NCBI GenBank assembly: GCA_030430495.1
Contig: JAUIKM010000007.1
Location: 51,776 to 115,775 of the forward strand
Length of the DNA stretch: 64,000 bases
DNA from: a bacterium
GTDB taxonomy: Bacteria > Bacteroidota > Ignavibacteria > Kapaibacteriales > UBA7675
Direction: 5' to 3'
Within the stretch, counting starts at the first letter, position 1. Each line of letters starts with the position of its first letter. Shown here piece after piece: positions 1 through 64,000 of the stretch. Under the pieces are notes generated by a model, which was not told the DNA's origin, made no database searches, and saw only the letters and a list, made by a program, of their open reading frames with translations. The position numbers were made by a program, and so were the translations under genes.

Positions 1-990
1 ACTGGCTTCGGCCTGGCCTGTGTTGTCCATGCGCTGCAGCACGCCGTTCCAGCCGCTGGGTTCGCCGCGTTGTTCGCTGCGACGTCGCAGCGCGCGTGCG
101 GGTTCTTCGTCGGCCGGGTCGATCTCGACCTCGGCTTCGTCGTCTGCGGCGTCCTCAATTTCATCTGTCTCGTCATCCGCGGCGGGGGCGTTGGACGCGA
201 GTTTCTGTTTCAGCACGCCGACGTGTTCGCCGAGCTGTTTGAGTCGTACTTTGGCCATTTCCCACAGGTCTTCCAGATCGACATCCAGCCCCACGATCAG
301 TGCAATTGCCGTCAGAGCGGTCAACAGCAGGAAAGCGCCGGCGCTGCCGATCAGCTGAGAACTGATTGTGGCGATAAATTGTCCGACGTTGCCGCTCCAT
401 TCCGGCGCCAGTGTCGGCATCCAGTCGATGAGCTGAATCACGCCGGCAAACGATGCCGCCAGGATGCCCAGAGCGAGCGTCAAACTCGTGGCGCGCACCA
501 GATTCTGCGCCGTCTGGCGGCGGAAAATCGCCGCCGACCAGATCATGGTAAGAACCGGGAAAATCAGTGCGGAATAACCGATGGTATTGACGTACAGAAA
601 ATGGGCCATCACGGCGCCGAGCAGGCCCAGCCAGTTGTGGGTTGTGTCGGCGCGTGCCTGCACGGCTTCATCGCCCTGTAGCAATCCGATCAGGTCGGAA
701 AACGACAGGCTGGCGTTGGCTTCGTCGTAGGGAGTGTAAGAAAGCAGGGCCAGCAGAAGTAAAACGGCGAACAGCCCCAGCAGAACCGCGGCTACTTTGT
801 CGCGATGCCGTTGAAACACGCCTGGAACGCCGGTTTTGGCCGACGATGATTTTTTTGTGCCGGTTTTGGCGGTCGATGCGGCGCGCGCGCGGGCATTGCC
901 TGCCTGCGGCGCCTGTCGTCTGCGGCCGCCGCCTTTGGGAACGTCGCGCTCCCGGCGGATGACCACATCGCCGTTGGAATTCTGATTCAT
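1..990 (-). CDS. ftsK: DNA translocase FtsK, N-terminal (4TM) part; runs off the window start
   Basis: Not in the ORF track (no stop in window). Hand translation from ATG at 990 gives MNQNSNG...LLLLALLSYTPYDEANA...HNWLGLLGAVMAHFL, the FtsK_4TM pattern. AGAGGGGA RBS lies upstream. Confidence 0.8.
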   Translation of the reverse strand, partial: MNQNSNGDVVIRRERDVPKGGGRRRQAPQAGNARARAASTAKTGTKKSSSAKTGVPGVFQRHRDKVAAVLLGLFAVLLLLALLSYTPYDEANASLSFSDLIGLLQGDEAVQARADTTHNWLGLLGAVMAHFLYVNTIGYSALIFPVLTMIWSAAIFRRQTAQNLVRATSLTLALGILAASFAGVIQLIDWMPTLAPEWSGNVGQFIATISSQLIGSAGAFLLLTALTAIALIVGLDVDLEDLWEMAKVRLKQLGEHVGVLKQKLASNAPAADDETDEIEDAADDEAEVEIDPADEEPARALRRRSEQRGEPSGWNGVLQRMDNTGQAEAS

Positions 991-1012
991 TTGTTTCCCC
1001 TCTATGCTGCTT

Positions 1013-1783
1013 CTACGCCGAAGGATGTTCCATGGAAGCGCCAAGCGCCGCCTTCAGCGTCGAATTTTCGAATATCGGCACGACCGGCGCGGTGTCCGCG
1101 GTCAGGCAGTAAGCCACGTCATCGCCGTAGCCCAGGTCGTGCAGCCGCTGCGCATGCGAGGTCGACATCACAAAGTCCGTCAGTCGCGATTTGTGCAGCG
1201 TGTACAATTCCAGCGCCGCCCGCGTGGCGTCGCAGATCGCGACGTCGCCCAGGCGTTTGCGCAGTTCGCCGGCAATGGCGCCGACGCCGAAGGTATCCTC
1301 AAACGAGAAGTTGCCGTCCGTTCCGGCGCAAACCAGTTCGATGCGTCGCGGGCCGTCTTCGCCCTCGCGGTGCGCCACGATATAGTCGATCAGCACCGAA
1401 AGGTTGGCAAAACCGCCGACAAGCCGATGTGTCGCAAAACGCGTGCGCGCAATCGCCTGTGCGCCGTTTGTGGACGTGAAAACCAGCGCCTTGCCGTTCA
1501 AAATCTCGTTTGTGTATTCCAGGGGCGAGTTGCCCAGATCAAAGCCGTCGGGTTTGACGCAGTTGCGTTCTCCGGCCAGCAAGCGGACTTCTTTGTCCAG
1601 TTTGCCGGCGATGCGCATGGCGTCTTCAATTTCAAGTGCGGGAATAACTTCGCGTGCGCCGCGGTGCAGGGCGGTACAGATACTGGTGGATGCCCGCAGG
1701 ACGTCGACGACGACCGCGATGCTGCCCCTGTGCGACATGTCGTCGGCCACCAGGGCGTGCGTAAGATAGGTCTGGATCGCCAT
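1013..1783 (-). CDS. comB: 2-phosphosulfolactate phosphatase (ComB family)
   Basis: Motifs VVVDVLRAST, LLAGER, GFDLGNSP, TSTNGA and FSFED. Likely start is MAIQTY at 1783. Confidence 0.85.
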   Translation of the reverse strand: MAIQTYLTHALVADDMSHRGSIAVVVDVLRASTSICTALHRGAREVIPALEIEDAMRIAGKLDKEVRLLAGERNCVKPDGFDLGNSPLEYTNEILNGKALVFTSTNGAQAIARTRFATHRLVGGFANLSVLIDYIVAHREGEDGPRRIELVCAGTDGNFSFEDTFGVGAIAGELRKRLGDVAICDATRAALELYTLHKSRLTDFVMSTSHAQRLHDLGYGDDVAYCLTADTAPVVPIFENSTLKAALGASMEHPSA

Positions 1784-2057
1784 CTTCCTCTTGAATGCTG
1801 CTTTCAGTGAATTAAGGATCCAAGCGGAAATATACGCAGTCCGGCGTGATGCTACAAACAATTTCAGGCTTGCGGCGACCGCCGGAGTGCTTTGTGGCTC
1901 TTCCTCCACAGGCGTCGGCGCATAACGGGCCGGGCACGTGCAATTGCACTGTGGAAAAGAGCACAACGCCTTTGTTGTGAAAGCCGTCGGCCTTTTTGTA
2001 ATTTGAAATCGCGCTGAAACGCGCAGTTGGGCAATTTCTCTCCAATCTCCTGTGCAG

Positions 2058-2888
2058 ATGCAGAACAACACCCCCGGTACAGTTGAGCCGGATTTTATCC
2101 TGATAGCCGGCCCTTGCGTCATTGAATCGCGCGACCTCCTGCGCCGCTGCGCGGAGGCTCTGCTCGAAATCACTGCACCGCACAATCTCAACTTCGTCTT
2201 TAAAGCCTCTTACCGCAAAGCCAATCGCAGCAGTGTCGACTCCTTTACCGGCGTAGGCGACGTACAGGCGCTTGGCTGGCTGAGCGATATTCGCCGCGAG
2301 TTCGGCGTTCCGGTTCTCAGCGATTTCCACAGCGTCGCCGAGGTACAGAACCTGTCCGAGGCCGTCGACGTCATCCAGATTCCGGCCTTCCTGGCGCGTC
2401 AGACGGATCTGCTCCAGGCCGCCGGCGAAACCGGAAAAACCGTCAACGTCAAAAAGGCGCAGTTCATGGCGCCGACCGACATGCAAAAGGCGGCCGCCAA
2501 AGTTCGCAGCGCGGGCGAGGGGCCTGTCTGGTTGACCGAACGCGGCACCAGCTTCGGTTATCACGATCTGGTCGTGGACTTTCGCGGTCTGATCATCATG
2601 CGCGAATTCGGTCACCCCGTTATTTTTGATGCAACGCACTCGGTGCAGCGGCCGTCCATCGGTCGCGAGTCGGGCGGGTTCCGCGAATTTATTCCGCATC
2701 TGGCGCGTGCCGCCGCCGCCTGCGGCATTGATGGTTTGTTTATGGAAGCGCATCCCGATCCGGCCAAAGCCAAAAGCGATGCCGCCACGCAGTTAAACTT
2801 TGCCGAAGCGCGCGCCGTTCTGAATTCCGTCGTGGCCCACCATAAACTGGCGCGTGAATTTGCCGCAAACCAGGCGGCCGAAAAATGA
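2058..2888 (+). CDS. kdsA: KDO8P synthase (3-deoxy-8-phosphooctulonate synthase)
   Basis: IAGPCVIES, KASYRKANRSS, QIPAFLARQTDLL, DATHSVQ. Confidence 0.95.
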   Translation: MQNNTPGTVEPDFILIAGPCVIESRDLLRRCAEALLEITAPHNLNFVFKASYRKANRSSVDSFTGVGDVQALGWLSDIRREFGVPVLSDFHSVAEVQNLSEAVDVIQIPAFLARQTDLLQAAGETGKTVNVKKAQFMAPTDMQKAAAKVRSAGEGPVWLTERGTSFGYHDLVVDFRGLIIMREFGHPVIFDATHSVQRPSIGRESGGFREFIPHLARAAAACGIDGLFMEAHPDPAKAKSDAATQLNFAEARAVLNSVVAHHKLAREFAANQAAEK

Positions 2889-3463
2889 AACAGGGCCGGA
2901 ACAGAACATTTTCTTCCTGTTTAACATTTGCCGCGGCCTGCACCCTCGCGCTCTGCAGCATGGCTTGCGCCGAGGAAGAAGCGCCTAAAACAATCGACAT
3001 TGATACTTCGCGTTTGCCGACGCACCAAAGCGTGGATGTGGAAGTGTATTTCATGGATTCCAATCGCGTGCGCGCCGTGCTGCACGCCGGTGAAGCCAAC
3101 GTCTTTGAACACGAGCGCAAAACCTACCTGCGCAAAGGCGTTAAAGTTGAATTCATGAACAGCAGCGGCAGCGATCGCGTCAGTGTCTTGACCGCCGACA
3201 GCGCTGAAATTGACGATCGTACCAAAGACATGAAAGCGATGGGCAACGTCGTGGTTATTTCCGACAGCTCGAGAACAACTTTGACGACATCGCTCTTGCT
3301 GTGGGAAGAACAAAAGCGCCGTATTTTTGGAACCGAATACGTGCGGATAGAATCGCCCTCCGAGATCATTACCGGCTACGGTTTTGAATCGGACCAATAT
3401 CTGAAGAACTACAAAATCTTTAAAGTGAGCGGTAAGTCGTTCAAAACGGGGAGTGGAAACTGA
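2885..3463 (+). CDS. lptC: LPS export protein LptC (lipoprotein)
   Basis: Lipobox (CSMAC), LTADSA..GNVVV..L.T..L.W..I.G.GFESD pattern, overlaps the kdsA stop. Confidence 0.75.
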   Translation: MKQGRNRTFSSCLTFAAACTLALCSMACAEEEAPKTIDIDTSRLPTHQSVDVEVYFMDSNRVRAVLHAGEANVFEHERKTYLRKGVKVEFMNSSGSDRVSVLTADSAEIDDRTKDMKAMGNVVVISDSSRTTLTTSLLLWEEQKRRIFGTEYVRIESPSEIITGYGFESDQYLKNYKIFKVSGKSFKTGSGN

Positions 3464-4239
3464 TGCGTCGTTTCCTGATTGCCGGCAACTGGAAAATGCA
3501 TAAAACAGTTCAGGAAACTGAAGCGTTTGCCGCAGACCTGTTGCCGCGTTTAAGTGCCGGTTCTGCAAGCAGACCTGACATTCTGATCTGTCCCGGATTT
3601 CCTTTGCTTGCCGCCGCGCACAAAGCGTTCAGCGGGTCGGCTGTCTCCTGGGGAGCCCAGAATTGCCACGCGGAAGCCGGCGGAGCATATACAGGTGAAG
3701 TGTCAGTTGAAATGTTGAAGTCGCTCGACTGCACCTACGTTATCATCGGCCACTCCGAACGCCGCGCCATGTTTGCTGAAACGAATCAGAGCTGCGCGGC
3801 AAAAATCAAAGCCGCAATGAGCGGCGGACTTAAACCGATTTACTGCGTCGGTGAAACGCTGGAAGAGCGCCGCGGAAATCTGACCAACGATGTTTTACAA
3901 CGCCAGATTGTCGAAGGACTTGACGGCGTTGAACCCGGCGTCGATGGAGTGTTGACGATAGCCTATGAGCCCGTTTGGGCCATTGGAACCGGGCTGGCCG
4001 CCACGAGCGAGATGGCGGAAGAAGCGCATGCGTTTATTCGTGCGCAACTGCGTGACAAACATGGGGAAAAGACAGCCGAGGCAGTCCGAATACTGTACGG
4101 CGGCAGCATGAAGCCGGGCAATGCCGCGGATCTGTTGAAGCGTCCCAACGTCGACGGCGGTTTAATCGGAGGCGCTTCGCTTGAAGCGGAATCTTTTGCA
4201 GCTATCATTTCACATGCGGAAGCACTCGCGGAACATTGA
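3463..4239 (+). CDS. tpiA: triosephosphate isomerase
   Basis: IAGNWKM, GHSERR, AYEPVWAIGTG, LYGGS, GGASL. Confidence 0.97.
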   Translation: MRRFLIAGNWKMHKTVQETEAFAADLLPRLSAGSASRPDILICPGFPLLAAAHKAFSGSAVSWGAQNCHAEAGGAYTGEVSVEMLKSLDCTYVIIGHSERRAMFAETNQSCAAKIKAAMSGGLKPIYCVGETLEERRGNLTNDVLQRQIVEGLDGVEPGVDGVLTIAYEPVWAIGTGLAATSEMAEEAHAFIRAQLRDKHGEKTAEAVRILYGGSMKPGNAADLLKRPNVDGGLIGGASLEAESFAAIISHAEALAEH

Positions 4240-4311
4240 TTGTTTACAGAGCCGCATTGTTTGTGCGGCGTGCTGTTCAGGGGCGTCCAACAGGTTCAGA
4301 CCGGGTCAACT

Positions 4312-4911
4312 ATGATTTTGCGAAATGGTCCTCTCGTTTTGACACTGGCGCGCATGTTTATGGCGCCGCTGTTTGTAATCCTGTTTCTGGCGCAGGATTC
4401 ACTGGGCAAAATGGTCGCGATCGTGGTGTTTACTCTGGCTGCGATTACCGACTACGTCGACGGATGGTGGGCGCGCCGCCACAAACTGGTGACGCCGCTC
4501 GGCGTGTTTCTCGATCCACTGGCGGACAAAGTTCTTGTGCTGGCGGCAATGTTTGCCTTTTCACTTGAACAGTTAATACCGCTATGGATGGTTTTGATTG
4601 TCGTCGCACGTGATGTATTGGTGACGGGGCTGCGAATGTATGCGGAGTCGCGTTCACATGTGATTGTCACTTCGCGTTCGGCCAAGATCAAGACCTTCCT
4701 GCAAATGACGTTTATCATTTACGTTTTAACGCTGAATGCCTGGGAAACGCTGGCGCCGGAAGTCTCTCCCTCTGAGCGCCTGGCGGCGGGCGATCCCGAT
4801 GTTCTGTTTTACGGCATGAGCGCGGTCTGTCTGGTAACCATCTGGACGGGAGCGCAATATTTGGTGGATAATCGCACCATTTTCGGTCAATTGCCGCGAG
4901 CGGGTGTTTAA
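4312..4911 (+). CDS. pgsA: CDP-diacylglycerol--glycerol-3-phosphate phosphatidyltransferase
   Basis: CDP-alcohol phosphotransferase motif TDYVDGWWAR...G..LDPLADK. Confidence 0.9.
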   Translation: MILRNGPLVLTLARMFMAPLFVILFLAQDSLGKMVAIVVFTLAAITDYVDGWWARRHKLVTPLGVFLDPLADKVLVLAAMFAFSLEQLIPLWMVLIVVARDVLVTGLRMYAESRSHVIVTSRSAKIKTFLQMTFIIYVLTLNAWETLAPEVSPSERLAAGDPDVLFYGMSAVCLVTIWTGAQYLVDNRTIFGQLPRAGV

Positions 4912-5423
4912 TGAATCGCCGCGAACAATTTAAGCAATTCAATCCGCGCGTACGGGCGGCGGTGCTTTTGTGCAGCCTGGGCGGCGTCGGGTACCTGCCG
5001 ATTTCCGGCACTGCGGGGAGCGCCGCCACACTGCTGTTGCTATTGCTTCCGATTGATAATATGCACCTGCTGCTAATGGCTTCAACAGTCGTTTTTACAG
5101 CTGTCGGTGTTGCGGCGATTGCTTCAATTGAACAAATCTTCGGGGATGATCCTTCGATTGTTGTTATTGACGAAGCGGCGGGAATGAGTCTGACCCTGGC
5201 TTCGCCGCTTATTCCACTTGAGCCGTTGTGGATCATTCTGGGCTTTGCGTTTTTCAGATTGTTCGATATTGTCAAACCCTGGCCGGTTAACAGGATTGAC
5301 GCCGGACGCGGCCCCTGGGCCGTGATGGGGGATGACCTTGTCGCCGGTGTTTACGCGGCTCTGGCGCTGCATGCCGTCTTTCACCTGACGGCGCTTGGCG
5401 CGATGTTTTGGCCTGCCGCCTGA
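4911..5423 (+). CDS. pgpA: phosphatidylglycerophosphatase A
   Basis: DPSIVVIDE, FRLFDIVKPWP, VMGDDLVAG. Confidence 0.92.
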   Translation: MNRREQFKQFNPRVRAAVLLCSLGGVGYLPISGTAGSAATLLLLLLPIDNMHLLLMASTVVFTAVGVAAIASIEQIFGDDPSIVVIDEAAGMSLTLASPLIPLEPLWIILGFAFFRLFDIVKPWPVNRIDAGRGPWAVMGDDLVAGVYAALALHAVFHLTALGAMFWPAA

Positions 5424-5606
5424 GGCTGTTTTATGTGGAAAACCCTCTGTGAAGGGCCTGTTTGAGCGGCATTGTGGAAAGAAATCGCCGAAAAACCGCA
5501 TGAAATCTACGTTCGCCGCTACTTTTTTCTTGCAATCGATTGCAATTCACGTTAAGTTTACAACACCGTTTTTACTCTTTCTTCAAACTTCTCCAAGGGT
5601 TATCGT

Positions 5607-5927
5607 ATGGCGGCTAACAATCTTAACAAGAGCGATCTTGTTGAGGCAATTGCTGAGGGTGCAGAACTTAGCAAAGTGCAAGCAGAACGCGCTCTCTCAT
5701 CCGTTCTCGAATCAGTAACAAAGACCTTGACCAAGGGCGGTAATGTTACCTTGATCGGCTTTGGTTCTTTTTCGGTACAAAAGCGCAAAGCCCGTAAAGG
5801 CAAAAACCCTCGTACGGGTGAGTCGATCAAGATTCCCGCACGCAAGGTTCCCAAATTTACGCCGGGCAAAGGCTTGAAGGACGCCGTCAGCGGCATCGCC
5901 AAGAAAGCCGCAGCCAAGAAAAAGTAA
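5607..5927 (+). CDS. hup: HU family DNA-binding protein
   Basis: LIGFGSF...RKGKNPRTGESIKIPA..VPKF.PGK.LKDAV. Confidence 0.95.
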   Translation: MAANNLNKSDLVEAIAEGAELSKVQAERALSSVLESVTKTLTKGGNVTLIGFGSFSVQKRKARKGKNPRTGESIKIPARKVPKFTPGKGLKDAVSGIAKKAAAKKK

Positions 5928-5948
5928 GGACTTGCGTGTTACCGAATT

Positions 5949-5978
5949 AAAAAGACCGCTCCTCGGAGCGGTTTTTTT
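5949..5978 (+). terminator. intrinsic terminator after hup
   Basis: Stem ACCGCTCC/GGAGCGGT followed by a T-tract. Confidence 0.8.
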
Positions 5979-6075
5979 GTATAATGCCGTTTGAGTTTTT
6001 TACGGTTCTGCTGCGGGCGGATGCCCGGCCCCGAACCGCAATTCCGCCGCTCCGGTGGAGTCAATTAAACATCCT

Positions 6076-7023
6076 ATGGCGCAGCCCGGCTCCGACTTTC
6101 CGCATACGCATCTCCTCAGTGCGGACCAGCTTCAACGCAATCACCTGGATTGCATTTTTCAACGCAGCGATGAATACCTGGAACAACTGCGCCTGCACGG
6201 CCCGGACGGCTTCAGTCGTGTCTTGAACGGCGTTGTTGTTGTCCTGGCATTTATTGAGTCTTCAACGCGAACGCGCGTGTCTTTTGAGGTCGCCGCCAAA
6301 CGCCTTGGCGCACAAACACTCAACTTCCAGGCCGGCGCCAGCAGCCTGTCCAAAGGTGAATCGCTGGTAGACACGATGTTTACCATTGAGTCCAATCATC
6401 CCGACCTGATCGTGGTGCGGCATTCGGCGGCCGGTACGCCTGAATTCCTTGCGGGTCGTCTGCAGAGCGGAATCATTAATGCGGGCGATGGGCGACGCCA
6501 ACACCCGACGCAGGGCCTGCTTGATGCATTTGCGCTGCGCAACCGCATCGGCTCGCTGCAGGGAGTTAACATTTGTCTGATCGGCGATATCTACCACAGC
6601 CGCGTGGCGCGGTCGAATTTTGATATTTTGCGGACCCTGGGCGCCAACGTCGCGGCCTGCGGTCCCGGTACGCTGATGCCCGACAGCCTGGAAGCTCTGG
6701 GCGTGCGCGTTTTCCACAAGCTGGACGAAGCCCTTGAATGGGCAGATGTCGCCAATGTTCTGCGCATTCAACGCGAGCGCATGGACGTCGGATTGCTGCC
6801 GTCGCTGCGCGAATTTCAACGGCAATTCGGAATCAGTGGCCGCCATATGCAACAGCATCCCGAGCTGCTCGTCATGCACCCGGGACCGGTAAATCGCGGG
6901 GTGGAATTGTCCGCCGGCGTCGTCGAGCACAAGCGATCGCTGGTCCTCGAACAGGTCGAAGCCGGCGTGGCGATTCGCATGGCGCTTCTGGCGCTGATCT
7001 CCGAAGCGCGCGGACTCGTCTGA
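6076..7023 (+). CDS. pyrB: aspartate carbamoyltransferase catalytic subunit
   Basis: [46 protein letters not shown]. Confidence 0.96.
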
Positions 7024-7076
7024 CCCCCGATTCCGGCGAGTCTACATTTTCAACTTGCCTTACGTGTTGGAATCCT

Positions 7077-10000
7077 ATGCCAAAACGCACAGACATCTCC
7101 TCGGTCCTGGTTATCGGCTCCGGCCCCATCGTTATTGGTCAGGCATGTGAATTCGACTACAGCGGTACGCAGGCTTGCAAAGCGCTGCGCGAAGAGGGAA
7201 TTCGCGTCATCCTGGTCAACTCAAATCCGGCTACGATCATGACGGACCCGGATATTGCCGATGCCACGTACATCGAACCAATCGAGTCGGATTACATCGA
7301 AGCGATCATCCGCAAGGAAAAACCGGATGCAATCCTGCCGACCGTCGGCGGTCAGGTCGCGCTTAATGCCGCCGTTGATCTGCACGACAAAGGGATTCTG
7401 CAGAAGTACAATGTCGAGTTGATCGGCTCCCAGATTGAGTCAATTCACAAAGCGGAAGATCGCGAATTGTTCCAGGAAGCGATTACGCGATGCGGCCTGG
7501 AGATGGCGCGCGGCGGATTTGTCAATTCGATGGAAGAAGGCCGCGCGCTCAGCCAGAAACTGCAATTCCCCTTGATCATCCGACCCTCGTTTACGCTCGG
7601 CGGCAGCGGAGGAGGAATCGCGTACAATCTGGAAGAGTTCGACGAGCGCCTGCAGCACGGTCTGAGTTCCAGTCCGGTTGGGCGTGTGTTGCTGGAAGAG
7701 TCGATTATCGGCTGGAAAGAATACGAACTGGAAGTGATGCGCGACAAAAAAGACAACGTCGTCATCATTTGTTCGATTGAAAATTTCGATCCCATGGGTG
7801 TGCATACCGGCGACTCGGTGACGGTTGCGCCCGCACAAACGCTGACGGACCGCGAGTATCAGCGCATGCGCGATGCCGCCCTGAAAATCATTCGCGAAAT
7901 CGGCGTGGAAACCGGCGGCTCCAACATTCAGTTTGCGCTTAACCCGCGCGACGGCCGCCAGATTATCATAGAGATGAACCCGCGCGTTTCGCGTTCTTCG
8001 GCACTGGCGTCCAAGGCGACCGGTTTTCCGATTGCCAAGATTGCGGCCAAACTCGCGATCGGCTATACGCTGGACGAAATCGACAACGACATCACCAAAA
8101 AGACGCCGGCCAGTTTTGAGCCGGCGATCGACTACGTTGTGACCAAGATTCCGCGCTGGGACTTCGAAAAGTTTAAAGGCGTCGACGATGAACTCGGCGT
8201 GCAGATGAAATCAGTCGGTGAGGCGATGGCCTTTGGCCGCACGTTTAAGGAGTCCTTCCAGAAAGCTATCCGCAGCCTGGAGCAAAAACGTCACGGCTTC
8301 GGTTATGACTCGGCCGACTACTTAAACAAACCGCCGAGCGACGAGGCCGAGCTGGCGCCGCTGCGCAAACGCACCTCCAAGTCGATTTTTGACCTGTGCG
8401 ACGCTCTGCGCGCCGGAGTTGAAACCTCACAGATCTACGACCTGACCGGATTTGACCCCTGGTTTATTGATCAGTGCCGTGAGATTGTCGACGCCGCCGA
8501 ACAAGTGTTGGTGCAACGCCGCAACAGCGGAGCCGCACATTTCCTTGAGACGCTGGACAAAGGCGCGCTCAAATCACTTAAACAACTCGGCTTTTCGGAT
8601 GTGCAGCTTGGCGTACTTTGCGGCTGCACGGACGAGGACGTTCGCCTGCGCCGCAAGGAAATTGGCGTCACGCCGGTGTTTAAGACTATCGACACCTGCG
8701 CCGCCGAATTTGAATCCAGCACGCCTTATCACTACTCGACCTATGAGGACGAAAACGAAGCAGTGCGCTCCGACCGCGAGAGCGTGATTATTCTCGGCGG
8801 CGGACCGAATCGAATCGGGCAGGGGATAGAGTTTGATTACTGCTGCGTGCAGGGAATCTTTGCCGCCAAAAAGGCCGGCTACGAAGCGATCATGATTAAC
8901 TGTAATCCGGAGACGGTTTCAACGGATTACGATACAACCGACAAACTCTACTTTGAACCGCTGACGTTCGAAGATGTTATTAACGTCATTGAGTTCGAAC
9001 AACCCAAGGGCGTCATATTAACATTCGGCGGTCAGACGCCGCTTAAACTGGCGCGCAGTCTGGAAAATGCGGGTGTGCCGATTCTTGGGACGTCGCCGGA
9101 AGGCATTGACCTTGCCGAGGACCGCGAGCGCTTCGGCAGCATTCTGGAGCAATGTAAAATTCCCTGTCCGGCGTGGGGCACGGCAACCTCCGTACAGCAG
9201 GCGCAGCAGATAGCCGACCGCATCGGGTATCCGGTGCTGGTGCGCCCCTCCTATGTGCTCGGCGGCCGCGCCATGCAGATTTGTTATCGCTCCGAAACGG
9301 TGCGCGAATACACCGAACAAGCGCTCAGCGCTTCGCCCGAGCGTCCGATTCTGATAGATCATTTTCTCGAGAACGCCTACGAATTCGACGTTGACGCCAT
9401 ATCCGACGGCGAGACGGTGATCATCGGCGGCATTATGCAGCACATCGAAGAAGCCGGCGTGCACTCGGGCGATTCCAGCTGCGTTTTACCGCCCTACAAC
9501 GTCACCAACGAGCAGGCGGAAATCATGCGCGAGTACACGCGGCGTCTGGCGCACTCGCTTAACGTTGTCGGTCTGTTAAACATCCAGTTTGCCATGCAGA
9601 ACGGGCAAATCTACGTGCTGGAAGTTAACCCGCGCGCTTCGCGTACGGTGCCCTTTGTGTCCAAGTCCACCGGCGTGCCCCTGGCCAAACTGGCGACGCG
9701 TATTATGCTCGGTGAAAAGATTCCCGACATTAAACTCGGTGCTTCCGACCTGAAAGACATGCCGCTGGCGACGGATCGCGTCGCGATCAAGGAATCGGTG
9801 TTTCCGTTTAATAAATTTCCCAAAACCGACATCTTCCTCGGGCCGGAAATGCGATCCACAGGTGAAGTCATGGGAATAGATGAAAACTTCGGTAAAGCTG
9901 TTGTTAAGTCGCGCTTGTCCAGCGGCAACAAACTGCCGGAGAGCGGCAACGTGTTTGTTTCACTGAGCAATCACGACAAAACGCTGCGCGCAATTGAAAT

Positions 10001-10355
10001 CATGCAGGGTTTCAGCGAACTCGGTTTTTCCATCTGGGCGACCAAGGGAACGGCGCAATTCCTGCACGAGCAGGGGATAGAGGTGCGCACCGTGCTCAAA
10101 CACTACGAGGGACGCCCCTCCTGCATAGACCACATCAAAAACGGCGAAGTCCAGCTGGTGATCAACACGCCGATCGGCGAGAATGCCCGCTACGACGAGT
10201 TTGTGATGGGAAGGACGGCCATGGAAAACAAGGTGCCGTTTTTCACTACACTCGCGGCGGCGGCGGCGACGTTAAGCGCCGTGCGCACCATGCGCACGCC
10301 CGGCCTCTCCGTCAAATCGCTGCAGGAATACTACGGCGCGGATTCACTGGCCTGA
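7077..10355 (+). CDS. carB: carbamoyl-phosphate synthase large subunit
   Basis: [24 protein letters not shown], duplicated ATP-grasp domains, C-terminal MGS domain. Confidence 0.98.
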
Positions 10356-10455
10356 CAAAACGTTAAGCAGGATTTATGTTCAGCAGCAGCGTAACACTTT
10401 TGCAGTTTAACCTGTCTCTAACCACGTGCAGCGGCGCGATGGAGCGCGTGAACAA

Positions 10456-11367
10456 ATGAACACAGCCGCGCGCACCTGGACAATCGTTGAATTACTGCGA
10501 TGGGGCACGGACTACTTTGCTGCCAGAGATGTCGACAGCCCGCGACTTAGTGTGGAGTTGTTGCTCTGCCACGTAACCGGTCTGCAACGCATCGATTTGT
10601 ATGTTCAGCATGACAAACCACTGGCCGACGCTGAGCTGGTCGACCTTCGCTCGATGATCAAACGTCGTGCAAAGGGTGAACCGCTGCAATATATCCTGGG
10701 TTCGGTTGAGTTTCTGGGCTGTACGATCGCCGTGGAAACCGGCGTATTGATTCCGCGTCCGGAAACGGAATTCATTGTTGACGATCTGTGCAAGCGCCTG
10801 GAGAGCAACAAGGACCGTCGGCTGCGCATCCTCGATATCGGCTGTGGTTCCGGGTGTATATCTGTTGCGTTGGCGCGCGCATATCCACTGGCGCGCGTCC
10901 TGGCGCTCGACGTCTCGGAGCAGGCTCTGAGCATTGCAGAGCGAAACGCGGTGACAAACAAGGTGGAAAATGTCGTGTTCAGAAAGTGCGATATACTCAG
11001 TCAAATGCCGCGTATTCAGGCGCCCTTTGATGTGATCGTTTCAAATCCTCCGTATATTGCGCATCGCGAAGTAGCGCAACTGCAGCGCGAAGTGCGTGAT
11101 TACGAGCCACTGAATGCATTGACCGATCATGAGGACGGCCTGTCGTTCTACCGGCGTTTTGCGGAGATATTTCCACAAATGCTGGCTCCGGAAGGCCTGT
11201 TCTGCCTTGAGTTTGCCGACGGCGCTTCCGGGGAATTGGCGGAGATGTTCACAAAGGCGGGATATACGTGCGATGTGCTGCGGGATTTGCGCGACGAGCC
11301 CAAAGCGCTGCTGGGTAGCCGTGCGGCTAATACGCGCCCAAGCAACGAGTTAGGCGGGATGACATGA
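10456..11367 (+). CDS. prmC: release factor glutamine methyltransferase
   Basis: EPLQYI, VLIPRPETE, LDIGCGSGCI, NPPY. Confidence 0.95.
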   Translation: MNTAARTWTIVELLRWGTDYFAARDVDSPRLSVELLLCHVTGLQRIDLYVQHDKPLADAELVDLRSMIKRRAKGEPLQYILGSVEFLGCTIAVETGVLIPRPETEFIVDDLCKRLESNKDRRLRILDIGCGSGCISVALARAYPLARVLALDVSEQALSIAERNAVTNKVENVVFRKCDILSQMPRIQAPFDVIVSNPPYIAHREVAQLQREVRDYEPLNALTDHEDGLSFYRRFAEIFPQMLAPEGLFCLEFADGASGELAEMFTKAGYTCDVLRDLRDEPKALLGSRAANTRPSNELGGMT

Positions 11368-11469
11368 TGGTTGTGTCAAGCCTGTATTTGTAGTTTACAG
11401 AAATTTAATTACCCCCGTGGTGGTATTTTCATAACTTTGTAGCTTCAAAACACATCGCAAGGGACCTTA

Positions 11470-11820
11470 ATGTTTGACCAGATCAAATCCGAAGACTGTG
11501 GAGATTATACGCTCTTCACGCTTCGTGGCCAGTTTATCGGCGGCGACGAAACTGACAGGCTTCGCCAGCTTTTGAGCGGTGTGGCCGAACAACAAGACAA
11601 CATTGCGATTGTCGATCTCGCCAACGTTACCTACATCAACTCGACCGCATTGGGTGTGCTTATCTCCGCACATGCGCGCTTCACAAAACGCAACGGGCGC
11701 GTCGTTCTCTGTAATATCAGCGACAACATTGAGAACATCTTCATTATCACAAAGCTGACGCTGGTATTCGAGATTTACGACACGGTCGATGAAGCCAAGA
11801 GCAAAATTTCCGAATCATAA
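11470..11820 (+). CDS. STAS-domain anti-sigma factor antagonist
   Basis: DLANVTYINSTALG.L pattern with the conserved Ser; 116 aa. Confidence 0.85.
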   Translation: MFDQIKSEDCGDYTLFTLRGQFIGGDETDRLRQLLSGVAEQQDNIAIVDLANVTYINSTALGVLISAHARFTKRNGRVVLCNISDNIENIFIITKLTLVFEIYDTVDEAKSKISES

Positions 11821-11848
11821 ACTTTCAATCTATCTGGAGTCAGTTTCC

Positions 11849-12631
11849 ATGAAGAACGCTTTTAACGCGATCGTCATTATCCTTGCGCTGGTATTGTCGT
11901 ATTTGTTTTTTGAGTTTGTGATGGGCAATCCTGGCAACTTTGAAGACCCGGATGTCAGGCACCTTCCGATTCAGGGCAATATCATGGGCATGATTTACAC
12001 GGGCGGTCCGCTCGTATCGCTCCTGATCGCCTTCATCCTCATTGCGACGACATTTATCATCGAGCGTGCTTTTTCGATCAGCAAAGCGCGCGGTAAAGGC
12101 AAACTGGAAACCTTCATCAAAAATATCTCGCAGCAGCTGAGCAAGGGCGACATCGACGGTGCGCTCAAGTCTTGCCACACCCAGCGCGGCAGCATGGCGA
12201 ACATCATTCGCGCCGGCCTTGAGACCTACGAAAAGGTCAAAGGCGACGACGAACTCAATCGCGAGAAAAAAATGACGGAAGTCAAACGCGCGATTGACGA
12301 AGCCACGAACCTGGAAACGCCGCTGCTTGAGAAAAACATGGTTATTCTCTCGACGGTTGCTTCGATCGCCACGATGATCGGTCTGCTCGGCACGACGATC
12401 GGTATGATCCGCGCCTTTGCCGCTGTGGCAAAAGGCGGTACGGTATCGGCTACGCAGCTTTCGCTCGGTATCTCCGAAGCTCTCTACAACACGGCCGGCG
12501 GTCTGATTGGCGCTGTGCTCTCTATCGTTGCGTACAACTACTTCACGACCAAAGTCGACAACTTCATCTACATGATCGACGAGGCGATTCTGAGCGTGAC
12601 CGAAATCCTCTCTGTCAAAATCAAAGACTAA
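11849..12631 (+). CDS. exbB: MotA/TolQ/ExbB proton channel protein
   Basis: ATMIGLLGTTIGMIRAF, GISEALYNTA.GL. Confidence 0.88.
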   Translation: MKNAFNAIVIILALVLSYLFFEFVMGNPGNFEDPDVRHLPIQGNIMGMIYTGGPLVSLLIAFILIATTFIIERAFSISKARGKGKLETFIKNISQQLSKGDIDGALKSCHTQRGSMANIIRAGLETYEKVKGDDELNREKKMTEVKRAIDEATNLETPLLEKNMVILSTVASIATMIGLLGTTIGMIRAFAAVAKGGTVSATQLSLGISEALYNTAGGLIGAVLSIVAYNYFTTKVDNFIYMIDEAILSVTEILSVKIKD

Positions 12632-12645
12632 CTGAAGCTGGTCGG

Positions 12646-12671
12646 GACGAAGAGTCCTTTGACTCTTCGTC
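12646..12671 (+). other. intergenic hairpin between exbB and exbD
   Basis: Perfect stem GACGAAGAGTC-cttt-GACTCTTCGTC. Confidence 0.55.
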
Positions 12672-12701
12672 TTTCCGGCTCTTTCCTTTGGAGGATTCAG
12701 C

Positions 12702-13217
12702 ATGCCTAAAATCAAGAAAAAACGCGTCGGTTTTGTGCTCGACATGACGCCGCTTGTTGATATCGCATTCCTGCTCCTGACCTTTTTCATGTTTACCGCC
12801 AAGTTTAAATCGGAAGCTGAGGCCGAACAGAAGTTCACCATTCAGCGCCCGGTGGCGTCGGCGGACACGTCAAAGATTCCCGAAGCGGATGTTGCGATGA
12901 TCAAGATCGGCATCGATACGGTCTACAACGACACTGCGTACTACTACTCGCTCTCGAATGAGATGACGCGGGAAAATGTCTACCGCAGCGTTGACGGCCT
13001 TACGCCCGAACAGCAGGAAAAGGCGCTGATCAAAGTGGCAAATATTGAAATGCTTGAGCAGCTGGTCGCCAAAACGCGGACGGAAAATCTCAAGACGCAA
13101 TTTGCCATAGACGCGGACAAGTCGATCCGTTACAAGTACATCGAAGATCTCATGAATGTGATGCAGAAGTACAACGCGACGGAATTCAACTTTGTGACCG
13201 ACAAGCGCGGCGGCTGA
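12702..13217 (+). CDS. exbD: ExbD/TolR family protein
   Basis: LDMTPLVDIAFLLLTFFM. Confidence 0.88.
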   Translation: MPKIKKKRVGFVLDMTPLVDIAFLLLTFFMFTAKFKSEAEAEQKFTIQRPVASADTSKIPEADVAMIKIGIDTVYNDTAYYYSLSNEMTRENVYRSVDGLTPEQQEKALIKVANIEMLEQLVAKTRTENLKTQFAIDADKSIRYKYIEDLMNVMQKYNATEFNFVTDKRGG

Positions 13218-13330
13218 TATACGCCGGCTGCAACCGCCACGGGTAACGGAACTCATGGCGGTAACTCAATTGCTTGGATTTTAGTCTTCTTTTCAGTCCG
13301 TTATACTTCATTTCTCCGGGAGAAAACGCC

Positions 13331-13885
13331 ATGGCAGGCGGTGGACAACTAGGTGGTGATGGTGGCAAGCAGCAGAAACGCGGCTCTCTGGCAACCGTGC
13401 GCAAAAAGAAAAAGCGCGTCGGTTTTGTGCTGGACATGACGCCGCTTGTAGATATTGCATTTCTGCTGCTGACCTTCTTCATGTTTACAACGACCATGGC
13501 GCAGCCGCAGGTGATGGAGATGTCCATTCCGCCCGAGCGTCAGGAGCAGGTAGACGTGAAGGAATCGGAGCTCATGACGCTGATTGTGCGCGGCGACGGC
13601 AAGCTTTTTTACAAGCTTGGCTCCGAAACAGCCAGAGGTGTCGCAATGGAAGATTTGCGCACCCTGGCCATCAATAAAAACCTTGAAAAGCGCAATGCCC
13701 TCATTACGGCGCTAAAAGTCTCGGAGGATGTCGAATACGGAGTAGTGATTACCGTCCTCGACGAACTGAACCTCGCCGAAGTCGAGATCACGAACCAAAT
13801 CGTGGCCGACGGCGACAAACGCGAACGCAAGTTCGCCCTCGTGCCGATGACTGAAGAAGACAAAATCGAAATTGAGGGATTATGA
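13331..13885 (+). CDS. exbD: second ExbD/TolR family protein
   Basis: Identical LDMTPLVDIAFLLLTFFM TM motif. Confidence 0.88.
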   Translation: MAGGGQLGGDGGKQQKRGSLATVRKKKKRVGFVLDMTPLVDIAFLLLTFFMFTTTMAQPQVMEMSIPPERQEQVDVKESELMTLIVRGDGKLFYKLGSETARGVAMEDLRTLAINKNLEKRNALITALKVSEDVEYGVVITVLDELNLAEVEITNQIVADGDKRERKFALVPMTEEDKIEIEGL

Positions 13886-14739
13886 CAGCCGCTATTATCA
13901 AGCGCACTTTTGACATTGTCTATGGAGCAAAAGAAATAAGACGCACGGCTTCTGTGCGCACCGTCAACAGCTTTTTGATCGCACTCGGAATTACGGCCGC
14001 AATGGTTCTGCTGGGTGCGATGATGAATCACAACAGTCCGCAGCCGCAGGTTCCAGGTATTATTCCTGGCGGCGGAATTGAAGTGGAACGTTGGGCCGAC
14101 GAACAGGAAGATATCGGTCAGCCTGAAACGGCGATCGAACCTGAGATTGAAGTACTTTATCCGCCGCCTTCGGCAGATGAATACCTGGAAGAAGTCGGAA
14201 TCCCCGAGCCTGTTGAAGACGAATTGTTTGAAGAAATCGAGGAGATCGAAGACGAAGTTTTCAGCTCTATGGAGTTCGACGACAGACCGTTGGACAACAA
14301 TGCCAACTCTTCGCATTCGCTCTCTAATGGATCAGGCCCTCAAATGGGAGGTGGAAATCCTTCCGGCGGAGGAGAGGGACTACTCGATGGACCTTCCGGT
14401 CCCGGGACCGCTCTCGACGCCGTTGAAGAACTGATCAACAAGCCGAATCAGGTGGGGATCTATGACGATCCGCCTGTGATTAACCTCGATGAATTACAGC
14501 GTCGCGTCGAATTTCCACATTTCGCCTCATTGCGCGAATTGGAGGGAAACGTGATTGTTCGGGCGCTGATCGACATTGACGGATCTGTGAGGCGCGTGGT
14601 GGTTCTGCAAGCCGATCATGATGTGTTCGTTAAAAACGCCGTAGATGCAGTGTACGACGTGAAGGCGACTCCGGCATACCTCGACGGAAAACCCGTCGCA
14701 TGCTGGGTAAGCATTCCGATTCGTTTCCGTCTGCGTTGA
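13882..14739 (+). CDS. TonB family energy transducer
   Basis: YGA..IR N-terminus, TM helix, acidic/Pro linker, TonB_C (EGNVIVRALID..G...PA..G.PV..WVSIPIRF). Confidence 0.8.
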   Translation: MTAAIIKRTFDIVYGAKEIRRTASVRTVNSFLIALGITAAMVLLGAMMNHNSPQPQVPGIIPGGGIEVERWADEQEDIGQPETAIEPEIEVLYPPPSADEYLEEVGIPEPVEDELFEEIEEIEDEVFSSMEFDDRPLDNNANSSHSLSNGSGPQMGGGNPSGGGEGLLDGPSGPGTALDAVEELINKPNQVGIYDDPPVINLDELQRRVEFPHFASLRELEGNVIVRALIDIDGSVRRVVVLQADHDVFVKNAVDAVYDVKATPAYLDGKPVACWVSIPIRFRLR

Positions 14740-14816
14740 ACCCCGGGGAACTGAATGCCGCGGGAATTGCTTCCGAAACAAGGGAACAATAATAGATAAC
14801 CGGAGTATTCGAGTTT

Positions 14817-15605
14817 ATGGCAACTATAGCAGCCACGAACAAGAGTAACAGTGGGCGTTACGGCGCTCCTGAATTGAAACAGTATATCAAGACGTCGACC
14901 TGGCGGTCGTTTCTCGGCGCTCTGGGCCTTTTTGCTCTGATCATCGGCAGTTATGCGGTTTCACAAAGTATGGCTAACGCCGAAGATGTGAAATTCATGG
15001 CGCCGCCGGTCAAGCTGAAACTGTCGCAGTTGCCGCCGCCGCCGTCCGCCAACGATGCGGCGCCGCCAATGCCGCCGCCGCCTTCGGAAGTAGTTATTGC
15101 TTCCGGTCCGGCAGCACGCGCCGGTACGCCGGTTCCTGTGCCCGACGCCATGATTCCCGAAGACATCCAGGACTTTGCCAACGTCGACGAGATTGCTCGT
15201 GCGACGGCCGAAGGCGGAGATGAGGACTTCTCGGGCTTTGGCGACAATGATGGTTTTGGCGAGGTGCAGCTTGATATTGCTCCCGAGGTTGTGGAAGAAC
15301 CCGATGCTTTTGAATTTATCCCGGTCGAGAAAGAACCGTATATCGATCTGGGCGAACTGCAGCGCAAGGTGAAGTATCCGCCGATCGCGCAGCGCGCCGG
15401 GCTCGAAGGCAGCGTGGTGATTCGCGTGCTGATTGATGTTGACGGTAAACCCAAAAAACATCTTGTTCAGCAGAGCGACAACGAAGTTTTCAATGAAGCG
15501 GCAGTTGCAGCCGTAATGTCGTCGGTCTTTACGCCGGCCATTCAGAATCAGCAGCCGATTCAGTGTTGGGTCAGTATTCCCATCACGTTTAAACTTCGCA
15601 ATTGA
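14817..15605 (+). CDS. tonB: TonB family energy transducer
   Basis: YGA.EL, poly-Pro linker, YP.IA.RAGLEG.V TonB_C. Confidence 0.88.
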   Translation: MATIAATNKSNSGRYGAPELKQYIKTSTWRSFLGALGLFALIIGSYAVSQSMANAEDVKFMAPPVKLKLSQLPPPPSANDAAPPMPPPPSEVVIASGPAARAGTPVPVPDAMIPEDIQDFANVDEIARATAEGGDEDFSGFGDNDGFGEVQLDIAPEVVEEPDAFEFIPVEKEPYIDLGELQRKVKYPPIAQRAGLEGSVVIRVLIDVDGKPKKHLVQQSDNEVFNEAAVAAVMSSVFTPAIQNQQPIQCWVSIPITFKLRN

Positions 15606-15625
15606 TTCAAACGACAAATGAGCGG

Positions 15626-15658
15626 ATGGCAGGTGGTTATTTAATAACTGTCTGCCAT
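15626..15658 (+). terminator. hairpin/terminator after tonB
   Basis: ATGGCAGGTGGTTAT...ATAACTGTCTGCCAT inverted repeat. Confidence 0.5.
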
Positions 15659-15725
15659 TTCCGTTTAGTGCAGCGTGTTGCTGTCCGGCCGCTGCAGTAA
15701 TTCCGCGATTCCCGGCTTACCGCGA

Positions 15726-15944
15726 ATGAACAAACTCTGGCTGACGATCAATGTTACCGCACGAGCAATGGTGTCCCTTGTCGGGCTTGTCCTGTTGTTT
15801 GTGGCCGATGAGTTTTACGTCGGCAACGTTGTGCTGATCAGAACAGCCGCCGTGGTTTTCATTCTGTTCGGCATTTATCGCGTGGTGACTTTCTACGGCA
15901 ATTACCAGAGCTATCGACGCGAGAGCGAAAGGGAGGAACGATGA
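15726..15944 (+). CDS. small 2-TM membrane protein
   Basis: Two hydrophobic segments ending FILFGIYR; stop overlaps the next ATG. Confidence 0.6.
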   Translation: MNKLWLTINVTARAMVSLVGLVLLFVADEFYVGNVVLIRTAAVVFILFGIYRVVTFYGNYQSYRRESEREER

Positions 15945-16882
15945 ACACATTACGGGATTCAGGTGCGCGGGCCTTTTCCGCGCTGGTTTGCCTCTTTGTT
16001 TTGTCGGCGTGCAATTCGGGCGACGCGTCGGAGGACAAGGTCCCAACGACGGGTTCGATGGCGGGTGAGGCGACCATCATTTGCGACGCCGCCGTCTACG
16101 ACGTCATGATGCCCGCCCTGCAGATGCACGACTCTGCTTATCCTCATGCTCATATCACAGTTGAGCGTCTGGATGCGCGCATGGGCATGCAACAGCTGAT
16201 GGCCGGCAATACACCCGGCCTGATCATTGCACGCGACTACCTTCCCGATGAAGATTCGCTGCTCCAGAGTTTTGACGTCGAGCACTACACCGAGTACATC
16301 TTTGCTCAGGACGCACTGGTGTTTGTCGTGCGGGACGACTACCCGATCGACACGCTCTCGCATACTTTGCTGCGGCGCAAACTGCTCAGCGCGGATCCAG
16401 TTCTGCGTGAGAGTTTTCCGCAGCTGGAAGCCGAACCGCATTTTGTCTGCTCGAATATCAATTCTTCCGCATATGCCAATATCCTGTTGAAAATCACGGA
16501 TATGCAGGCGCCGCTGGCCCGGTTCCAGTTCGCCGGCACGGCCGATTCCGTTTTTGCGGTCGTGCGTTCGGCGGAAAATGTGATCGGCGTTGCGTTGCTG
16601 TCGCAGGCCGTCAAACAGACGGACCTGCGCATGGTTCCGGTTGGGTTTATGCGTGAGGACGGCGTTCAGATTCCGCCGCGTCTGGTGCATCAGTCGCGCA
16701 TCGTGATGGACATGTACCCGTACCCGATCAATATTCGCGGTTGGTTGTTGAAAGGAATGACACAGGACGTGGTGTGGGGGACATTTGTCTACCTGGCGCG
16801 CGATCCGGAAGTGATGCTCTACTTCCGCGATGCTGGAATAGTGCCCGAGCACGCTCACTTCAATCTGAAAGTCTCTGAATAG
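15941..16882 (+). CDS. PstS-like substrate-binding lipoprotein
   Basis: Lipobox LSAC, T.G...I.CD, A.DALVFVV, YP..I; usual position in the ExbBD-TonB cluster. Confidence 0.7.
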   Translation: MNTLRDSGARAFSALVCLFVLSACNSGDASEDKVPTTGSMAGEATIICDAAVYDVMMPALQMHDSAYPHAHITVERLDARMGMQQLMAGNTPGLIIARDYLPDEDSLLQSFDVEHYTEYIFAQDALVFVVRDDYPIDTLSHTLLRRKLLSADPVLRESFPQLEAEPHFVCSNINSSAYANILLKITDMQAPLARFQFAGTADSVFAVVRSAENVIGVALLSQAVKQTDLRMVPVGFMREDGVQIPPRLVHQSRIVMDMYPYPINIRGWLLKGMTQDVVWGTFVYLARDPEVMLYFRDAGIVPEHAHFNLKVSE

Positions 16883-16917
16883 TATTTCTGTAGCATAATC
16901 ATGAGGATGTGCGGATC

Positions 16918-18657
16918 ATGCAAAGATCTGTAATGGCAGTTCTGGCTGTCCTTTTTGCCGCTCTCAACGTCGCGCCTGCCTTGTCGCAGTCCAGCTACGA
17001 CAAAGCCCGTGAATATCTGGCCGTGCGCGACTTTCTGAGCGCGGCACCGCACCTGGTGGCGGCAGCCAAAGAATCGCCCAAAAACAAGGAAATCCTGACG
17101 CTGACCGGCGATGCCTTCGTTGAGCTTGAAAAAGCCGACTCGGCATTGATTTACTATAAACGCGCACTTGATGTCGATGATGAAGATCTGTTCGTAGTGC
17201 GCAAAACAGCCCGTACCTATGCATTGCTTTCGCAGTTCCAGGAAGCCCATGAGCTGATGGAAGATGCGTTCGATCTCAACGATGACGATGTGTATAACTA
17301 CCTGACGCGCGGTGAGATATACATCATGCAGGATTCGCTTACACGGGCGGATCACTCTATTCGCAAAGCGCAATCCATCGATGACGAAATCCCCGACACG
17401 TACGTAGCCCTGGGCGATCTCTACTACGCTCAGAAGGTCTACCAGCTGGCCAAAACCAACTACGAAGAAGCAATCGCTCGCGATACGACGCTGCTGGAGC
17501 CGCGCATCAAACTGGCGCGCGCCTACTGGGCTCTGGCCGGCAAAGCGGGCGACCGCCAGGCCAGCAACGACCTGCTGAAAAAGTCGCTGATCCAGTGGGA
17601 CATGGTGACAAAGCAGGATACCAACAATGCACCGGCATTCTGGGAAAAGGGACGCATTCTCTATCTGGCGCAGCAGTATTCGCCGGCGGCGCGTGCGCTC
17701 TTGCGCTACACCGTCCTGCGGCCTGATCGTCCGCTGGCCTACTGGTGGCTGGGACGCTCTTTCTACGAGGTTCAGGCGATCGATTCCGCCATCATCTACC
17801 TGGAACTGGCGCGCCAGAAAGTCGACACGGTTGCCGATCAGGCTTCGCTGATGCTGGCGCGGACCTATTACCTCGGCAAGCGATTTAAAGATGCCGCCGC
17901 ACAATTCGGCGCACTTAAGGGTAAAGTTGAGTTTGAGGTCAAGGACTACGAGCGCTACGGCCGCTCCGCCATCCTCTCGGGCGATACGGTGACCGCCATT
18001 ACCAACCTGCGCGAGGCGCTTGACAAGGAACCCGATTGCAAATTGCAGCTTATGTTCGGCAACGTGTTGCGATCCGGAAATCAATACGACGAAGCCATCG
18101 ACGCATTCCACAAAGTGTTCGAAGTGTGTGATACACTCGTCGATGCCGACAGGGCGCGCGTGTACTTCTACATCGGAATTTCAAACTTTTCGCGCGGCAG
18201 TCTGGACTCGGCTGCGACGGCGCTGGCGGAGGCCGTGCGCCTGGATTCCAGTAACTCCTTTGCCCTCCAGCGTCTGGCGTTTACCTACCGCGAAATGGAC
18301 AGTACCGACAAGGCCATGGAGGCCTTCCGTGCGACGATCGACGTGCTCAGGCGCGAGATTGAAGCCGCCGACAGCGAAGCGGAAAAGAGCCGACTGTTCA
18401 AGCAGGTCGACGGTTCATATGTCGGTCTGGCCGGAATTATTTTCGGGACCAAGGATTTCAACGAATTGATCCGCGTGTGCCGCGAATGGACCGCATTCAA
18501 CGATAAATCCGAATACGGTTATCTCTACCACGCTATCGCAGAACAGTCCCTGCAAAATGTAGAATCGGCTTGCACGTATTACCGCAAGGTGTTGGGAATC
18601 AATCCCAGCAACAAAACTGCGCGTCAGAATGTGGATGCGCTTGGATGCGGCAACTGA
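16918..18657 (+). CDS. secreted tetratricopeptide-repeat protein
   Basis: Signal peptide followed by many TPR-like helical repeats. Confidence 0.85.
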   Translation: MQRSVMAVLAVLFAALNVAPALSQSSYDKAREYLAVRDFLSAAPHLVAAAKESPKNKEILTLTGDAFVELEKADSALIYYKRALDVDDEDLFVVRKTARTYALLSQFQEAHELMEDAFDLNDDDVYNYLTRGEIYIMQDSLTRADHSIRKAQSIDDEIPDTYVALGDLYYAQKVYQLAKTNYEEAIARDTTLLEPRIKLARAYWALAGKAGDRQASNDLLKKSLIQWDMVTKQDTNNAPAFWEKGRILYLAQQYSPAARALLRYTVLRPDRPLAYWWLGRSFYEVQAIDSAIIYLELARQKVDTVADQASLMLARTYYLGKRFKDAAAQFGALKGKVEFEVKDYERYGRSAILSGDTVTAITNLREALDKEPDCKLQLMFGNVLRSGNQYDEAIDAFHKVFEVCDTLVDADRARVYFYIGISNFSRGSLDSAATALAEAVRLDSSNSFALQRLAFTYREMDSTDKAMEAFRATIDVLRREIEAADSEAEKSRLFKQVDGSYVGLAGIIFGTKDFNELIRVCREWTAFNDKSEYGYLYHAIAEQSLQNVESACTYYRKVLGINPSNKTARQNVDALGCGN

Positions 18658-18745
18658 CCGACGGCCGGAAATTTCACGGTTGATCCGGTTCGTTGTCAAT
18701 TAAAACGGACCGGTCTCCGTGCTTTGATTATCGAGGGTATTGCCG

Positions 18746-18753
18746 TATATTTG
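18746..18753 (+). promoter_or_regulatory. Bacteroidota-type -7 promoter element (TAnnTTTG) for the yceD-rpmF-fab operon
   Basis: TATATTTG about 12 nt before the yceD ATG. Confidence 0.45.
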
Positions 18754-18765
18754 CAGGCTGTACTT

Positions 18766-19293
18766 ATGCTGAAAGTTTCTATTAAGGGGCTTAAGGACGG
18801 CCTTCACGGGTTTGAGGCGCGTGCTGATTCGACTTCCATCGACGGAATGTTCCCCGAATTTATCGGGGAAGTTGTTGTGCGGGGAAATGTTCGAAAAGTC
18901 GGCATGCGCTTTATAGTTGAAGGGCATGCCAGTTGCGAAGCGCAACTGGAGTGCGACGTTTCCGGTGAACCTTTTCAGCAGAAGATTGAAACCGACATCA
19001 GCGTTCCCTATGTGGCGGATACAAACATGTTCCACCTGCACAGGGACGACGTCGACCCCGAACCGCCTTATTATCTGCACGAAGACGCGTCGGAAATTGA
19101 TCTGACCAACGAAGTGCGCGAAGAGTTGGCGGTTCACCTGCCGATGAAACGCGTGGCGCCGCAGTATCGGGATCAGGATCTTTCGGCTCTGTATCCCGAC
19201 GTCAGCGAAGATGCGGATAGCGGGGACGACGGAGAAGCGCCGATCGACAAGCGCTGGGAAGCGCTGAAAAACGTGAAATTTTCAGACAACTGA
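18766..19293 (+). CDS. yceD: DUF177/YceD family protein
   Basis: Position before rpmF; EIDL...REEL...LPMK and DKRWEALK motifs. Confidence 0.85.
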   Translation: MLKVSIKGLKDGLHGFEARADSTSIDGMFPEFIGEVVVRGNVRKVGMRFIVEGHASCEAQLECDVSGEPFQQKIETDISVPYVADTNMFHLHRDDVDPEPPYYLHEDASEIDLTNEVREELAVHLPMKRVAPQYRDQDLSALYPDVSEDADSGDDGEAPIDKRWEALKNVKFSDN

Positions 19294-19337
19294 CCTATAT
19301 CAATTGCCGGTTTGCCGGCAGGGGAAGAATCGCCGTT

Positions 19338-19520
19338 ATGGCACATCCTAAACGCAAAATCTCCAAAACGCGCCGCGACAAGCGCCGCACGCACTACAAA
19401 GCTGTTGCACCGTCCTTCGGCACCTGTCCGCAGTGCAACGAGCCGAAGCTCAATCACGCCGCCTGCAAATCCTGCGGCTACTACAATGGTCGTCGTGTAA
19501 TTGAACCGGTGGAAGCCTGA
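19338..19520 (+). CDS. rpmF: 50S ribosomal protein L32
   Basis: MAHPKRKISKTRRDKRRTH, CxxC...CxxC. Confidence 0.97.
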   Translation: MAHPKRKISKTRRDKRRTHYKAVAPSFGTCPQCNEPKLNHAACKSCGYYNGRRVIEPVEA

Positions 19521-19560
19521 GGGTAACCGGAATCATAGTACAACCATTGTGGGGACGCCA

Positions 19561-20619
19561 TTGAGCAATTCAAGCGAATCCAGGGTTGTAAGGGTTGCGT
19601 TGGATGCAATGGGCGGTGACTTCGCTCCAGTAAACGAAGTCGCCGGCGCCGTGGCGGCCATGCGCGACCGCGATCCATCCAGCTTCGAGATCGTGTTTGT
19701 CGGTCGTGAAAACGACATCAAGGCCGAACTTGCCAAACACGACACCAAAGGTCTGAATTATTCTATCGTCAATGCTACCGACGTCGTCGGAATGCACGAT
19801 GACCCGGCCTCCGTGTTCAGAAGCCGCAAGGAATCGTCCCTCTATAAAGGGATCGACCTGCAGGCCAAAGGCTATGTCGATGCATTTATGTCCGCCGGCA
19901 ATACCGGCGCCGTCATGAGCGTTGCTACGCTGTCCCTCGGTCGTATCAAGGGCGTCAGCCGCCCCACCATAGGCAGTTTCATTCCGACCTCGAAAAACGG
20001 CCACACATTGGTCCTCGATGTCGGAGCCAATGTCGATTCCAAACCCAGATTCCTTTACGAATTTGCCGTCATGGGCAGTATCTATACGCGCCGGATCAGA
20101 TCGATCTCGCTGCCGCGTGTCGGCCTGCTTAATATCGGTGAAGAGCGCAATAAAGGGTCTGAAACGGTGTTGAAGGCGCACGAACTGCTCGAAGAAAGCT
20201 CACTTGAGTTTATCGGCAACGTCGAGGGCGGCGACATTCTGAACGGACATGCCGACGTGGTTGTCTGCGATGGATTTACCGGCAACATCGTGCTGAAGTT
20301 CGCCGAGAGTTTTCTGACGCTGTTTAAAGCCAAGGTGCGCTCCTATGCCGAGCGCGGTCTGCTGAACAAATTGGCCGTGGCGGCGATCCGACCGATTCTG
20401 AAGCGTATTCTGACCGGTCTGGACTACGAAGAGTACGGCGGCGTGCCGCTCCTTGGCGTGAACGGCGTCGTTATTATCGGTCATGGCCGCAATTCCGCAC
20501 GCGCCATGCACAATGCACTTCTCCTGGCGGAGAGCGTCGTTAAGAACAAAATTAACGACCACATTCACAATGCGCTGAATCCGCCGAGCCTCTCCCAAGT
20601 TTCCTATGAAAAATCCTGA
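19561..20619 (+). CDS. plsX: phosphate acyltransferase PlsX
   Basis: ALDAMGGDFAP, SAGNTGA, LDVGAN, CDGFTGN; start codon uncertain. Confidence 0.95.
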   Translation: MSNSSESRVVRVALDAMGGDFAPVNEVAGAVAAMRDRDPSSFEIVFVGRENDIKAELAKHDTKGLNYSIVNATDVVGMHDDPASVFRSRKESSLYKGIDLQAKGYVDAFMSAGNTGAVMSVATLSLGRIKGVSRPTIGSFIPTSKNGHTLVLDVGANVDSKPRFLYEFAVMGSIYTRRIRSISLPRVGLLNIGEERNKGSETVLKAHELLEESSLEFIGNVEGGDILNGHADVVVCDGFTGNIVLKFAESFLTLFKAKVRSYAERGLLNKLAVAAIRPILKRILTGLDYEEYGGVPLLGVNGVVIIGHGRNSARAMHNALLLAESVVKNKINDHIHNALNPPSLSQVSYEKS

Positions 20620-21622
20620 TCGAAGAGCCATAATCTCTTCGGTGGCGCACTATGTGCCGCCAGAAGTGTATACCAATGCCTTTTTTGAAGAACGCCTCGA
20701 TACGTCGGACGAATGGATCCGCACGCGCACCGGCATCCGCGAACGTCGTTTTGCGTTTAATGCCGGTACGTCGACGCTGATGAAACCGGCCGCCGAGAAG
20801 GCGATGGAGCGCCGCGGCCTGGGCAAGGACGACATCGATATCGTCATTTGCGCCACTGTCACGCCCGACCACGTTTTTCCTTCGACGGCCTGTATTCTGC
20901 AGGACGCGCTGGGCCTGACGAACTGCTGGGGTTTTGACATTTCCGCTGCCTGCTCCGGCTTTTTGTTTGCCCTGCAGACTGCACGCAGTTTAGTTGAATC
21001 CGGCGCTGCCAATCGGATTCTTCTCTGCGGCGGTGATCGCATGAGCGCGATCATCGACATGAAAGACCGCACGACCAGCGTGCTGTTCGGTGACGGCGCC
21101 GGTGCGGTGATCGTGGAGGCGGATGAGAATCCCGGAACGGTGGGCATTGCAGACAGCGTGCTGCACATCGACGGAGCAGGTAAAAGGTTCCTGTTTCAAC
21201 CGGCCGGCGGCAGCGTAAAACCACCCAGCACAGACACGGTTGAAAATCGCGAGCACTACGTCAAACAGGACGGAAAGACGGTGTTCAAAGCCGCCGTCGT
21301 CGGCATGGCCGAAGTGACGGTCGACATTATGGAGCGCAATAATCTTTCGGCCGACGATGTCGCCTGGCTGGTGCCGCACCAGGCCAACCTGCGCATTATC
21401 GACGCCACCCGCGAGCGCATGGGACTGGATCCCAAAAAAGTCATGATCAACATCGACAGGCTGGGGAACACTACCGCCGGGACCATTCCTATCTGTCTGT
21501 CCGAATGGTATGAGCAGGGAAGACTGAACAAAGGCGACAAGCTGATTCTCTCCAGTTTCGGCGCCGGATACACCTGGGGCAGCGTGTACCTTCAATGGGA
21601 GTTACCCAAGTATGAATCCTGA
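20606..21622 (+). CDS. fabH: beta-ketoacyl-ACP synthase III
   Basis: AACSGF, LFGDGAGA, PHQAN, GNT. Confidence 0.96.
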   Translation: MKNPDRRAIISSVAHYVPPEVYTNAFFEERLDTSDEWIRTRTGIRERRFAFNAGTSTLMKPAAEKAMERRGLGKDDIDIVICATVTPDHVFPSTACILQDALGLTNCWGFDISAACSGFLFALQTARSLVESGAANRILLCGGDRMSAIIDMKDRTTSVLFGDGAGAVIVEADENPGTVGIADSVLHIDGAGKRFLFQPAGGSVKPPSTDTVENREHYVKQDGKTVFKAAVVGMAEVTVDIMERNNLSADDVAWLVPHQANLRIIDATRERMGLDPKKVMINIDRLGNTTAGTIPICLSEWYEQGRLNKGDKLILSSFGAGYTWGSVYLQWELPKYES

Positions 21623-22538
21623 AGCATTGCTGTTTGCGGGACAGGGCTCGCAGTACGTCGGGATGATGCGCGATCTGACGGCCGGGTTTCCCGCCGCGCA
21701 GGAACGATTGCAGCGCGCCGACGACATTCTCGGTTTTGCTCTGAGCGACATTTGTTTTGACGGTCCGGAAGAGCGGCTGAAAGAAACGCGCTATACGCAG
21801 CCCGCGCTGTTTGTGCACGAGGCAATCCTGGTGGATCAATTGCGCGAACGCCTCAGCTTTTCCGCTGTGGCGGGACACTCGCTGGGCGAATACTCGGCGC
21901 TCTATGCCGCCGGCGTTCTCGACTTTGAAGCGGCGCTCAGACTCGTGCGGCTGCGCGGCGACCTGATGTTCCGCGCCGGCGAAGACGCGCCTGGTACAAT
22001 GCTCGCCGTCCTTGGCCTGCCCGACGAAAAAGTGATCGGCCTGTGCGAGGAACTGCAGGACGGAGAACACGTCATTGTAGCAGCCAACTTCAACGCACCG
22101 GGACAGGTTGTCGTGTCGGGCTCGGCCGACTACCTGCGTGACAAACAAGAGAAATTCAAGGAAGCCGGCGCACGCCGGGTGATGGAAGTAAAAGTCAGTG
22201 GAGCGTTTCATTCGCCCCTGATGGAAAGCGCGCGCAAGACGCTGGCGTCGGCCATTGACAATACGGCCTTCAACGATGCTGCGGTGGACGTGTACTGCAA
22301 CTCGCGCGCGGCAGCTCTGCGCTCGGCGTCGGACCTGCGTGAAGCGTTGGTGGAACAGCTCGTTTCGCCGGTCCTGTGGACGCAGAGTCTGAATGCCATG
22401 CATGCGGCGGGTATCCGTTCCTTTGTGGAAATCGGACCAGGGAAAATCCTGCAAGGCATGCTCAAACGCACGCTGACGGACGTGGAAATCAGCGGCGTCG
22501 ATACCGCCGAACAGCTTAACAGTTTCAGGCAGGCCTGA
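21612..22538 (+). CDS. fabD: malonyl-CoA:ACP transacylase
   Basis: GQGSQ, GHSLGEY, SGAFHS. Confidence 0.96.
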   Translation: MNPEALLFAGQGSQYVGMMRDLTAGFPAAQERLQRADDILGFALSDICFDGPEERLKETRYTQPALFVHEAILVDQLRERLSFSAVAGHSLGEYSALYAAGVLDFEAALRLVRLRGDLMFRAGEDAPGTMLAVLGLPDEKVIGLCEELQDGEHVIVAANFNAPGQVVVSGSADYLRDKQEKFKEAGARRVMEVKVSGAFHSPLMESARKTLASAIDNTAFNDAAVDVYCNSRAAALRSASDLREALVEQLVSPVLWTQSLNAMHAAGIRSFVEIGPGKILQGMLKRTLTDVEISGVDTAEQLNSFRQA

Positions 22539-22571
22539 GCCTGACCGCATCAAACTCCGGGACCAGTCAAA

Positions 22572-23321
22572 ATGTCGGATCAGAAAGAAACCCAGGTTGC
22601 CCTCGTAACCGGCGGATCCCGCGGCATCGGCGAAGCGATTGTGCGTCGCCTGGCGGCCGACGGTTTTCACGTGGTGTTTACCTACAATTCCAGTTCCGCC
22701 GCGGCGGAAAAGATTTGCGCCGATCTGCACGAAGCGGGGCGGAAAGCCGAAGCCGTTAAAGCAGACATAGCCGATGCCGGGCAGGTGCAAAACCTGATCG
22801 ATGAAACCATCAAGCGCGGCGGCCGTCTGGACGTGCTCGTCAATAACGCGGGAATTACGCGGGACACGCTGCTGATGCGCATGTCCGAAGACGACTGGAA
22901 CGCCGTGCTGGACACGAACCTGAAAGGCGCATTCCTGACGAGCAAAGCCGTCTGTCGCCAGATGATGCGTCAGCGCAGCGGCCGCATTATTAACATCGGA
23001 TCGATTGTCGGCCTGGGCGGCAACGCCGGTCAGGTTAACTATTCGGCTTCCAAAGCCGGGCTCGTTGGACTGACAAAATCCCTGGCAAAGGAACTGGCAT
23101 CTCGTAATATTTTAGTAAATTGTGTGGCTCCGGGCTACGTGAAAACTGACATGACGGGCAAACTGACCGACGACCAGGTCAACGCTTTCCTCGACTCCAT
23201 TCCGTTGCGACGTGGCGCCGAGGGTGCAGAGATCGCTGGAGCCGTCAGTTTTCTCGCTTCCGGTGACTCCGCCTATATCACGGGACAGGTTCTGAACGTC
23301 GACGGCGGTCTGGCGATGTAA
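22572..23321 (+). CDS. fabG: 3-oxoacyl-ACP reductase
   Basis: TGGSRGIG, NNAGITRD, YSASK. Confidence 0.96.
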   Translation: MSDQKETQVALVTGGSRGIGEAIVRRLAADGFHVVFTYNSSSAAAEKICADLHEAGRKAEAVKADIADAGQVQNLIDETIKRGGRLDVLVNNAGITRDTLLMRMSEDDWNAVLDTNLKGAFLTSKAVCRQMMRQRSGRIINIGSIVGLGGNAGQVNYSASKAGLVGLTKSLAKELASRNILVNCVAPGYVKTDMTGKLTDDQVNAFLDSIPLRRGAEGAEIAGAVSFLASGDSAYITGQVLNVDGGLAM

Positions 23322-23413
23322 ACTCACGGCGCGGGGCGGTTTCCGCCGATTGCGCTGTGTAAAATGTGAATCTTCCGTTTACACTTTCATAACTGATTTG
23401 CAGGAATACGACT

Positions 23414-23653
23414 ATGTCGAGTGTTGCAGAAAAAGTCCAAACGATTATTGTTAACAAGTTGGGCGTAGAATCTTCGCAAATTTCTGACGATGCGTCATTC
23501 ACGAACGATCTTGGCGCCGATTCTCTCGATACGGTCGAGCTGATCATGGAATTCGAGCGCGAGTTCAACATTTCGATTGACGACAGTGACGCGGAGAAAA
23601 TCCAGACGGTCGGCGACGCGATCAAATACCTTGAGAGCAACATTTCCTCCTGA
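23414..23653 (+). CDS. acpP: acyl carrier protein
   Basis: [12 protein letters not shown]. Confidence 0.97.
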
Positions 23654-23778
23654 TACAGGAGGGCAATAGAGATGACAGGCTGCGTCGCGATGTCTCCCGT
23701 CGCCGCGTGGCCTTCTTGAATTATCCAGTGCACGGCGGCGACTGAGCTGCTCCAACCAAACCAATCGCAGTCTGTTCA

Positions 23779-25038
23779 ATGGCTCGTCATGATTTCCCAC
23801 GTATAGTTGTAACCGGTTTGGGTGCAGTAACACCCATCGGCAATACTGTTGAAGAGTATTGGGCCGGGATGATGGAAGGCCGGAGCGGCGCAGGGCCGAT
23901 CACGCGCTTTGACGCCTCTGAGTTTAAAACGAAATTCGCATGTGAAGTCAAGGGCTTCGATCCGCTGCAGTTCATCAACCGCAAGGAAGTGCAGCGCATG
24001 GACCTGTTTACGCAGTTCGCCATGGCGGCCGCGGACATGGCCGTGCAGGATTCGGGCCTCAACCTCGACAAAGTCAACCTGGAGCGCGCCGGCGTCATCG
24101 TCGGCTCCGGGATCGGCGGCATGTGGACCTACCATCATCAGCAGCAGCAATTGTATCTGCGGGACGGCAAACCCGACCGCATTTCGCCCTTTTTTGTGCC
24201 GATGCTAATCTCGGACATTTCTCCCGGTCACATCGCTATTCGCTATGGGTTTAAAGGACCCAATTACGGAACGGTCTCAGCCTGCGCCACCTCCAACCAC
24301 AGCATTGCCGATGCGCTGATGTTGCTGCAACGCGGCGACGCCGACGTCATGCTGGCCGGTGGTAGCGAGGCGGTCATCTGTCCGATGGGCATCGGCGGTT
24401 TTAACGCGATGAAAGCGCTCTCGACGCGCAATGACGATCCGTTGACGGCCAGCCGTCCCTTTGACGCTGAACGCGATGGTTTTGTCATGGGCGAGGGCGG
24501 TGGCATTCTCGTCATGGAAACACTTGAGCACGCCATGGATCGCGGCGCTCGCATCTACGGTGAAATTGCCGGTATCGGTCTGACCGACGACGCTTTTCAC
24601 ATTACCCAGCCTGCCGAAGGCGGCGAAGGCGCGGTGCGCGCAATGCGCATCTGCATTGAAGACGCGGGTTTGACAATTGACGATATCGACTATATTAACG
24701 CCCACGGAACATCGACGCCGTTCAACGACCGAAACGAAACCAAAGCAATTGAGACCGTTTTCGGCGAGCGTGCAAGCAAACTGGCTGTCAGCAGCACAAA
24801 GTCCATGACCGGACACCTGCTCGGAGCCGCCGGCGCCATTGAGGCGATCGCAGGCATGCTGGCGATTCATCGCTCGGCCCTGCCGCCGACGATCAACTAC
24901 CGGACGCCGGATCCCGACTGCAACCTGTTCTACGTTCCAAACAAACCCGTCGAGCGCCCAGTGCGCGCCGTTGTGAGCAACACATTCGGCTTCGGCGGAC
25001 ACAACGCATCGATTTGCATGAAAGCCTTTGAAGAGTAA
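23779..25038 (+). CDS. fabF: beta-ketoacyl-ACP synthase II
   Basis: SACAT, NAHGTST, GHLLGAAG, FGFGGHN. Confidence 0.96.
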   Translation: MARHDFPRIVVTGLGAVTPIGNTVEEYWAGMMEGRSGAGPITRFDASEFKTKFACEVKGFDPLQFINRKEVQRMDLFTQFAMAAADMAVQDSGLNLDKVNLERAGVIVGSGIGGMWTYHHQQQQLYLRDGKPDRISPFFVPMLISDISPGHIAIRYGFKGPNYGTVSACATSNHSIADALMLLQRGDADVMLAGGSEAVICPMGIGGFNAMKALSTRNDDPLTASRPFDAERDGFVMGEGGGILVMETLEHAMDRGARIYGEIAGIGLTDDAFHITQPAEGGEGAVRAMRICIEDAGLTIDDIDYINAHGTSTPFNDRNETKAIETVFGERASKLAVSSTKSMTGHLLGAAGAIEAIAGMLAIHRSALPPTINYRTPDPDCNLFYVPNKPVERPVRAVVSNTFGFGGHNASICMKAFEE

Positions 25039-25068
25039 CGGAACCCTCACGATGGGAACGGCAGCCGA

Positions 25069-25887
25069 ATGCCGGGCTTGATACACCAAATACAGCAGAA
25101 AATTCTTCGCCTCGCGTCATTGTCGGACTCTCAGTCTCGGCCATACGACGCCGAGCAATTTCCAGCACTGAATTTTCTTGATCCCGAGAGCAAGAGCCGC
25201 CTGGAGCACAATCTGGGCGTGCGCATTCACAATATCCCGATATTTGAGCAGGCTCTGGTTCACCGCTCCTACCTGCAACTGGCCGAAGACGAAAACATCA
25301 AGTCCAACGAACGCCTCGAGTTTTTCGGCGACGCAATCCTCAGCTCGATTGTAGCCGAAAAACTGTTCTACCTGCACAAAGACGTCTCCGAAGGCGAGCT
25401 GACCAAGATGCGGTCCTGGCTCGTCAACCGCAAGTCGCTCGCCTATTGCGCGCGCCAGCTTGACCTGACCAGTTTTCTGATGGTCAGCCTCAGCGCGCGT
25501 CAGTCCCTTGAACAGGGCAATGAGTCGATTCCCGCCGATGCGCTCGAAGCCATTATTGCCGCCATCTACCTCGATTCCGGCGCTGATACGGCGCGGTCCT
25601 TCGTCGTGTCCAACATCCTGACGCGCATTATGAAAGAGACCGAATTGATGCGCGACACCAACTACAAAAGCATCGTGCTCGAACACTCGCAGGCGGCCGG
25701 CAAAGGCGTTCCGCGTTATTCCGTCGTGGATGAATCCGGCCCCGACCACGATCGCCAGTTTACCGTTGAGTTGACGATCAATTCGGAGACCGTCGGCCGC
25801 GGCACCGGCCGCAACAAAAAGGAGGCGGAGCAGGACGCCGCCAGCAATGCCATGCGCGCACTTAAAATCAAGGTCAAACGCGACTGA
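25069..25887 (+). CDS. rnc: ribonuclease III
   Basis: NERLEFFGDAIL and a C-terminal dsRBD. Confidence 0.95.
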   Translation: MPGLIHQIQQKILRLASLSDSQSRPYDAEQFPALNFLDPESKSRLEHNLGVRIHNIPIFEQALVHRSYLQLAEDENIKSNERLEFFGDAILSSIVAEKLFYLHKDVSEGELTKMRSWLVNRKSLAYCARQLDLTSFLMVSLSARQSLEQGNESIPADALEAIIAAIYLDSGADTARSFVVSNILTRIMKETELMRDTNYKSIVLEHSQAAGKGVPRYSVVDESGPDHDRQFTVELTINSETVGRGTGRNKKEAEQDAASNAMRALKIKVKRD

Positions 25888-26152
25888 CATGCAATTCCGC
25901 GCGACCGCGGGTTGCGCGTGCAACAATTCCTTTGCGCTGCGTCTCTTTCTTCATGTCAAAATATTTCCCGGTCGACTGCGACTGAATCGACGTGTATCAA
26001 GGTACATCGGCGCGCTTGCGATTTGGCGGCATTTTTTAACCAATTGACGCTTGCGCGTGTCTCCTTCGCATTCCCGTGCAACAGCAACGCGAACGGAGTG
26101 TTTATCGCTCTTGTATCAAGGGCCCGAATACAGATTACAGAGGAGAAGGACG

Positions 26153-29100
26153 ATGACAAAAGGCAGGCTGTCTGGTATCGGGTTGGCGGTTGTGATGTTA
26201 TTCCTGGGCGTCGTTGCGGCGCAGGCGCAGTTTGGCAAAAACAAAGTACAGTATCAGGATTTTGATTGGCATTTCATTCAGTCCGAACATTTTGACGTCT
26301 ACTACCACCAGGGTGGCAAGTACCTGGCCGACTTTACCGCCGTAGTTGCCGAACGCATGCTTTTTGAGCTACAGCGCGATGTTAACTACAGCATCACCCA
26401 GCGCATTCCCATCGTTGTGTACAATTCGCACAATCAATTTCAACAGACCAATACAACGCGACAATTCCTGTTCGAGGGCATCGCCGGTTTTACCGAGCCG
26501 CTCAAGAACCGCATCGTGCTGCCCTTTGAGGGCAAGTGGGAGTTTTTCCGACTCCTCATCCGGCACGAGCTCGTTCATGCGTTTATTAACGACATGTTTT
26601 ACGGCGGCTCCGTCCAGTCGCAAATAACAAATAATATTCGCGTGGAATACCCGCTCTGGATGAGCGAGGGTTTTGCCGAGTACAGCGCCGTGCGCGGTCT
26701 GGACACCAAAACGGACATGTTTCTTCGCGACCTCAGCATCAGTGAAAATCTGCCCGAGTTGATGGAGCTGGGCGGCTATACGGCCTATCGCGGTGGTCAG
26801 GCTTTCTACTGGTACGTCGAAGACAAATACGGCCGCGCCAAAATAGGCGAGCTGACCAATCGCATCCGCAGCATCGGCCGCGTGAATGGCGCGTTTGAGA
26901 GCACATTCGGCATGGACGTCGAGGAATTCTCCGAACAGTGGCGGCGCGATATGAAGAAAATTTACTGGCCCGACATCGTCAAGTACGACGACGTTGAGGA
27001 CTTTTCAACGCGCATCACCGACCACGAGAAAAACCGAACCTACTTAAACACTGCGCCGGCCATTTCGCCCAATGGTGAACGCATGGCTTTTATTTCCCTG
27101 CGCGACGGATTCTACAGCCTCTACCTGATGGATCTGGACACGCGCACACGTCGAGTTAAACAGCTCGTGGAAGGATCGCGCGGACGCGACTTCGAGGATC
27201 TGAATATTCTTTCTCCCGGTATCTCCTGGGACCCCGAAGGTCGCCGCGTGGCCATCAGCGCCAAAGCCGGCGGCAACGACGCCCTTTTTATCATCGATGC
27301 CGAAACGGGCGATGTTGAAAAATTCGACCTTGGTTTTCGCATGATGACGAGCGCCAAATGGTCGCCCGACGGAAAGTCCATCGCACTTGTGGCCTCGATT
27401 GAGGAAACACCGGACATTTTTGTCTTTGACCTTGCTTCCGGCGAGGTCCAGAACCTGACGGAGGACATCTTTACCGACCTCGCGCCGGCATGGGGACCGA
27501 ACAGCGACGTGATCTACTTCGTCTCCAATCGCGCCGACAATCTGGCTCCCGGCATTGCTGCGGATAAACTCAAGATGTGGGAATACGATCGCGATCAAAA
27601 AGACATCTACTCAATCGATGTTAACACGCGGCAGATGAAACGCCTTACTTTTGACCCCACGTACTACGAAACGTCGATTGCGGCTTCGCCCGACGGCTCC
27701 TCAATCATGTACGTTTCGGATAAAAGCGGCATCGGCAATATCTACGTGATGGACCTGGCTTCGGGCCAGTCCTATCCCAAAACCAACTCGCTCAGCGGAA
27801 TTGAACATCTCTCGCTGTCGAGCGACGGCGGTAAACTGTTGTTTACATCGCAGAACGGCGGCAGCTTTGACATTTTCATGCTGCGTTTTCCCTTTGACCT
27901 GCCCGACAAGGAACCGGTATTAACAGAATTCCGCAAGCGCACCTTGCGGGAAGCCGGACTTCTGGCCGAGGCGGATGACAGCGCCGATGAGAAGCCGTCC
28001 GAACCGGATAAACCGGAGGTATCGCCGACGGATTCACTTGTTGGATACGGCGACTTTAACGTCGATTTCTCGCGCCAGAAAGCGGTGCAGGCCAATCCCG
28101 ACGCCATTGCCGACCTGGGCGATGACGACGCGGCCAAGCCGGTGATTCAGGTTGATGATGAATTTGAATCGCAGCAGTACAAGATTGCGTTTTCGCCCGA
28201 TTTGATTTTTGCCAATGCGGGTTACGACACCTTTTTTGGCGTGCAGGGCGCGACGCAAATGCTGTTCAGCGACATGCTCGGCAACCATCAGATTTTCTTC
28301 TCGGCGAATCTTCTGTTAAACCTGAACAACAGCGACTTTTTCCTGTTGTATTCTTATCTGCCCGAACAGATCGACTACAATTTCAGCGGTTTTCACACAG
28401 CCCGCTTTGTTTCACAGGACGATCCGTTTGAGTTGGACGGCACGGCGGTGTATCGATTCCGCTACTTTGGCGCCGGCGCCGGTGCAAGCCTTCCGTTTAA
28501 CACATTCGACCGCCTTGAAGTTGGTCTTACCTGGTTAAACACTTCAACGGAGAATGTCGACTATCCGGCCGAACCGACAATCTCGCGCATGCACTTTGTG
28601 CCGGAGATCAAGTTCGTGCACGACGACATCATGTACGGCTACAGCGGTCCTTCGCGCGGCACGCGCTATTTTCTGGAAGCGCAGGGCTCGCCCAAATTTT
28701 CCGACAGCCAACTCGGATTTGTCACCTTTCAGGCGGATTTCCGGCACTACGTCGACGTTGGCTCGGGCTTTACACTGGCACTTCGCGGCGCCGGCGGCGC
28801 GAGTTTTGGTGAGGATCCGCAGGCATTTTTTGTCGGCGGTACGGAAAACTGGATTAACCGGACGTTCAGCAACGACCGTCTTCCGTACACTACGGCCGAG
28901 GATCTGTATTTCCTCTCGCCTGGTTATCCGCTGCGCGGCTGGGATATTAACGAGCGCAACGGCACGCGCATGTTTGTCACGAATGCCGAGTTCCGTTTTC
29001 CAATTTTGTTAAACGTCTTTTTCGACATGGGCGGCGCCTGGACGGACGAGTTTGTCGCTTCGCGCATCAACGCAAACGGCAATCGCGAAGCGCGCGATCT

Positions 29101-29233
29101 GCTTATGAGCACCGGTCTGGGTTTGCGCCTTTACCTGCTCGGTTTTCCGCTTAAAATTGACGTTGCCTGGAAAAACAACTTCGAGAAATTCTCGAAACCC
29201 GTCTGGCTCATTTCCCTCGGTCAGGATTTTTAA
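26153..29233 (+). CDS. large secreted protein: HExxH peptidase-MA-like domain, TolB/PD40 propeller and BamA/Omp85-like barrel
   Basis: Signal peptide QFGKNKVQY, HELVH, W..EG.AEY, repeated SPDG/WSP, PLRGW barrel loop, terminal Phe. Confidence 0.8.
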   Translation: MTKGRLSGIGLAVVMLFLGVVAAQAQFGKNKVQYQDFDWHFIQSEHFDVYYHQGGKYLADFTAVVAERMLFELQRDVNYSITQRIPIVVYNSHNQFQQTNTTRQFLFEGIAGFTEPLKNRIVLPFEGKWEFFRLLIRHELVHAFINDMFYGGSVQSQITNNIRVEYPLWMSEGFAEYSAVRGLDTKTDMFLRDLSISENLPELMELGGYTAYRGGQAFYWYVEDKYGRAKIGELTNRIRSIGRVNGAFESTFGMDVEEFSEQWRRDMKKIYWPDIVKYDDVEDFSTRITDHEKNRTYLNTAPAISPNGERMAFISLRDGFYSLYLMDLDTRTRRVKQLVEGSRGRDFEDLNILSPGISWDPEGRRVAISAKAGGNDALFIIDAETGDVEKFDLGFRMMTSAKWSPDGKSIALVASIEETPDIFVFDLASGEVQNLTEDIFTDLAPAWGPNSDVIYFVSNRADNLAPGIAADKLKMWEYDRDQKDIYSIDVNTRQMKRLTFDPTYYETSIAASPDGSSIMYVSDKSGIGNIYVMDLASGQSYPKTNSLSGIEHLSLSSDGGKLLFTSQNGGSFDIFMLRFPFDLPDKEPVLTEFRKRTLREAGLLAEADDSADEKPSEPDKPEVSPTDSLVGYGDFNVDFSRQKAVQANPDAIADLGDDDAAKPVIQVDDEFESQQYKIAFSPDLIFANAGYDTFFGVQGATQMLFSDMLGNHQIFFSANLLLNLNNSDFFLLYSYLPEQIDYNFSGFHTARFVSQDDPFELDGTAVYRFRYFGAGAGASLPFNTFDRLEVGLTWLNTSTENVDYPAEPTISRMHFVPEIKFVHDDIMYGYSGPSRGTRYFLEAQGSPKFSDSQLGFVTFQADFRHYVDVGSGFTLALRGAGGASFGEDPQAFFVGGTENWINRTFSNDRLPYTTAEDLYFLSPGYPLRGWDINERNGTRMFVTNAEFRFPILLNVFFDMGGAWTDEFVASRINANGNREARDLLMSTGLGLRLYLLGFPLKIDVAWKNNFEKFSKPVWLISLGQDF

Positions 29234-29259
29234 CATCCGCCGTTTGTGTTAACATTCTG

Positions 29260-29292
29260 GAGCCGCTTGAAGCATTTCGGGCGGCTCTTTTT
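29260..29292 (+). terminator. intrinsic terminator
   Basis: GAGCCGCTTGAA...TTCGGGCGGCTC followed by TTTTT. Confidence 0.75.
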
Positions 29293-29592
29293 GTTTAATA
29301 TTTCTCGTACCTGCGCCGATGCCTGACCGCCCTTGAGCCATTCACTTTGTTCCGGTCTCGGTCTTTTTGACTCTTTTGTTTGTCAACGGGTTTCAAGCTT
29401 GAAGTCTCGCCGTCTGTTTGGAATCTTCGAATCTCAAAGTCCACAGCAGCGGAATCAGTCCCGAGTTGCATCCCTGCACTGTCGCGTGAAAAGCAGCCGG
29501 CTCGTCTATCACTTTCTCACACAGCGATTTACTCGGTCTTCGCCTCGAATATTGATTCTCACGTTAGGCCGACTACCGGTCAGCCCAATACG

Positions 29593-29722
29593 CCGACGAT
29601 TGATGCTGTTCTCGCTCCGGCGATCGATGCTGTTCTCGCTCCGACGGTCGATGCTGTTCTCGCTCCGGCGGTCGATGCGATTTTTGCGCCGACGATCGAT
29701 GCGATTCTCGCTCCGGCGATCG
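29593..29722. repeat. 24-nt tandem repeat, about 5.4 copies
   Basis: Unit ccgRcgRtYgatgcKRttYtYgcK starting at 29593, 29617, 29641, 29665, 29689 and 29713 (partial). Confidence 0.9.
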
Positions 29723-30334
29723 AACCGAAGACTTTCTTAAGGTCCAGTCTCTTCACGCAGAGCAGGAAGACTGCGCTTGCCGCGCATGTCGTCGCTGTAC
29801 ATCAGTCCACTGGCAAGGGGGAGTATGCTCGTTTGTCGTCGCTCGACGTCTTTGATGTTAGACCTGAATCACATTAACGCAAGATCTGGCCCGTTCAAAC
29901 CTGAACTCTGCCCGCTGACACTTTTCCGCTTGCAGAAACAGCAGACGTTTGGCATGTTGCTTTTGTCGAACCGTCCGGAGGTTTCGGCCGCGCCGCAGTG
30001 AAAACGCCCATGTGAAGGGCGTGGACCGCAGAAAAATTAAACCGCGAAAATCGGGGGAAGGAACTCGTGCCCCGGACGGAAAAAAACGCGAAAATTTGGC
30101 AAGGTGGTGGAGGCCTGTTCACGTTTGTGCTTCGCACCGCCTGTCCACACCTGTCTCCTGACCGCGCATGAAAGTGTTCTGATCGTCCTCGAAGTACTGA
30201 TTGTCGTTGGACAATACTTCTGCTGCCAAACAGATCCCTAATACTTGCCCAAGTTGACTTATAAGAAAAAAATACAGGCCGCTGGAATACATGCACGCAA
30301 ACAGTATCGGTAAGCCAGGTAAATCGGCGCGTAG

Positions 30335-30489
30335 ACACTTGAGTCCCGGCGCCAAACAAAAGATTAATTCAATCGGTCGGCAACCAACCAACAACTGAAC
30401 ACTTGAGTCCCGGCGCCAAACAAAAGATCAGGAAAAGCAGTCGGTCGGTACGTGCGTGAACACCCGAATTCCGGTGAAAAACAACCAAT
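30335..30489. repeat. 30-nt direct repeat (2 exact copies plus 1 degenerate), period about 61-64 nt
   Basis: ACACTTGAGTCCCGGCGCCAAACAAAAGAT at 30335 and 30399; degenerate copy at 30460. Confidence 0.8.
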
Positions 30490-30731
30490 CAGGTCGGGCC
30501 GACAAACAACAAATGCGAACTCAATCCCCGGGCCGCTGTGGCAAACAACAGCAAGCCGCTGAGTTAACAAGTAGTTTAATGTTCCAGCTGCATAACTTCG
30601 ACTGCGGCGCGATGAATGCCAGATACAGCTGTTAAACAGCAGCCGAGTTGTCTGCGAATCATCAGTATTAACAAATGAGTGAAAAGGCTTTGCCGCAATC
30701 GCCGAGATTCAAAGATCACTGAAGCGACAGC

Positions 30732-31934
30732 TCAGTCCTTGAACACGTACACTGCGCCCAGAATCGGATCACTGGAGGCGTGGCTGATAATGCGTTCGAT
30801 GTTTTTGGCGCTGCAGACCGAACCGGCGGAGAGGAGTTTCATGCCGGAATTCGTGACGATATCGCGGGCAATACGCATGCCGTCTTCCAGTTCGTAAATT
30901 TTTAGGGCGCGCACGTTTTTGGCCATGGTCTCTGAGGAAATGGTCCAGAGATACTCGTCCAGCAGCTGCGTGAAACGCGGGTCAAAAACGTGGTTGTCCT
31001 GGCGTTTGACTGCGTCGAGTGCGTCAAGCGGATCGAGCTTGAGTATGTCGCGATAGTTAACATAATCCAGCACAACGCGGATGATGCGCGACTGGATCGG
31101 AATTTCGTAGAGTTTAAGTCTGTCCGGAAAACCGGAGCCGTCGTAATTTTCGTAGATATGTTTAATAATGTTCGCCGCATTTTCCAGCCGTTTGGACGGC
31201 TCCAGCATGCGCGCGGCGTAAATAGGCACCTGGCGCATCAGTTCAGTTGTGGCTTTGCCTTCGAGCACCACCGGTTGATTGATCAGATTGTCCGGCAAAA
31301 CCAGCTTGCCCAGCATGCACAAACTGGCCGCAATGCGCGTGTCTTCGATTTCTGCTTCGCCAAGGTCCTCAAATGCGCGTGCAATCCAGACGCTGGCCTG
31401 AATAACGCGTTCCTGCGTTTGTTGCGAGTCCGGAATGCGGCAGTGGACCATGTTGACCGCCACTTCCAGCAACTCCAGCAGGTCCTTGTTCATTTGTTCG
31501 GTCAGACGGCGCAGGCGCTTGCGTTCGATGTTGACCTGATCGTGCAGCCGTACGATGCGGGCGCCGGCCTGAACCTTTGCCAGCAATTCGTCCGGCGTCG
31601 CCGGCATGGGGAGGAAGTCGTCGGCTCCCCGGGAAAGCGCCTCGACGCGCTCATCGCTGACCGTGCTGTCGACGAGCATAATGATGTAGATATCGTTCAG
31701 CAGAGCCGACTCTTTGATCTCGGCGCAGAGCGCCGGCCCACCGCGTCCGCCGCAGTGCATGTCGCACAGCAGGATGGAAGGCTGATTGTGCTCCAGCGCC
31801 TTGCTGAATTGTGCGCTGTCGGTTTCCGCGCTGACGCTCGCACCGGTAAAGAGGCGTTCCAGCAGCTTTTGTATGTGTGCTGCCGTCCCGGCGTCATGAT
31901 GAAGAATGGCGATCGAAATCACGTCGTATGACAT
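30732..31934 (-). CDS. response regulator with a degenerate HD-GYP-like output domain
   Basis: N-terminal REC (LLCD..., GADDF), coiled coil, then LCMLGK (HD lost), ENYDGSGFP, SRII.V, FDP. Confidence 0.8.
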   Translation of the reverse strand: MSYDVISIAILHHDAGTAAHIQKLLERLFTGASVSAETDSAQFSKALEHNQPSILLCDMHCGGRGGPALCAEIKESALLNDIYIIMLVDSTVSDERVEALSRGADDFLPMPATPDELLAKVQAGARIVRLHDQVNIERKRLRRLTEQMNKDLLELLEVAVNMVHCRIPDSQQTQERVIQASVWIARAFEDLGEAEIEDTRIAASLCMLGKLVLPDNLINQPVVLEGKATTELMRQVPIYAARMLEPSKRLENAANIIKHIYENYDGSGFPDRLKLYEIPIQSRIIRVVLDYVNYRDILKLDPLDALDAVKRQDNHVFDPRFTQLLDEYLWTISSETMAKNVRALKIYELEDGMRIARDIVTNSGMKLLSAGSVCSAKNIERIISHASSDPILGAVYVFKD

Positions 31935-31941
31935 GGCGGTC

Positions 31942-32847
31942 TCACTGCTGAACGTCGTCGGTTGTCAGCGCGGCGACGAGAATGGAAATGCGGCGATTGG
32001 ATGGATCAAAAGGATTGTTCGGCGTTCGCGGTTGTTTGTCCGCAAAACCGACGACTTTGCGGATCTGGAAACCCAGGCCCTTTTTCTCGAGGTAGCGCCG
32101 GGCGGCATTGGCCCGATCCGCGGAAAGTTCCCAGTTGGAGTAGCCGTTGGCGTGGCCGAAGGGACGCGAATCGGTGTGACCTTCAAGATTGATCGTATTC
32201 GGGAGCCGTATCAGCTCGCCGGCCAGCAAATCCAGCACGGCGCGGGCGTCGTTGGTTAAGCGGGCGCTGCCGAGTTCAAAAAAGACCGATTCGCTGGTTT
32301 CCAGAAGTTCGATGCGCAGGCCCTCATCGGTCAGCTTGACCTCGACAGAGTTGAGCAGATCCTGAAAAGCCGGTTTTTCTTTGAGGCTGGTTTCGAGTTT
32401 CTCCAGAATCTCCTGCTCCTTGTCGACCAGGACCTTCATGTACGCCACGCTGTCCGCCACCGCGGCGCTGTCGCGAATCTCCGAGAAAAAGACGGCGCGT
32501 TGTTGCGGCGTCAGGTTGCTGAAATCCTCGCTCAATTCTTCCGGACTGGGCTGAAACTTGCTGCCGCGTCCGCTCTTGAACTCATACTGGGCCGGAGCGT
32601 TGTTCAGCATGTCGACGGGCAGGCGTTTGCCGGTTTCAAAGCTGAAGACGCCGGGATCGCTTACGTAGCTGGCGATGCGTTTGCGCGTCTCGTCATTCAG
32701 ACCGAGGATCCACATTACGAGGAAAAAAGCCATCATAGCCGTCACGAAGTCGGCATAAGCCACCTTCCAGGCGCCGCCATGGTGTCCGCCGTGGCCGCCC
32801 TTCTTGATCTTTTTAATAATAATCGGCTGTTCGCTTTTTTCAGACAT
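31942..32847 (-). CDS. motB: flagellar-type stator protein MotB
   Basis: HGGAWKVAYADFVTAMMAFF and OmpA-like GHTD..NWELSADRANAAR. Confidence 0.93.
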   Translation of the reverse strand: MSEKSEQPIIIKKIKKGGHGGHHGGAWKVAYADFVTAMMAFFLVMWILGLNDETRKRIASYVSDPGVFSFETGKRLPVDMLNNAPAQYEFKSGRGSKFQPSPEELSEDFSNLTPQQRAVFFSEIRDSAAVADSVAYMKVLVDKEQEILEKLETSLKEKPAFQDLLNSVEVKLTDEGLRIELLETSESVFFELGSARLTNDARAVLDLLAGELIRLPNTINLEGHTDSRPFGHANGYSNWELSADRANAARRYLEKKGLGFQIRKVVGFADKQPRTPNNPFDPSNRRISILVAALTTDDVQQ

Positions 32848-32872
32848 GTTGCTGCTCCGGCGCCCTTAGTTG

Positions 32873-33727
32873 TTAACGCGCCTGTTTAACGGCTTCTTCT
32901 GTTTCAGCAAAACTGGGACGAGCTTCCAGCGGGATCGCGCGTCGCGCGTATTCCACGGCCACAATCGGGGGCGCGCCTTTGACAAAGGAGAGCACGCCGG
33001 ACTTGATGGCCGCCATGTATTTGGAACCGGCGTCGATATTTTCTTCCATATTTTTGACCAGCGGACCGACAAAACCATAAGAGAGCAGAATGCCGAGGAA
33101 TGTACCCACAAGAGCTGCCGAAACGCTGTGCCCGATCACCTCGGCGGGCTGGTCGATCTTGCCCATGGTAATAATGACCCCGAGTACCGCCGCAACGATG
33201 CCGATGCCGGGGAAGGCGTCGGCGACGGTGTTGAGCGCCGTCGGAGCTTTGCTTTCCTCGTGGTGCATTGTCTCGAGGTCCAGCTCCATCATGTCCTCAA
33301 GGTCGTGATTGGCCACGCCGCCGTTGAGCACAACTTTAAGTGTGTCGCAGAAAAAGTCGACAGCGTGATGGTTGTTCAGGAAGGTCGAATACTTGGAGAA
33401 AATAGAGCTTGACTCGGGATGTTCGATGTGTTGCTCCAGACCGATCAGGCCCTCTTTTTTGGCCAGCTGGAAGGTTTCGTACATCAGGCGCAACAAGTCG
33501 AGGTAGACTTCCTTGTTCATGCCGCTGCCCTTGAGCGTGCCGATCACCCCGGAAATTGTGGCTTTGATCGTCGCCGGCGTATTGGCTACAACGAAGGAAC
33601 CGATGCCCGCCCCGCCGATTATGATGAACTCGCTGACCTGGAGGAGAATAAGAACATTGCCGCCGTGCATCAGGTAGCCGCCCATGACGGCTCCAAAAAC
33701 GATAACGAATCCAACGATTACGAGCAT
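32873..33727 (-). CDS. motA: flagellar-type stator protein MotA
   Basis: EFIIIGGA, GLIGLE.HIE.P, PGIGIVAAVLGVI.TM, ALVGTFLGILLSYG, P..AVE..R. Confidence 0.93.
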   Translation of the reverse strand: MLVIVGFVIVFGAVMGGYLMHGGNVLILLQVSEFIIIGGAGIGSFVVANTPATIKATISGVIGTLKGSGMNKEVYLDLLRLMYETFQLAKKEGLIGLEQHIEHPESSSIFSKYSTFLNNHHAVDFFCDTLKVVLNGGVANHDLEDMMELDLETMHHEESKAPTALNTVADAFPGIGIVAAVLGVIITMGKIDQPAEVIGHSVSAALVGTFLGILLSYGFVGPLVKNMEENIDAGSKYMAAIKSGVLSFVKGAPPIVAVEYARRAIPLEARPSFAETEEAVKQAR

Positions 33728-34013
33728 AGGCTACATGTCTGTCGCGTGAGTGATTTTTCCCGGCGATGCGACCGCAATCACATCAAATATTCCCAACTTT
33801 GAATCGTGAAATTAGTCAATTCTGGTCCTATTTTACAATATACCAACACCCTTTTATCCGATTGTCGTCCATTCTGCGGCTATCTTGAATCAAAACATTG
33901 CGCGTTCGCGGACAAGCGGGAATACTTCCGGTACTGTCGGTGTTCCGTTGAGCGACAATTCTCATGAATGGTCCCTGTCCAGACTGTAACCCCAATTCAC
34001 GGAGCCTGCGCAC

Positions 34014-34460
34014 ATGTTGTACGTGACCCGAAAATGTACATTCTCTGCGTCACATCGCCTGTATAACCCGGATTTCGATCACGCTCGCAATGAAGAGGTG
34101 TTCGACAAGTGCAACAACGTGCACGGGCATAATTATACGCTCGAAGTTACCGTTGCCGGTCTGCCGGATGCCGCTACGGGTTATGTGATCGATCTGAAGA
34201 TCCTGAAGAAAATTATCGACCGGGAAATTATCTCCAAGGTCGATCATCAGCACCTCAACGATGTGGAAATGCTGCGCGGTTACATCCCGACGGCCGAAAA
34301 TCTGGCGGTGGTGTTCTGGCAGGTGCTGGACAAACACATCGAATCCGGCAGCCTGCACGCACTTAAACTGTTTGAGTCCGAAAACAATTTCGTCGAATAC
34401 AACGGTGATCCAGTCATTCTGCATCGCTATAATCACGCCCTGGATGCGGAGGTTGTTTGA
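34014..34460 (+). CDS. queD: 6-carboxytetrahydropterin synthase / PTPS
   Basis: FSASHRL, KC.N.HGHNY, DH..LN, TAEN. Confidence 0.85.
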   Translation: MLYVTRKCTFSASHRLYNPDFDHARNEEVFDKCNNVHGHNYTLEVTVAGLPDAATGYVIDLKILKKIIDREIISKVDHQHLNDVEMLRGYIPTAENLAVVFWQVLDKHIESGSLHALKLFESENNFVEYNGDPVILHRYNHALDAEVV

Positions 34461-35254
34461 GCAAGGACAATACAACAAAGTCTGATGAAAACGGCGTGAA
34501 CGCCTCCAACGGCAGTTTTAACAAACAGGATGAACCCGAAATTCATCCCGTGATGTCGCATTCGCACTGTTCCGATGACGACGACATGCCGGCCGTGCTG
34601 CGTTCCGTTCCGTTTCCGCGCGTCAGTGAGTCCGGTAAGCCGCTCTTTGACGCCAACGGCAATTGCGCAATCAGCGCGGATGAGCGCGAGGAAATGCTGC
34701 GGCAGGCTGAGAACAAGTTTGCCGAGCTGTTCGACATTCTGCGCATCGATCGCAATGATCCCAATGCCTACGACACGCCGCGTCGCCTGGCGCGCATGTG
34801 GGTAACCGAGCTTTTTCGCGGTCGTTTCCAACCGCCGCCGGTCAACACGGTTTTTCCCAATCGCAAGCGCGTCAATGAGTTGATTATCACCAAGGGCATT
34901 CAGGTGATGTCGGTCTGTTCACATCACTGGCAGCCAATCAGCGGCGTCTGTCACATCGGTTATATTCCGGGCGACTCCATCCTGGGGCTCTCCAAATTCA
35001 CGCGCATTGTCGACTGGATCGCCCGACGCGGCCAGATCCAGGAAGAACTGGGCGAGCAGGTGGCCGATTACCTCGAGAAACTGCTTAAACCACGTGCGCT
35101 CGGCGTGGTGATCAGCGCGCGGCATTACTGCATGATCGCCCGTGGCGTTTCCGGCGACGAGGACAAAAGCGTTACCGTTACGTCCGTGATGCGTGGAATG
35201 CTGCTTCGCAATCTCAACCTGCGCAACGAATTTCTTAAACTTATCGGCCAGTGA
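34457..35254 (+). CDS. folE: GTP cyclohydrolase I
   Basis: TPRR.A, CSHH, GLSKF.R, QIQE, H.CM..RG. Confidence 0.92.
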   Translation: MSKDNTTKSDENGVNASNGSFNKQDEPEIHPVMSHSHCSDDDDMPAVLRSVPFPRVSESGKPLFDANGNCAISADEREEMLRQAENKFAELFDILRIDRNDPNAYDTPRRLARMWVTELFRGRFQPPPVNTVFPNRKRVNELIITKGIQVMSVCSHHWQPISGVCHIGYIPGDSILGLSKFTRIVDWIARRGQIQEELGEQVADYLEKLLKPRALGVVISARHYCMIARGVSGDEDKSVTVTSVMRGMLLRNLNLRNEFLKLIGQ

Positions 35255-35285
35255 TCCCGGCTGCACCTGACCGCTTAAACAAATC

Positions 35286-35319
35286 AGCCCGGAGTGTTAA
35301 ACAACGCTCCGGGCTTTTT
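35286..35319. terminator. terminator between convergent folE and rpiA
   Basis: AGCCCGGAG...CTCCGGGCT followed by TTTTT. Confidence 0.75.
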
Positions 35320-35358
35320 TATGAGCTTTTTCAATCCATTCTTGTTTGTCAGCGGGAG

Positions 35359-36108
35359 TCAGGCGATCGGTCCCTGCGGGTCGCGCACGGCGCAGGTCAG
35401 GAGCCGCACGCCATTGGGCGAGGCCAGCATCAGTTCGTCGGCCAGGGCAATAAACAGTCCGTGTTCAACAACTCCCGCGCGTCCGTCCAGGCTCGCGGCC
35501 AGGTCCAGCGGATCGTCGATCGCGCCGAAATCGCAGTCCAGAATCACATTGCCGTTGTCGGTGAACACCGCGTCGCCGTTGGCCTGCGTGCGCGTGTTCA
35601 CCTCTGCGCCCAGCTGCTCCAGGAAGCGCCGTTCTGCGCCGGAAGCGAAGGGCAGCACTTCAACCGGCAGCGCAAATCCCGCGCCGAGATGTTTAACAAA
35701 CTTGCTCTCGTCCGCGATAACAATAAAACGGGCGCAGTTCTGCGCCAGCACCTTTTCGCGCAGCAATGCGCCGCCGCCGCCCTTGATGGCGTCCAGATTG
35801 GCGTCAATTTCATCCGCGCCGTCGATATAGATATCCAGCCGCGGATGCGCGTTGAGGTTTGAGAGGGGAATGCCGACGCACAGTGCAAGGTCTTCCGTCT
35901 GCTGTGAGCTGGGAATCCCGACAAGGTCGGTCAGCTCGCCCGCGGAAATTCGTCGCCCGATTTCTTCGAGCGCAAAACGCACGGTGCTGCCCGTGCCGAG
36001 ACCCACAACCATGCCTGAGCGAATCTCGGCCGCGGCGCGCACGCCCGCGTCTTTTTTCAGTTGATCCTGCGGCGAAAGTTCCTGATCATGCGTAGAATTG
36101 CTGCTCAT
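35359..36108 (-). CDS. rpiA: ribose-5-phosphate isomerase A
   Basis: GLGTGST, DGADE, KGGGGALLREK; likely start MSSNS at 36108. Confidence 0.95.
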   Translation of the reverse strand: MSSNSTHDQELSPQDQLKKDAGVRAAAEIRSGMVVGLGTGSTVRFALEEIGRRISAGELTDLVGIPSSQQTEDLALCVGIPLSNLNAHPRLDIYIDGADEIDANLDAIKGGGGALLREKVLAQNCARFIVIADESKFVKHLGAGFALPVEVLPFASGAERRFLEQLGAEVNTRTQANGDAVFTDNGNVILDCDFGAIDDPLDLAASLDGRAGVVEHGLFIALADELMLASPNGVRLLTCAVRDPQGPIA

Positions 36109-36568
36109 AGTAGTCCTGTTTGGTTCCGTATTGACTGGGCCGTAGGCGACGAATATCGGCCCATTTTCTTTGCACGCCAAAGCGGCGGGAATAATTCGCT
36201 CGCGGGGATGGTCGGAGATTTCGCGGGACAGCTTCATAGAGCGCCCTATCTGCAGTTACCGCACCGGAGTGAGACGTCTGGATGTTCGAATCTCTCGATC
36301 AGGTACGGGCAACGAGCGCCGAATGGCAGGATACCTGCAACAGCAAACGTCGGCATCAATCGCCCGAAAATATGGTGCTGCCTGAATTCCTGTTGAAATA
36401 TGATAGACTCGTTGAGTTTTCCACATTTCAACGGGACAAATGTTAAGTAGTTTTTCTTCCTTCCCTTGAAGCTAAGAAGGGGGAGTTTACACCAGGGCAT
36501 GTCTTATTCATGCAAAGCAAGGCAGCCAACATTGGAGAATTGGCAATCAGCGACTTTTTCTCGGCCTG

Positions 36569-37180
36569 ATGCATGCAAACAGAAGTGAAGAGGCTTCTAC
36601 CATCGCAACAAATTTATACAGCAGATATTCAGGAAAATTTCAGTCCGATGATGAGAGTGTCTTCTGGAAAGCAGCAATCCTGAGTTCTGAGATCAGCCTG
36701 GCTCCATCCAGCCGAAGCGCCGAATTCAATCAAATATTCAGGCAGATTGAGCAGGCGGGGTTTGAGTCTGTTTTTAAGCACGGTATCAGAGACCGCTTTG
36801 GCTGTAACTTGGCGCTCATCCCCATTCAACACATATTGTTGCTGGAATCACTTAACAGCAACAGGTGGAATAAAACTGCCAAACGCAACTACAGGCAGTT
36901 CGTAGAAAAGGTAGAGCGCCTTCAAGAGAAGATTCGAAGTGAAGATGTTAAATCAAGGAATGCCCATCTGGTGACAGTACAGATGCAGTTCTTACAGGAA
37001 GCGCCAAATCAGACAGTGCTCGTAAAGCTCCTCTCCAAAGCGATAGATCTGCTGTCCGATACTTCAATAGTCGGTGCTTGCAAGCGAGATTCAACAGAGT
37101 TCATCGCAGCAGAACAAGCCATTGTGATAATTGGGAAATTAACTGTTTCATTGTACCACACAACAATTGATGGAGGATGA
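36569..37180 (+). CDS. hypothetical protein (lower-GC segment)
   Basis: 203-codon ORF in a visibly more AT-rich stretch; no recognisable motif. Confidence 0.45.
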   Translation: MHANRSEEASTIATNLYSRYSGKFQSDDESVFWKAAILSSEISLAPSSRSAEFNQIFRQIEQAGFESVFKHGIRDRFGCNLALIPIQHILLLESLNSNRWNKTAKRNYRQFVEKVERLQEKIRSEDVKSRNAHLVTVQMQFLQEAPNQTVLVKLLSKAIDLLSDTSIVGACKRDSTEFIAAEQAIVIIGKLTVSLYHTTIDGG

Positions 37181-37442
37181 GCACACAATCACAATAACTT
37201 AAGCGGGGCAAGTGTGGTTGTACAACTTTACCAGAGAACGGAGGTCGTCTCATAACAAAGACGGCATCCGGCCCGGCAAGGATGTTTAACACGATTCCTG
37301 GCTGGGGCAAGTATTGCTTTCCGAGCTGCACGTACTGTTTTCCCGTCGGGCACGTGAACTTGCCGCTCTCATCGAATGCAATGTCGATGATGAGAGTCGG
37401 CTCTTTGCAGCGTTAATCAGGATCGGCGTAGAAGCCAAATGA
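37177..37442 (+). pseudogene. probable disrupted ORF between two hypothetical genes
   Basis: ATG overlaps the upstream stop but hits TAA after 6 codons. A protein-like frame (...LLSELHVLFSRRARELAALIE...GVEAK*) ends overlapping the next ATG. Confidence 0.3.
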
Positions 37443-37867
37443 AGGCAGACGCAAAATCTTGCAATCACAATCGAAACACCAATGTACCCGGCAACGGTCC
37501 CGATCGGCTCGATTGGTTGCGGCGAGACCGCAGTGCCGCACCCTTAAGCAGAAGCCGGGTGCAAGATGGGCAAGCGTTCGGAGTAATTCAAGACAAATGC
37601 AAGATCGAACTTGCCTCAAACAATGTTGATGCAAATTCTGAGAGCACGAATGCAACAGCAGCCTGGATTGCCGGCGACCGCCGCCCGATGGTTTTCGGTG
37701 CCGCTTTGCGTGAAGCGTACAGTTCTGTCTTGAGCCGCGATGAACTCCGGCAGTTGCGTTTAACAAACGGTGGAGTCGCCGCCGCGCTTAAACAGAGGCT
37801 GGGGAAGTTCAACGGCCAAGTCCAGGATGCGACAGTACATGTTAAAAGCGGGCCGGCGCTCAGGTGA
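37439..37867 (+). CDS. hypothetical protein
   Basis: 142-codon ORF, ATGA-coupled to the upstream frame. Confidence 0.35.
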   Translation: MKADAKSCNHNRNTNVPGNGPDRLDWLRRDRSAAPLSRSRVQDGQAFGVIQDKCKIELASNNVDANSESTNATAAWIAGDRRPMVFGAALREAYSSVLSRDELRQLRLTNGGVAAALKQRLGKFNGQVQDATVHVKSGPALR

Positions 37868-38429
37868 GGGACCACTGCGCCTTGTGTTTTACTCGCCATG
37901 CGCAAGCTGACCTGCTGAAAACACCCGAACGGCGGGGATGAGATGTGTAATTGCGATCGTGGAACTGTCCATCCTCGCCGGATCGGGTTTTGCAATATCA
38001 TACTCAGTAGTGGAGTGCGGTGTAACCGGAATCCACCACGACCGGCGGCGCACGGCCGGCCTGCGGAGGAGAGGCCGTGCGCCAAAGTTGAGGCTGTGTG
38101 ATCCAGCCGCGCAGAAATGCAGGAGCATACGTTCAATTCCAGGCTACGGCTTGGTCCGCATGCAATGGATTGACGGAATCGCTCCCGCCTGTTGACAATC
38201 AAGCGGGCCGAAAGGAATGTGTGTGAACGTTAATGGTATCTCCCAAACGATCCGAGCGTTCACAGATTCCCGACGGTCGGGAGGTGGTCCTCGCCCGGCA
38301 CGGGCTGTAGCCTGGAGGATCACGTCCTATTGTTTTTGATCGCGGGCATGTGTGAAATGTTAACCGATAGTACGTCCGGCCGAAATGCGGTGGCACATTT
38401 TTGTTGAACAAGCGCTCCACCGGGAATGA

Positions 38430-38975
38430 TCACTGTTCAACGGCCAGATATTCCGCCGGCACGTGATCCGTCAGCCATACGCCGTTGGCGGAGAGATAAA
38501 ACACAAAACCCTGCCGCGCCATTTTCGCGGTATCGACCAGCAGAATTACCGGTTTGCCGTAGCGAATGCCGACCTTGTGCGCCGTATCGCGATCCGCCGA
38601 AAGATGCACGTGATGCCGCGCCATTTTGTTGAGGCCCCGCGCCAGAATCGCATCGATATTGCGCTCGGCCGTGCCGTGATAGAGCAGGGCGGGCGGCGCC
38701 TGCTGTTCAAACCGAAGATCCAGATCCAGCGAGTGCCCCTGCGCCGCGCGAATGCGCCTTCCGTCTTTGGAGATCACAAAGCGCTTTTTGTCGTTTGTGC
38801 GCACAACTTCGTCCAGCGTCCGGCGCTCTATTGTCCGGCCGTTTTCCGCGGCTTTGACGAGCAGCTCTTCGACGTCGGCCCAGCCCTGCGCATCAAGCGC
38901 AATGCCGATGGTTTCGGGCTTGTGCCGCAGAATCAGGCTGAGGAATTTGGAGATTTTTATGTGATCGGTTTGCAT
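38430..38975 (-). CDS. kptA: RNA 2'-phosphotransferase (Tpt1/KptA)
   Basis: SKFLS.ILRH.P, DKKRF, IRAAQGHS, LYHGT, RHHVHLS, NGVWL. Confidence 0.95.
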   Translation of the reverse strand: MQTDHIKISKFLSLILRHKPETIGIALDAQGWADVEELLVKAAENGRTIERRTLDEVVRTNDKKRFVISKDGRRIRAAQGHSLDLDLRFEQQAPPALLYHGTAERNIDAILARGLNKMARHHVHLSADRDTAHKVGIRYGKPVILLVDTAKMARQGFVFYLSANGVWLTDHVPAEYLAVEQ

Positions 38976-39549
38976 CAGATTCCATGTGCCGAAAGATTGA
39001 GAGTTCAGGAGACTGCAATGTATGGCGCTCGCTGCGGCCGAGCAAAGGCGCGTGCATCAAATACAGGTCCCGTTCAGAAGCGAAAACGGCCCGCTTAACC
39101 ACGAAATTGCCTACGCTCAGTTTTTTACGATGGAACGCGATTTGCATTGGGGCTATTCTTGTGGCGGCGCGCGCAGACCGGTTGCGGGCGCGGCAGGAGA
39201 TCACTGGGTTGATGGCATGCTGAACGAGCCCGCGTTGAAGCGGGTAAGGGAAGCTATATTGGTGGGTATCGTTTTTGGAAGGGTGGTGGTGTCGGGGTGG
39301 GTCCTTTGATCTCACTAAAAAACACCCAATCAAAACCCAATAACTTCAAACTCCCACAGCACCCGCTCTTCCCGCACAAACGCTCGCGTCCCCTTCTACG
39401 CGCCCGCACATTACCCGATTGTTAACTTCGTATGTGCGCTCGTTTAACTTCAATATTCAACGCCGCAAACCGCGCGCCTCGGCCATTTTTGTTAAATTTG
39501 TACTTCTACATCTGTGACAAACAAGAAAATCAAGCCAAGAGAGAGAAAC

Positions 39550-40821
39550 ATGAAAGTCGTCAGTGCGAGCGAAGCCGTTAAGTGTGTCAGGTCCCGAAAC
39601 AACGTGTTTGTGCACAGTGTCGCCGCCGCGCCCCGGGTGCTCATCGATGCGCTGATGCTGCGCGCGCCCGAACTGCGCGACGTCAATATGTACCACATCC
39701 ATACCGAAGGACCCGCGCCCTATGCGCAGCCCGACTGCGCCGCCAGCTTTAACACCAATGCCTTTTTTGTCGGCGCCAACGTTCGCAAAGCCGTCGCCGC
39801 CGGCGATGCCGACTATATTCCCGTCTTTCTGAGCGAGATTCCCGCTTTGTTCCGCGACGGCATTATTCCTCTTGATGTGGCCATGATTCAGGTTTCCACG
39901 CCGGACCGCCATGGTTTTTGCTCCCTCGGCGTGTCCGTCGACATCGCCCGTGCCGCCATCGACGCCGCCAAAATTGTGATTGCGCAAATCAATCCGCACA
40001 TGCCGCGCAGTCATGGCGACGGCCTGATTTCCACCGCCGAAATCCACTACGCCGTTGAACACGCCGAGTCGCTGCTCCAGATTGAGCGGCCGGTTCTGAC
40101 CGAGATAGAACAGGCGATAGGGCGGCACGTGGCCGGTTTGGTCGAGAACGGCGCTACCCTGCAGATGGGCATCGGCGCCATTCCCGATGCCGTCCTCGGC
40201 GCTCTTGGCGGCCATCGCGATCTCGGCGTGCACACGGAAATGTTCTCCGACGGTCTGATCGATCTGGTCGAGAGCGGCGTGGTCAACGGTCGTTGCAAGA
40301 CAATCTACCCGGAGCGCATCGTCAGCGGATTCGTCATGGGCAGCAAACGCGTCTATGACTTTATCGACGACAACCCGCAGGTGGCGATGCTCGATATCGC
40401 TTTTGTCAACAACACTGCAATTATCAGCCAGAACCCCAAAGTCACCGCCATCAACAGCGCTATTGAAGTCGACATCACCGGCCAGGTCTGTGCCGATTCC
40501 ATCGGAACGCGCCAGTATTCCGGCGTCGGCGGCCAGATGGACTTTATCCGCGGGGCCTCGCTCTCGCGCGGCGGCAAACCGATTATCGCGCTGCCTTCGT
40601 CCACTCGCCGCGGCGAATCGCGCATCGTGCCCTTTCTCAAACCCGGCGGCGGTGTCGTCACAACGCGCGCGCACGTGCACTATGTGGTGACCGAATACGG
40701 CGCGGTCAATTTGTACGGTAAAACTCTGCGGCAGCGCGCCCGCGCGCTTATCGGCATTGCTCATCCGGATCACCGCGAAGCGCTCGAAGCGGCCGCGTTT
40801 GAACGTTTTCACACGATCTGA
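39550..40821 (+). CDS. acetyl-CoA hydrolase / 4-hydroxybutyrate CoA-transferase family
   Basis: TLQMGIGAIP, HTEM, SGVGGQMDF, VVTEYG. Confidence 0.9.
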   Translation: MKVVSASEAVKCVRSRNNVFVHSVAAAPRVLIDALMLRAPELRDVNMYHIHTEGPAPYAQPDCAASFNTNAFFVGANVRKAVAAGDADYIPVFLSEIPALFRDGIIPLDVAMIQVSTPDRHGFCSLGVSVDIARAAIDAAKIVIAQINPHMPRSHGDGLISTAEIHYAVEHAESLLQIERPVLTEIEQAIGRHVAGLVENGATLQMGIGAIPDAVLGALGGHRDLGVHTEMFSDGLIDLVESGVVNGRCKTIYPERIVSGFVMGSKRVYDFIDDNPQVAMLDIAFVNNTAIISQNPKVTAINSAIEVDITGQVCADSIGTRQYSGVGGQMDFIRGASLSRGGKPIIALPSSTRRGESRIVPFLKPGGGVVTTRAHVHYVVTEYGAVNLYGKTLRQRARALIGIAHPDHREALEAAAFERFHTI

Positions 40822-40872
40822 TCCCTCCTGGTCGATTTCGCAGAAAGCAGGCCCGGCGCTATATTTGCGCCG

Positions 40873-41529
40873 ATGCGTACACGTGGCGGACATTCCGACG
40901 TCGAGCTGTTTCCCGCGGTGGAAGACGGTCCCGACAGCAGTCGCGAGGAGCGATTCTGGCGTCGCTCCGGCCTTGTCGCCGGCGCGGATGAGGTGGGGCG
41001 TGGTTGCCTGGCCGGCCCCGTTGTGGCGGCCGCCATTATCCTGCCGCCTTATATCAGCCTGCCGGGAGTGCGCGATTCCAAACAGATTTCGGCTGAGCGC
41101 AGGGAAGCGCTCTTTGACCAGATCCGCGATGCGGCCGTCAGCTGGTCCGTCTGTTTCCGCGACGCCCGCTTTGTTGAAGAGCACAACATCGTGCAGGCAT
41201 CCGTGCGCGCCATGAATACCGCGCTGTCCCGCCTGCGTCCCCGTCCGGTTCACGCGCTTATTGACGGAAACTATTTCCACGGCGATATCTGTCCGTTTAC
41301 GACAATTGTCAAAGGCGACAGCCGTTCGATCTCGATTGCGGCGGCGTCCATCCTGGCCAAGGTCATCCGCGACCGCTGGATGGCGCGCATTGCCGACCGC
41401 GAATTTCCTGTGTACGGATTTGCCCGGCACAAGGGCTATGCCACGCAGATTCATCGCGATGCACTTCTGGCGCATGGTCCCTGCCGCCTGCATCGCCGCA
41501 CATTTATCGGGCGCATACTGAATGTATAA
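40873..41529 (+). CDS. rnhB: ribonuclease HII
   Basis: GADEVGRGCLAGPV, DSK, SIAAASILAKV.RD, HKGY. Confidence 0.95.
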   Translation: MRTRGGHSDVELFPAVEDGPDSSREERFWRRSGLVAGADEVGRGCLAGPVVAAAIILPPYISLPGVRDSKQISAERREALFDQIRDAAVSWSVCFRDARFVEEHNIVQASVRAMNTALSRLRPRPVHALIDGNYFHGDICPFTTIVKGDSRSISIAAASILAKVIRDRWMARIADREFPVYGFARHKGYATQIHRDALLAHGPCRLHRRTFIGRILNV

Positions 41530-41672
41530 CTTTGGCCCCTTTTTTAAACAGCCTCTCTTGTTAGTCCTGCAGCCGGAAGCGACAAGTCGTTGCGCCGGTC
41601 GCGCGTTGTTAAACAACAATTCAGCGGGCGGCGGAAGTCGGACGTTCTGAACATGTCATTGCGGAGTCTCCC

Positions 41673-42959
41673 ATGAAAGTTTTGCTGCGCGGTGTAACGC
41701 TGGTTGATCCCGGTGTGGAAAGCTCTGCCGCCGGTCAGGACGTACTGATCGCCGACGGCACGATTGCCGCCCGCGGCGAAGCATTGTCGCTTCCCGACGA
41801 TGCACGCGAAATCGACGCGCGGGGCGACTACCTGATTCCCGGCTTGTGCGATCTGCGCGTCACCGTCGGCGAGCCCGGCAACGAACAACGCGAAACCATG
41901 CTCGCCGCGCAGACGGCCGCCGCCAACGGCGGCGTCACCGCGTTCCTGTGCACGCCCGACTGCGACCCGCCGCTGGATTCGCCTGCCGCCGTACACTATC
42001 TGCGCTCCCTCGCGCACCTGCCGCTCGTTGATGTTCACGCCTCCGCGCGCCTGACGCGCGCCGGCGACGAAACGACCCTGGCGCCCATGCTTGAACTCGT
42101 TGATTCCGGTGTTAAGGTTTTCGGCAACGGTGCACGGCCAATAAAAGATGCCGAAATGCTGCGCCGCGCGATGGCATATCTCGGTCCGAGCGGCGCGGTC
42201 GCGGCCGATCTGCCGCTGGAGAGCTCGCTGGCGCAGGGCGCCCAGATGAACGCCGGTCCCGTGGCCGACGAACTTGGCCTGCCGGCTTCGCCTGCGTTGG
42301 CGGAAAAACTGGGCGCGGCGCGTCTGCTGTGGCTGGCGCAACAGAGCGGCGCGGCCGTACATCTGCCCGCGGTCGGCTGCCGCGCGACACTTGACTTCCT
42401 GCGCGCCGAGCGCGCCGCCGGAGCGGAGTTCAGCGCCGCCTGCAACGTGCTCAACCTGGCGCTGACAGACGACAGGCTTCGCAGTTTCAACACCTGGTTT
42501 AAACAACATCCGCCGCTGCGTTCGGTGGACGATGCGGCCGCTCTGCGTGCCGCAATTGCCGACGGAACCATCGACTGCGTTGCGAGCAATCACCACGCCT
42601 GTGCGCTGCACGAAAAAGACGTCGAGTTCGAAGTAGCGGAAGCCGGCTCGCGCAACCTGGAGCTGTTGCTGCCGATGTTGTGGTCTCTGGGAGTATCCGC
42701 CGGAAAAATCAGCCCGCAGCGATTCGTCGAACTTGTTTCCACCAATCCCCGCAAAATCCTCGGTCTGCCGCCGCTCAGCCTGTCTGCCGGCAGTGCGGCC
42801 AACTGCGCGCTTGTTTCCACCAATCAGCTGATCATTTCGACTCTGCCCGCGCCGCAGAGCGATTTTGCTCTGGATCCCGACTGGTTGAAGGCGCGTGTGC
42901 GTTACACGTTTAACGCCGCGCAGGTATGGGACTGCGCCGCCGCGGCTCTGCTCGATTGA
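41673..42959 (+). CDS. dihydroorotase-like protein, probably catalytically inactive (PyrC'-type)
   Basis: PGL.D..GEPG..RET, AANGG.T and PPLR present, but DLRVT replaces DxHxH and SNHH replaces TDHAP. Confidence 0.8.
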   Translation: MKVLLRGVTLVDPGVESSAAGQDVLIADGTIAARGEALSLPDDAREIDARGDYLIPGLCDLRVTVGEPGNEQRETMLAAQTAAANGGVTAFLCTPDCDPPLDSPAAVHYLRSLAHLPLVDVHASARLTRAGDETTLAPMLELVDSGVKVFGNGARPIKDAEMLRRAMAYLGPSGAVAADLPLESSLAQGAQMNAGPVADELGLPASPALAEKLGAARLLWLAQQSGAAVHLPAVGCRATLDFLRAERAAGAEFSAACNVLNLALTDDRLRSFNTWFKQHPPLRSVDDAAALRAAIADGTIDCVASNHHACALHEKDVEFEVAEAGSRNLELLLPMLWSLGVSAGKISPQRFVELVSTNPRKILGLPPLSLSAGSAANCALVSTNQLIISTLPAPQSDFALDPDWLKARVRYTFNAAQVWDCAAAALLD

Positions 42960-43031
42960 TCGGGCAACACCGAAAGAATAGCCACTCGCCCGACTGAAGA
43001 CTCAACACCGGACCGTGCCGAGGGCCGGAGT

Positions 43032-44171
43032 CTATCGCAGTGCAATGGCCTGCGCCAGCGCGGCCTTTGGATTGACCACGCCGTATCCCTGACGCCGTTT
43101 ATCCACCTGCGGCAGGATTTCAGCCGTGCCCGTGAGGATGTTTTTCACTGTTTCCGGTTTGAGGCCGGGATTGACTTCCAGCATCTGGGCGATCAGCGAG
43201 GCGACAATCGGCGCGGCAAAGGACGTGCCGTCCACGTGCTGGTAATAGGGTGAGATGATTTTCTGTACCACGAGCCTCTGAGAAATGGCGGTGCGTTTTT
43301 CCGCCGTGTCTTTCAAAGTCAGAATCGCAGTATCAAGTTTAGTTCGGCCGATCAGGTCGGGCAGGACGCGGTTCATTTCCGCGTCAGGCAAGGCGTCGAG
43401 CGCACAAAGCACGGCCGCCTCTATCTGCGTTGGCGTGTCCAGCAGCATCGGGGCCGGCAGCCAGATGGCCGGCGCGATAACTTCCGGCTTGCGCTGGCCG
43501 CTCACCGTCACGCCGAAACTCGAATTGTACATGCGGTTGTCGCGCGAAGCAAGCGTATTGCCATCGTCGAGCCCGCCGACGGTAATTGCAGCGGGGGAGA
43601 GTGCGGGCGGCCTCAGAGGTTTGGCCGCGTCGTTGCCGGCCGCCGCCACGGTGATCACGCCCTCGTGATAAAGTTCCTCCACCAGCTCGGTCACCGGGTG
43701 CTGCGGCCTCGGATCGATTTCATCGGCGTACACCGAGAGATTGATCACACGGATATTCAGCTTGCGGTGATTCAGCAGGCACCACTGCAGCGCACGCACA
43801 ATCACGCTCGTGGGTATGCGACCGCGCGGGTTCATAGTCCTGACCAGCACAACTTCTGCTTCGCCCGCGAGCGAGGTGTACAACATCCGCGACAAGTACC
43901 CGTTACCGGCTGCTGTGCACGCCGTCATGGTGCCGTGCCAGGTGTAGAATGCCTCTACGTGCGGCGGCAGGTCGCCCTCGCGATCTTCGACGGCGTCAAA
44001 ATAGCGCCGGATGCGAACGCGGGGATTCATCAGGTCGGGATGGGGAACAAAGCCTGAATCGATCAGGGCAAGGCAGACGCCTTTTCCATTGACATTGCTG
44101 TTTCCGTGAAGACGTGCCGGGATGGAAAGCGCCGGAAATATTGCGCTCAGCCGCGGTTCCGTTTCGGACAT
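43032..44171 (-). CDS. S8 family serine protease without signal peptide
   Basis: IDSG, HGT, AAGN, GTSFAAP. Confidence 0.9.
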   Translation of the reverse strand: MSETEPRLSAIFPALSIPARLHGNSNVNGKGVCLALIDSGFVPHPDLMNPRVRIRRYFDAVEDREGDLPPHVEAFYTWHGTMTACTAAGNGYLSRMLYTSLAGEAEVVLVRTMNPRGRIPTSVIVRALQWCLLNHRKLNIRVINLSVYADEIDPRPQHPVTELVEELYHEGVITVAAAGNDAAKPLRPPALSPAAITVGGLDDGNTLASRDNRMYNSSFGVTVSGQRKPEVIAPAIWLPAPMLLDTPTQIEAAVLCALDALPDAEMNRVLPDLIGRTKLDTAILTLKDTAEKRTAISQRLVVQKIISPYYQHVDGTSFAAPIVASLIAQMLEVNPGLKPETVKNILTGTAEILPQVDKRRQGYGVVNPKAALAQAIALR

Positions 44172-44717
44172 GTGCCGCTTTTCTCCTGCCTCTGCCGTTG
44201 TATGCCGTCAATACGCCTGTGTGGTTCGATACCACCTTTTAGTGCACTGCAAAGATACGGCCTTCGGCGGCAATTCAGTAAAGTTGATGCCTGAATGCGC
44301 GAAAAAAACGACCCCGCGCGACAAATTTCACAAACGCCGCCTTCCAGTTTCGAAACACTCGTCAGTCGCAAATATTGGTTGTGGAAAACTTTACCTTGAG
44401 TTTTTGTGATTATTACTTTGTGATCAGTCACACGAGCCGTAGATTAGTAATCTGATTCTTAAATCAGCTATGTAAGAGGGCAAGTCGCGGGAGGCGCACT
44501 TTATCACTTGTTTAATAAAGTCCGCGAATCTTCATACCTGAGAGTTCCTTGTATTTTCCCAATCTGTCATGCAGTCGAATGCTGCGAAAATTTCATTTCG
44601 CCGTAGGGGATTCCTTTGCTCAAAAACGAGTATTGGTCTGAACAAAGGGTCAGTCGTAAAAGCACTTGTTAAGCACATTGATGTTTTGTTAACATTTATT
44701 TGGTGGAGGCTCCGACA

Positions 44718-45065
44718 ATGAATTTGTCGCGTAGTAAGGCTATTCTGTTTTCGTTTGTTTTTGTTTTCATGGCACTGTCTAACCTTGTCGCCGATACGGT
44801 GAACTTTCCTCACATCAACAATGTTGACGAGTCGTTTTGGGTTGTAATGCACTACCAGGACGGTTCCAGTCAGAGCGTCTACCTCAATGCCAATTACACA
44901 ACGAATGTCTCTGTAAGCAAGACTGTGACTGGTGTGACGGTTAACGGAACCTTCGTCGGCTCCGGCACGGATGCCGATGTGACTCTGACCACCTCGACGC
45001 AGATTAACGTCGATTTTAACACTTCAGGACAGGTTGCATACGAACTCATTGATGTCGAAGTGTGA
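44718..45065 (+). CDS. small secreted beta-strand-rich protein
   Basis: GGAGG RBS, signal peptide (..FVFVFMALSNLVA-D), Thr/Val-rich mature part. Confidence 0.7.
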   Translation: MNLSRSKAILFSFVFVFMALSNLVADTVNFPHINNVDESFWVVMHYQDGSSQSVYLNANYTTNVSVSKTVTGVTVNGTFVGSGTDADVTLTTSTQINVDFNTSGQVAYELIDVEV

Positions 45066-45617
45066 TTTATTTATTCCAATCAGTGAAGGTGTTTATTATG
45101 AATTACACGACACTTTTTGAAGACGACTGCCTGGGTTGATTTTTGGGATTGTTGTTGCGCACGCAATCGTATATGCTCTATTCCTTGTAGAAAGTGAAGA
45201 ATAGCAGCGTGTTTAACTGTACGCCGTTGCCCGCTGTATGTGGGTGGTATCTGTGCGCGCTTGCAAGCCGAAGATCTTACACCCTGCATATACATTTTCA
45301 GCACACAGCCGGAAACTGCTACCGGCTGTGTGCTTTGCTGTTTGGTGACAGAAATGAGATTTAGTAAAAGCTTATCAACTAGCTTACAGAGGTTCGCGCT
45401 GCCCAAGGCCAAGTGTGACAGGTTCAACCATGTAGGAAACCGACAAAATATCGTCTTTTATAGTATGCCAACCCGCCTTTAGCGACTCCGAGGGCGTGAG
45501 AGAACTCGCGAGATGCGCATATTGCTTTCGTGTGCTTTTGTCGAATTGATGCAAGATTTGCAATTTACGGCGCTTCGCGAGACAGAGGGAAGTCGAGGGC
45601 ATGGTTAGCATAGCCCA

Positions 45618-47609
45618 TTGCGAACCTATTGGAACAACCTAGTGGCTGGTGCCGTGCAAGTGAAGACGGAATCCATCACCGAATCTCAGAGCCTGCCAGA
45701 TTTGTCTGCCAAACTCGTAGACGAACTGGAAGAACTGCGCCGTTCCAAACCCGTCGAAGCTATTTCTGTCTGTGATGCCCACCTCGGCCGTGTCGAACAA
45801 TCCCTCGCAGAGTTGCCTGCCAATGCAAAATTGCAAAGCATTCGTGGTTCCTTGCTTTTGATCCGTGGTACCGCACATTACAATTTGATCGAACTGGATC
45901 AGGCCAAGGACGATTTGGAAGCAAGCCTTGAATTGTTCCGACAACTCGGCAACGAAAAGGAAACTGCCCGTAGCCTCATCAATCTTGGACTGACGGTAAA
46001 AGCAGGCGGCAACCTTTCATTGGCCATGGAATATTTTCACCGCGGCCTCGACATTTCGCGAAGTTGTGGATTCACGCGCGGTGTAATGTCTGTCCATCTC
46101 AATATTGGTAATATCTACTTTGATCTCGGTGACTTTCCCAGTGCACTTGAACACTATCAGCAGAGTCACGTCATCAATAAGGATGTTGGCCATCAATTAA
46201 TTGAGTGTTCACAGCTCTCCAACATCGGTCAGGTGTACCGCGAACTCAAACAATATGATCGCGCCATCGAACACTTCCAGCGCAGCCTGGCAATTCTCGT
46301 AGAGTGCAATGATAAACGTCGCCAGGTGCGGCTTCACAGCAATATGGTCGGCGTGTACAATCTGATGGGGCGGCTGGACGAGGCCCGCAAACACGCCGAA
46401 ACGGCTTGGGAGCTGGCCCAGGAAGTCGACTCGCCGATGGGACTCGTTTTCTCCCTGGGGGCGCTGGCCGATATCGAAGTGATGGAAAAACACTTCGACA
46501 AGGCGCTTATGCTGCTGGAACAGGCGCTGACTTCCGCGCGCGAAATCCAGATGACCAAAGGCATCGTCGACAGCCTGGTCGAGATCGGGCGCGTGCGCAT
46601 GGCCCGCGACGAGTTTGAAGAAGCGCGCCTCTCATTTTATGAGGCGCTTTCAGTTGCCGAGAAGTTTGAACTACCTTCCGCAGTGATGCGCGTGCATGAA
46701 ATGCTCGCCGATTACCACGAGCGCACCGGCGCAGCCAATAAAGCGCTGCATCATTTCCGTCTCTTCCACAAGGCCGAGCGCGCAATTATCAACGAAGAGA
46801 CGACGCGGCGTACGATGGCGTTGCAGACCTGGCACGCCAGCGAGCAGTCGATCAAGGAAGCCGAAATCCACCGCCTGAAAAGCGTTGAACTCGTCAAGGC
46901 CAACCAGCAGTTGCGCAAAGTCAATCGCGAGAAAAACGAATTCCTCAGCATTGCGGCACACGATCTCAAAAATCAGCTCTCCGCCATCGTGCTGGCCTGC
47001 AGCGTCGTGCACAAAGCGCCCGAGCGTTTTACCGAGCAGGAGTTGCATCGCCAGATCAACAGCATCGGCGTCACCGCCGAACACATGCGCGAGATAATTC
47101 TCAACCTGCTCGACGTTAATCGACTTGAGAACGGCAAACTCGACATTTACTCGGCGGCCTTTAACCTCTGCAGCACGTTGCAGTCCGTCACCGACAACTA
47201 CACTCAACGCGCCGCCGCCAAAAACATTAACATTCACGTTCAGTGCCCCGAAGGAGACATCTACGTCTTCGCGGATCGCGATCTGTGCAAGGAAGCCGTC
47301 GAGAACCTGCTTTCCAACGCGATTAAATTTTCGCCGCTCGGTAAAAACGTCTACCTGCGCGCCTGGCGTCACGGGGACAATGTGCGCATTGCCGTGCAGG
47401 ACGAAGGCCCCGGTTTTAAACCGGAAGACCGCAACGACCTCTTCGGCAAGTTTTCACGCCTCTCGGCCAAACCGACGGCCAACGAACATTCAACCGGTCT
47501 GGGGCTGTGGATTGTTAAAAAACTGATCGACGCCATGGGCGGAAGCGTGTGGTGCGACAGCGTTCCCGGCAACGGCGCGACATTTACGATAGAACTGCCC
47601 GCAGCCTGA
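45618..47609 (+). CDS. TPR-repeat sensor histidine kinase
   Basis: TPR repeats (NLG/NIG..Y), AAHDLKN H-box, NLLSNAIKF, DEGPG, GLGL; start uncertain. Confidence 0.92.
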   Translation: MRTYWNNLVAGAVQVKTESITESQSLPDLSAKLVDELEELRRSKPVEAISVCDAHLGRVEQSLAELPANAKLQSIRGSLLLIRGTAHYNLIELDQAKDDLEASLELFRQLGNEKETARSLINLGLTVKAGGNLSLAMEYFHRGLDISRSCGFTRGVMSVHLNIGNIYFDLGDFPSALEHYQQSHVINKDVGHQLIECSQLSNIGQVYRELKQYDRAIEHFQRSLAILVECNDKRRQVRLHSNMVGVYNLMGRLDEARKHAETAWELAQEVDSPMGLVFSLGALADIEVMEKHFDKALMLLEQALTSAREIQMTKGIVDSLVEIGRVRMARDEFEEARLSFYEALSVAEKFELPSAVMRVHEMLADYHERTGAANKALHHFRLFHKAERAIINEETTRRTMALQTWHASEQSIKEAEIHRLKSVELVKANQQLRKVNREKNEFLSIAAHDLKNQLSAIVLACSVVHKAPERFTEQELHRQINSIGVTAEHMREIILNLLDVNRLENGKLDIYSAAFNLCSTLQSVTDNYTQRAAAKNINIHVQCPEGDIYVFADRDLCKEAVENLLSNAIKFSPLGKNVYLRAWRHGDNVRIAVQDEGPGFKPEDRNDLFGKFSRLSAKPTANEHSTGLGLWIVKKLIDAMGGSVWCDSVPGNGATFTIELPAA

Positions 47610-47710
47610 GCCGGCGGTTAACTCTCACCTGCAAAAACTCCTGAAAAATTCCTTCTTGTTTGTCATGCAGTGATCATTGTTCAACACGCGTTTAAACCGG
47701 AGATTGATAC

Positions 47711-48994
47711 GTGAGCGGCGACAGTCCTGAAACTGTTAAACACAATGGCGTTGTGCGCCTGACCGGCGTAGTCCAACACTATGCCTGGGGCGGCGAAAAA
47801 TTTATTCCAGACCTGATAGGAGTCGACAACTCCGACGGACGCGAGTTCGCCGAACTCTGGCTGGGGACACATCCCAAAGGGCCGTCAACCATTGAGTTAA
47901 AGGGCGAAACCATCGAGCTGGCGGACTTCCTGCAACGCGATCCCGCTCACAGACTCGGTGAGAAAACCTCCAGCCTGTTTAACAACGATCTGCCGTATCT
48001 GTTTAAGGTGCTCGACGCGCGTAAAATGCTCTCCATCCAGGTGCACCCCGACAAAGCGCGCGCCGAGCGCGGATTTGAAGCGGAGGAACGCGCCGGCATC
48101 GACCGCGCTGCGCCCAACCGCAACTACCGTGATACAAACCACAAACCCGAACTCCACGTGGCGCTTACCGATTTCTGGATGCTGCACGGCTTCCGCGCCG
48201 CCGAGGAAATCGCCGCCGAGTTCCGCCGCGTACCGGAGTTCCTCAACCTCGTCTACGAGTTCGAAGACGACCTGGCCGCCGGCGGCAGCGACGCCGGTCC
48301 ACGAGCAGTCGAGAACCTGTACAAAACGATCATGACCATGCCGCAGGGGCGCGTCGACGCATTTCTGGAGCCGCTGCTCCAACGCCTGATGCCGCGCTAC
48401 GGCGGCGGCGAACTGTCCAAAAACTCGCCCGACTTCTGGGCCGCGCGAGCCGCTGAACACTTTCCGCTGCCCGACGGCCATCGCGACCGCGGCATCTTTT
48501 CCATCTACATGATGAACCTCGTGCAGCTCAAGCCGGGCGAAGCCACGTTCCAGGACGCCGGTATTCCGCACGCCTACCTGGAAGGCGCCAACGTTGAACT
48601 CATGGCCGGTTCCGACAACGTGCTGCGCGGCGGACTGACGCCGAAACACATCGACGTGCCGGAACTGCTCGACACGCTGACCTACGCGTGCGGCCCCGCC
48701 GAGATTATCACCGGCCGGCAGGAGGGCGATGTGAAAATTTATCCCACTCCGGCCATGGACTTTGAGCTTGCGCTGCTGGAGCTGAGCGCCGGCACAAACA
48801 CAAAACGCAGCGCCGATCACGGACCGGACATTCTGCTGCTGATGGAAGGTCAGGCCCGCGTGCAGTCCGACGACGGAACATCGATTGAGCTGAGCCGCGG
48901 ACAGGCCTGTTTTGTGCCGCACAGCGCCGCGTATGTCGTCACGTCGGACGCCGCCGGTCGGCTGTTCCGCGCCGGCGTGCCCGATCCGCGTTGA
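47711..48994 (+). CDS. manA: mannose-6-phosphate isomerase class I
   Basis: Y.WG, AELWLGTHP, LSIQVHP, NHKPE, HAYL.G, SDNVLRGGLT. Confidence 0.95.
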   Translation: MSGDSPETVKHNGVVRLTGVVQHYAWGGEKFIPDLIGVDNSDGREFAELWLGTHPKGPSTIELKGETIELADFLQRDPAHRLGEKTSSLFNNDLPYLFKVLDARKMLSIQVHPDKARAERGFEAEERAGIDRAAPNRNYRDTNHKPELHVALTDFWMLHGFRAAEEIAAEFRRVPEFLNLVYEFEDDLAAGGSDAGPRAVENLYKTIMTMPQGRVDAFLEPLLQRLMPRYGGGELSKNSPDFWAARAAEHFPLPDGHRDRGIFSIYMMNLVQLKPGEATFQDAGIPHAYLEGANVELMAGSDNVLRGGLTPKHIDVPELLDTLTYACGPAEIITGRQEGDVKIYPTPAMDFELALLELSAGTNTKRSADHGPDILLLMEGQARVQSDDGTSIELSRGQACFVPHSAAYVVTSDAAGRLFRAGVPDPR

Positions 48995-49103
48995 CAGTTG
49001 CGATGTTTCGCCCCGTCGGCTTCTGTTCGGCTTTTGGTCTGCAGGTTTTGATTGCTCATATTGCAGGCCTGAATCAGAATCTCATTAAACACGGGGCCGG
49101 ACA

Positions 49104-49658
49104 TTGGACAGCAGGCCGACGTTGCCCGTAGACGGGCGTTTAACATCATCGTCAGATAAATCCGCGGGCTCATCAACCTGGCTGATAGTCGGTCTCGGCG
49201 TTGGCCTCGGGTTGATTCTGCTCGGCCTCAACTTCATCAAGTTCGCCTATCTGCAGAACGTCGTCTCGTTTGAACTCTCCGTTGCTGTGGCCGTCATTGT
49301 TGTGCTGGCTTTTGTGTTTGTTATTCGGTGGCAAACAAGAGATCAAGCAAAAAAGGACGCCGCGGAGGCCGCTCAAAAAGGCACTCCTGCGAGCGGGAGT
49401 GAGCAAACCGCGCGTGCAATAACTGTCACGACAGAAGAAAATCCAGTGCTGAGCATGCGCGAAAACCAGGTGCTGGAAGGCATGTGCCGCGGCGAAACCA
49501 ACCGCGAAATTGCCGAACGGCTGTTTGTTTCGCCGAATACCGTCAAAACCCACGCAGCCAATATCTACAGCAAGTTGGGCGTCAACCGCCGAGCCCAGGC
49601 GGTCCACCGCGCCCGCGAGTTGGGGATTATCGTCGAAAACGGCTCAAAAACGGACTAA
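49104..49658 (+). CDS. membrane-anchored LuxR-family regulator
   Basis: Two N-terminal TM segments and LS.RE..VL...TNREIAERLFVS.NTVKTH..NIY.KLGV..R. Confidence 0.88.
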   Translation: MDSRPTLPVDGRLTSSSDKSAGSSTWLIVGLGVGLGLILLGLNFIKFAYLQNVVSFELSVAVAVIVVLAFVFVIRWQTRDQAKKDAAEAAQKGTPASGSEQTARAITVTTEENPVLSMRENQVLEGMCRGETNREIAERLFVSPNTVKTHAANIYSKLGVNRRAQAVHRARELGIIVENGSKTD

Positions 49659-49681
49659 AAACGGGTGAGTTCACCGCAAAT

Positions 49682-49697
49682 TCACCCGAACGGATGA
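49682..49697. promoter_or_regulatory. candidate LuxR/NarL-type operator upstream of the DUF4199-like gene
   Basis: Imperfect palindrome TCACCCG-AA-CGGATGA; also inverted to CGGGTGA at 49662. Confidence 0.4.
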
Positions 49698-49791
49698 TGC
49701 TCGCCGCCGCCGCTCCAGACTAGATTGCCGCCGTAGTTAAACGCGTTCAACAATTGGCCCGTTTGCACGGGCGTACATTGGAGCAGAAAAC

Positions 49792-50328
49792 ATGATTTCG
49801 AGTGTACGGAAGTACGGACTTTGGGGCGGCGCTGCTGCTTGTATTCTCATTCTGGCAACGTCCTCCACAATTGATTGGCAGGCCCTGCAGGCTGCGGCCG
49901 CCGGCGGCGAACCAGAATTTACAACAAGAGATGTTGTTCTGGGAATTTTGCGTTATCCCCTGATTATTGTTACGATCATTTTGGGCGTTCGTGCTCTTCG
50001 TCGGGAGCGCGCTCCACGGGGTATTAGTTTTGGCGAGGCGTTTAAGGCCGGTGCAATAATTTCAGCCATCGCGGCCGGATTTGTCATGCTGGCGCATATT
50101 ATTTACTACAGTGCGGTTGCGCCGGAATCGCTCGACATAATGTACAGCATGGGCGTTGCCACCGGCGAGCTGCAGGATGGGGAATTGCGCTGGTTTTTCC
50201 ACCCCCTGGTCCACTCGCTGTTTTACTTCTTCGAGACATTCGTTCTTGGCCTCTTCGTCAGCCTGATAAGCGGGCTGCTTTTTCGCGGTCGCACAAACGC
50301 CAAACCAGCCACTCCGGCTACCACCTGA
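49792..50328 (+). CDS. DUF4199-like membrane protein
   Basis: KYGL.GG, ISFGEAFKAG..IS pattern, 4 TM segments. Confidence 0.7.
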   Translation: MISSVRKYGLWGGAAACILILATSSTIDWQALQAAAAGGEPEFTTRDVVLGILRYPLIIVTIILGVRALRRERAPRGISFGEAFKAGAIISAIAAGFVMLAHIIYYSAVAPESLDIMYSMGVATGELQDGELRWFFHPLVHSLFYFFETFVLGLFVSLISGLLFRGRTNAKPATPATT

Positions 50329-50414
50329 AGCATAAAAATCGGTCCAATCTCAAGAGCGCCCAAACGTCCATTGCAGACTAAGCTCTGAATGTTTCTCTTT
50401 CGAAAGGAGTAGAC

Positions 50415-52712
50415 ATGTCGACCTCCGTTGAAAACGACATTAATAACTCCGCCGCGGGGCAGGTGCATATTCAGGCCCCGGTTGACGGAATGAGCTGCGC
50501 TTCCTGCGCCTCCGCCGTTGAAACCACTCTGCGCACGCAGTCTGCCGTGCGCACAGCCAATGTCAATTTTGCCGACCGCTCCGTCACGATTGATTTCGAC
50601 GCGGAGCAGACCTCCTTCGGCCGCCTGCAGGAGCTTGTTTCCGATGCAGGTTATACCCTTTTGTTACCCCCGGCTCCATCCGCTGAATCGACCGACGCAC
50701 AGCAGACGCGCGACGAGCGACGCCTGCGCGAGCTGCGTCGCAAAGTCTTCGTGTCCGCCGCATGTGCTGCTGTCGTGATGTTCCTGGCGACGTTCCTGCC
50801 GCATCTGGCCGAGAGTTTCGCGAGCCGCTGGTCCGGCGCGTTGGCCTGGGCGCAGCTGCTGCTCAGCCTGCCGGTGATGATTTACGGCGGCAGTGAATTT
50901 TTTGGGCGCGCTTTTCAACTGGCGCGTCGCTTTCACGCGAACATGGACACGCTTGTCGCGCTGGGCGCGGGCGCCGCCTGGCTGGCCGGCCTGCCCGCCG
51001 TTTTTGCGCCCGATTGGCTGCTGTCGATCGGCATTGCGCCGCATCTCTACTTTGAAGCCGCGGCGCTGATTATCGCCCTGGTTCTGCTCGGTCGGCTGCT
51101 CGAAGAACGCGCGCGCCATCGCGCCTCCGCCTCGCTTAAATCACTCATATCTCTTCGTCCCGACACGGCGCTGGTGCTCAGCGGCGGCGATTTTGTCGAG
51201 CGCAGCACCGCGGAAGTGTTACCCGGCGACGTTGTACGCGTGCGCGCCGGCGAACGCGTGCCCGTGGACGGCGAGCTGCTGGAAGGCAGCGCGCTGTTTG
51301 ACGAAAGCGCACTGACGGGCGAGTCCATGCCCGTCGAAAGAACGGCGGGACAACTTATTCCCTCCGGCGTTGTCAATCTGCAGTCGGCGTTGAAAATGCG
51401 CGCCACGCGCCTGGCCGCCGACAGCAGCATCGAACGCATCATCCGCATGGTGCGCGACGCTCAGGGCTCGAAACCGCCCGTTCAACGCCTGGCCGACCGC
51501 GTGGCTTCGATCTTTGTGCCGGCGGTTCTCGTCATCGCCATTCTGACCTTCGCCGCCTGGATGATCTTCGGCGGCACGGCGGTGCTCACCGACGCGATTG
51601 TCGCCGCCGTCTCCGTTCTGGTGATCGCCTGCCCCTGTGCGCTGGGCCTGGCGGTGCCGACCGCCGTCATGGTCTCCGTCGGGCGTGCCGCCGAACGCGG
51701 CATCCTCGTGCGCGACAGCGCCGCCCTGGAGATAGCCGGCAAGGTTCGCACGGTCGTGTTTGACAAAACCGGCACGCTGACTGTGGGCAAACCGGCGGTG
51801 CTGTCGGAAGAGTGGTTCGTCGCCGACGAAGAAGTTCCGCGCCTGAGAATGCTGACGGCCGCGGCGGAGCAACGCTCAACGCACCCGCTGGCGCAGGCGC
51901 TGAGCGAACATCTGCTCGCGGTAATCGACTCCGCCGCCACAGCGCCGGACGGCAGCGTCAACGAAGTGCGCGGCAGGGGACTGATCGCCGAGTTCGGCGA
52001 CATCAAACTCGTCGTCGGCAACCGCGCATTGATGGAAGATGAAAGCATCGCAATTGCAGATTCCGCGCGGCCTCGCATCGCCGAGCTGGAAACGGGCGGC
52101 TCCGGCAGCCTCGTTTTTGTTGGCTGCGACGGGCGTCTGGCGGCGATCTTCAGTCTGGGCGACGCCGTTCTGCCGGAAGCGCCCGATCTGATCAAATCGC
52201 TGCGGGAGCGCGGCGTTCTGCCCGTGCTGGCCAGCGGCGACACGCCCGGCGCGGTGCGCTCTCTGGCCGAAGCCGTCGGAATTGAAGAATACTATGCTCA
52301 GGTTTCGCCGGAAGGCAAGGCGGAGATTATCGAAGAACTGCGCCGCCGCACGGGAGCGCCCGTGCTCATGGTCGGCGACGGCATCAACGATGCGCCGGCT
52401 CTGGCCGCGGCGGACGTGGCCGCGGCGATCGGCGGCGGCACGGACGTGGCGGCGGAAACAGCGGCGATAACACTCAACAGCGGCGTGGCGGCCGTCGACC
52501 GTTTGTTTAATCTCTCACACGCAACAATGCGGACGATGCACCAGAATCTGTTCTGGGCGTTTATTTACAACGTCATCGGCATTCCGATTGCGGCGGGCGT
52601 GCTCTATCCGGCATTCGGCTTTTTGTTAAGTCCCATGATTGCGTCGGCGGCCATGGCCTTCAGTTCGGTGTCGGTGGTATTCAACAGCCTGCGGCTGCGC
52701 TCAAAGATTTAA
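50415..52712 (+). CDS. copA: copper-translocating P1B ATPase
   Basis: GMSCASC HMA domain, TGES, CPC, DKTGT, HP, GDGINDAP, YN/MAFSS. Confidence 0.92.
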   Translation: MSTSVENDINNSAAGQVHIQAPVDGMSCASCASAVETTLRTQSAVRTANVNFADRSVTIDFDAEQTSFGRLQELVSDAGYTLLLPPAPSAESTDAQQTRDERRLRELRRKVFVSAACAAVVMFLATFLPHLAESFASRWSGALAWAQLLLSLPVMIYGGSEFFGRAFQLARRFHANMDTLVALGAGAAWLAGLPAVFAPDWLLSIGIAPHLYFEAAALIIALVLLGRLLEERARHRASASLKSLISLRPDTALVLSGGDFVERSTAEVLPGDVVRVRAGERVPVDGELLEGSALFDESALTGESMPVERTAGQLIPSGVVNLQSALKMRATRLAADSSIERIIRMVRDAQGSKPPVQRLADRVASIFVPAVLVIAILTFAAWMIFGGTAVLTDAIVAAVSVLVIACPCALGLAVPTAVMVSVGRAAERGILVRDSAALEIAGKVRTVVFDKTGTLTVGKPAVLSEEWFVADEEVPRLRMLTAAAEQRSTHPLAQALSEHLLAVIDSAATAPDGSVNEVRGRGLIAEFGDIKLVVGNRALMEDESIAIADSARPRIAELETGGSGSLVFVGCDGRLAAIFSLGDAVLPEAPDLIKSLRERGVLPVLASGDTPGAVRSLAEAVGIEEYYAQVSPEGKAEIIEELRRRTGAPVLMVGDGINDAPALAAADVAAAIGGGTDVAAETAAITLNSGVAAVDRLFNLSHATMRTMHQNLFWAFIYNVIGIPIAAGVLYPAFGFLLSPMIASAAMAFSSVSVVFNSLRLRSKI

Positions 52713-52763
52713 ACCGCCTTTCGGGCGGCCGGTCAGCAACAATACTTGAATTCGGAGGTTACC

Positions 52764-53738
52764 ATGCTCGGACGACTGAATGCATACCAGAAGAGTGCGG
52801 TCATCACAGTTTTTGCCACGCTGTTTCTCATTCTGGTTGGCGGGCTGGTGCGCGCCGCGGGCGCGGGCCTGGGTTGTCCCGACTGGCCACACTGTTTTGG
52901 TTCGTGGATTCCGCCGTTTTCGGTGGAGGATCTGCCGCCCGAATTCGACGCTTCGCAGTTTAACGTTGTCAAGACCTGGATCGAATATGTTAACCGACTT
53001 GTCGGCGTTGCGATCGGTCTGCTGATAACGCTGACTTTCTGGCGGTCGTTTAAGTACCGTCGCTCACAACCTGCTGTGTTTCTTTCGTCGGCGGCGGCAT
53101 TTGTCCTGGTGCTTTTCCAGGGCTGGCTGGGCGGTCAGGTCGTCGCCAGTGAACTGGAGACCTGGCTGATAACGGCGCACATGCTTCTGGCGATGTTAAT
53201 TGTCAACCTGCTTGTCTACGCCGTGTACCGCGCAATGTCGGATGACTTCCGGCAGAACCTGCGGGCGGCGACGCGGCAACGCCTTTTGCTCCTGTTCGGC
53301 GGACTGCTTGGCTCGGCATTGGTTCAGATGGTGCTGGGCACGCAGGTACGCGAACAGATTGATCACATCACCAACACCACTCCGGACCTGCCGCGCGAGT
53401 TCTGGGTGCCTTCACTTGATGTTGTGTTTGAAATTCACCGCAGTTTTTCCTGGCTCATTTTGCTCGTCAGTTTGTACCTGGGGTGGTATGTTAAACAGCA
53501 TGTTTCATCGGCGTTGCTGCGTCGCTGCGGCTTTGGTGTGCTGACGCTGGTGCTGGCGCAGGTCGCGAGCGGAATCGGCATGCAGATGTTCAACATTCCG
53601 CCGGCATTCCAGGTTGTGCACCTTGTGCTGAGCGCGCTGATGGTCTGCCTGGCCTTTTTTGGCTGGTTGGTGGTTCGTCGCAGCTCGGATGTGGTTCTGG
53701 AGGGCGCTTCTCTCACTCCGGCTGCCGGCGGTTATTAA
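52764..53738 (+). CDS. ctaA: heme A synthase (COX15/CtaA family)
   Basis: GLGCPDWP.CFG, WIEY.NR, conserved His residues; GGAGG RBS. Confidence 0.88.
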   Translation: MLGRLNAYQKSAVITVFATLFLILVGGLVRAAGAGLGCPDWPHCFGSWIPPFSVEDLPPEFDASQFNVVKTWIEYVNRLVGVAIGLLITLTFWRSFKYRRSQPAVFLSSAAAFVLVLFQGWLGGQVVASELETWLITAHMLLAMLIVNLLVYAVYRAMSDDFRQNLRAATRQRLLLLFGGLLGSALVQMVLGTQVREQIDHITNTTPDLPREFWVPSLDVVFEIHRSFSWLILLVSLYLGWYVKQHVSSALLRRCGFGVLTLVLAQVASGIGMQMFNIPPAFQVVHLVLSALMVCLAFFGWLVVRRSSDVVLEGASLTPAAGGY

Positions 53739-54568
53739 CGCGATGCCGCGGCCGTTTGTTTAAATGTCGTTTTTGACTGAGCTGGAGAGCGCTTCGCCAT
53801 CTCACTGGTCGTTCGCCGGCTTGCGTTTCTTTTTGCTCGTCAACGGACTTGAAATTTCAGGCTGTGCGGTTTGCGGCTGGAAACATTCCAGCACAAAAAC
53901 TTCGCGTTTCTCATGCGGCGACAAACAGAAAAATCATAAGAGCCTGAGGGCGAACCGCAGGTGAGAACTCAAAGCGATCAGAGAAAAGTGGGAGAGTGCC
54001 GAACCGGCCGCGGAGCAACAAGCCACAGAGCGTGATTTCGACAACATGTGGAGTTGCGCGCCGCGAACAGTGCAATTGACGGTTGTTGTGCATGCCGCAA
54101 GGCCGCAGTTACGCCCCTGGTGCGGTGCTGATTAATTGTCCGTTTGACGGGAATTTTCAGCCGTTCAGTTGAAGGTAAAGGTCGTTCAGACGGAATATCA
54201 AAACATGCGAAAATTCTGTTCGGGGTCGGATGGAAAATCACTAAGTTAAAGTGCGGTTTTCCGGGCCCCACTGGGGCCCCCACCCCCTCCACCTCCTTGC
54301 CAACATTTTCCCGAATTTCCCAGCACGAAGCACGCCCAGCCTGCCCCGAATAAACGCGGTTTCCTGTCGAAAGTCTCGCGGTTTAACATTCAGTCCGGCC
54401 CGAATGTCTCCGCTGCGGCGCTGTCGCATCCCGGATGATACAACGCCCGCAACATGTTCAATTATCGCACAGCACACCAGCGGAAAAACGTCAACGTGCC
54501 GTTTTCACCGCTGAACGTAGCTGAAAATGTGCTTGAACGGGCGAAATCGGCTTACGAAACTGCGCCGT

Positions 54569-55417
54569 TCAGGCGAAACGAAACGCCAACGCCGTCCACT
54601 CCGATTCCGATGTGCGCTCCGTCAGCTCCAGGCCGTGTCCGGCCGCGTCGGCGATAATAATGTCGGCTTCTTCCGTCAGAATGCCCGACAGCAGGAGGGG
54701 ACCGCGCGAGCTGCGCAGCGATTCGACAAAATTGCCCAGACACTGGCGCAGCACGACCGTGTTCACGTTGGCCACTATGCCGTCGGCGGGCGGGAGCGGC
54801 GTCTGAATAAGGTCCGCCTTGTGAATGTCAATACGGCCGTCCATGCCGTTGGCCTCAATATTCTCGGCGGCGTTTTCCGTCGACCATTCGTCGAAGTCGA
54901 GCGCCAGCGCGTGTTCCGCGCCAAGCCGAAGCGCCAGAATAGCCAGCACGCCCGTGCCGGTGCCGGCGTCGATCCAGAACGTTCCCGGTTTGACGTGCCG
55001 TTCCAGCATCGCCGCAATCAGGCGGGTCGTTTCGTGATGACCTGTGCCGAAAGACATCTGCGGCGCGATAATGAGCGTGATTTCGGCGTCGCTTTGTGCG
55101 GCTTTCCAGGGCGGCGCGATGGTAATGCGGTCGGAGATGCGAACGGCGTCAATCGACTCTTCCCAGCGCGCGTTCCAGTTTTCTTCCTCAAGCTCCTCAA
55201 TGCGCGCTTCGCCGAACGGAATGTTCATGCCGCGCCAGTACGATTCTATGTCCGCAATCCAGTCTTTATCATACTGATCCTGATCAAAACTGACGACCAG
55301 CGCATTGTCCTCCTGGTTGATACCGAGGAAGGGATAAGGTACCAGCGCGGCGGCGGCGTTTTCGTGATGATCGGCGGGAATGTTCCAGCCGACCAGAATG
55401 AATCGTCTTTTTGTCAT
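54569..55417 (-). CDS. prmA: ribosomal protein L11 methyltransferase
   Basis: EENWN..W, P.MSFGTGHHETT, DAGTGTGVL, LSGIL. Confidence 0.92.
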   Translation of the reverse strand: MTKRRFILVGWNIPADHHENAAAALVPYPFLGINQEDNALVVSFDQDQYDKDWIADIESYWRGMNIPFGEARIEELEEENWNARWEESIDAVRISDRITIAPPWKAAQSDAEITLIIAPQMSFGTGHHETTRLIAAMLERHVKPGTFWIDAGTGTGVLAILALRLGAEHALALDFDEWSTENAAENIEANGMDGRIDIHKADLIQTPLPPADGIVANVNTVVLRQCLGNFVESLRSSRGPLLLSGILTEEADIIIADAAGHGLELTERTSESEWTALAFRFA

Positions 55418-55718
55418 TGTGCTGTTCCGCAAAAAAATTCGCAACACCAAAAATATTGTTCGCCCGTCGGAAGAGTGTATGTCAACAAATGCTCCGGCGG
55501 ATTGTACTGCATCGAAGAGGATGACAGGGACAATGAAGCATGGGCAGCCTGCGGCGACGCATCATTGCCAAAATAATTATCCGGCGTTTGGCCCGGAAAA
55601 ACAGAGCCACCGAAATCAGGCCGCCGCCGTTGGCCGGCAGACGTAGGTAAAACACTCGTCCTTTTGCGTTGACATTGAATTCTACACAGGTTTTGTAATT
55701 TAGGATCAGGGAGGTTTT

Positions 55719-56198
55719 ATGAGCAGCAATTCGAATGACAGGAACGACTCCTACTCGAAGGGATTTATATTCGGCGCGCTTGCGGGCGGCGCCGTCGGCG
55801 CTGTGGTAGCACTTCTGTTTGCGCCGAAAAGCGGTTCGGAGCTGCGCAGGGATATTGCCGACAAGTCCACGGAAGTATACAACGATGTATATTCCCGTGC
55901 ATCGGAAATGACCAACGACGGTCGCGATCGCATGGAGCGTTTTGTTAATGAAGGCAAACGCCGGGCGGACGACCTCGTTAAGTCGACGCGCGAGCAGGCC
56001 AGCCATCTCCTGTACGAAGCCGAAGGACTGATCGGCGAGGCGCGCGTTCGCGTCAACACCGCGCAGGAAGAAATCAAAACCAGCCTGAACAAGGTGCGCG
56101 ACGCCGCCGGCGAAGCACGCGAAACGTTCAAGCGCGAAATGACCAAAGAGGAAAACGCCAACTCCAAACCGGCGGAGATTAAACCGGACAACGCTTAA
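55719..56198 (+). CDS. YtxH-domain protein
   Basis: GF..GAL.GGAVGA..ALLFAPKSG.ELR. Confidence 0.88.
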   Translation: MSSNSNDRNDSYSKGFIFGALAGGAVGAVVALLFAPKSGSELRRDIADKSTEVYNDVYSRASEMTNDGRDRMERFVNEGKRRADDLVKSTREQASHLLYEAEGLIGEARVRVNTAQEEIKTSLNKVRDAAGEARETFKREMTKEENANSKPAEIKPDNA

Positions 56199-56235
56199 TC
56201 ATCGGCCGCTCGGCCGCCAAGGCAGGTAATAGCAC

Positions 56236-56724
56236 GTGCATGAATTTCTCGAAGTAACTCTGTATGTCATGGCCATCCTGGCCATGTTTACATTTGCTGT
56301 ACTTTGTCTCTATCTCGTACTGAAACTCGGGCCGCTGGTGCGCCAGATACAAAGCAGTCTGGCGCGTACACAGGAAACGCTGGAAATCGTCGGTGAAAAG
56401 GTTGAGCCGACCGTGCGCTACATGTCCGAACTCAAACGCGAACTCGTTCCGATTCTGCGCAACATGCAGGAAACGACCAAAACGTCGATTTCCATCTCGC
56501 ATAAAGTCGACACACAGCTGGGCAAAACCGGCGAAATCGTCGATGAAATTGCCGGAATCGCCGAGCGCGTCAGCAACCTTGAGCGCGACTTTGAAGATCG
56601 CATCGTCGAGCCGATCCGCCAGATCGGTACGGTGGTGACGAGTACAAGCCGGGCAGTCAAAACCTTCGCCAACGTCATGGCGGGGGACCAGTCGGAGCCG
56701 CCGCGCAACGGCATACACAAGTGA
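56236..56724 (+). CDS. DUF948-like membrane-anchored coiled-coil protein
   Basis: N-terminal TM plus helical repeats, next to ytxH. Confidence 0.6.
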   Translation: MHEFLEVTLYVMAILAMFTFAVLCLYLVLKLGPLVRQIQSSLARTQETLEIVGEKVEPTVRYMSELKRELVPILRNMQETTKTSISISHKVDTQLGKTGEIVDEIAGIAERVSNLERDFEDRIVEPIRQIGTVVTSTSRAVKTFANVMAGDQSEPPRNGIHK

Positions 56725-56785
56725 GCCGCAGTCGCTGAATGACTCCCGCTGGACCCGTGGGTTGTTAAAGTCAGTGAACAAAACT

Positions 56786-56819
56786 AAAAGCCGCAGTCGA
56801 GCAATCGATTGCGGCTTTT
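56786..56819. terminator. bidirectional terminator
   Basis: AAAAGCCGCAGTCGA-gcaa-TCGATTGCGGCTTTT between convergent genes. Confidence 0.8.
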
Positions 56820-56870
56820 GTGTTTTCTGCCGTGGCGCAGGTTGATCGGCGGTGTGCCGGATTCGCGTAT

Positions 56871-57749
56871 CTAACGGCGTGCGATTACCACTGCGCGACT
56901 GACGCTCAGGTCAAAGACCTGAACCGCGCCGTCGTCTTTTGTGCGTTTCAGCACAAAGGCGATCAACTCGTCGGCGTCGAGCGCGTCGACCAGGCCGGAG
57001 TCCCGATGGAGTTTGTAGCGGCCGTTCATTTCCAGTTTGACGTCCTGCGGCGGAGAATCCTTGAACATCATCGCCATAAACCCTTCGCCCAGTTTCAGGT
57101 CGACATTTTCAGCGGCATAAACCACGCCGGTCTCATCGTAACTGTACACCATGTCGTAGTCGACAATAATATTAACCAGTCCGGCATCGACCGGTTCGTT
57201 GACATGCGTCTGCCACGAGCCGCCAGGCGCGACGTCCTGCTCGGGGTAGGGGAAGAAGAGATATTGGTCGAGCCCACCGACGATTGCCGCCAGTGCTTTG
57301 GCATCCGGACCCAACCGCGCCGGGTTGTCAAACTTGTCCCGCAACACCGTGTCCACAAAAGTGTAGCTGATGCAATGACCCTGTTCGTTTAAACAAAAGT
57401 CAATTTCCGTGCCTTTGAGCGAGGGCAAGGCGTAGGTCGTATCTACAGCGCCGCCTTGTTGGCTGTCCGTTTTCATCTTGCCGTCGACGACGATGTTGTT
57501 TAAAGTCACGCGCATTGTGCGGCAGTCTTTGTCCACGCCGGTATTTTCAACCTGCATATCGATCGCGTAATCAATGTCCGCGGCAAACTGCTCGACGCCG
57601 CTTTCATCTTTGCCCTGAATGACGACATTGATGTTTGCCTTGTAGTTTGCCGTTCCGTCGAGGACGACTTCAAAAGGGAGGTCGGCGGCATGGGCGCATA
57701 CAACCGTCAGAAAGGCGATTAAACTCACAGGCACTGAAGACAAATTCAT
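56871..57749 (-). CDS. secreted hypothetical protein
   Basis: Signal peptide (AHA-AD), YPEQ.V.PG.SW motif. Confidence 0.65.
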   Translation of the reverse strand: MNLSSVPVSLIAFLTVVCAHAADLPFEVVLDGTANYKANINVVIQGKDESGVEQFAADIDYAIDMQVENTGVDKDCRTMRVTLNNIVVDGKMKTDSQQGGAVDTTYALPSLKGTEIDFCLNEQGHCISYTFVDTVLRDKFDNPARLGPDAKALAAIVGGLDQYLFFPYPEQDVAPGGSWQTHVNEPVDAGLVNIIVDYDMVYSYDETGVVYAAENVDLKLGEGFMAMMFKDSPPQDVKLEMNGRYKLHRDSGLVDALDADELIAFVLKRTKDDGAVQVFDLSVSRAVVIARR

Positions 57750-58169
57750 GTTAACATCCTTTTGGTTCTTGCCGTCGAGGCGCTTGATATGACAGGTAGT
57801 TATCGTTGTTGCCGGACTGCCAGTCTGTTCTCAATGGAAATGCGGGCATTCGTGAACTTCACGCCATCCACCAGCATGAGTTGAGAATCTTCGACGGCTA
57901 CCGCAAAATGATTCTCCTCGTCGAACTGCACCGTCGTCGGCAGTTCCTGCGCCCAAATGGACTGCCGGCCGATTATTAACCACAGCAGCAGCACCGGCAA
58001 ACAGCATGTCATTCTTTGCACTGTTGTCCTCGTTTCCGTTCAATTCCGATCCACCCAATTTACTGATTTTATTGAGATTAGGACGCTTTCAGAGTGCTCA
58101 GGGCGGGGGGAGGTTCAATTGTTGGCGCGGTCGGCGCACAAAAAAAATATCTACTCCCTTATTTTTCGC

Positions 58170-58201
58170 TTGACTTGCGCTTGTCTACTGACTTATATTT
58201 G
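58170..58201 (+). promoter_or_regulatory. candidate promoter of the Y-RNA array/rsr operon
   Basis: TTGACT-18 nt-TATATTTG, fitting both a -35/-10 spacing and the TAnnTTTG element. Confidence 0.45.
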
Positions 58202-58419
58202 CATCGTTGATTTGACGCGGGGCGCATTGCCTGATAAATTCCTCTTGAATTTTCTTGTTAGTCCCGCAGTAAAAAGTCAACAGTTTTTAAGTCGGTCGCT
58301 CATTCGGCGAGTTAACAACAGGTGCGCCGGCGTCCGGTACGAAAATTTGCATGTCTCTTAAAACAGGGGAGGCTATACGATGATTCATTTTGATGTTCAG
58401 CCGCAATAATTGCAATACC

Positions 58420-58519
58420 GGCGTCCGGCGCGGATAATGGTTACTTCGCATGGAGCAACGGACTACCTAATCCGTCCCGAGGTTCGATTCCTCATACCAT
58501 TCCAAATTTTACCGACGCC
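58420..58519 (+). ncRNA. Y-RNA-like gene 1 (anticodon-arm plus T-arm insert)
   Basis: GGCGTC(C)GG/CCGACGCC bulged-C helix, AATGGT/ACCATT helix, TACTTCG, GAGG-TTCGATT-CCTC T-arm. Confidence 0.8.
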
Positions 58520-58557
58520 TTTGTTTAAGCGCGGCTGATTGCTCAACAGCGACAATT

Positions 58558-58684
58558 TGCACCCGGCGCTGAAAACGGTTACTTCGACTGTCACTCGATG
58601 TGGGTTCGACTCCCACCCGGAGCGGGGTTTCCCGCCCGGCGGCTCGTCCGGCAGAGCCGACTCCGTTTTCCATTTTCCGGTGCA
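58558..58684 (+). ncRNA. Y-RNA-like gene 2, YrlA-type tRNA mimic
   Basis: TGCACC(C)GG/CCGGTGCA, GAAAACGG/CCGTTTTC, TACTTCG, T-arm GTGGG-TTCGACT-CCCAC, closed acceptor-like stem, D-arm GGCTC..GG..GAGCC. Confidence 0.88.
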
Positions 58685-58691
58685 GCGTTAT

Positions 58692-58809
58692 TTGCGTCCG
58701 GCGTTCGAGGTCGGTTACTTCGAACCCGGGCCCCATCGGGATCTTTTGCAGGTCCGGATGGGGCCCGTGGCAAGATCACCAAATGACTGCCTTACATTTC
58801 CCGACGCAA
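58692..58809 (+). ncRNA. Y-RNA-like gene 3 (long-hairpin insert)
   Basis: TTGCGTC(C)GG/CCGACGCAA, CGGTTA/TGACTG, TACTTCG, CGGGCCCCATC/GATGGGGCCCG. Confidence 0.8.
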
Positions 58810-59028
58810 TGTATTGTTGCCGCGCAGCAGAAAAACGCCCAACGAAAAGAACAGAACCGCAGTCACACTGACTTAAACTGTTCAGTCCGCATACAAACCG
58901 CACAGGTCTTGCATCCGACCGTCAATGCGTCGGCATCTGCGCTCAAAACTGCACGTGCCGCCTGACAACCTGCATTAACATGTTGATTGAATGCGGCCAG
59001 GTCCTGTCTGTTTGCCGCATCAGTCAAT

Positions 59029-59151
59029 GTTGCGTCCGGCGTCTGGAGACAGCTACTTCGAACTGAGGCCCTTGCGCGGCTCTGCGAGCCGCGCATGTTG
59101 GTAAGTTTCTGGATTGATACAATCCGCTGTTTTCGCCTTTTCCGGCGCAAC
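59029..59151 (+). ncRNA. Y-RNA-like gene 4 (two-hairpin insert)
   Basis: GTTGCGTC(C)GG/CCGGCGCAAC, GAGACAGC/GCTGTTTT, TACTTCG, TGCGCGGCTC/GAGCCGCGCA, GGATTG/CAATCC. Confidence 0.8.
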
Positions 59152-59222
59152 TTTTTGCCAGGTTGACATTGGCGTTCAGCGATGTTGAATTCACGTTGAA
59201 CTCGATGCGCGATCCCAGGACT

Positions 59223-59325
59223 CAACGCCCGGCGATTGAAATGGATACTTCGGTATAGAGCACCGGACTGTTCCGGCGGGACGTCGTTCCCATTCGCATG
59301 CCATTTCTACTTTTTTCCGGCGTTG
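59223..59325 (+). ncRNA. Y-RNA-like gene 5 (tRNA-fragment insert)
   Basis: CAACGCC(C)GG/CCGGCGTTG, GAAATGG/CCATTTC, TACTTCG, TAGAGCA-CCGGA-ctgt-TCCGG. Confidence 0.8.
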
Positions 59326-59366
59326 TTTGATTCCGCTGATACAGAAGATTGTATTGCATCGACTTT

Positions 59367-59501
59367 GTTAAACACATCCGGCGCAGATGACGGATACTTC
59401 GACTACGTCCACGTGGGTTCGAATCCCACTCGCCGCAGCCCCGTCTGCAGCGATGCTTTTGGTGAAGCAGAAACCGTTGTTGTTTTTCCGATGTGTTTAA
59501 C
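59367..59501 (+). ncRNA. Y-RNA-like gene 6, YrlA-type tRNA mimic
   Basis: GTTAAACACATC(C)GG/CCGATGTGTTTAAC, GATGACGG/CCGTTGTT, TACTTCG, T-arm GTGGG-TTCGAAT-CCCAC, closed acceptor-like stem, D-arm TGCTT-TTGGTG-AAGCA. Confidence 0.88.
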
Positions 59502-59671
59502 AGTTTAACACTGAAAGCTTGCACTGTCCGGCCGATCGATTCTCGTACAGAGACGAACAAAAAAATCATGTCAGAAAGGTGGGTACGAATGTAGCCGCCC
59601 GGATTTATTGCGCTGTTAAAACGATCAAATCGGTCGTGGACGACGATGCGCACATCGCATAGGAGGCCGTC

Positions 59672-61177
59672 ATGGCTCGATTTAACACTATTGCCTCGGT
59701 GCCGACTGTTGAAAACCTTGCAGGAGGCAACGTATTCCCGATTTCGCCGCGACGCGAATTTGTTTTTCTCGTGCTGACGTCGCTGATGCAGGATACGTTC
59801 TACGAGAAAGCGGATGTGCGCATGGCCCGATTGCGCGAGTTGATTCCGCTCGTGGGCCGCCGCTTTGCGGCACAAACGGCCATGTACGCACGTCACGAAC
59901 TGGGCCTGCGCAGCGTCAGCCACGTCATTGCGGCTCTGCTGCCGTCGGTGACGGAGAATTCTCTGTCATACGGCGGAAGCGATTTTTTCCGCCAGGTCGT
60001 GCGCCGCCCGGACGATATGACGGAAATCATGGCCGCGTTTGAGATGTTTAACAAATCCTCGGCAGGGGATAAACTTAAACTCCCGTGGGCGCTGCGTCGC
60101 GGTTTTGCCGCGGCGTTTAACAAGTTCGACGAATACCAACTGGCCAAATACCGCGGCGAAGGCAAAGCCTGGACCCTGCTCGACGTCATGCGTTTGGTGC
60201 ACGCCAAACCGACGGAAGCAAATGCGGATGCGTTGGCAAAACTGGCGGCGGGCGAACTGCGCTCCACCTCTACCTGGGAAGCGCGCCTTTCCGCCGGTGA
60301 GGACAAAGCGCTCGTCTGGCGTGAACTCGTCGAAGGCGGACAACTGGGAATGATGGCTTTGCTGCGCAACCTGCGCAACATGGCCGAACAATGTGAGGAA
60401 TCCACGTGGCTCGCAGCGCTGGAGCAATTGTCCAACGCCGAACGCGTGCGCGCCTCGCTGATCATGCCTTTTCGTTTTCTGACGGCGTCCAAAGTCATCG
60501 AGTTCTCGCGCATGGCCGCCGCGCGTAAAGCAGGCGCGCTGGAGGCTCTGTCCGCAGCACTCGAACACTCGCTGGCCAACGTGCCGGAACTCGGCGGGCG
60601 CACGCTTGTGGCGGTCGACATTTCCGGCTCGATGAGCCAACCGCTTGCAGCCATGTCGCGCGCTACCGCCGTCGACGTCGCCTCGCTGTTCGGCGCGGTG
60701 ATGGCCAAAAACATGCGGGCCGAGCTGATGGCTTTTGCCAGTAATGCAGGTTTTGTGCGCTTCTCTTCGGCCGACTCCCTGCCGACGATCGCCGAATGCA
60801 TTAAAACCGGCAGCGGCGCGGGCATCAAAGGCTGGGGCACCTGCGCTCCGGCCATCCTGGAGAAACTGCTGCGCGGCAAACACGCCTTTGATCGCGTTGT
60901 GATTATCTCCGATATGCAGACCTGGCAACACAGCGATTTCGGCAACGGCGACTTCCAACCCCTGTGGCACCGCTACCGGCGGCGGATAGCGCCGACGGCC
61001 AGGCTGTTCACGATCGACATTTGCGGGTACGGGCACTCGCTTGTACCCGAGCACAATGTCGCCGCCGTGGCCGGCTGGTCGGATCGAATCTTCACGTTCA
61101 TGTCGATGCTCGACAAAGAGCCCAAATCAATTGAACGGACGATTGAGGCCGCATTCCCGCTCGCAGACGGCAACTGA
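59672..61177 (+). CDS. rsr: Ro60-related protein (TROVE plus vWA/MIDAS)
   Basis: NLAGG..F, YQLAKYR, TWE..LS, LGMMALLRNLRN, PFRF, DISGSM MIDAS, ISDMQ, GWSD..F; AGGAGG RBS. Confidence 0.92.
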   Translation: MARFNTIASVPTVENLAGGNVFPISPRREFVFLVLTSLMQDTFYEKADVRMARLRELIPLVGRRFAAQTAMYARHELGLRSVSHVIAALLPSVTENSLSYGGSDFFRQVVRRPDDMTEIMAAFEMFNKSSAGDKLKLPWALRRGFAAAFNKFDEYQLAKYRGEGKAWTLLDVMRLVHAKPTEANADALAKLAAGELRSTSTWEARLSAGEDKALVWRELVEGGQLGMMALLRNLRNMAEQCEESTWLAALEQLSNAERVRASLIMPFRFLTASKVIEFSRMAAARKAGALEALSAALEHSLANVPELGGRTLVAVDISGSMSQPLAAMSRATAVDVASLFGAVMAKNMRAELMAFASNAGFVRFSSADSLPTIAECIKTGSGAGIKGWGTCAPAILEKLLRGKHAFDRVVIISDMQTWQHSDFGNGDFQPLWHRYRRRIAPTARLFTIDICGYGHSLVPEHNVAAVAGWSDRIFTFMSMLDKEPKSIERTIEAAFPLADGN

Positions 61178-61184
61178 TCGACAA

Positions 61185-61228
61185 AACCGCCGCGCGGACT
61201 ACCAAAGTCGCGCGGCGGTTGGTATTTT
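61185..61228 (+). terminator. terminator-like hairpin after rsr
   Basis: AACCGCCGCGCG-gactaccaaagt-CGCGCGGCGGTT then GGTATTTT. Confidence 0.6.
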
Positions 61229-61280
61229 AAAGGCCCGGCGATCGTCAAAGCAAAAAACAGGAGAAGGATGGGAACCCGGA

Positions 61281-61751
61281 ATGGAAAAAATTGAGCTCTG
61301 GCGCCTGCTGGACCAGAACCTCTGGACCACCTCTCGCACGGCGCGCTTTTTTGAATGCGCCGCCAGCACCATACGTCTGCACGTGCAGCAACTGACGGCG
61401 GAAGGCCGCCTGCAGACGGTCGATTTTCACGGTAAAAACAAAATTCACCTCTCGCTCATCCACGTGGCGGACCTCAATCTGCTGCGACCGGAGAGTGTAC
61501 CCGCCTCGCGGCGACTGCCGCGCGCCACCATGTCCAAAAAGCAGCTGACCAAACTGTTGGAGCGGGAAACGCTGACGCTGGAAGAAGTCTGTGAAGAGGC
61601 CGGCGTCAGCCAGGCGCTCGTCTGGCAACGCGTCGCCGTCGCCGCCAAGCGCGGCGAGTCGATCGGTTATGCATTTGAAGGCGGCCGTCTGCGAATCTAC
61701 CATCGCTCGGAACTGGCGCTTTTTGGACGCAAGTACGCCCGCCGCGGGTGA
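61281..61751 (+). CDS. small protein with two putative helix-turn-helix segments
   Basis: WTTSRTARFFECAASTIR and LTLEEVCEEAGVSQALVWQRV; purine-rich RBS upstream. Confidence 0.55.
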   Translation: MEKIELWRLLDQNLWTTSRTARFFECAASTIRLHVQQLTAEGRLQTVDFHGKNKIHLSLIHVADLNLLRPESVPASRRLPRATMSKKQLTKLLERETLTLEEVCEEAGVSQALVWQRVAVAAKRGESIGYAFEGGRLRIYHRSELALFGRKYARRG

Positions 61752-61980
61752 GGGCGGCGGAGGTTGAGCCGGCCTGGCATGCCTGAGAGACCGGGAGTGA
61801 GCGGAGTCGTTTTCCAGCGTAAACGCTTCGAATTGGCGGGTGAGCGGTCAGGTGTGCGGTGCAAAAGTTGAAAATTACGTGAACTACGCTTGAGCTGCGA
61901 GCTCTACGGGCTCACAGCTCAATTCATTTCGCCGCCAGGCGGCGCGCCCTGCGGGGCGAACCGAAAGGTCTGACTGCCTC

Positions 61981-63132
61981 ATGCACATGGATCCCCTCAT
62001 TCTCTACGTCAGCGCCGCGGTTTTTCTGGTGCTGCTCGTCGGCGCGGCGGCTAAACGACTTAAACAGCCCAACGTCGTCGGCTACCTCATTGCCGGGGTG
62101 GTTATGGGGCCCTTTGGTCTGGGGCTGCTGACGGATGTACACCTGCTGACAACCATTGGCGCGCTGGGCGTGGTGCTGCTGATCTTTTTTGTCGGCATGG
62201 AACTGGAGCCGAAGGAACTGATTGCCAACTGGCGCGTGGCGATCTTCGGCACGACGCTGCAGATAACATTCAGCGTGGCGGCCGTCGGCGTGCTGGGCTG
62301 GGCGCTGGAATGGCCTCTGGCGCGCACCATTCTCGTCGGTTTTGTCATCAGCCTCAGCAGCACCGCCGTGGTGTTCAAGTTGTTGAGCGACTTCAAGGAA
62401 CAACAGACGGCGACGGGCAGGCAGGTGTCCAGCATTCTGTTGACGCAGGACCTGGCGCTGATCCCGATGATGATCATCATTGCACTGGTCGGCGGTGCGA
62501 CGCCCTCGGCGGCGGAAGTGAGTCTGCAGGTCGTCGGCGGGATATTGCTCATGGCTCTGTTTGTCTGGCTGATTCGCGCGGGAGAGATCAACCTGCCGAT
62601 GCTGCGCTTCCTGCAGGACGACAAGGAAATGCAGGTTTTTGCGGCGCTGGGCATGTGTTTTGGCCTGGCGCTGATCACCGGCTTGTTCAACCTTTCCTCG
62701 GCGTTGGGCGCGTTTCTGGCGGGTATGCTGGTGGCGGCTTCGCGCGGAACGCGATGGATTCACCATTCGCTGCTGCCTTTTCACGTTGTGTTTGTGGCCG
62801 TCTTTTTTGTGTCGATCGGCATGCTAGTGGACCTGAAGTTCCTGCTGGATGAATGGCCGCTGATTTTGACTCTGGTGTTTATTGCTCTTGTAATCAATTC
62901 CGTCATCAACGCCGGAGCGCTGCGCCTGCTGGGCGTGGAATGGCGTCCGGCGCTCTACGCCGGGGCGCTGCTGGCGCAGATCGGCGAATTCAGTTTTGTG
63001 CTGGCGGCCGTGGGACGCCAGGCCGACATCATCTCCGACTACGGCTACAGCCTGGCTATTGAAGTCATTGCTATTTCTCTGATCGTGAGCCCGATCTGGA
63101 TTACGACCGTTAAAAAACTGACCGGAAACTGA
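61981..63132 (+). CDS. cation:proton antiporter (CPA2 family)
   Basis: P.VVGYL.AG..GP, SLSSTAVV, LL.QD, LGAFLAG, LAQIGEFSFVL. Confidence 0.9.
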   Translation: MHMDPLILYVSAAVFLVLLVGAAAKRLKQPNVVGYLIAGVVMGPFGLGLLTDVHLLTTIGALGVVLLIFFVGMELEPKELIANWRVAIFGTTLQITFSVAAVGVLGWALEWPLARTILVGFVISLSSTAVVFKLLSDFKEQQTATGRQVSSILLTQDLALIPMMIIIALVGGATPSAAEVSLQVVGGILLMALFVWLIRAGEINLPMLRFLQDDKEMQVFAALGMCFGLALITGLFNLSSALGAFLAGMLVAASRGTRWIHHSLLPFHVVFVAVFFVSIGMLVDLKFLLDEWPLILTLVFIALVINSVINAGALRLLGVEWRPALYAGALLAQIGEFSFVLAAVGRQADIISDYGYSLAIEVIAISLIVSPIWITTVKKLTGN

Positions 63133-63157
63133 AGCGCCGCGGCGCATGGAGCCCAGG

Positions 63158-64000
63158 ATGTTGAAGATTCGCATTCCGCTCGATTTATTCAAACGCAATC
63201 CAGGCATGCCGCCCGGCACGCCCGTTTTTATCGGCGATCAAAAAATCGAGAGCGTCTACGTTCACCTCACCGATTTCGATGAAGACTCGGTGGTTGAACA
63301 CGAAGCCGGCGGGATGGACGACCCCGTCGTCAAGGCCGAGCCGCAGGGTACGCGCTGGCTGAACATCTGCGGCGTGCACGAGATACCCGTGCTGGAAGCG
63401 CTGGCCGAGCGCTACAAGCTGCACCCGCTGACGGTTGAGGACATGGCCAACACGCGTCTGCGTCCCAAGGTGGAAGAGTTTGAAGGGTATCTCTACCTGA
63501 TTACCCGCATGATTTACATGGACGACAAACACGAACTCGATACCGAGCAGGTAAGCATCGTGCTGACAGGACAAACCGTCGTCACCGTGCAGGAGCGCCG
63601 CGAGGACGTCTTTGAACCGCTGCGCAAGCGCATCGAAGCCGGCAAGGGCCGCATCCGCACCGCCGGCAGCGACTACCTGCTTTACGCCATCGTCGACGCC
63701 GTGGTCGACCACTATTTCCAGGTGCTGGAGCACCTGACGGTGCGGGCGGATGCGCTGGGCCGCAATCTCTACGACAACCCGCAGGACGACGTGCTGGATG
63801 AAATCAGCGATCTGAAAGCAACGGTGATGGACGTGCGGCGCGACGTCTGGCCCATGCGCGAGCTGATAGCCAGACTTCAGCGCGACGAGGCCGGCGTCTT
63901 TTCCGAGGGAACGCGCACCTACCTGCGCGACGTCTACGATCACATCATGCAGGTCATGGACCTGCTGGAGCAGCTGCGCGAAAATCTGGACAGCATGGGC
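63158..64000 (+). CDS. corA: magnesium/cobalt transporter CorA, runs off the window end
   Basis: Hand translation: PGMPPGTPVFIG, WLNI.GVH, LHPLTVED, RPKVEE, EQVS, DYLLYAIVDAVVD.Y, YLRDVYDH. Confidence 0.9.
   Translation, partial: MLKIRIPLDLFKRNPGMPPGTPVFIGDQKIESVYVHLTDFDEDSVVEHEAGGMDDPVVKAEPQGTRWLNICGVHEIPVLEALAERYKLHPLTVEDMANTRLRPKVEEFEGYLYLITRMIYMDDKHELDTEQVSIVLTGQTVVTVQERREDVFEPLRKRIEAGKGRIRTAGSDYLLYAIVDAVVDHYFQVLEHLTVRADALGRNLYDNPQDDVLDEISDLKATVMDVRRDVWPMRELIARLQRDEAGVFSEGTRTYLRDVYDHIMQVMDLLEQLRENLDSMG

Follow-up and report, generated by a model that had tools for sequence, protein, structure and literature searches.

A tandem array of six candidate Y RNA genes upstream of a divergent Ro60 gene in a member of the Kapaibacteriales

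The window analysed here, 64,000 nucleotides of a 5.6 Mb genome of the Kapaibacteriales, contains a gene for a Ro60 orthologue, rsr, with six structured units ahead of it on the same strand (Table 1). The rsr product matches the Pfam TROVE (2.9e-28) and vWA_Ro60 (1.6e-7) families, both over their cutoffs, as had been proposed for this gene in the first-pass annotation; the DxSGS motif was read off the translation. A profile of four orthologues gives full-length matches to three solved Ro60 structures, those of Thermus phage phiLo Ro60 (2.1e-38), Deinococcus radiodurans Rsr (2e-14) and Xenopus Ro60 (1.1e-13). Against the NCBIfam Rsr equivalog it reaches just 33.6 bits where 900 are required, and because this cutoff is missed we assign the protein to a divergent Ro60 clade.

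Table 1. Features of the rsr locus in window coordinates (G001, a relative of the same genus; R1 and R2, covariance models).
Feature	Position	Strand	MFE	z	R1 (bits)	R2 (bits)	Description
Promoter-like site	58170..58199	+					TTGACT-18-TATATT, 10/12 consensus matches; candidate promoter for array and rsr
Leader	58226..58417	+		-0.18			promoter-like site to U1; 58226-58300 conserved (82.7% to G001), 58301-58417 diverged (59.8%)
U1	58420..58519	+		-0.93	75.8	29.2	stem 1 GGCGUC/GACGCC, bulged C, GG/CC, stem 2 AAUGG/CCAUU, UUACUUCG
U2	58558..58684	+	-57.9	-3.31		61.9	stem 1 UGCACC/GGUGCA, bulged C, GG/CC, stem 2 GAAAACGG/CCGUUUUC, UUACUUCG
U3	58692..58809	+		-7.09		31.7	stem 1 UUGCGUC/GACGCAA, bulged C, GG/CC, stem 2 with one mismatch, UUACUUCG
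Conserved long hairpin	58980..59030	+	-22.8	-4.98			directly 5' of U4, in the 218-nt U3-U4 spacer
U4	59029..59151	+		-4.90	79.6		stem 1 GUUGCGUC/GGCGCAAC (with G-U pairs), bulged C, GG/CC, stem 2 GGAGACAGC/GCUGUUUUC, CUACUUCG
U5	59223..59325	+		-1.59		30.8	stem 1 CAACGCC/GGCGUUG, bulged C, GG/CC, stem 2 GAAAUGG/CCAUUUC, AUACUUCG
U6	59367..59501	+		-3.49		58.4	long stem 1 GUUAAACACAUC/GAUGUGUUUAAC, bulged C, GG/CC, stem 2 GAUGACGG/CCGUUGUU, AUACUUCG
rsr	59672..61177	+					501 aa Ro60 orthologue; TROVE ring and vWA domain with DxSGS MIDAS-like motif; AGGAGG ahead
Terminator-like hairpin	61185..61229	+	-28.1	-6.15			GC-rich hairpin and U-rich tail, after rsr

All six units, of 100-135 nt each, were located where the first-pass annotation had placed them, spanning 58420-59501 at 171-1252 nt upstream of rsr, and they have a common anatomy, in which a terminal helix with a bulged C and GG/CC leads through an internal loop to a second helix, followed by an invariant UACUUCG and by a variable head of 48-84 nt. 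Defined by the pattern CCGGCG-N8-16-TACTTCG, they account for exactly six matches in the window (58425, 58563, 58698, 59036, 59229 and 59378), all on the + strand, against 0.03 expected, and none of 100 shuffles reaches six. The whole genome has 13 matches (11 forward, 2 reverse; the reversed control pattern gives 1+1), of which the seven beyond the array are scattered singletons that R1 does not recover; R1 matches in this genome are the six array units only. U2, U3, U4 and U6 fold clearly better than shuffles (z -3.3 to -7.1), while the MFE folds of U1 and U5 do not; R2 at E<=0.01 does not recover U4.

The heads fall into several types. U2 and U6 appear to have YrlA-type heads, that of U2 resembling a permuted tRNA-like domain with a V hairpin, a T-arm, a closed acceptor-like hairpin and a D-like arm, and that of U6 containing a T-arm (GUGGG-UUCGAAU-CCCAC), a closed hairpin and a D-like arm, in an order judged by eye; the Rfam tRNA model scores 18.6 bits in the window, on the U6 T-arm only. 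The U1 head consists of an anticodon-arm-like hairpin and a T-arm (GAGG-UUCGAUU-CCUC), the latter being its only part of the permuted domain, and U3-U5 have none of these parts: U3 has a long and a short hairpin with no T-arm or tRNA-like motif, U4 has two hairpins and no T-arm, and U5 has two short hairpins, with AUACUUCG in this unit able to fold as a small hairpin of its own.

Compensatory change in the stems, which the first-pass annotation had taken as a mark of selection on RNA structure, is borne out for both helices, and the pairs it quoted (GCGTC/GACGC, GCACC/GGTGC, ACGCC/GGCGT and ACATC/GATGT; GAAAACGG/CCGTTTTC, GAAATGG/CCATTTC and GAGACAGC/GCTGTTTT in the second helix) are correct in the sequence. 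Among the 12 units of this genome (G000) and its same-genus relative (G001), 91.2% of cells pair, compared with 38-55% when the partners are slid; both sides change in 11 of 17 pairs, and the covariation score is 0.506 versus 0.25 for shuffles, none of 500 of which reaches it. Helix 1, the bulged C and GG/CC are found in six of six units, with 90% of helix 1 cells paired and both sides changed in six of its ten pairs. A held-out set of 79 matches, from 33 loci that contributed no sequence to the model, gives 88.4% pairing (87.9% in helix 1) versus 43-54% slid, with all 18 pairs changing on both sides, the related genomes in these comparisons not being independent samples. Of all 186 exact copies of TACTTCG ahead of Ro60 in 80 loci, 122 have at least 13 of 14 pairs in the two-helix layout, compared with 10 of 2340 random positions. 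Alignments A4 and A6 are to be read with their construction in mind: 14 of the 18 pairs of alignment A4 are circular there because 55 of its 65 sequences were picked for perfect pairing, and alignment A6 was fitted to the model.

Relatives retain the array. G001 has all six units in identical order, with 88.2% identity in the units (626/710; 89.4% for the U1 orthologue) and 76.8% in the spacers (420/547), and several of the changes preserve pairing: for example, the U5 head hairpin CCGGA/UCCGG becomes CCGGG/CCCGG, with both sides changed, a U4 head hairpin is kept via two wobble changes, and an A-U pair in U6 stem 1 becomes G-C. Two genomes of another family, G009 and G019, whose Ro60 is 41% identical, have six units each. 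The first-pass annotation had proposed building a covariance model from the units and scanning the flanks of TROVE genes; R2, applied to the window and 80 Ro60 loci (81 sources, 680 kb, both strands), yields 239 matches, every one on the Ro60 strand and 238 of them upstream of Ro60. The records with this layout beside Ro60 bear the labels of at least four phyla. Copies per Ro60 locus range from 0 to 7 with a median of 4, and arrays of about four to seven are common in this Ro60 clade; six copies are therefore not unique, and are near the top of the range. The earlier caution that multi-copy loci might exist beyond the roughly two RNAs of known loci was thus right both ways, about two being the figure for the characterised species described in Chen 2014 (PMC4201824). 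We note also that the docking core is C-GG-CG/CC in six of six units in both G000 and G001, and U-AG-YGA/CU in six of six in both G009 and G019; a core that is uniform per genome and different between lineages is what would be expected from co-evolution with one shared protein.

Several features bear on how the array may be expressed. The only clear promoter-like site ahead of it lies in a conserved block (58145-58225) with 93.8% identity to the same-genus relative, the adjoining upstream 62 nt having 37%. The leader does not fold better than shuffles, and its diverged part contains a mini-ORF of 9-10 codons after GGAGG. A Pfam search of six ORFs (90-233 aa), five overlapping the array and one (57957-58361) covering the promoter and leader, gave no match. 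The long hairpin preceding U4 is nearly invariant between G000 and G001, contains no Y-RNA motif, and may serve as a signal for processing or be an element of its own; the hairpin after rsr, part of which also came up in the scan that gave the promoter-like site, is likely the 3' end of the operon. One metatranscriptome run yielded two 151-nt contigs, both on rsr, and is uninformative either way on the units. It could be argued from the single promoter-like site, from the lack of a terminator-like site with a convincing U-tract between units, and from the partial conservation of the spacers, including that hairpin, that the units are not stand-alone RNAs at all but structured parts of a long rsr leader that act in cis, for instance as tandem attenuators or as protein-binding sites through which rsr regulates itself. 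We regard this as improbable, though it is the foremost of the alternatives: every unit closes through its own termini, with covariation, a copy number varying from 0 to 7 between loci would be unusual for a leader, and the YrlA and Yrn RNAs, which are homologous, mature from precursors of this sort into stable RNAs bound by Rsr (Chen 2014, PMC4201824).

The nearest described relatives of discrete RNAs of this kind are the YrlA RNAs (Rfam RF02553), reported from Salmonella Typhimurium, Mycobacterium smegmatis and about 250 other species (Chen 2014, PMC4201824). That report gives 355 RNAs in 276 genomes. According to it, Y RNAs are encoded ahead of rsr and on its strand, number at least two in each characterised species and are made as polycistronic precursors. 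A comparison with Rfam models, suggested in the first-pass annotation, succeeds only in part: no family matches in the window at the gathering score, the best match being YrlA on U2 only (19.7 bits, E 0.47, full length; gathering 69), with the T, AS and D parts all aligned, but four/six units per locus in G009 and G019 match YrlA below threshold, at 28.1-46.3 bits (E 1.5e-7 to 0.03). In the cmscan alignment stem 1 corresponds to the YrlA stem with the Rsr-binding motif, stem 2 to the next YrlA stem, and UUAC (or AUAC) to the conserved YUAY. The units differ from YrlA in having a further, almost invariant UUCG after UUAC, in that half of those in the window lack a tRNA-like head, and in their six copies per locus. 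The GNCGAAN0-1G motif is also not literally present in the window units, where C-GG-CG is followed by C, U or A, and relatives have (C/U)-AG-(U/C)GA where it aligns. Given the covariation, the conserved arrays, the sub-threshold likeness to YrlA and the Ro60-linked model matches, the six units are best taken for Y RNAs belonging to a divergent subfamily that is related to YrlA and has no Rfam model of its own. The identification as Y RNAs in the first-pass annotation is thereby supported, drawing on a bulged terminal helix beside Ro60, the common strand, the 100-135 nt size, the covariation and the YrlA homology. The size and the heads accord with Y RNAs in general, which measure about 80-130 nt and contain a large internal loop or module.

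A less probable reading again is that these are real small RNAs that act independently of Ro60, as tRNA decoys or sponges for tRNA-binding enzymes, with their adjacency to rsr reflecting co-regulation only. Their tRNA-like heads could indeed be recognised by tRNA enzymes, as the head of YrlA is (Chen 2014, PMC4201824); the part common to all six, however, even where there is no tRNA feature, is the bulged helix matching the YrlA Rsr-binding region, and all but one of the 239 R2 matches are immediately upstream of a Ro60 gene.

A further connection to tRNAs is in the genomic context, since 37 of 57 related loci have 5-30 same-strand tRNA genes ahead of Ro60 and its Y-RNA array. This recalls the archaeal tRNA gene clusters, 20 of 29 of which contain a TROVE gene (Morgado and Vicente 2019, PMC6333295), although Y RNAs go unmentioned in the passage on those clusters and the window has no tRNA gene. 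Because some units of related loci are called as tRNAs by ARAGORN and U1, U2 and U6 have T-arms, one might suppose that the units are functionless remnants of a decaying tRNA gene array. We consider this very unlikely, as ARAGORN finds no tRNA gene at 57500-60000 or anywhere in the window, tRNA features are absent from three of the six units, the docking module, which is not of tRNA type, is kept in six of six with compensatory changes, and the units are conserved more than the spacers. Least credible of all is the idea that copies of a REP- or MITE-like repeat or small mobile element piled up here by chance, in spite of the terminal inverted complementarity of these roughly 100 nt repeats, since R1 finds no other copy in the genome, the paralogues share the core only, their order is kept in G001, and the layout recurs beside Ro60 under at least four phylum labels.

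We therefore think it very probable that six paralogous YrlA-related Y RNAs with a shared docking module and differing heads are encoded in the 1.3 kb ahead of rsr; they would be co-transcribed with rsr and cut apart. Transcription of the array and rsr together would most likely start from the conserved promoter-like site, and the precursor would then be cut into RNAs of 100-135 nt. The 5' and 3' ends of each RNA are predicted to close into the common module. In it helix 1 is followed by a single bulged C and GG/CC, an internal loop that is asymmetric and rich in pyrimidines on its 3' side separates these from helix 2, and UACUUCG comes last; this module is the putative Ro60-binding site. The diverged heads would present permuted YrlA-type tRNA mimics (U2 and U6), a T-arm with an anticodon-arm-like hairpin (U1) and hairpins without tRNA features (U3-U5); by analogy with characterised Y RNAs, each might tether the single Ro60 ring to a different class of partner or substrate, or control access to its cavity in a different way.

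Bacterial Y RNAs are regarded as modular, with one part that docks on Ro60 and another that recruits an effector (e.g. PNPase) or mimics tRNA; few of them have been studied so far, in most cases two from any one species. Six paralogues with one docking module and variation only in their heads thus amount to a natural experiment on head function, for which the related loci supply about 240 units to compare. The signature of bulged helix, second helix and UACUUCG makes it possible to search for a subfamily that falls under the Rfam YrlA threshold, and the lineage-specific docking core makes RNA-protein co-evolution testable. The frequent adjacency to tRNA gene arrays connects the biology of Ro60 and Y RNAs with the supply or surveillance of tRNAs. 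A broader proposal, which we put forward tentatively and with less than even confidence, is that these RNAs form an undescribed Y-RNA subfamily, present in at least four labelled phyla, with a constant docking module ending in an almost invariant UACUUCG and interchangeable heads, which would be permuted tRNA mimics, whole tRNA-like cloverleaves in native order, or plain hairpins; arrays of up to seven directly precede a divergent Ro60 and in most lineages would end large same-strand tRNA arrays. Such an array could serve as a natural adapter library directing one Ro60 ring to several different partners in RNA processing, or to several substrates, perhaps within a mobile island for tRNA supply and tRNA surveillance.

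Metazoan Y RNAs, of which vertebrate species have two to four, resemble the units in size, in the single bulged C of their terminal stem and in a pyrimidine-rich 3' side, but differ in that the units are in a bacterial operon and have tRNA-like heads. Among bacterial loci, that of D. radiodurans is similar in having several small RNAs upstream of rsr (Yrn1, Yrn2 and RNAs a, b and d), a polycistronic precursor and some T-arm-like elements; it differs in that the Ro-binding stem is described for two of its five RNAs, as opposed to six of six here, and in that a true tRNA gene, absent here, lies within the locus (Chen 2014, PMC4201824). Thermus phage phiLo, the source of the closest solved Ro60 structure, also has Y-RNA-like genes upstream, although these are two RNAs, Yrl1 and Yrl2, found via a CGAA motif and in a phage context (NAR 2025, PMC12135203). 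The one likeness in sequence to metazoan Y RNAs is GUCCG in U1, U3 and U4, which makes up five bases of the seven-base GGUCCGA that Xenopus Ro60 contacts (a motif quoted in Chen 2014, PMC4201824).

Upstream of the Ro60 gene (rsr) we find the six same-strand units (U1–U6) that the first-pass annotation had reported, each at the position it had assigned and all within 1.25 kb. The pattern CCGGCG-N8-16-TACTTCG, expected 0.03 times in the window, matches six times there, always inside the array, a count that none of 100 shuffles reaches; the whole genome has 13 matches, and the seven outside the array are scattered singletons; a covariance model built from the units recovers none of these seven. 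ARAGORN finds no tRNA genes at the array, and a coding reading was rejected, as Pfam gives no match for any of six ORFs tested, of which five overlap the array and the sixth covers the promoter and leader.

Positions of features in and around the array (window coordinates)
Feature	Positions	Strand	Remarks
DUF4199 protein gene	49792-50328		
Promoter-like site	58170-58199	+	10/12 consensus matches
GGAGG and mini-ORF	58301-58417		
Units U1–U6	58420-59501	+	upstream of rsr
Conserved spacer block (U3–U4)	58817-58899		
Long spacer hairpin (U3–U4)	58980-59030		z -4.98; directly 5′ of U4
rsr (Ro60 orthologue)	59672-61177	+	Pfam TROVE 2.9e-28; Ro60 vWA domain 1.6e-7
Hairpin terminator (predicted)	61185-61229	+	after rsr

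The 5′ side of each unit consists, in order, of helix 1 (6–12 bp), one bulged C, GG, CG with 1–5 nt, and helix 2 (5–9 bp), followed by (U/A/C)UACUUCG and a variable head of 48–84 nt, after which come the second strand of helix 2, a pyrimidine-rich tract of 5–10 nt, CC, and the second strand of helix 1. Boundaries were defined with RNAduplex, except in 6 of 24 cases where helices were over-extended or joined neighbouring units and which were set by reading the sequence. Minimum free energy folds recover the layout for U2, U4, U5, and U6, and beat shuffles for U2, U3, U4, and U6 (z -3.3 to -7.1), those of U1 and U5 being no better than shuffles. The heads of U2 and U6 show the permuted order that is typical of YrlA, namely T-arm, closed hairpin, and D-like arm; the U1 head has an anticodon-arm-like hairpin and then a T-arm, and the U3, U4, and U5 heads are hairpins only.

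The stem pairs quoted in the first-pass annotation are all correct when checked against the sequence, and its observation that the stems differ among copies while pairing is kept is borne out by alignment of the six units to the orthologous six in a relative of the same genus (G001), in which Ro60 is 94% identical and the order of the units is unchanged. Across the two helices of these 12 units 91.2% of cells pair, compared with 38–55% when the 3′ partners are slid by 1–3 columns, and 11 of the 17 helix pairs have changed on both sides. Shuffled alignments give a covariation score of 0.25, compared with 0.506 here, a value that none of 500 shuffles reaches. Identity between the two genomes is 88.2% in the units (626/710) and 76.8% in the spacers (420/547). 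Pairing is also kept in the U5 head, where a CCGGA/UCCGG hairpin becomes CCGGG/CCCGG in the relative, and the U4 head hairpin has changed through two wobble pairs.

Two relatives from another family of the same order (G009 and G019; Ro60 41% identical) also have six units each upstream of rsr. These share the layout and the UUACUUCG of the window units, with AUACAUCG in its place in one unit of each genome, and have another docking core, consisting of a bulged U, AG/CU, and then YGA. All six units share one core in each of the four genomes, and the core varies from lineage to lineage; the uniformity within genomes may reflect co-evolution with a single Ro60 protein. Four units in each of G009 and G019 match the Rfam YrlA model with 28–46 bits (E 1.5e-7 to 0.03), below its gathering score of 69, and the cmscan alignments superimpose helix 1 on the YrlA stem with the Rsr-site motif GNCGAA and helix 2 on the stem after it; UUAC aligns with the conserved YUAY, and UUCG is an insertion. 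Nothing in the window reaches any Rfam gathering score, and only U2 shows a weak match to YrlA (19.7 bits, E 0.47). The sub-threshold matches and the alignments of the relatives' units argue that the units are homologous to YrlA-type Y RNAs, as a branch that the curated model misses.

For the Ro60 protein itself, a profile built from the window protein together with three of its orthologues aligns over almost the full length with the Thermus phage phiLo Ro60, whose structure is solved (2.1e-38), with Deinococcus radiodurans Rsr (2e-14), and with Xenopus Ro60 (1.1e-13). The window protein scores 33.6 bits with the NCBIfam Rsr equivalog, far under the cutoff of 900, which indicates that it belongs to a divergent clade. 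Its nearest Ro60 relatives sit in Saprospiraceae-labelled records, which, like the DUF4199 protein encoded in the window, agrees with a Bacteroidota origin; the 94%-identical locus carries the public label of a different phylum, so the labels of close relatives disagree. Unlike the Salmonella rsr locus, which includes RtcB/RtcA, this one has no RtcB/RtcA neighbours that we could see from about 14 kb upstream to 3 kb downstream, a span that contains genes for a histidine kinase, mannose-6-phosphate isomerase, a LuxR-type regulator, the DUF4199 protein, a P-type ATPase, CtaA, a Na/H exchanger, and CorA.

A Ro60 profile search with one genome per species yielded 80 loci, with Ro60 proteins 34–42% identical (the single exception being the one at 94%) and record titles that name Saprospiraceae and other Bacteroidota, Opitutaceae and other Verrucomicrobiota, Sericytochromatia, SAR202, and others. 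Upstream of Ro60, copies of TACTTCG are common on the strand of the gene but rare on the other. A first structural scanner was discarded as too lax, as 27% of random positions reached 13 of 14 pairs; with the stricter one substituted for it, the two-helix layout with at least 13 of 14 pairs is found at 122 of 186 exact upstream TACTTCG sites, versus 10 of 2340 random positions. We also built a covariance model, R2, from 65 units (six from the window, four from G009, and 55 picked for perfect pairing, so that pairing in its own alignment is partly circular). A search of both strands across the window and the 80 loci together (680 kb) gives 239 R2 matches at E≤0.01, all 239 on the Ro60 strand and 238 upstream of Ro60. 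Among the 79 matches from 33 loci that contributed no sequence to R2, 88.4% of cells pair (43–54% after sliding) and each of the 18 pairs has changes on both sides, in an alignment fitted to the model, which favours pairing. A comparison of own with swapped stems (means of 13.46 and 11.89 of 14) was dropped as non-discriminating, because 123 of 510 swapped comparisons reached at least 13 with G-U pairs and a 150-nt search space. The bulged two-helix docking module is conserved and covarying, and strictly associated with Ro60 in both position and strand.

Among sources whose upstream sequence extends for at least 2 kb (58 in all), R2 identifies no unit in three loci, one in five, two in 14, three in five, four in 10, five in 14, six in six, and seven in one (median 4); these counts are lower bounds, since R2 finds just five of the six window units, and the loci are not independent, as close relatives are among them. 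A phylum-wide R2 scan with stricter filters matched 14 of 151 genomes but gave no match in the window's own genome, and so lacks the sensitivity that a census needs. An array of six lies towards the top of the range for this Ro60 clade, and is not unique.

The heads in these loci vary in type. Verrucomicrobiota-labelled loci (for example L066:3466-3614, L087:2285-2432, and L103:3388-3537) have a recurrent head without tRNA features, with a core of CCCGUGCC...GCUGCGAAAACGAGCGCC...GGGAAGGGCUCCAG conserved across many of them, which suggests that distinct conserved head classes exist within arrays. Some units in other relatives (L059:260-405, L059:492-639, L096:3168-3302, L037:2554-2691, and L078:1124-1251) contain a whole tRNA-like cloverleaf in native order between the strands of helix 2; the invariant UACUUCG there supplies the 5′ side of an acceptor stem with mismatches, and these units are called as tRNAs (Val, Phe, Leu, Met, Asn) by ARAGORN. 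One docking module is thus joined to tRNA mimics of two topologies. The Ro60 gene and its Y-RNA array also usually follow a large same-strand array of tRNA genes, within 4 kb upstream of Ro60 (L037, L039, L059, L078, L081, L096, L102, and others); of 57 loci with at least 2 kb upstream, 37 have at least five tRNA genes, 24 at least 10, and one has 30, with no opposite-strand tRNA genes in any of the 57. There are no upstream tRNA genes in the window or the same-genus relative. In archaea, a TROVE gene inside tRNA clusters has already been noted (PMC6333295).

The covarying two-helix module, the YrlA homology, and the position and strand relative to Ro60 support the first-pass interpretation of the units as Y RNAs that partner Ro60, with the array itself confirmed and expression and Ro60 binding predicted. 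The docking module would be the Ro60-binding site, and each head would bring Ro60 a different partner or substrate. That UACUUCG hardly varies across phyla and across all head types suggests that the units share a ligand, which would be Ro60 itself or a conserved host factor. The array and rsr would form one transcript, from the promoter-like site to the predicted terminator, and the units would then be cut from it, as Y RNAs are from longer transcripts in D. radiodurans and M. smegmatis (Chen 2014).

Chen 2014 counts 355 YrlA-like sequences, from 254 bacteria and 22 phages, and reports two or more Y RNAs per species for three characterised species; two RNAs are described for phage phiLo in a 2025 paper, compared with six here. 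The first-pass figure of about two per characterised locus holds for the described loci. As for its suggestion that multi-copy loci may already be catalogued, the supplements of Chen 2014 list multiple copies per locus and may include larger arrays; in the literature searched, no paper describes a bacterial rsr locus with an array of more than two to five small RNAs. Literature searches for the UACUUCG signature returned only unrelated siRNA sequences. The more general result is the Y-RNA subfamily and its arrays, beyond the six copies here.

In one metatranscriptome run (X1), 8% of sampled words are present, and two 151-nt contigs are 100% identical to rsr (59656-59806 and 59989-60138), for which DNA carry-over is possible. 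No X1 contigs lie on the units, which bears neither way on their expression, as such libraries and contigs easily lose small structured RNAs. The block around the promoter-like site is 93.8% identical to G001, and the sequence just upstream 37%. The G009 and G019 loci have a terminator-like hairpin with a U-run (minus strand, L025 about 7010-6955 and L026 about 6395-6335) that separates the first unit from the promoter-like site, so read-through into those arrays could be regulated there; no comparable hairpin is evident before the first unit in the window. The 218-nt spacer between U3 and U4 contains a long hairpin and a second block, both nearly invariant between the window and G001 and exceeding parts of the units in conservation, and these may be a signal for processing or a further small RNA. 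In both genomes of the genus, the stretch from the promoter-like site to U1 contains GGAGG followed by a mini-ORF of 9–10 codons (L024 about 3500-3430, minus strand, in the relative), which may be chance or a leader peptide; the two peptides differ except for a D-x-Q-P ending.

Follow-up and report, generated by a model that had tools for sequence, protein, structure and literature searches.

The window analysed here, a stretch of 64,000 nucleotides from a genome of the Kapaibacteriales (lineage UBA7675), contains six tandem units, U1 to U6, at 58416-59502 on the forward strand: throughout the array the same bipartite, bulged terminal helix is predicted, together with the motif YUAC-UUCG. Downstream, on the same strand and 170 nt after U6, is rsr (59672-61177, forward strand), encoding a Ro60 orthologue of 501 aa, where Pfam identifies a TROVE domain (E 2.9e-28) and a Ro60 vWA domain (E 1.6e-7). 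All six units are located 170-1256 nt upstream of rsr, in agreement with the same-strand proximity (within about 4 kb) used by Chen et al. 2014 as a criterion for bacterial Y RNAs (PMC4201824).

A constant scaffold adjoining rsr

The pattern CCGGCG-N(5-16)-TACTTCG has six matches in the window, all on the forward strand, from 58425 to 59401; shuffled sequences contain 0.04 on average, and none of 100 shuffles reaches six. No second cluster of this pattern is found anywhere in the 5.6-Mb genome, where the six units are the sole one. The interval 58449-59473, given by the initial annotation, runs exactly from the first base after the U1 TACTTCG through the end of the U6 insert.

Four genomes were compared: the one studied (G000), another of the same genus (G001), and two from a different family of the same order (G009 and G019). 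A bipartite helix with a one-base bulge is predicted from the 5' and 3' ends of all 24 of their units, including the six described here, with duplex energies ranging from -14.5 to -25.1 kcal/mol. The sequence of stem 2 varies among units, and AG/CU replaces GG/CC in the other family. Duplex prediction is therefore consistent with the bulged bipartite helix of bacterial Y RNAs; the published 5'-strand motif GNCGAAN0-1G, on the other hand, is present in none of the six units, all of which carry GGCG. At the bulge of U1, U3 and U4 the sequence GUCCGG resembles the Xenopus GGUCCGA, as given by Chen et al. 2014 (PMC4201824). The claim of Ro-linked RNAs on a constant scaffold is supported. When a strict 7-bp rule and a duplex-energy rule were used as unit finders, unit ends were mis-set, because neighbouring scaffolds cross-pair.

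Three pairs of units

Inserts were found to be most similar in pairs: identity is 62% for U1-U5, 58% for U2-U6 and 53% for U3-U4, and 35-51% for the other 12 pairs. The three proposed classes of two units each are recovered, the U3-U4 pairing being marginal on inserts because its 53% compares with up to 51% elsewhere; the 5' scaffolds of these two units are 81% identical. The accompanying statement, that simple duplication offers no explanation, finds no support: each class consists of two paralogues that have diverged, a situation accounted for by duplication and divergence. No evidence of module swapping was found in the window.

U2 (58560-58686, forward strand) and U6 (59366-59502, forward strand) belong to the YrlA type. 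They were recognized by a covariance model, R1, trained solely on the eight YrlA-type units of G009 and G019, in whose alignment 14 of 31 pairs show double changes. Both match the model end to end (U2: 40.7 bits, E 2.5e-7, model positions 1-134; U6: 29.5 bits, E 9.9e-5), in the order T arm, closed stem, D arm, which substantiates their description as permuted tRNAs. In U2, a V hairpin (58584-58598) is followed by the T arm (58600-58616), the closed acceptor-like stem (58617-58639) and the D arm (58641-58658); in U6, the T arm is at 59413-59429, the closed stem at 59430-59453 and the D arm at 59455-59468. These are the only two units of the array where YUAY is followed by T arm, closed acceptor-like stem and D arm. 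Their T-loops are canonical (UUCGACU, UUCGAAU), and their D loops contain GG. The basal stem of U6 is extended to 13 bp (inverted repeat I5, with 13-nt arms, 100% complementary), and two double, compensatory changes separate U6 from its G001 counterpart. When the window was scanned with Rfam, nothing reached a gathering score: with the YrlA model (RF02553), whose gathering score is 69, U2 obtains 19.7 bits, and U6 is unreported. The eight YrlA-type units of G009 and G019 also fall below this score (28-46 bits), so that the curated model looks narrow for the clade. A look-alike of the U2 scaffold on contig C35, which ARAGORN calls tRNA-Phe, falls within a coding region and was discarded as a chance occurrence.

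Under default filters, R1 does not match the remaining four units, even at E values as high as 10. With filters off, it recovers them with exact unit ends, at 13.4 bits for U5, 13.0 for U1, 12.2 for U3 and 9.8 for U4; these scores are all within noise, a false match of 24 nt in rsr reaching 14.6 bits. A seventh unit, sought in the leader and in the 220-nt spacer between U3 and U4, was rejected: R1 scores, with filters off, are 3.8-5.9 bits, and fold z values are -0.55 and -1.25.

U1 (58416-58522, forward strand) carries a tRNA-like body in linear order. Its stem 2 occupies the acceptor-stem position; beyond UA come a mini hairpin resembling a D arm (58444-58455), a look-alike of the anticodon arm (58458-58475), with a stem of 5 bp and a loop of 8 nt, and a T arm (58479-58493) with loop UUCGAUU. 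The unit is collinear with positions 19-64 of the tRNA-Arg(UCU) of the same genome, with a score of 46 (30 shuffles: mean 25.8, maximum 32): the aligned elements are, in order, the 3' strand of the D stem, the 5-bp stem with its 8-nt loop, and the canonical T arm. The consensus fold predicted for U1 and its G001 copy is a four-way cloverleaf. The 8-nt "anticodon" loop is invariant between the two species, despite a background divergence of 16-25%. U5 (59224-59326, forward strand), a reduced relative of U1 according to their alignment, has in common with it TACTTCG, the GAGCA/CGG elements and the order of the hairpins: a UUCG hairpin (59245-59256), AGAGCA (59257-59262), a tetraloop hairpin (59263-59276) and a third hairpin (59278-59291). 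Fold z values against shuffles are -1.15 for U1 and -0.47 for U5, which means that neither folds better than shuffles. The initial annotation had described linear-order tRNA pieces in both: this stands for U1, given its collinearity with tRNA-Arg(UCU), and only partly for U5, because the loop of the third hairpin is not a canonical T-loop.

U3 (58692-58810, forward strand) carries on the Y RNA scaffold a long, G+C-rich hairpin (58726-58767) with a U-rich loop; in the minimum free energy fold, its 5' hairpin competes with stem 2. U4 (59030-59152, forward strand), its paralogue on the same scaffold, has two hairpins, at 59074-59094 and 59111-59125. Both are predicted to fold far better than shuffles (z -6.0 for U3, -4.5 for U4), with hairpin arms of 18 nt, 89% complementary, in U3 (inverted repeat I1) and of 10 nt, 100% complementary, in U4 (I14). 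The T-loop pattern occurs in the array only at 58481, 58603 and 59416, outside these two units, whose description as GC-rich hairpins without a T-loop is therefore upheld.

Conservation and related arrays

All six units are kept in G001, where Rsr is 94% identical. Identical positions are 294 of 334 in the scaffolds and 328 of 372 (88%) in the inserts, versus 569 of 757 (75%) in leader and spacers (inserts against spacers, p 1.1e-7); third codon positions of rsr are 83.9% identical. For three of the non-YrlA inserts, conservation exceeds that of leader and spacers in the Fisher test: U1 (45/47, p 2.8e-4), U3 (56/64, p 0.015) and U4 (57/65, p 0.013). The U5 insert changes at the spacer rate (37/48, p 0.46). 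When the four are pooled, 195 of 224 positions are identical (p 6.5e-5 against the same leader and spacers). When structures are predicted from the window sequence and nothing else, pairing survives in 18 of the 33 changed pairs of the units and in 30 of 79 in spacer controls, only a modest excess; consensus folds with G001 contain no broken pairs, partly by construction. Covariation support is thin for the inserts of U1, U3, U4 and U5, because a single close relative is available. The initial annotation had named decaying YrlA copies as the outcome that would speak against its model: the comparison goes against decay for U1, U3 and U4, conserved above spacers, and leaves it standing for U5. 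As judged from these alignments, the conclusion is supported that the non-YrlA inserts are not simply decaying, the U5 insert alone being at the spacer rate.

In the other family, G009 and G019 each feature six units upstream of rsr, four of the YrlA type and two others, with Rsr 41% identical; the hairpin of the fifth unit is identical in the two genomes. Non-YrlA units on the same scaffold are thus found also in a second family, as well as in metagenome arrays.

These data bear on a rather unlikely, yet not negligible, explanation, by which only U2, U6 and perhaps U1 would function as Y RNAs. U5, and possibly also U3 and U4, would be duplicated copies in decay, or structured spacers of the precursor, which keep the scaffold and have no partner of their own. 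For U5, this agrees with the spacer-like rate of change, with a fold no better than that of shuffles and with a non-canonical T-like loop, which differs between G000 and G001; its three hairpin stems, however, survive while the loops change (in G001 an A-U pair of the second stem is replaced by G-C, and the third stem is kept under an altered loop). For U3 and U4, conservation is not significant when the reference is the third codon position in rsr, where 16.1% of sites change (p 0.28 and 0.26), but their folds are strong, and 4 of 6 changed pairs in U3 and 5 of 6 in U4 still pair. The retention of six units in both genomes of the genus, and of non-YrlA units in G009 and G019, down to the identical fifth-unit hairpin, also argues against decay.

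Among 80 metagenome loci, six contain four to six R1 matches each: these numbers come from a hand tally and are lower bounds, R1 missing most non-YrlA units, and the loci had been picked by a pattern requiring one T-arm unit. In two metagenome loci (L096, L113), short units that are not tRNA-like lie between YrlA-type ones. Within the order, 9 of 254 genomes have an Rsr match at E <= 1e-40. Of five further loci of the order, four have no units recognizable by motif patterns and adjoin rtcB or other genes, and one (L030) has a single YrlA-type unit. A protein-pattern scan of Rsr-bearing metagenome contigs yielded no closer relatives, and the genome collection gave G001 only; contigs from four low-share runs correspond in two cases to a G001-like variant and in two match T-loops only, with no third lineage. 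In a sample of the phylum, 18 of 151 genomes have R1 matches at E <= 0.001, and no more than two full-length ones lie side by side; several matches span model positions 22-110 only, and may be tRNAs. The sample is a weak guide to array size, because of these possible tRNAs and because G000 itself scores zero at this threshold.

Proposed role and relation to known Y RNAs

A sigma-70-type promoter candidate for the whole array is found at 58170-58199 (forward strand; TTGACT, 18 nt, TATATT), matching 10 of 12 consensus positions. The surrounding region, 58150-58220, is nearly invariant in G001, with flanks about 72% identical. Terminator-like sites, looked for between units, number three, versus 2.7 expected, and all lie within units. 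No RNA run carrying the locus appears among the 8 runs listed. We infer a single transcript, starting from this promoter and including U1 to U6 and rsr. The interpretation that we hold with good confidence is that each of the six units is a bacterial Y RNA gene and that they are probably transcribed together with rsr, the precursor being cut into RNAs of about 100-135 nt; in the characterized species, at least two Y RNAs are present, one tRNA-like and one hairpin, processed from a precursor shared with rsr (PMC4201824).

Every RNA would close by the same helix, with a basal stem, one bulged C and a GG/CC step, topped by an asymmetric, U-rich internal loop and by a second stem of 6-10 bp leading to YUAC-UUCG: this bipartite helix is the putative Rsr-binding module. 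U2 and U6 would act as tRNA mimics of the YrlA type, joined to the stem at the place of the tRNA's anticodon stem. U1 would present a cloverleaf, attached through the acceptor-stem position and displaying the anticodon-arm look-alike, with U5 as its reduced paralogue, and U3 and U4 would be long hairpins of the YrlB/Yrn2 kind. By analogy with studied systems, such RNAs may gate access to the Ro60 ring and tether other factors to it, such as PNPase or proteins recognizing tRNA.

The single, strong candidate promoter, the lack of a convincing terminator or internal promoter between units and rsr, and the constant vicinity of units and rsr on one strand would also suit an action in cis, where the units remain in the leader of the rsr mRNA and Rsr, or a nuclease, autoregulates rsr. 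This is very improbable: studied species process such precursors into free, Rsr-bound Y RNAs (PMC4201824), and six units of three kinds exceed the needs of a feedback site. The cis and the Y RNA readings are compatible, and one need not exclude the other. Hardest of all to credit is that U1 is a tRNA gene or pseudogene, lying in the array by chance: its collinear similarity to tRNA-Arg(UCU) and a weak, end-to-end best match to the Rfam tRNA clan (14.4 bits, E 1.1, versus a gathering score of 47) point that way, but ARAGORN finds no tRNA gene in the window, the D arm retains only 3-4 bp of stem and 4-5 nt of loop, the "anticodon" loop is 8 nt long rather than 7, the acceptor-like stem has no free end, being continuous with the shared bulged scaffold, and the unit has the CCGGCG...TACTTCG frame of the other five.

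Taken as Y RNA genes, the units may be compared with known systems. The adaptor concept of the initial annotation, a constant stem with a variable tip, is not new: Y RNAs are already defined by an unvarying stem that binds Ro, combined with an effector module that varies and tethers Ro60 to a partner, and the likeness of YrlA to a circularly permuted tRNA is already in print (both in 10.1101/312249). YrlA (RF02553) is known from more than 250 species besides Salmonella Typhimurium and Mycobacterium smegmatis. U2 and U6 share with it the succession of Ro-binding stem, YUAY, V hairpin, T arm, closed stem and D arm, back to the stem, and the location next to rsr on the same strand; they differ in falling below the gathering score, in the absence of a strict GNCGAA, in being present in two copies per array, and in a bulged basal helix recognizable on both strands, a trait of Deinococcus and metazoan Y RNAs according to Chen et al. 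(PMC4201824). YrlB, from Salmonella and M. smegmatis, parallels by its description both U3/U4 and U1/U5, the difference being that four such RNAs, of two kinds, are present in the array.

In Deinococcus radiodurans, Yrn1, Yrn2 and the small RNAs a, b and d lie upstream of rsr (PMC4201824). As described there, Yrn1 resembles U1: its T and D elements are oriented opposite to those of YrlA and flank a hairpin like an anticodon arm, the loop of which is aberrant in size. Yrn2, a long hairpin, resembles U3 and U4. The six units described here, in contrast, are all on a YrlA-type scaffold (YUAC-UUCG); Yrn1 and YrlA are regarded by Chen et al. as independent lineages (PMC4201824). Thermus phage phiLo has two Y-RNA-like genes, Yrl1 and Yrl2, upstream of its Ro60 gene, and both RNAs bind Ro60 and host PNPase in vitro; the phage locus differs in having two units and a CGAA motif, absent from the array (PMC12135203).

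Metazoan Y RNAs, four of them in human for instance, are separate Pol III genes. They feature, as does the array, a conserved, bulged Ro60-binding helix and variable loops, which bind different proteins (10.1101/312249 and PMC12135203), and differ in having no tRNA-like module (PMC4201824).

The array is a larger and more varied example of a known Y RNA system, not a new system. What seems new is its size, and a Y RNA on a YrlA scaffold with a linear-order tRNA-like body and an invariant 8-nt "anticodon" loop: the literature search returned neither a bacterial array of more than a few Y RNAs nor a linear-order tRNA-like Y RNA on this scaffold, and the Wolin laboratory reviews (2018, 2019, 2020) may cover both. 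Chen et al. 2014 also tabulate model matches per genome (tables S1 and S2), and multi-copy loci may already appear there.

A more daring interpretation, which we regard as improbable, is that the array presents a single tRNA body on the Ro60 ring in a set of different topologies: YrlA-type units would hold the body by its anticodon-stem position, with the elbow exposed, U1 would hold it by the acceptor-stem position, exposing the anticodon-arm mimic, and related metagenome units would be opened in the D loop instead. If so, U1-type RNAs would let Ro60 sense, trap or recruit enzymes acting on anticodon loops (anticodon nucleases, repair or modification enzymes), tying Ro60 to tRNA-damage surveillance, and the family would retain intermediate forms from the proposed derivation of YrlA from tRNA transcripts.

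The array does not overturn the current view of Y RNAs, as gates and tethers, and extra Y RNAs have been proposed to widen the range of Ro60 complexes (Chen et al. 2014, PMC4201824). Work on bacterial Y RNAs has covered three species, each with two to a few such RNAs. A conserved array in which six genes combine a single scaffold with three types of module, within one cell, offers natural controls for the role of the tRNA-like module. The linear-order body of U1, on a YrlA scaffold, blurs the boundary drawn between YrlA and Yrn1 as lineages, and is relevant to the model of an origin from tRNA. Finally, the mixed arrays of four to six units in diverse metagenome contigs suggest that the Y RNA repertoires of uncultivated bacteria appear larger than the curated model reveals.

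The array and its scaffold

Six tandem putative Y RNA units, U1 to U6, are located at window positions 58416-59502 (+): 58416-58522, 58560-58686, 58692-58810, 59030-59152, 59224-59326 and 59366-59502. Each starts with CCGGCG, followed 5-16 nt on by TACTTCG; this pattern is found 6 times in the window, against 0.04 expected from shuffles, and the units are its sole cluster across the 5.6-Mb genome. The 501-aa ORF beginning 170 nt past U6 (59672-61177, +) is identified as rsr, the Ro60 orthologue, because it contains TROVE (E 2.9e-28) and Ro60 vWA (E 1.6e-7) domains. The setting is chromosomal, as indicated by the Na+/H+ exchanger and CorA genes 3' of rsr; the RtcB gene is away from the array, on contig C36. 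On contig C56 of the same genome (~45648-49776, -), a 24-nt string (CCGGCGTCAG...GTACTCCG type) is present five times, at intervals of 0.9-1.1 kb; it probably reflects a coding domain that is repeated, with no tie to the Y RNA array.

The ends of every unit are predicted to pair with each other into the same bipartite helix, composed of a 5-7-bp basal stem (13 bp in U6, repeat I5), a single C bulge, a GG/CC step, an internal loop that is asymmetric and U-rich on its 3' side, and a second stem (stem 2) of 6-10 bp, abutting YUAC-UUCG. Duplex prediction returns this helix for all 24 units of four genomes, at energies of -14.5 to -25.1 kcal/mol, with a stem 2 sequence that differs in almost every unit; in G009 and G019, from another family of the same order, the bulge is U and the step AG/CU in place of GG/CC. 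Y RNAs are described as binding Ro60 through a long terminal stem that includes a bulged helix (bioRxiv 10.1101/312249; PMC12135203), and YUAY is the conserved start of the YrlA V region (PMC4201824). The strict motif GNCGAAN0-1G is absent from U1-U6, where only GGCG is constant.

A strong candidate sigma-70-type promoter (10/12 positions) is found at 58170-58199 (+), inside a block nearly invariant in G001, a genome of the same genus. A direct repeat of about 19 nt (TCTACT-NN-CTTAT-TTT) occurs in two copies at 58150-58202, upstream of and inside the candidate promoter; as both copies are kept in G001, it may be a regulator binding site. The leader includes a 47-nt block identical in G001 (58254-58300) and a tiny ORF of 9 codons with GGGAGG ahead (58380-58409), whose G001 counterpart is a different peptide, of 10 residues; leader folding is no better than that of shuffles. 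In the 220-nt U3-U4 spacer, 79% identical overall, the long blocks 58816-58896 and 58984-59029 are almost identical in G001; neither a promoter consensus nor a signal of R1, a covariance model described below, is present in this spacer, and its folding z is -1.25. Terminator-like sites are at chance level (3 vs 2.7 expected), all three falling within units.

Insert classes and their conservation

The inserts, distal modules carried by the terminal helix, had been sorted by the initial annotation into three classes of two, and identities agree with this: 62% for U1-U5, 58% for U2-U6 and 53% for U3-U4, while the remaining pairs reach 35-51%. The description of U2 and U6 as circularly permuted tRNAs is confirmed by R1, whose training set was limited to eight YrlA-type units from two other genomes, G009 and G019 (training alignment: 31 pairs, 14 with double changes). 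Both units align with R1 over their full length, U2 at 40.7 bits (E 2.5e-7) and U6 at 29.5 bits (E 9.9e-5), in the order T arm, closed acceptor-like stem, D arm, which places them in the YrlA family. The Rfam YrlA model assigns U2 19.7 bits, with a gathering score of 69; since all eight training units also score below threshold (28-46 bits), that model looks narrow for the clade.

In U1, stem 2 leads into UA and a D-like mini hairpin. Next come GAGCA and a 5-bp stem closed by an 8-nt loop; three bases further on is a T arm (loop UUCGAUU), from which the strand goes straight back to stem 2. As modelled, U1 is a linear-order cloverleaf, with the scaffold occupying the acceptor-stem position. It aligns collinearly with tRNA-Arg(UCU) of its own genome (score 46; 30 shuffles: mean 25.8, maximum 32). 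That U1 is itself a tRNA was rejected, ARAGORN being negative and Rfam giving 14.4 bits vs 47. U5 has TACTTCG, AGAGCA and the hairpin order in common with U1, but a tetraloop closes its second hairpin, and a canonical T-loop is missing from the third; the claimed linear order of tRNA pieces is thus upheld for U1, and for U5 in hairpin order, not in T-loop. As proposed, U3 and U4 carry G+C-rich hairpins without a T-loop motif; the hairpins are long, and folding z is -6.0 and -4.5.

Two further observations concern single units. The Rfam Vault RNA model aligns weakly and not significantly with U1 (58436-58500; 11.1 bits, E 5.1), the two having GGUUACUUCG and the GGUUCGA box in common. TEP1, which likewise has a TROVE domain, binds Vault RNA; no report of a motif shared by Vault RNA and Y RNA was found in the literature searched. 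In the minimum-energy fold of U3, the 5' scaffold strand and the TACTTCGAAC segment form a 9-bp hairpin (58702-58724) competing with stem 2; as this pairing persists in G001, U3 may alternate between two conformations.

In G001 (locus L001), where Rsr is 94% identical, all six units are present in unchanged order. Scaffolds are 88.0% (294/334) and inserts 88.2% (328/372) identical, leader and spacers 75.2% (569/757), rsr third codon positions 83.9%. Lack of conservation of the U1, U3, U4 and U5 inserts would have spoken against the initial annotation, an objection that falls for U1, U3 and U4 and may still hold for U5. When compared with spacers (Fisher test), conservation is evident for U1 (45/47, p 2.8e-4), U3 (56/64, p 0.015) and U4 (57/65, p 0.013), as for U2 (67/76, p 0.0057) and U6 (66/72, p 5.2e-4), but not for U5 (37/48, p 0.46); with the rsr third-codon rate as the baseline, conservation is significant for U1 (p 0.013) and U6 (p 0.043) alone. 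The hairpins and 8-nt loop of U1 are without change, both substitutions falling between arms. U5 changes fast and retains its stems: one A-U pair becomes G-C, and the third stem is kept with an altered loop. Changed pairs still pair in 18 of 33 cases in units and in 30 of 79 in spacer controls, a modest excess, obtained with the less biased variant of the test, where structures are predicted from the window sequence alone.

Arrays in other genomes and metagenomes

Rsr matches at E <= 1e-40 come from 9 of the 254 genomes of this order. G009 and G019 (Rsr 41% identical) feature six units each, upstream of rsr: four YrlA-type, one with a D-like element and a hairpin (5 bp, 7-nt loop) that is the same in both, and one short hairpin; array size and mixed content therefore recur, with a different class make-up. 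The hairpin of the fifth unit (L017:1638-1722 and L018:1610-1694, both -), a 5-bp stem with a 7-nt loop, CUUUUAA, identical in both, resembles an anticodon arm; a T arm is absent. Directly upstream of the first unit, a terminator-like G+C-rich hairpin with a T run (L017 ~2355-2395, L018 ~2335-2372, both -), preceded by a conserved leader of about 200 nt, may represent attenuation or a separate small RNA. In four loci from a third family (L031-L034), rsr adjoins rtcB, and the motif patterns used find no units; the promoter region, some 100 nt upstream of rsr or rtcB and beside a divergent gene, contains a near-palindrome (CTGCGCAGAAAGACTGCGCA and variants), which may thus be an operator.

The pattern scan of metagenome contigs returned at least 120 stretches. 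R1 matches number 143 (E <= 0.01) in the 80 metagenome loci among the matches listed; by hand tally, at least 15 of these loci have three or more and at least 6 have four to six (L068, 6; L072 and L096, 5; L113, L063 and L056, 4). Three arrays were read. In L096 and L113, directly upstream of a gene with an Rsr-like product start, YrlA-type units are interspersed with short ones of 65-92 nt, and one L113 unit consists of a single hairpin and T arm only, the U1 layout. In the last unit of L068, GUAGAGCA, a tetraloop hairpin and a T arm are accompanied by a closed stem and what remains of a D arm. In the minimum-energy folds of L039:6873-7014, L056:7065-7242, L122:162-300 and L144:474-611, three hairpins (tetraloop hairpin, T arm, closed stem) are enclosed by a leading GAGC paired to a trailing GCUC. 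As folded, these look like tRNAs circularly permuted in the D loop, at a break point differing from that of YrlA, and U5 resembles a reduced version of this type. In the phylum sample no more than two adjacent full-length R1 matches were seen, at a setting so insensitive that the window's own genome scored nothing.

Relation to known Y RNAs and proposed function

Precedents exist for each class: YrlA for U2/U6; Yrn1, with tRNA-like elements in opposite orientation and an anticodon-arm-like hairpin of odd loop size, for the linear-order class; the hairpin RNAs YrlB and Yrn2 for U3/U4 (PMC4201824). The likeness of YrlA to a permuted tRNA is already published, as is the statement that "Y RNAs are modular", one module being a stem that binds Ro60 and the other binding effectors (bioRxiv 10.1101/312249). 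The initial observation is confirmed. The adaptor reading, constant scaffold with variable payload, is partly supported, yet mostly coincides with the known Y RNA model, and the case against simple duplication was overstated. While Chen et al. regard YrlA and Yrn1 as independent lineages (PMC4201824), here YrlA-type and linear-order tRNA-like modules share one scaffold. This combination, the array of six and the breadth of mixed metagenome arrays all appear undescribed in the literature searched, though three review articles and supplementary data from Chen et al. 2014 may narrow this.

The analysis establishes the anatomy of the array, its linkage to rsr, its conservation and the YrlA membership of U2 and U6. 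Beyond that, by analogy with the three species studied (PMC4201824; bioRxiv 10.1101/312249), the units would be transcribed together with rsr and processed into free RNAs, which Rsr would bind and stabilise via the bulged helix, and which would then gate Ro60 and tether it, to PNPase for instance. From the modelled secondary structures, the orientation relative to the Ro60 ring would differ between the two tRNA-like kinds: YrlA-type units would be attached at the position of the tRNA anticodon stem, U1 at that of the acceptor stem, leaving an anticodon-arm look-alike exposed. On the boldest reading, which we consider improbable, U1-type RNAs would display an anticodon-arm mimic on Ro60 for enzymes acting on anticodon loops.
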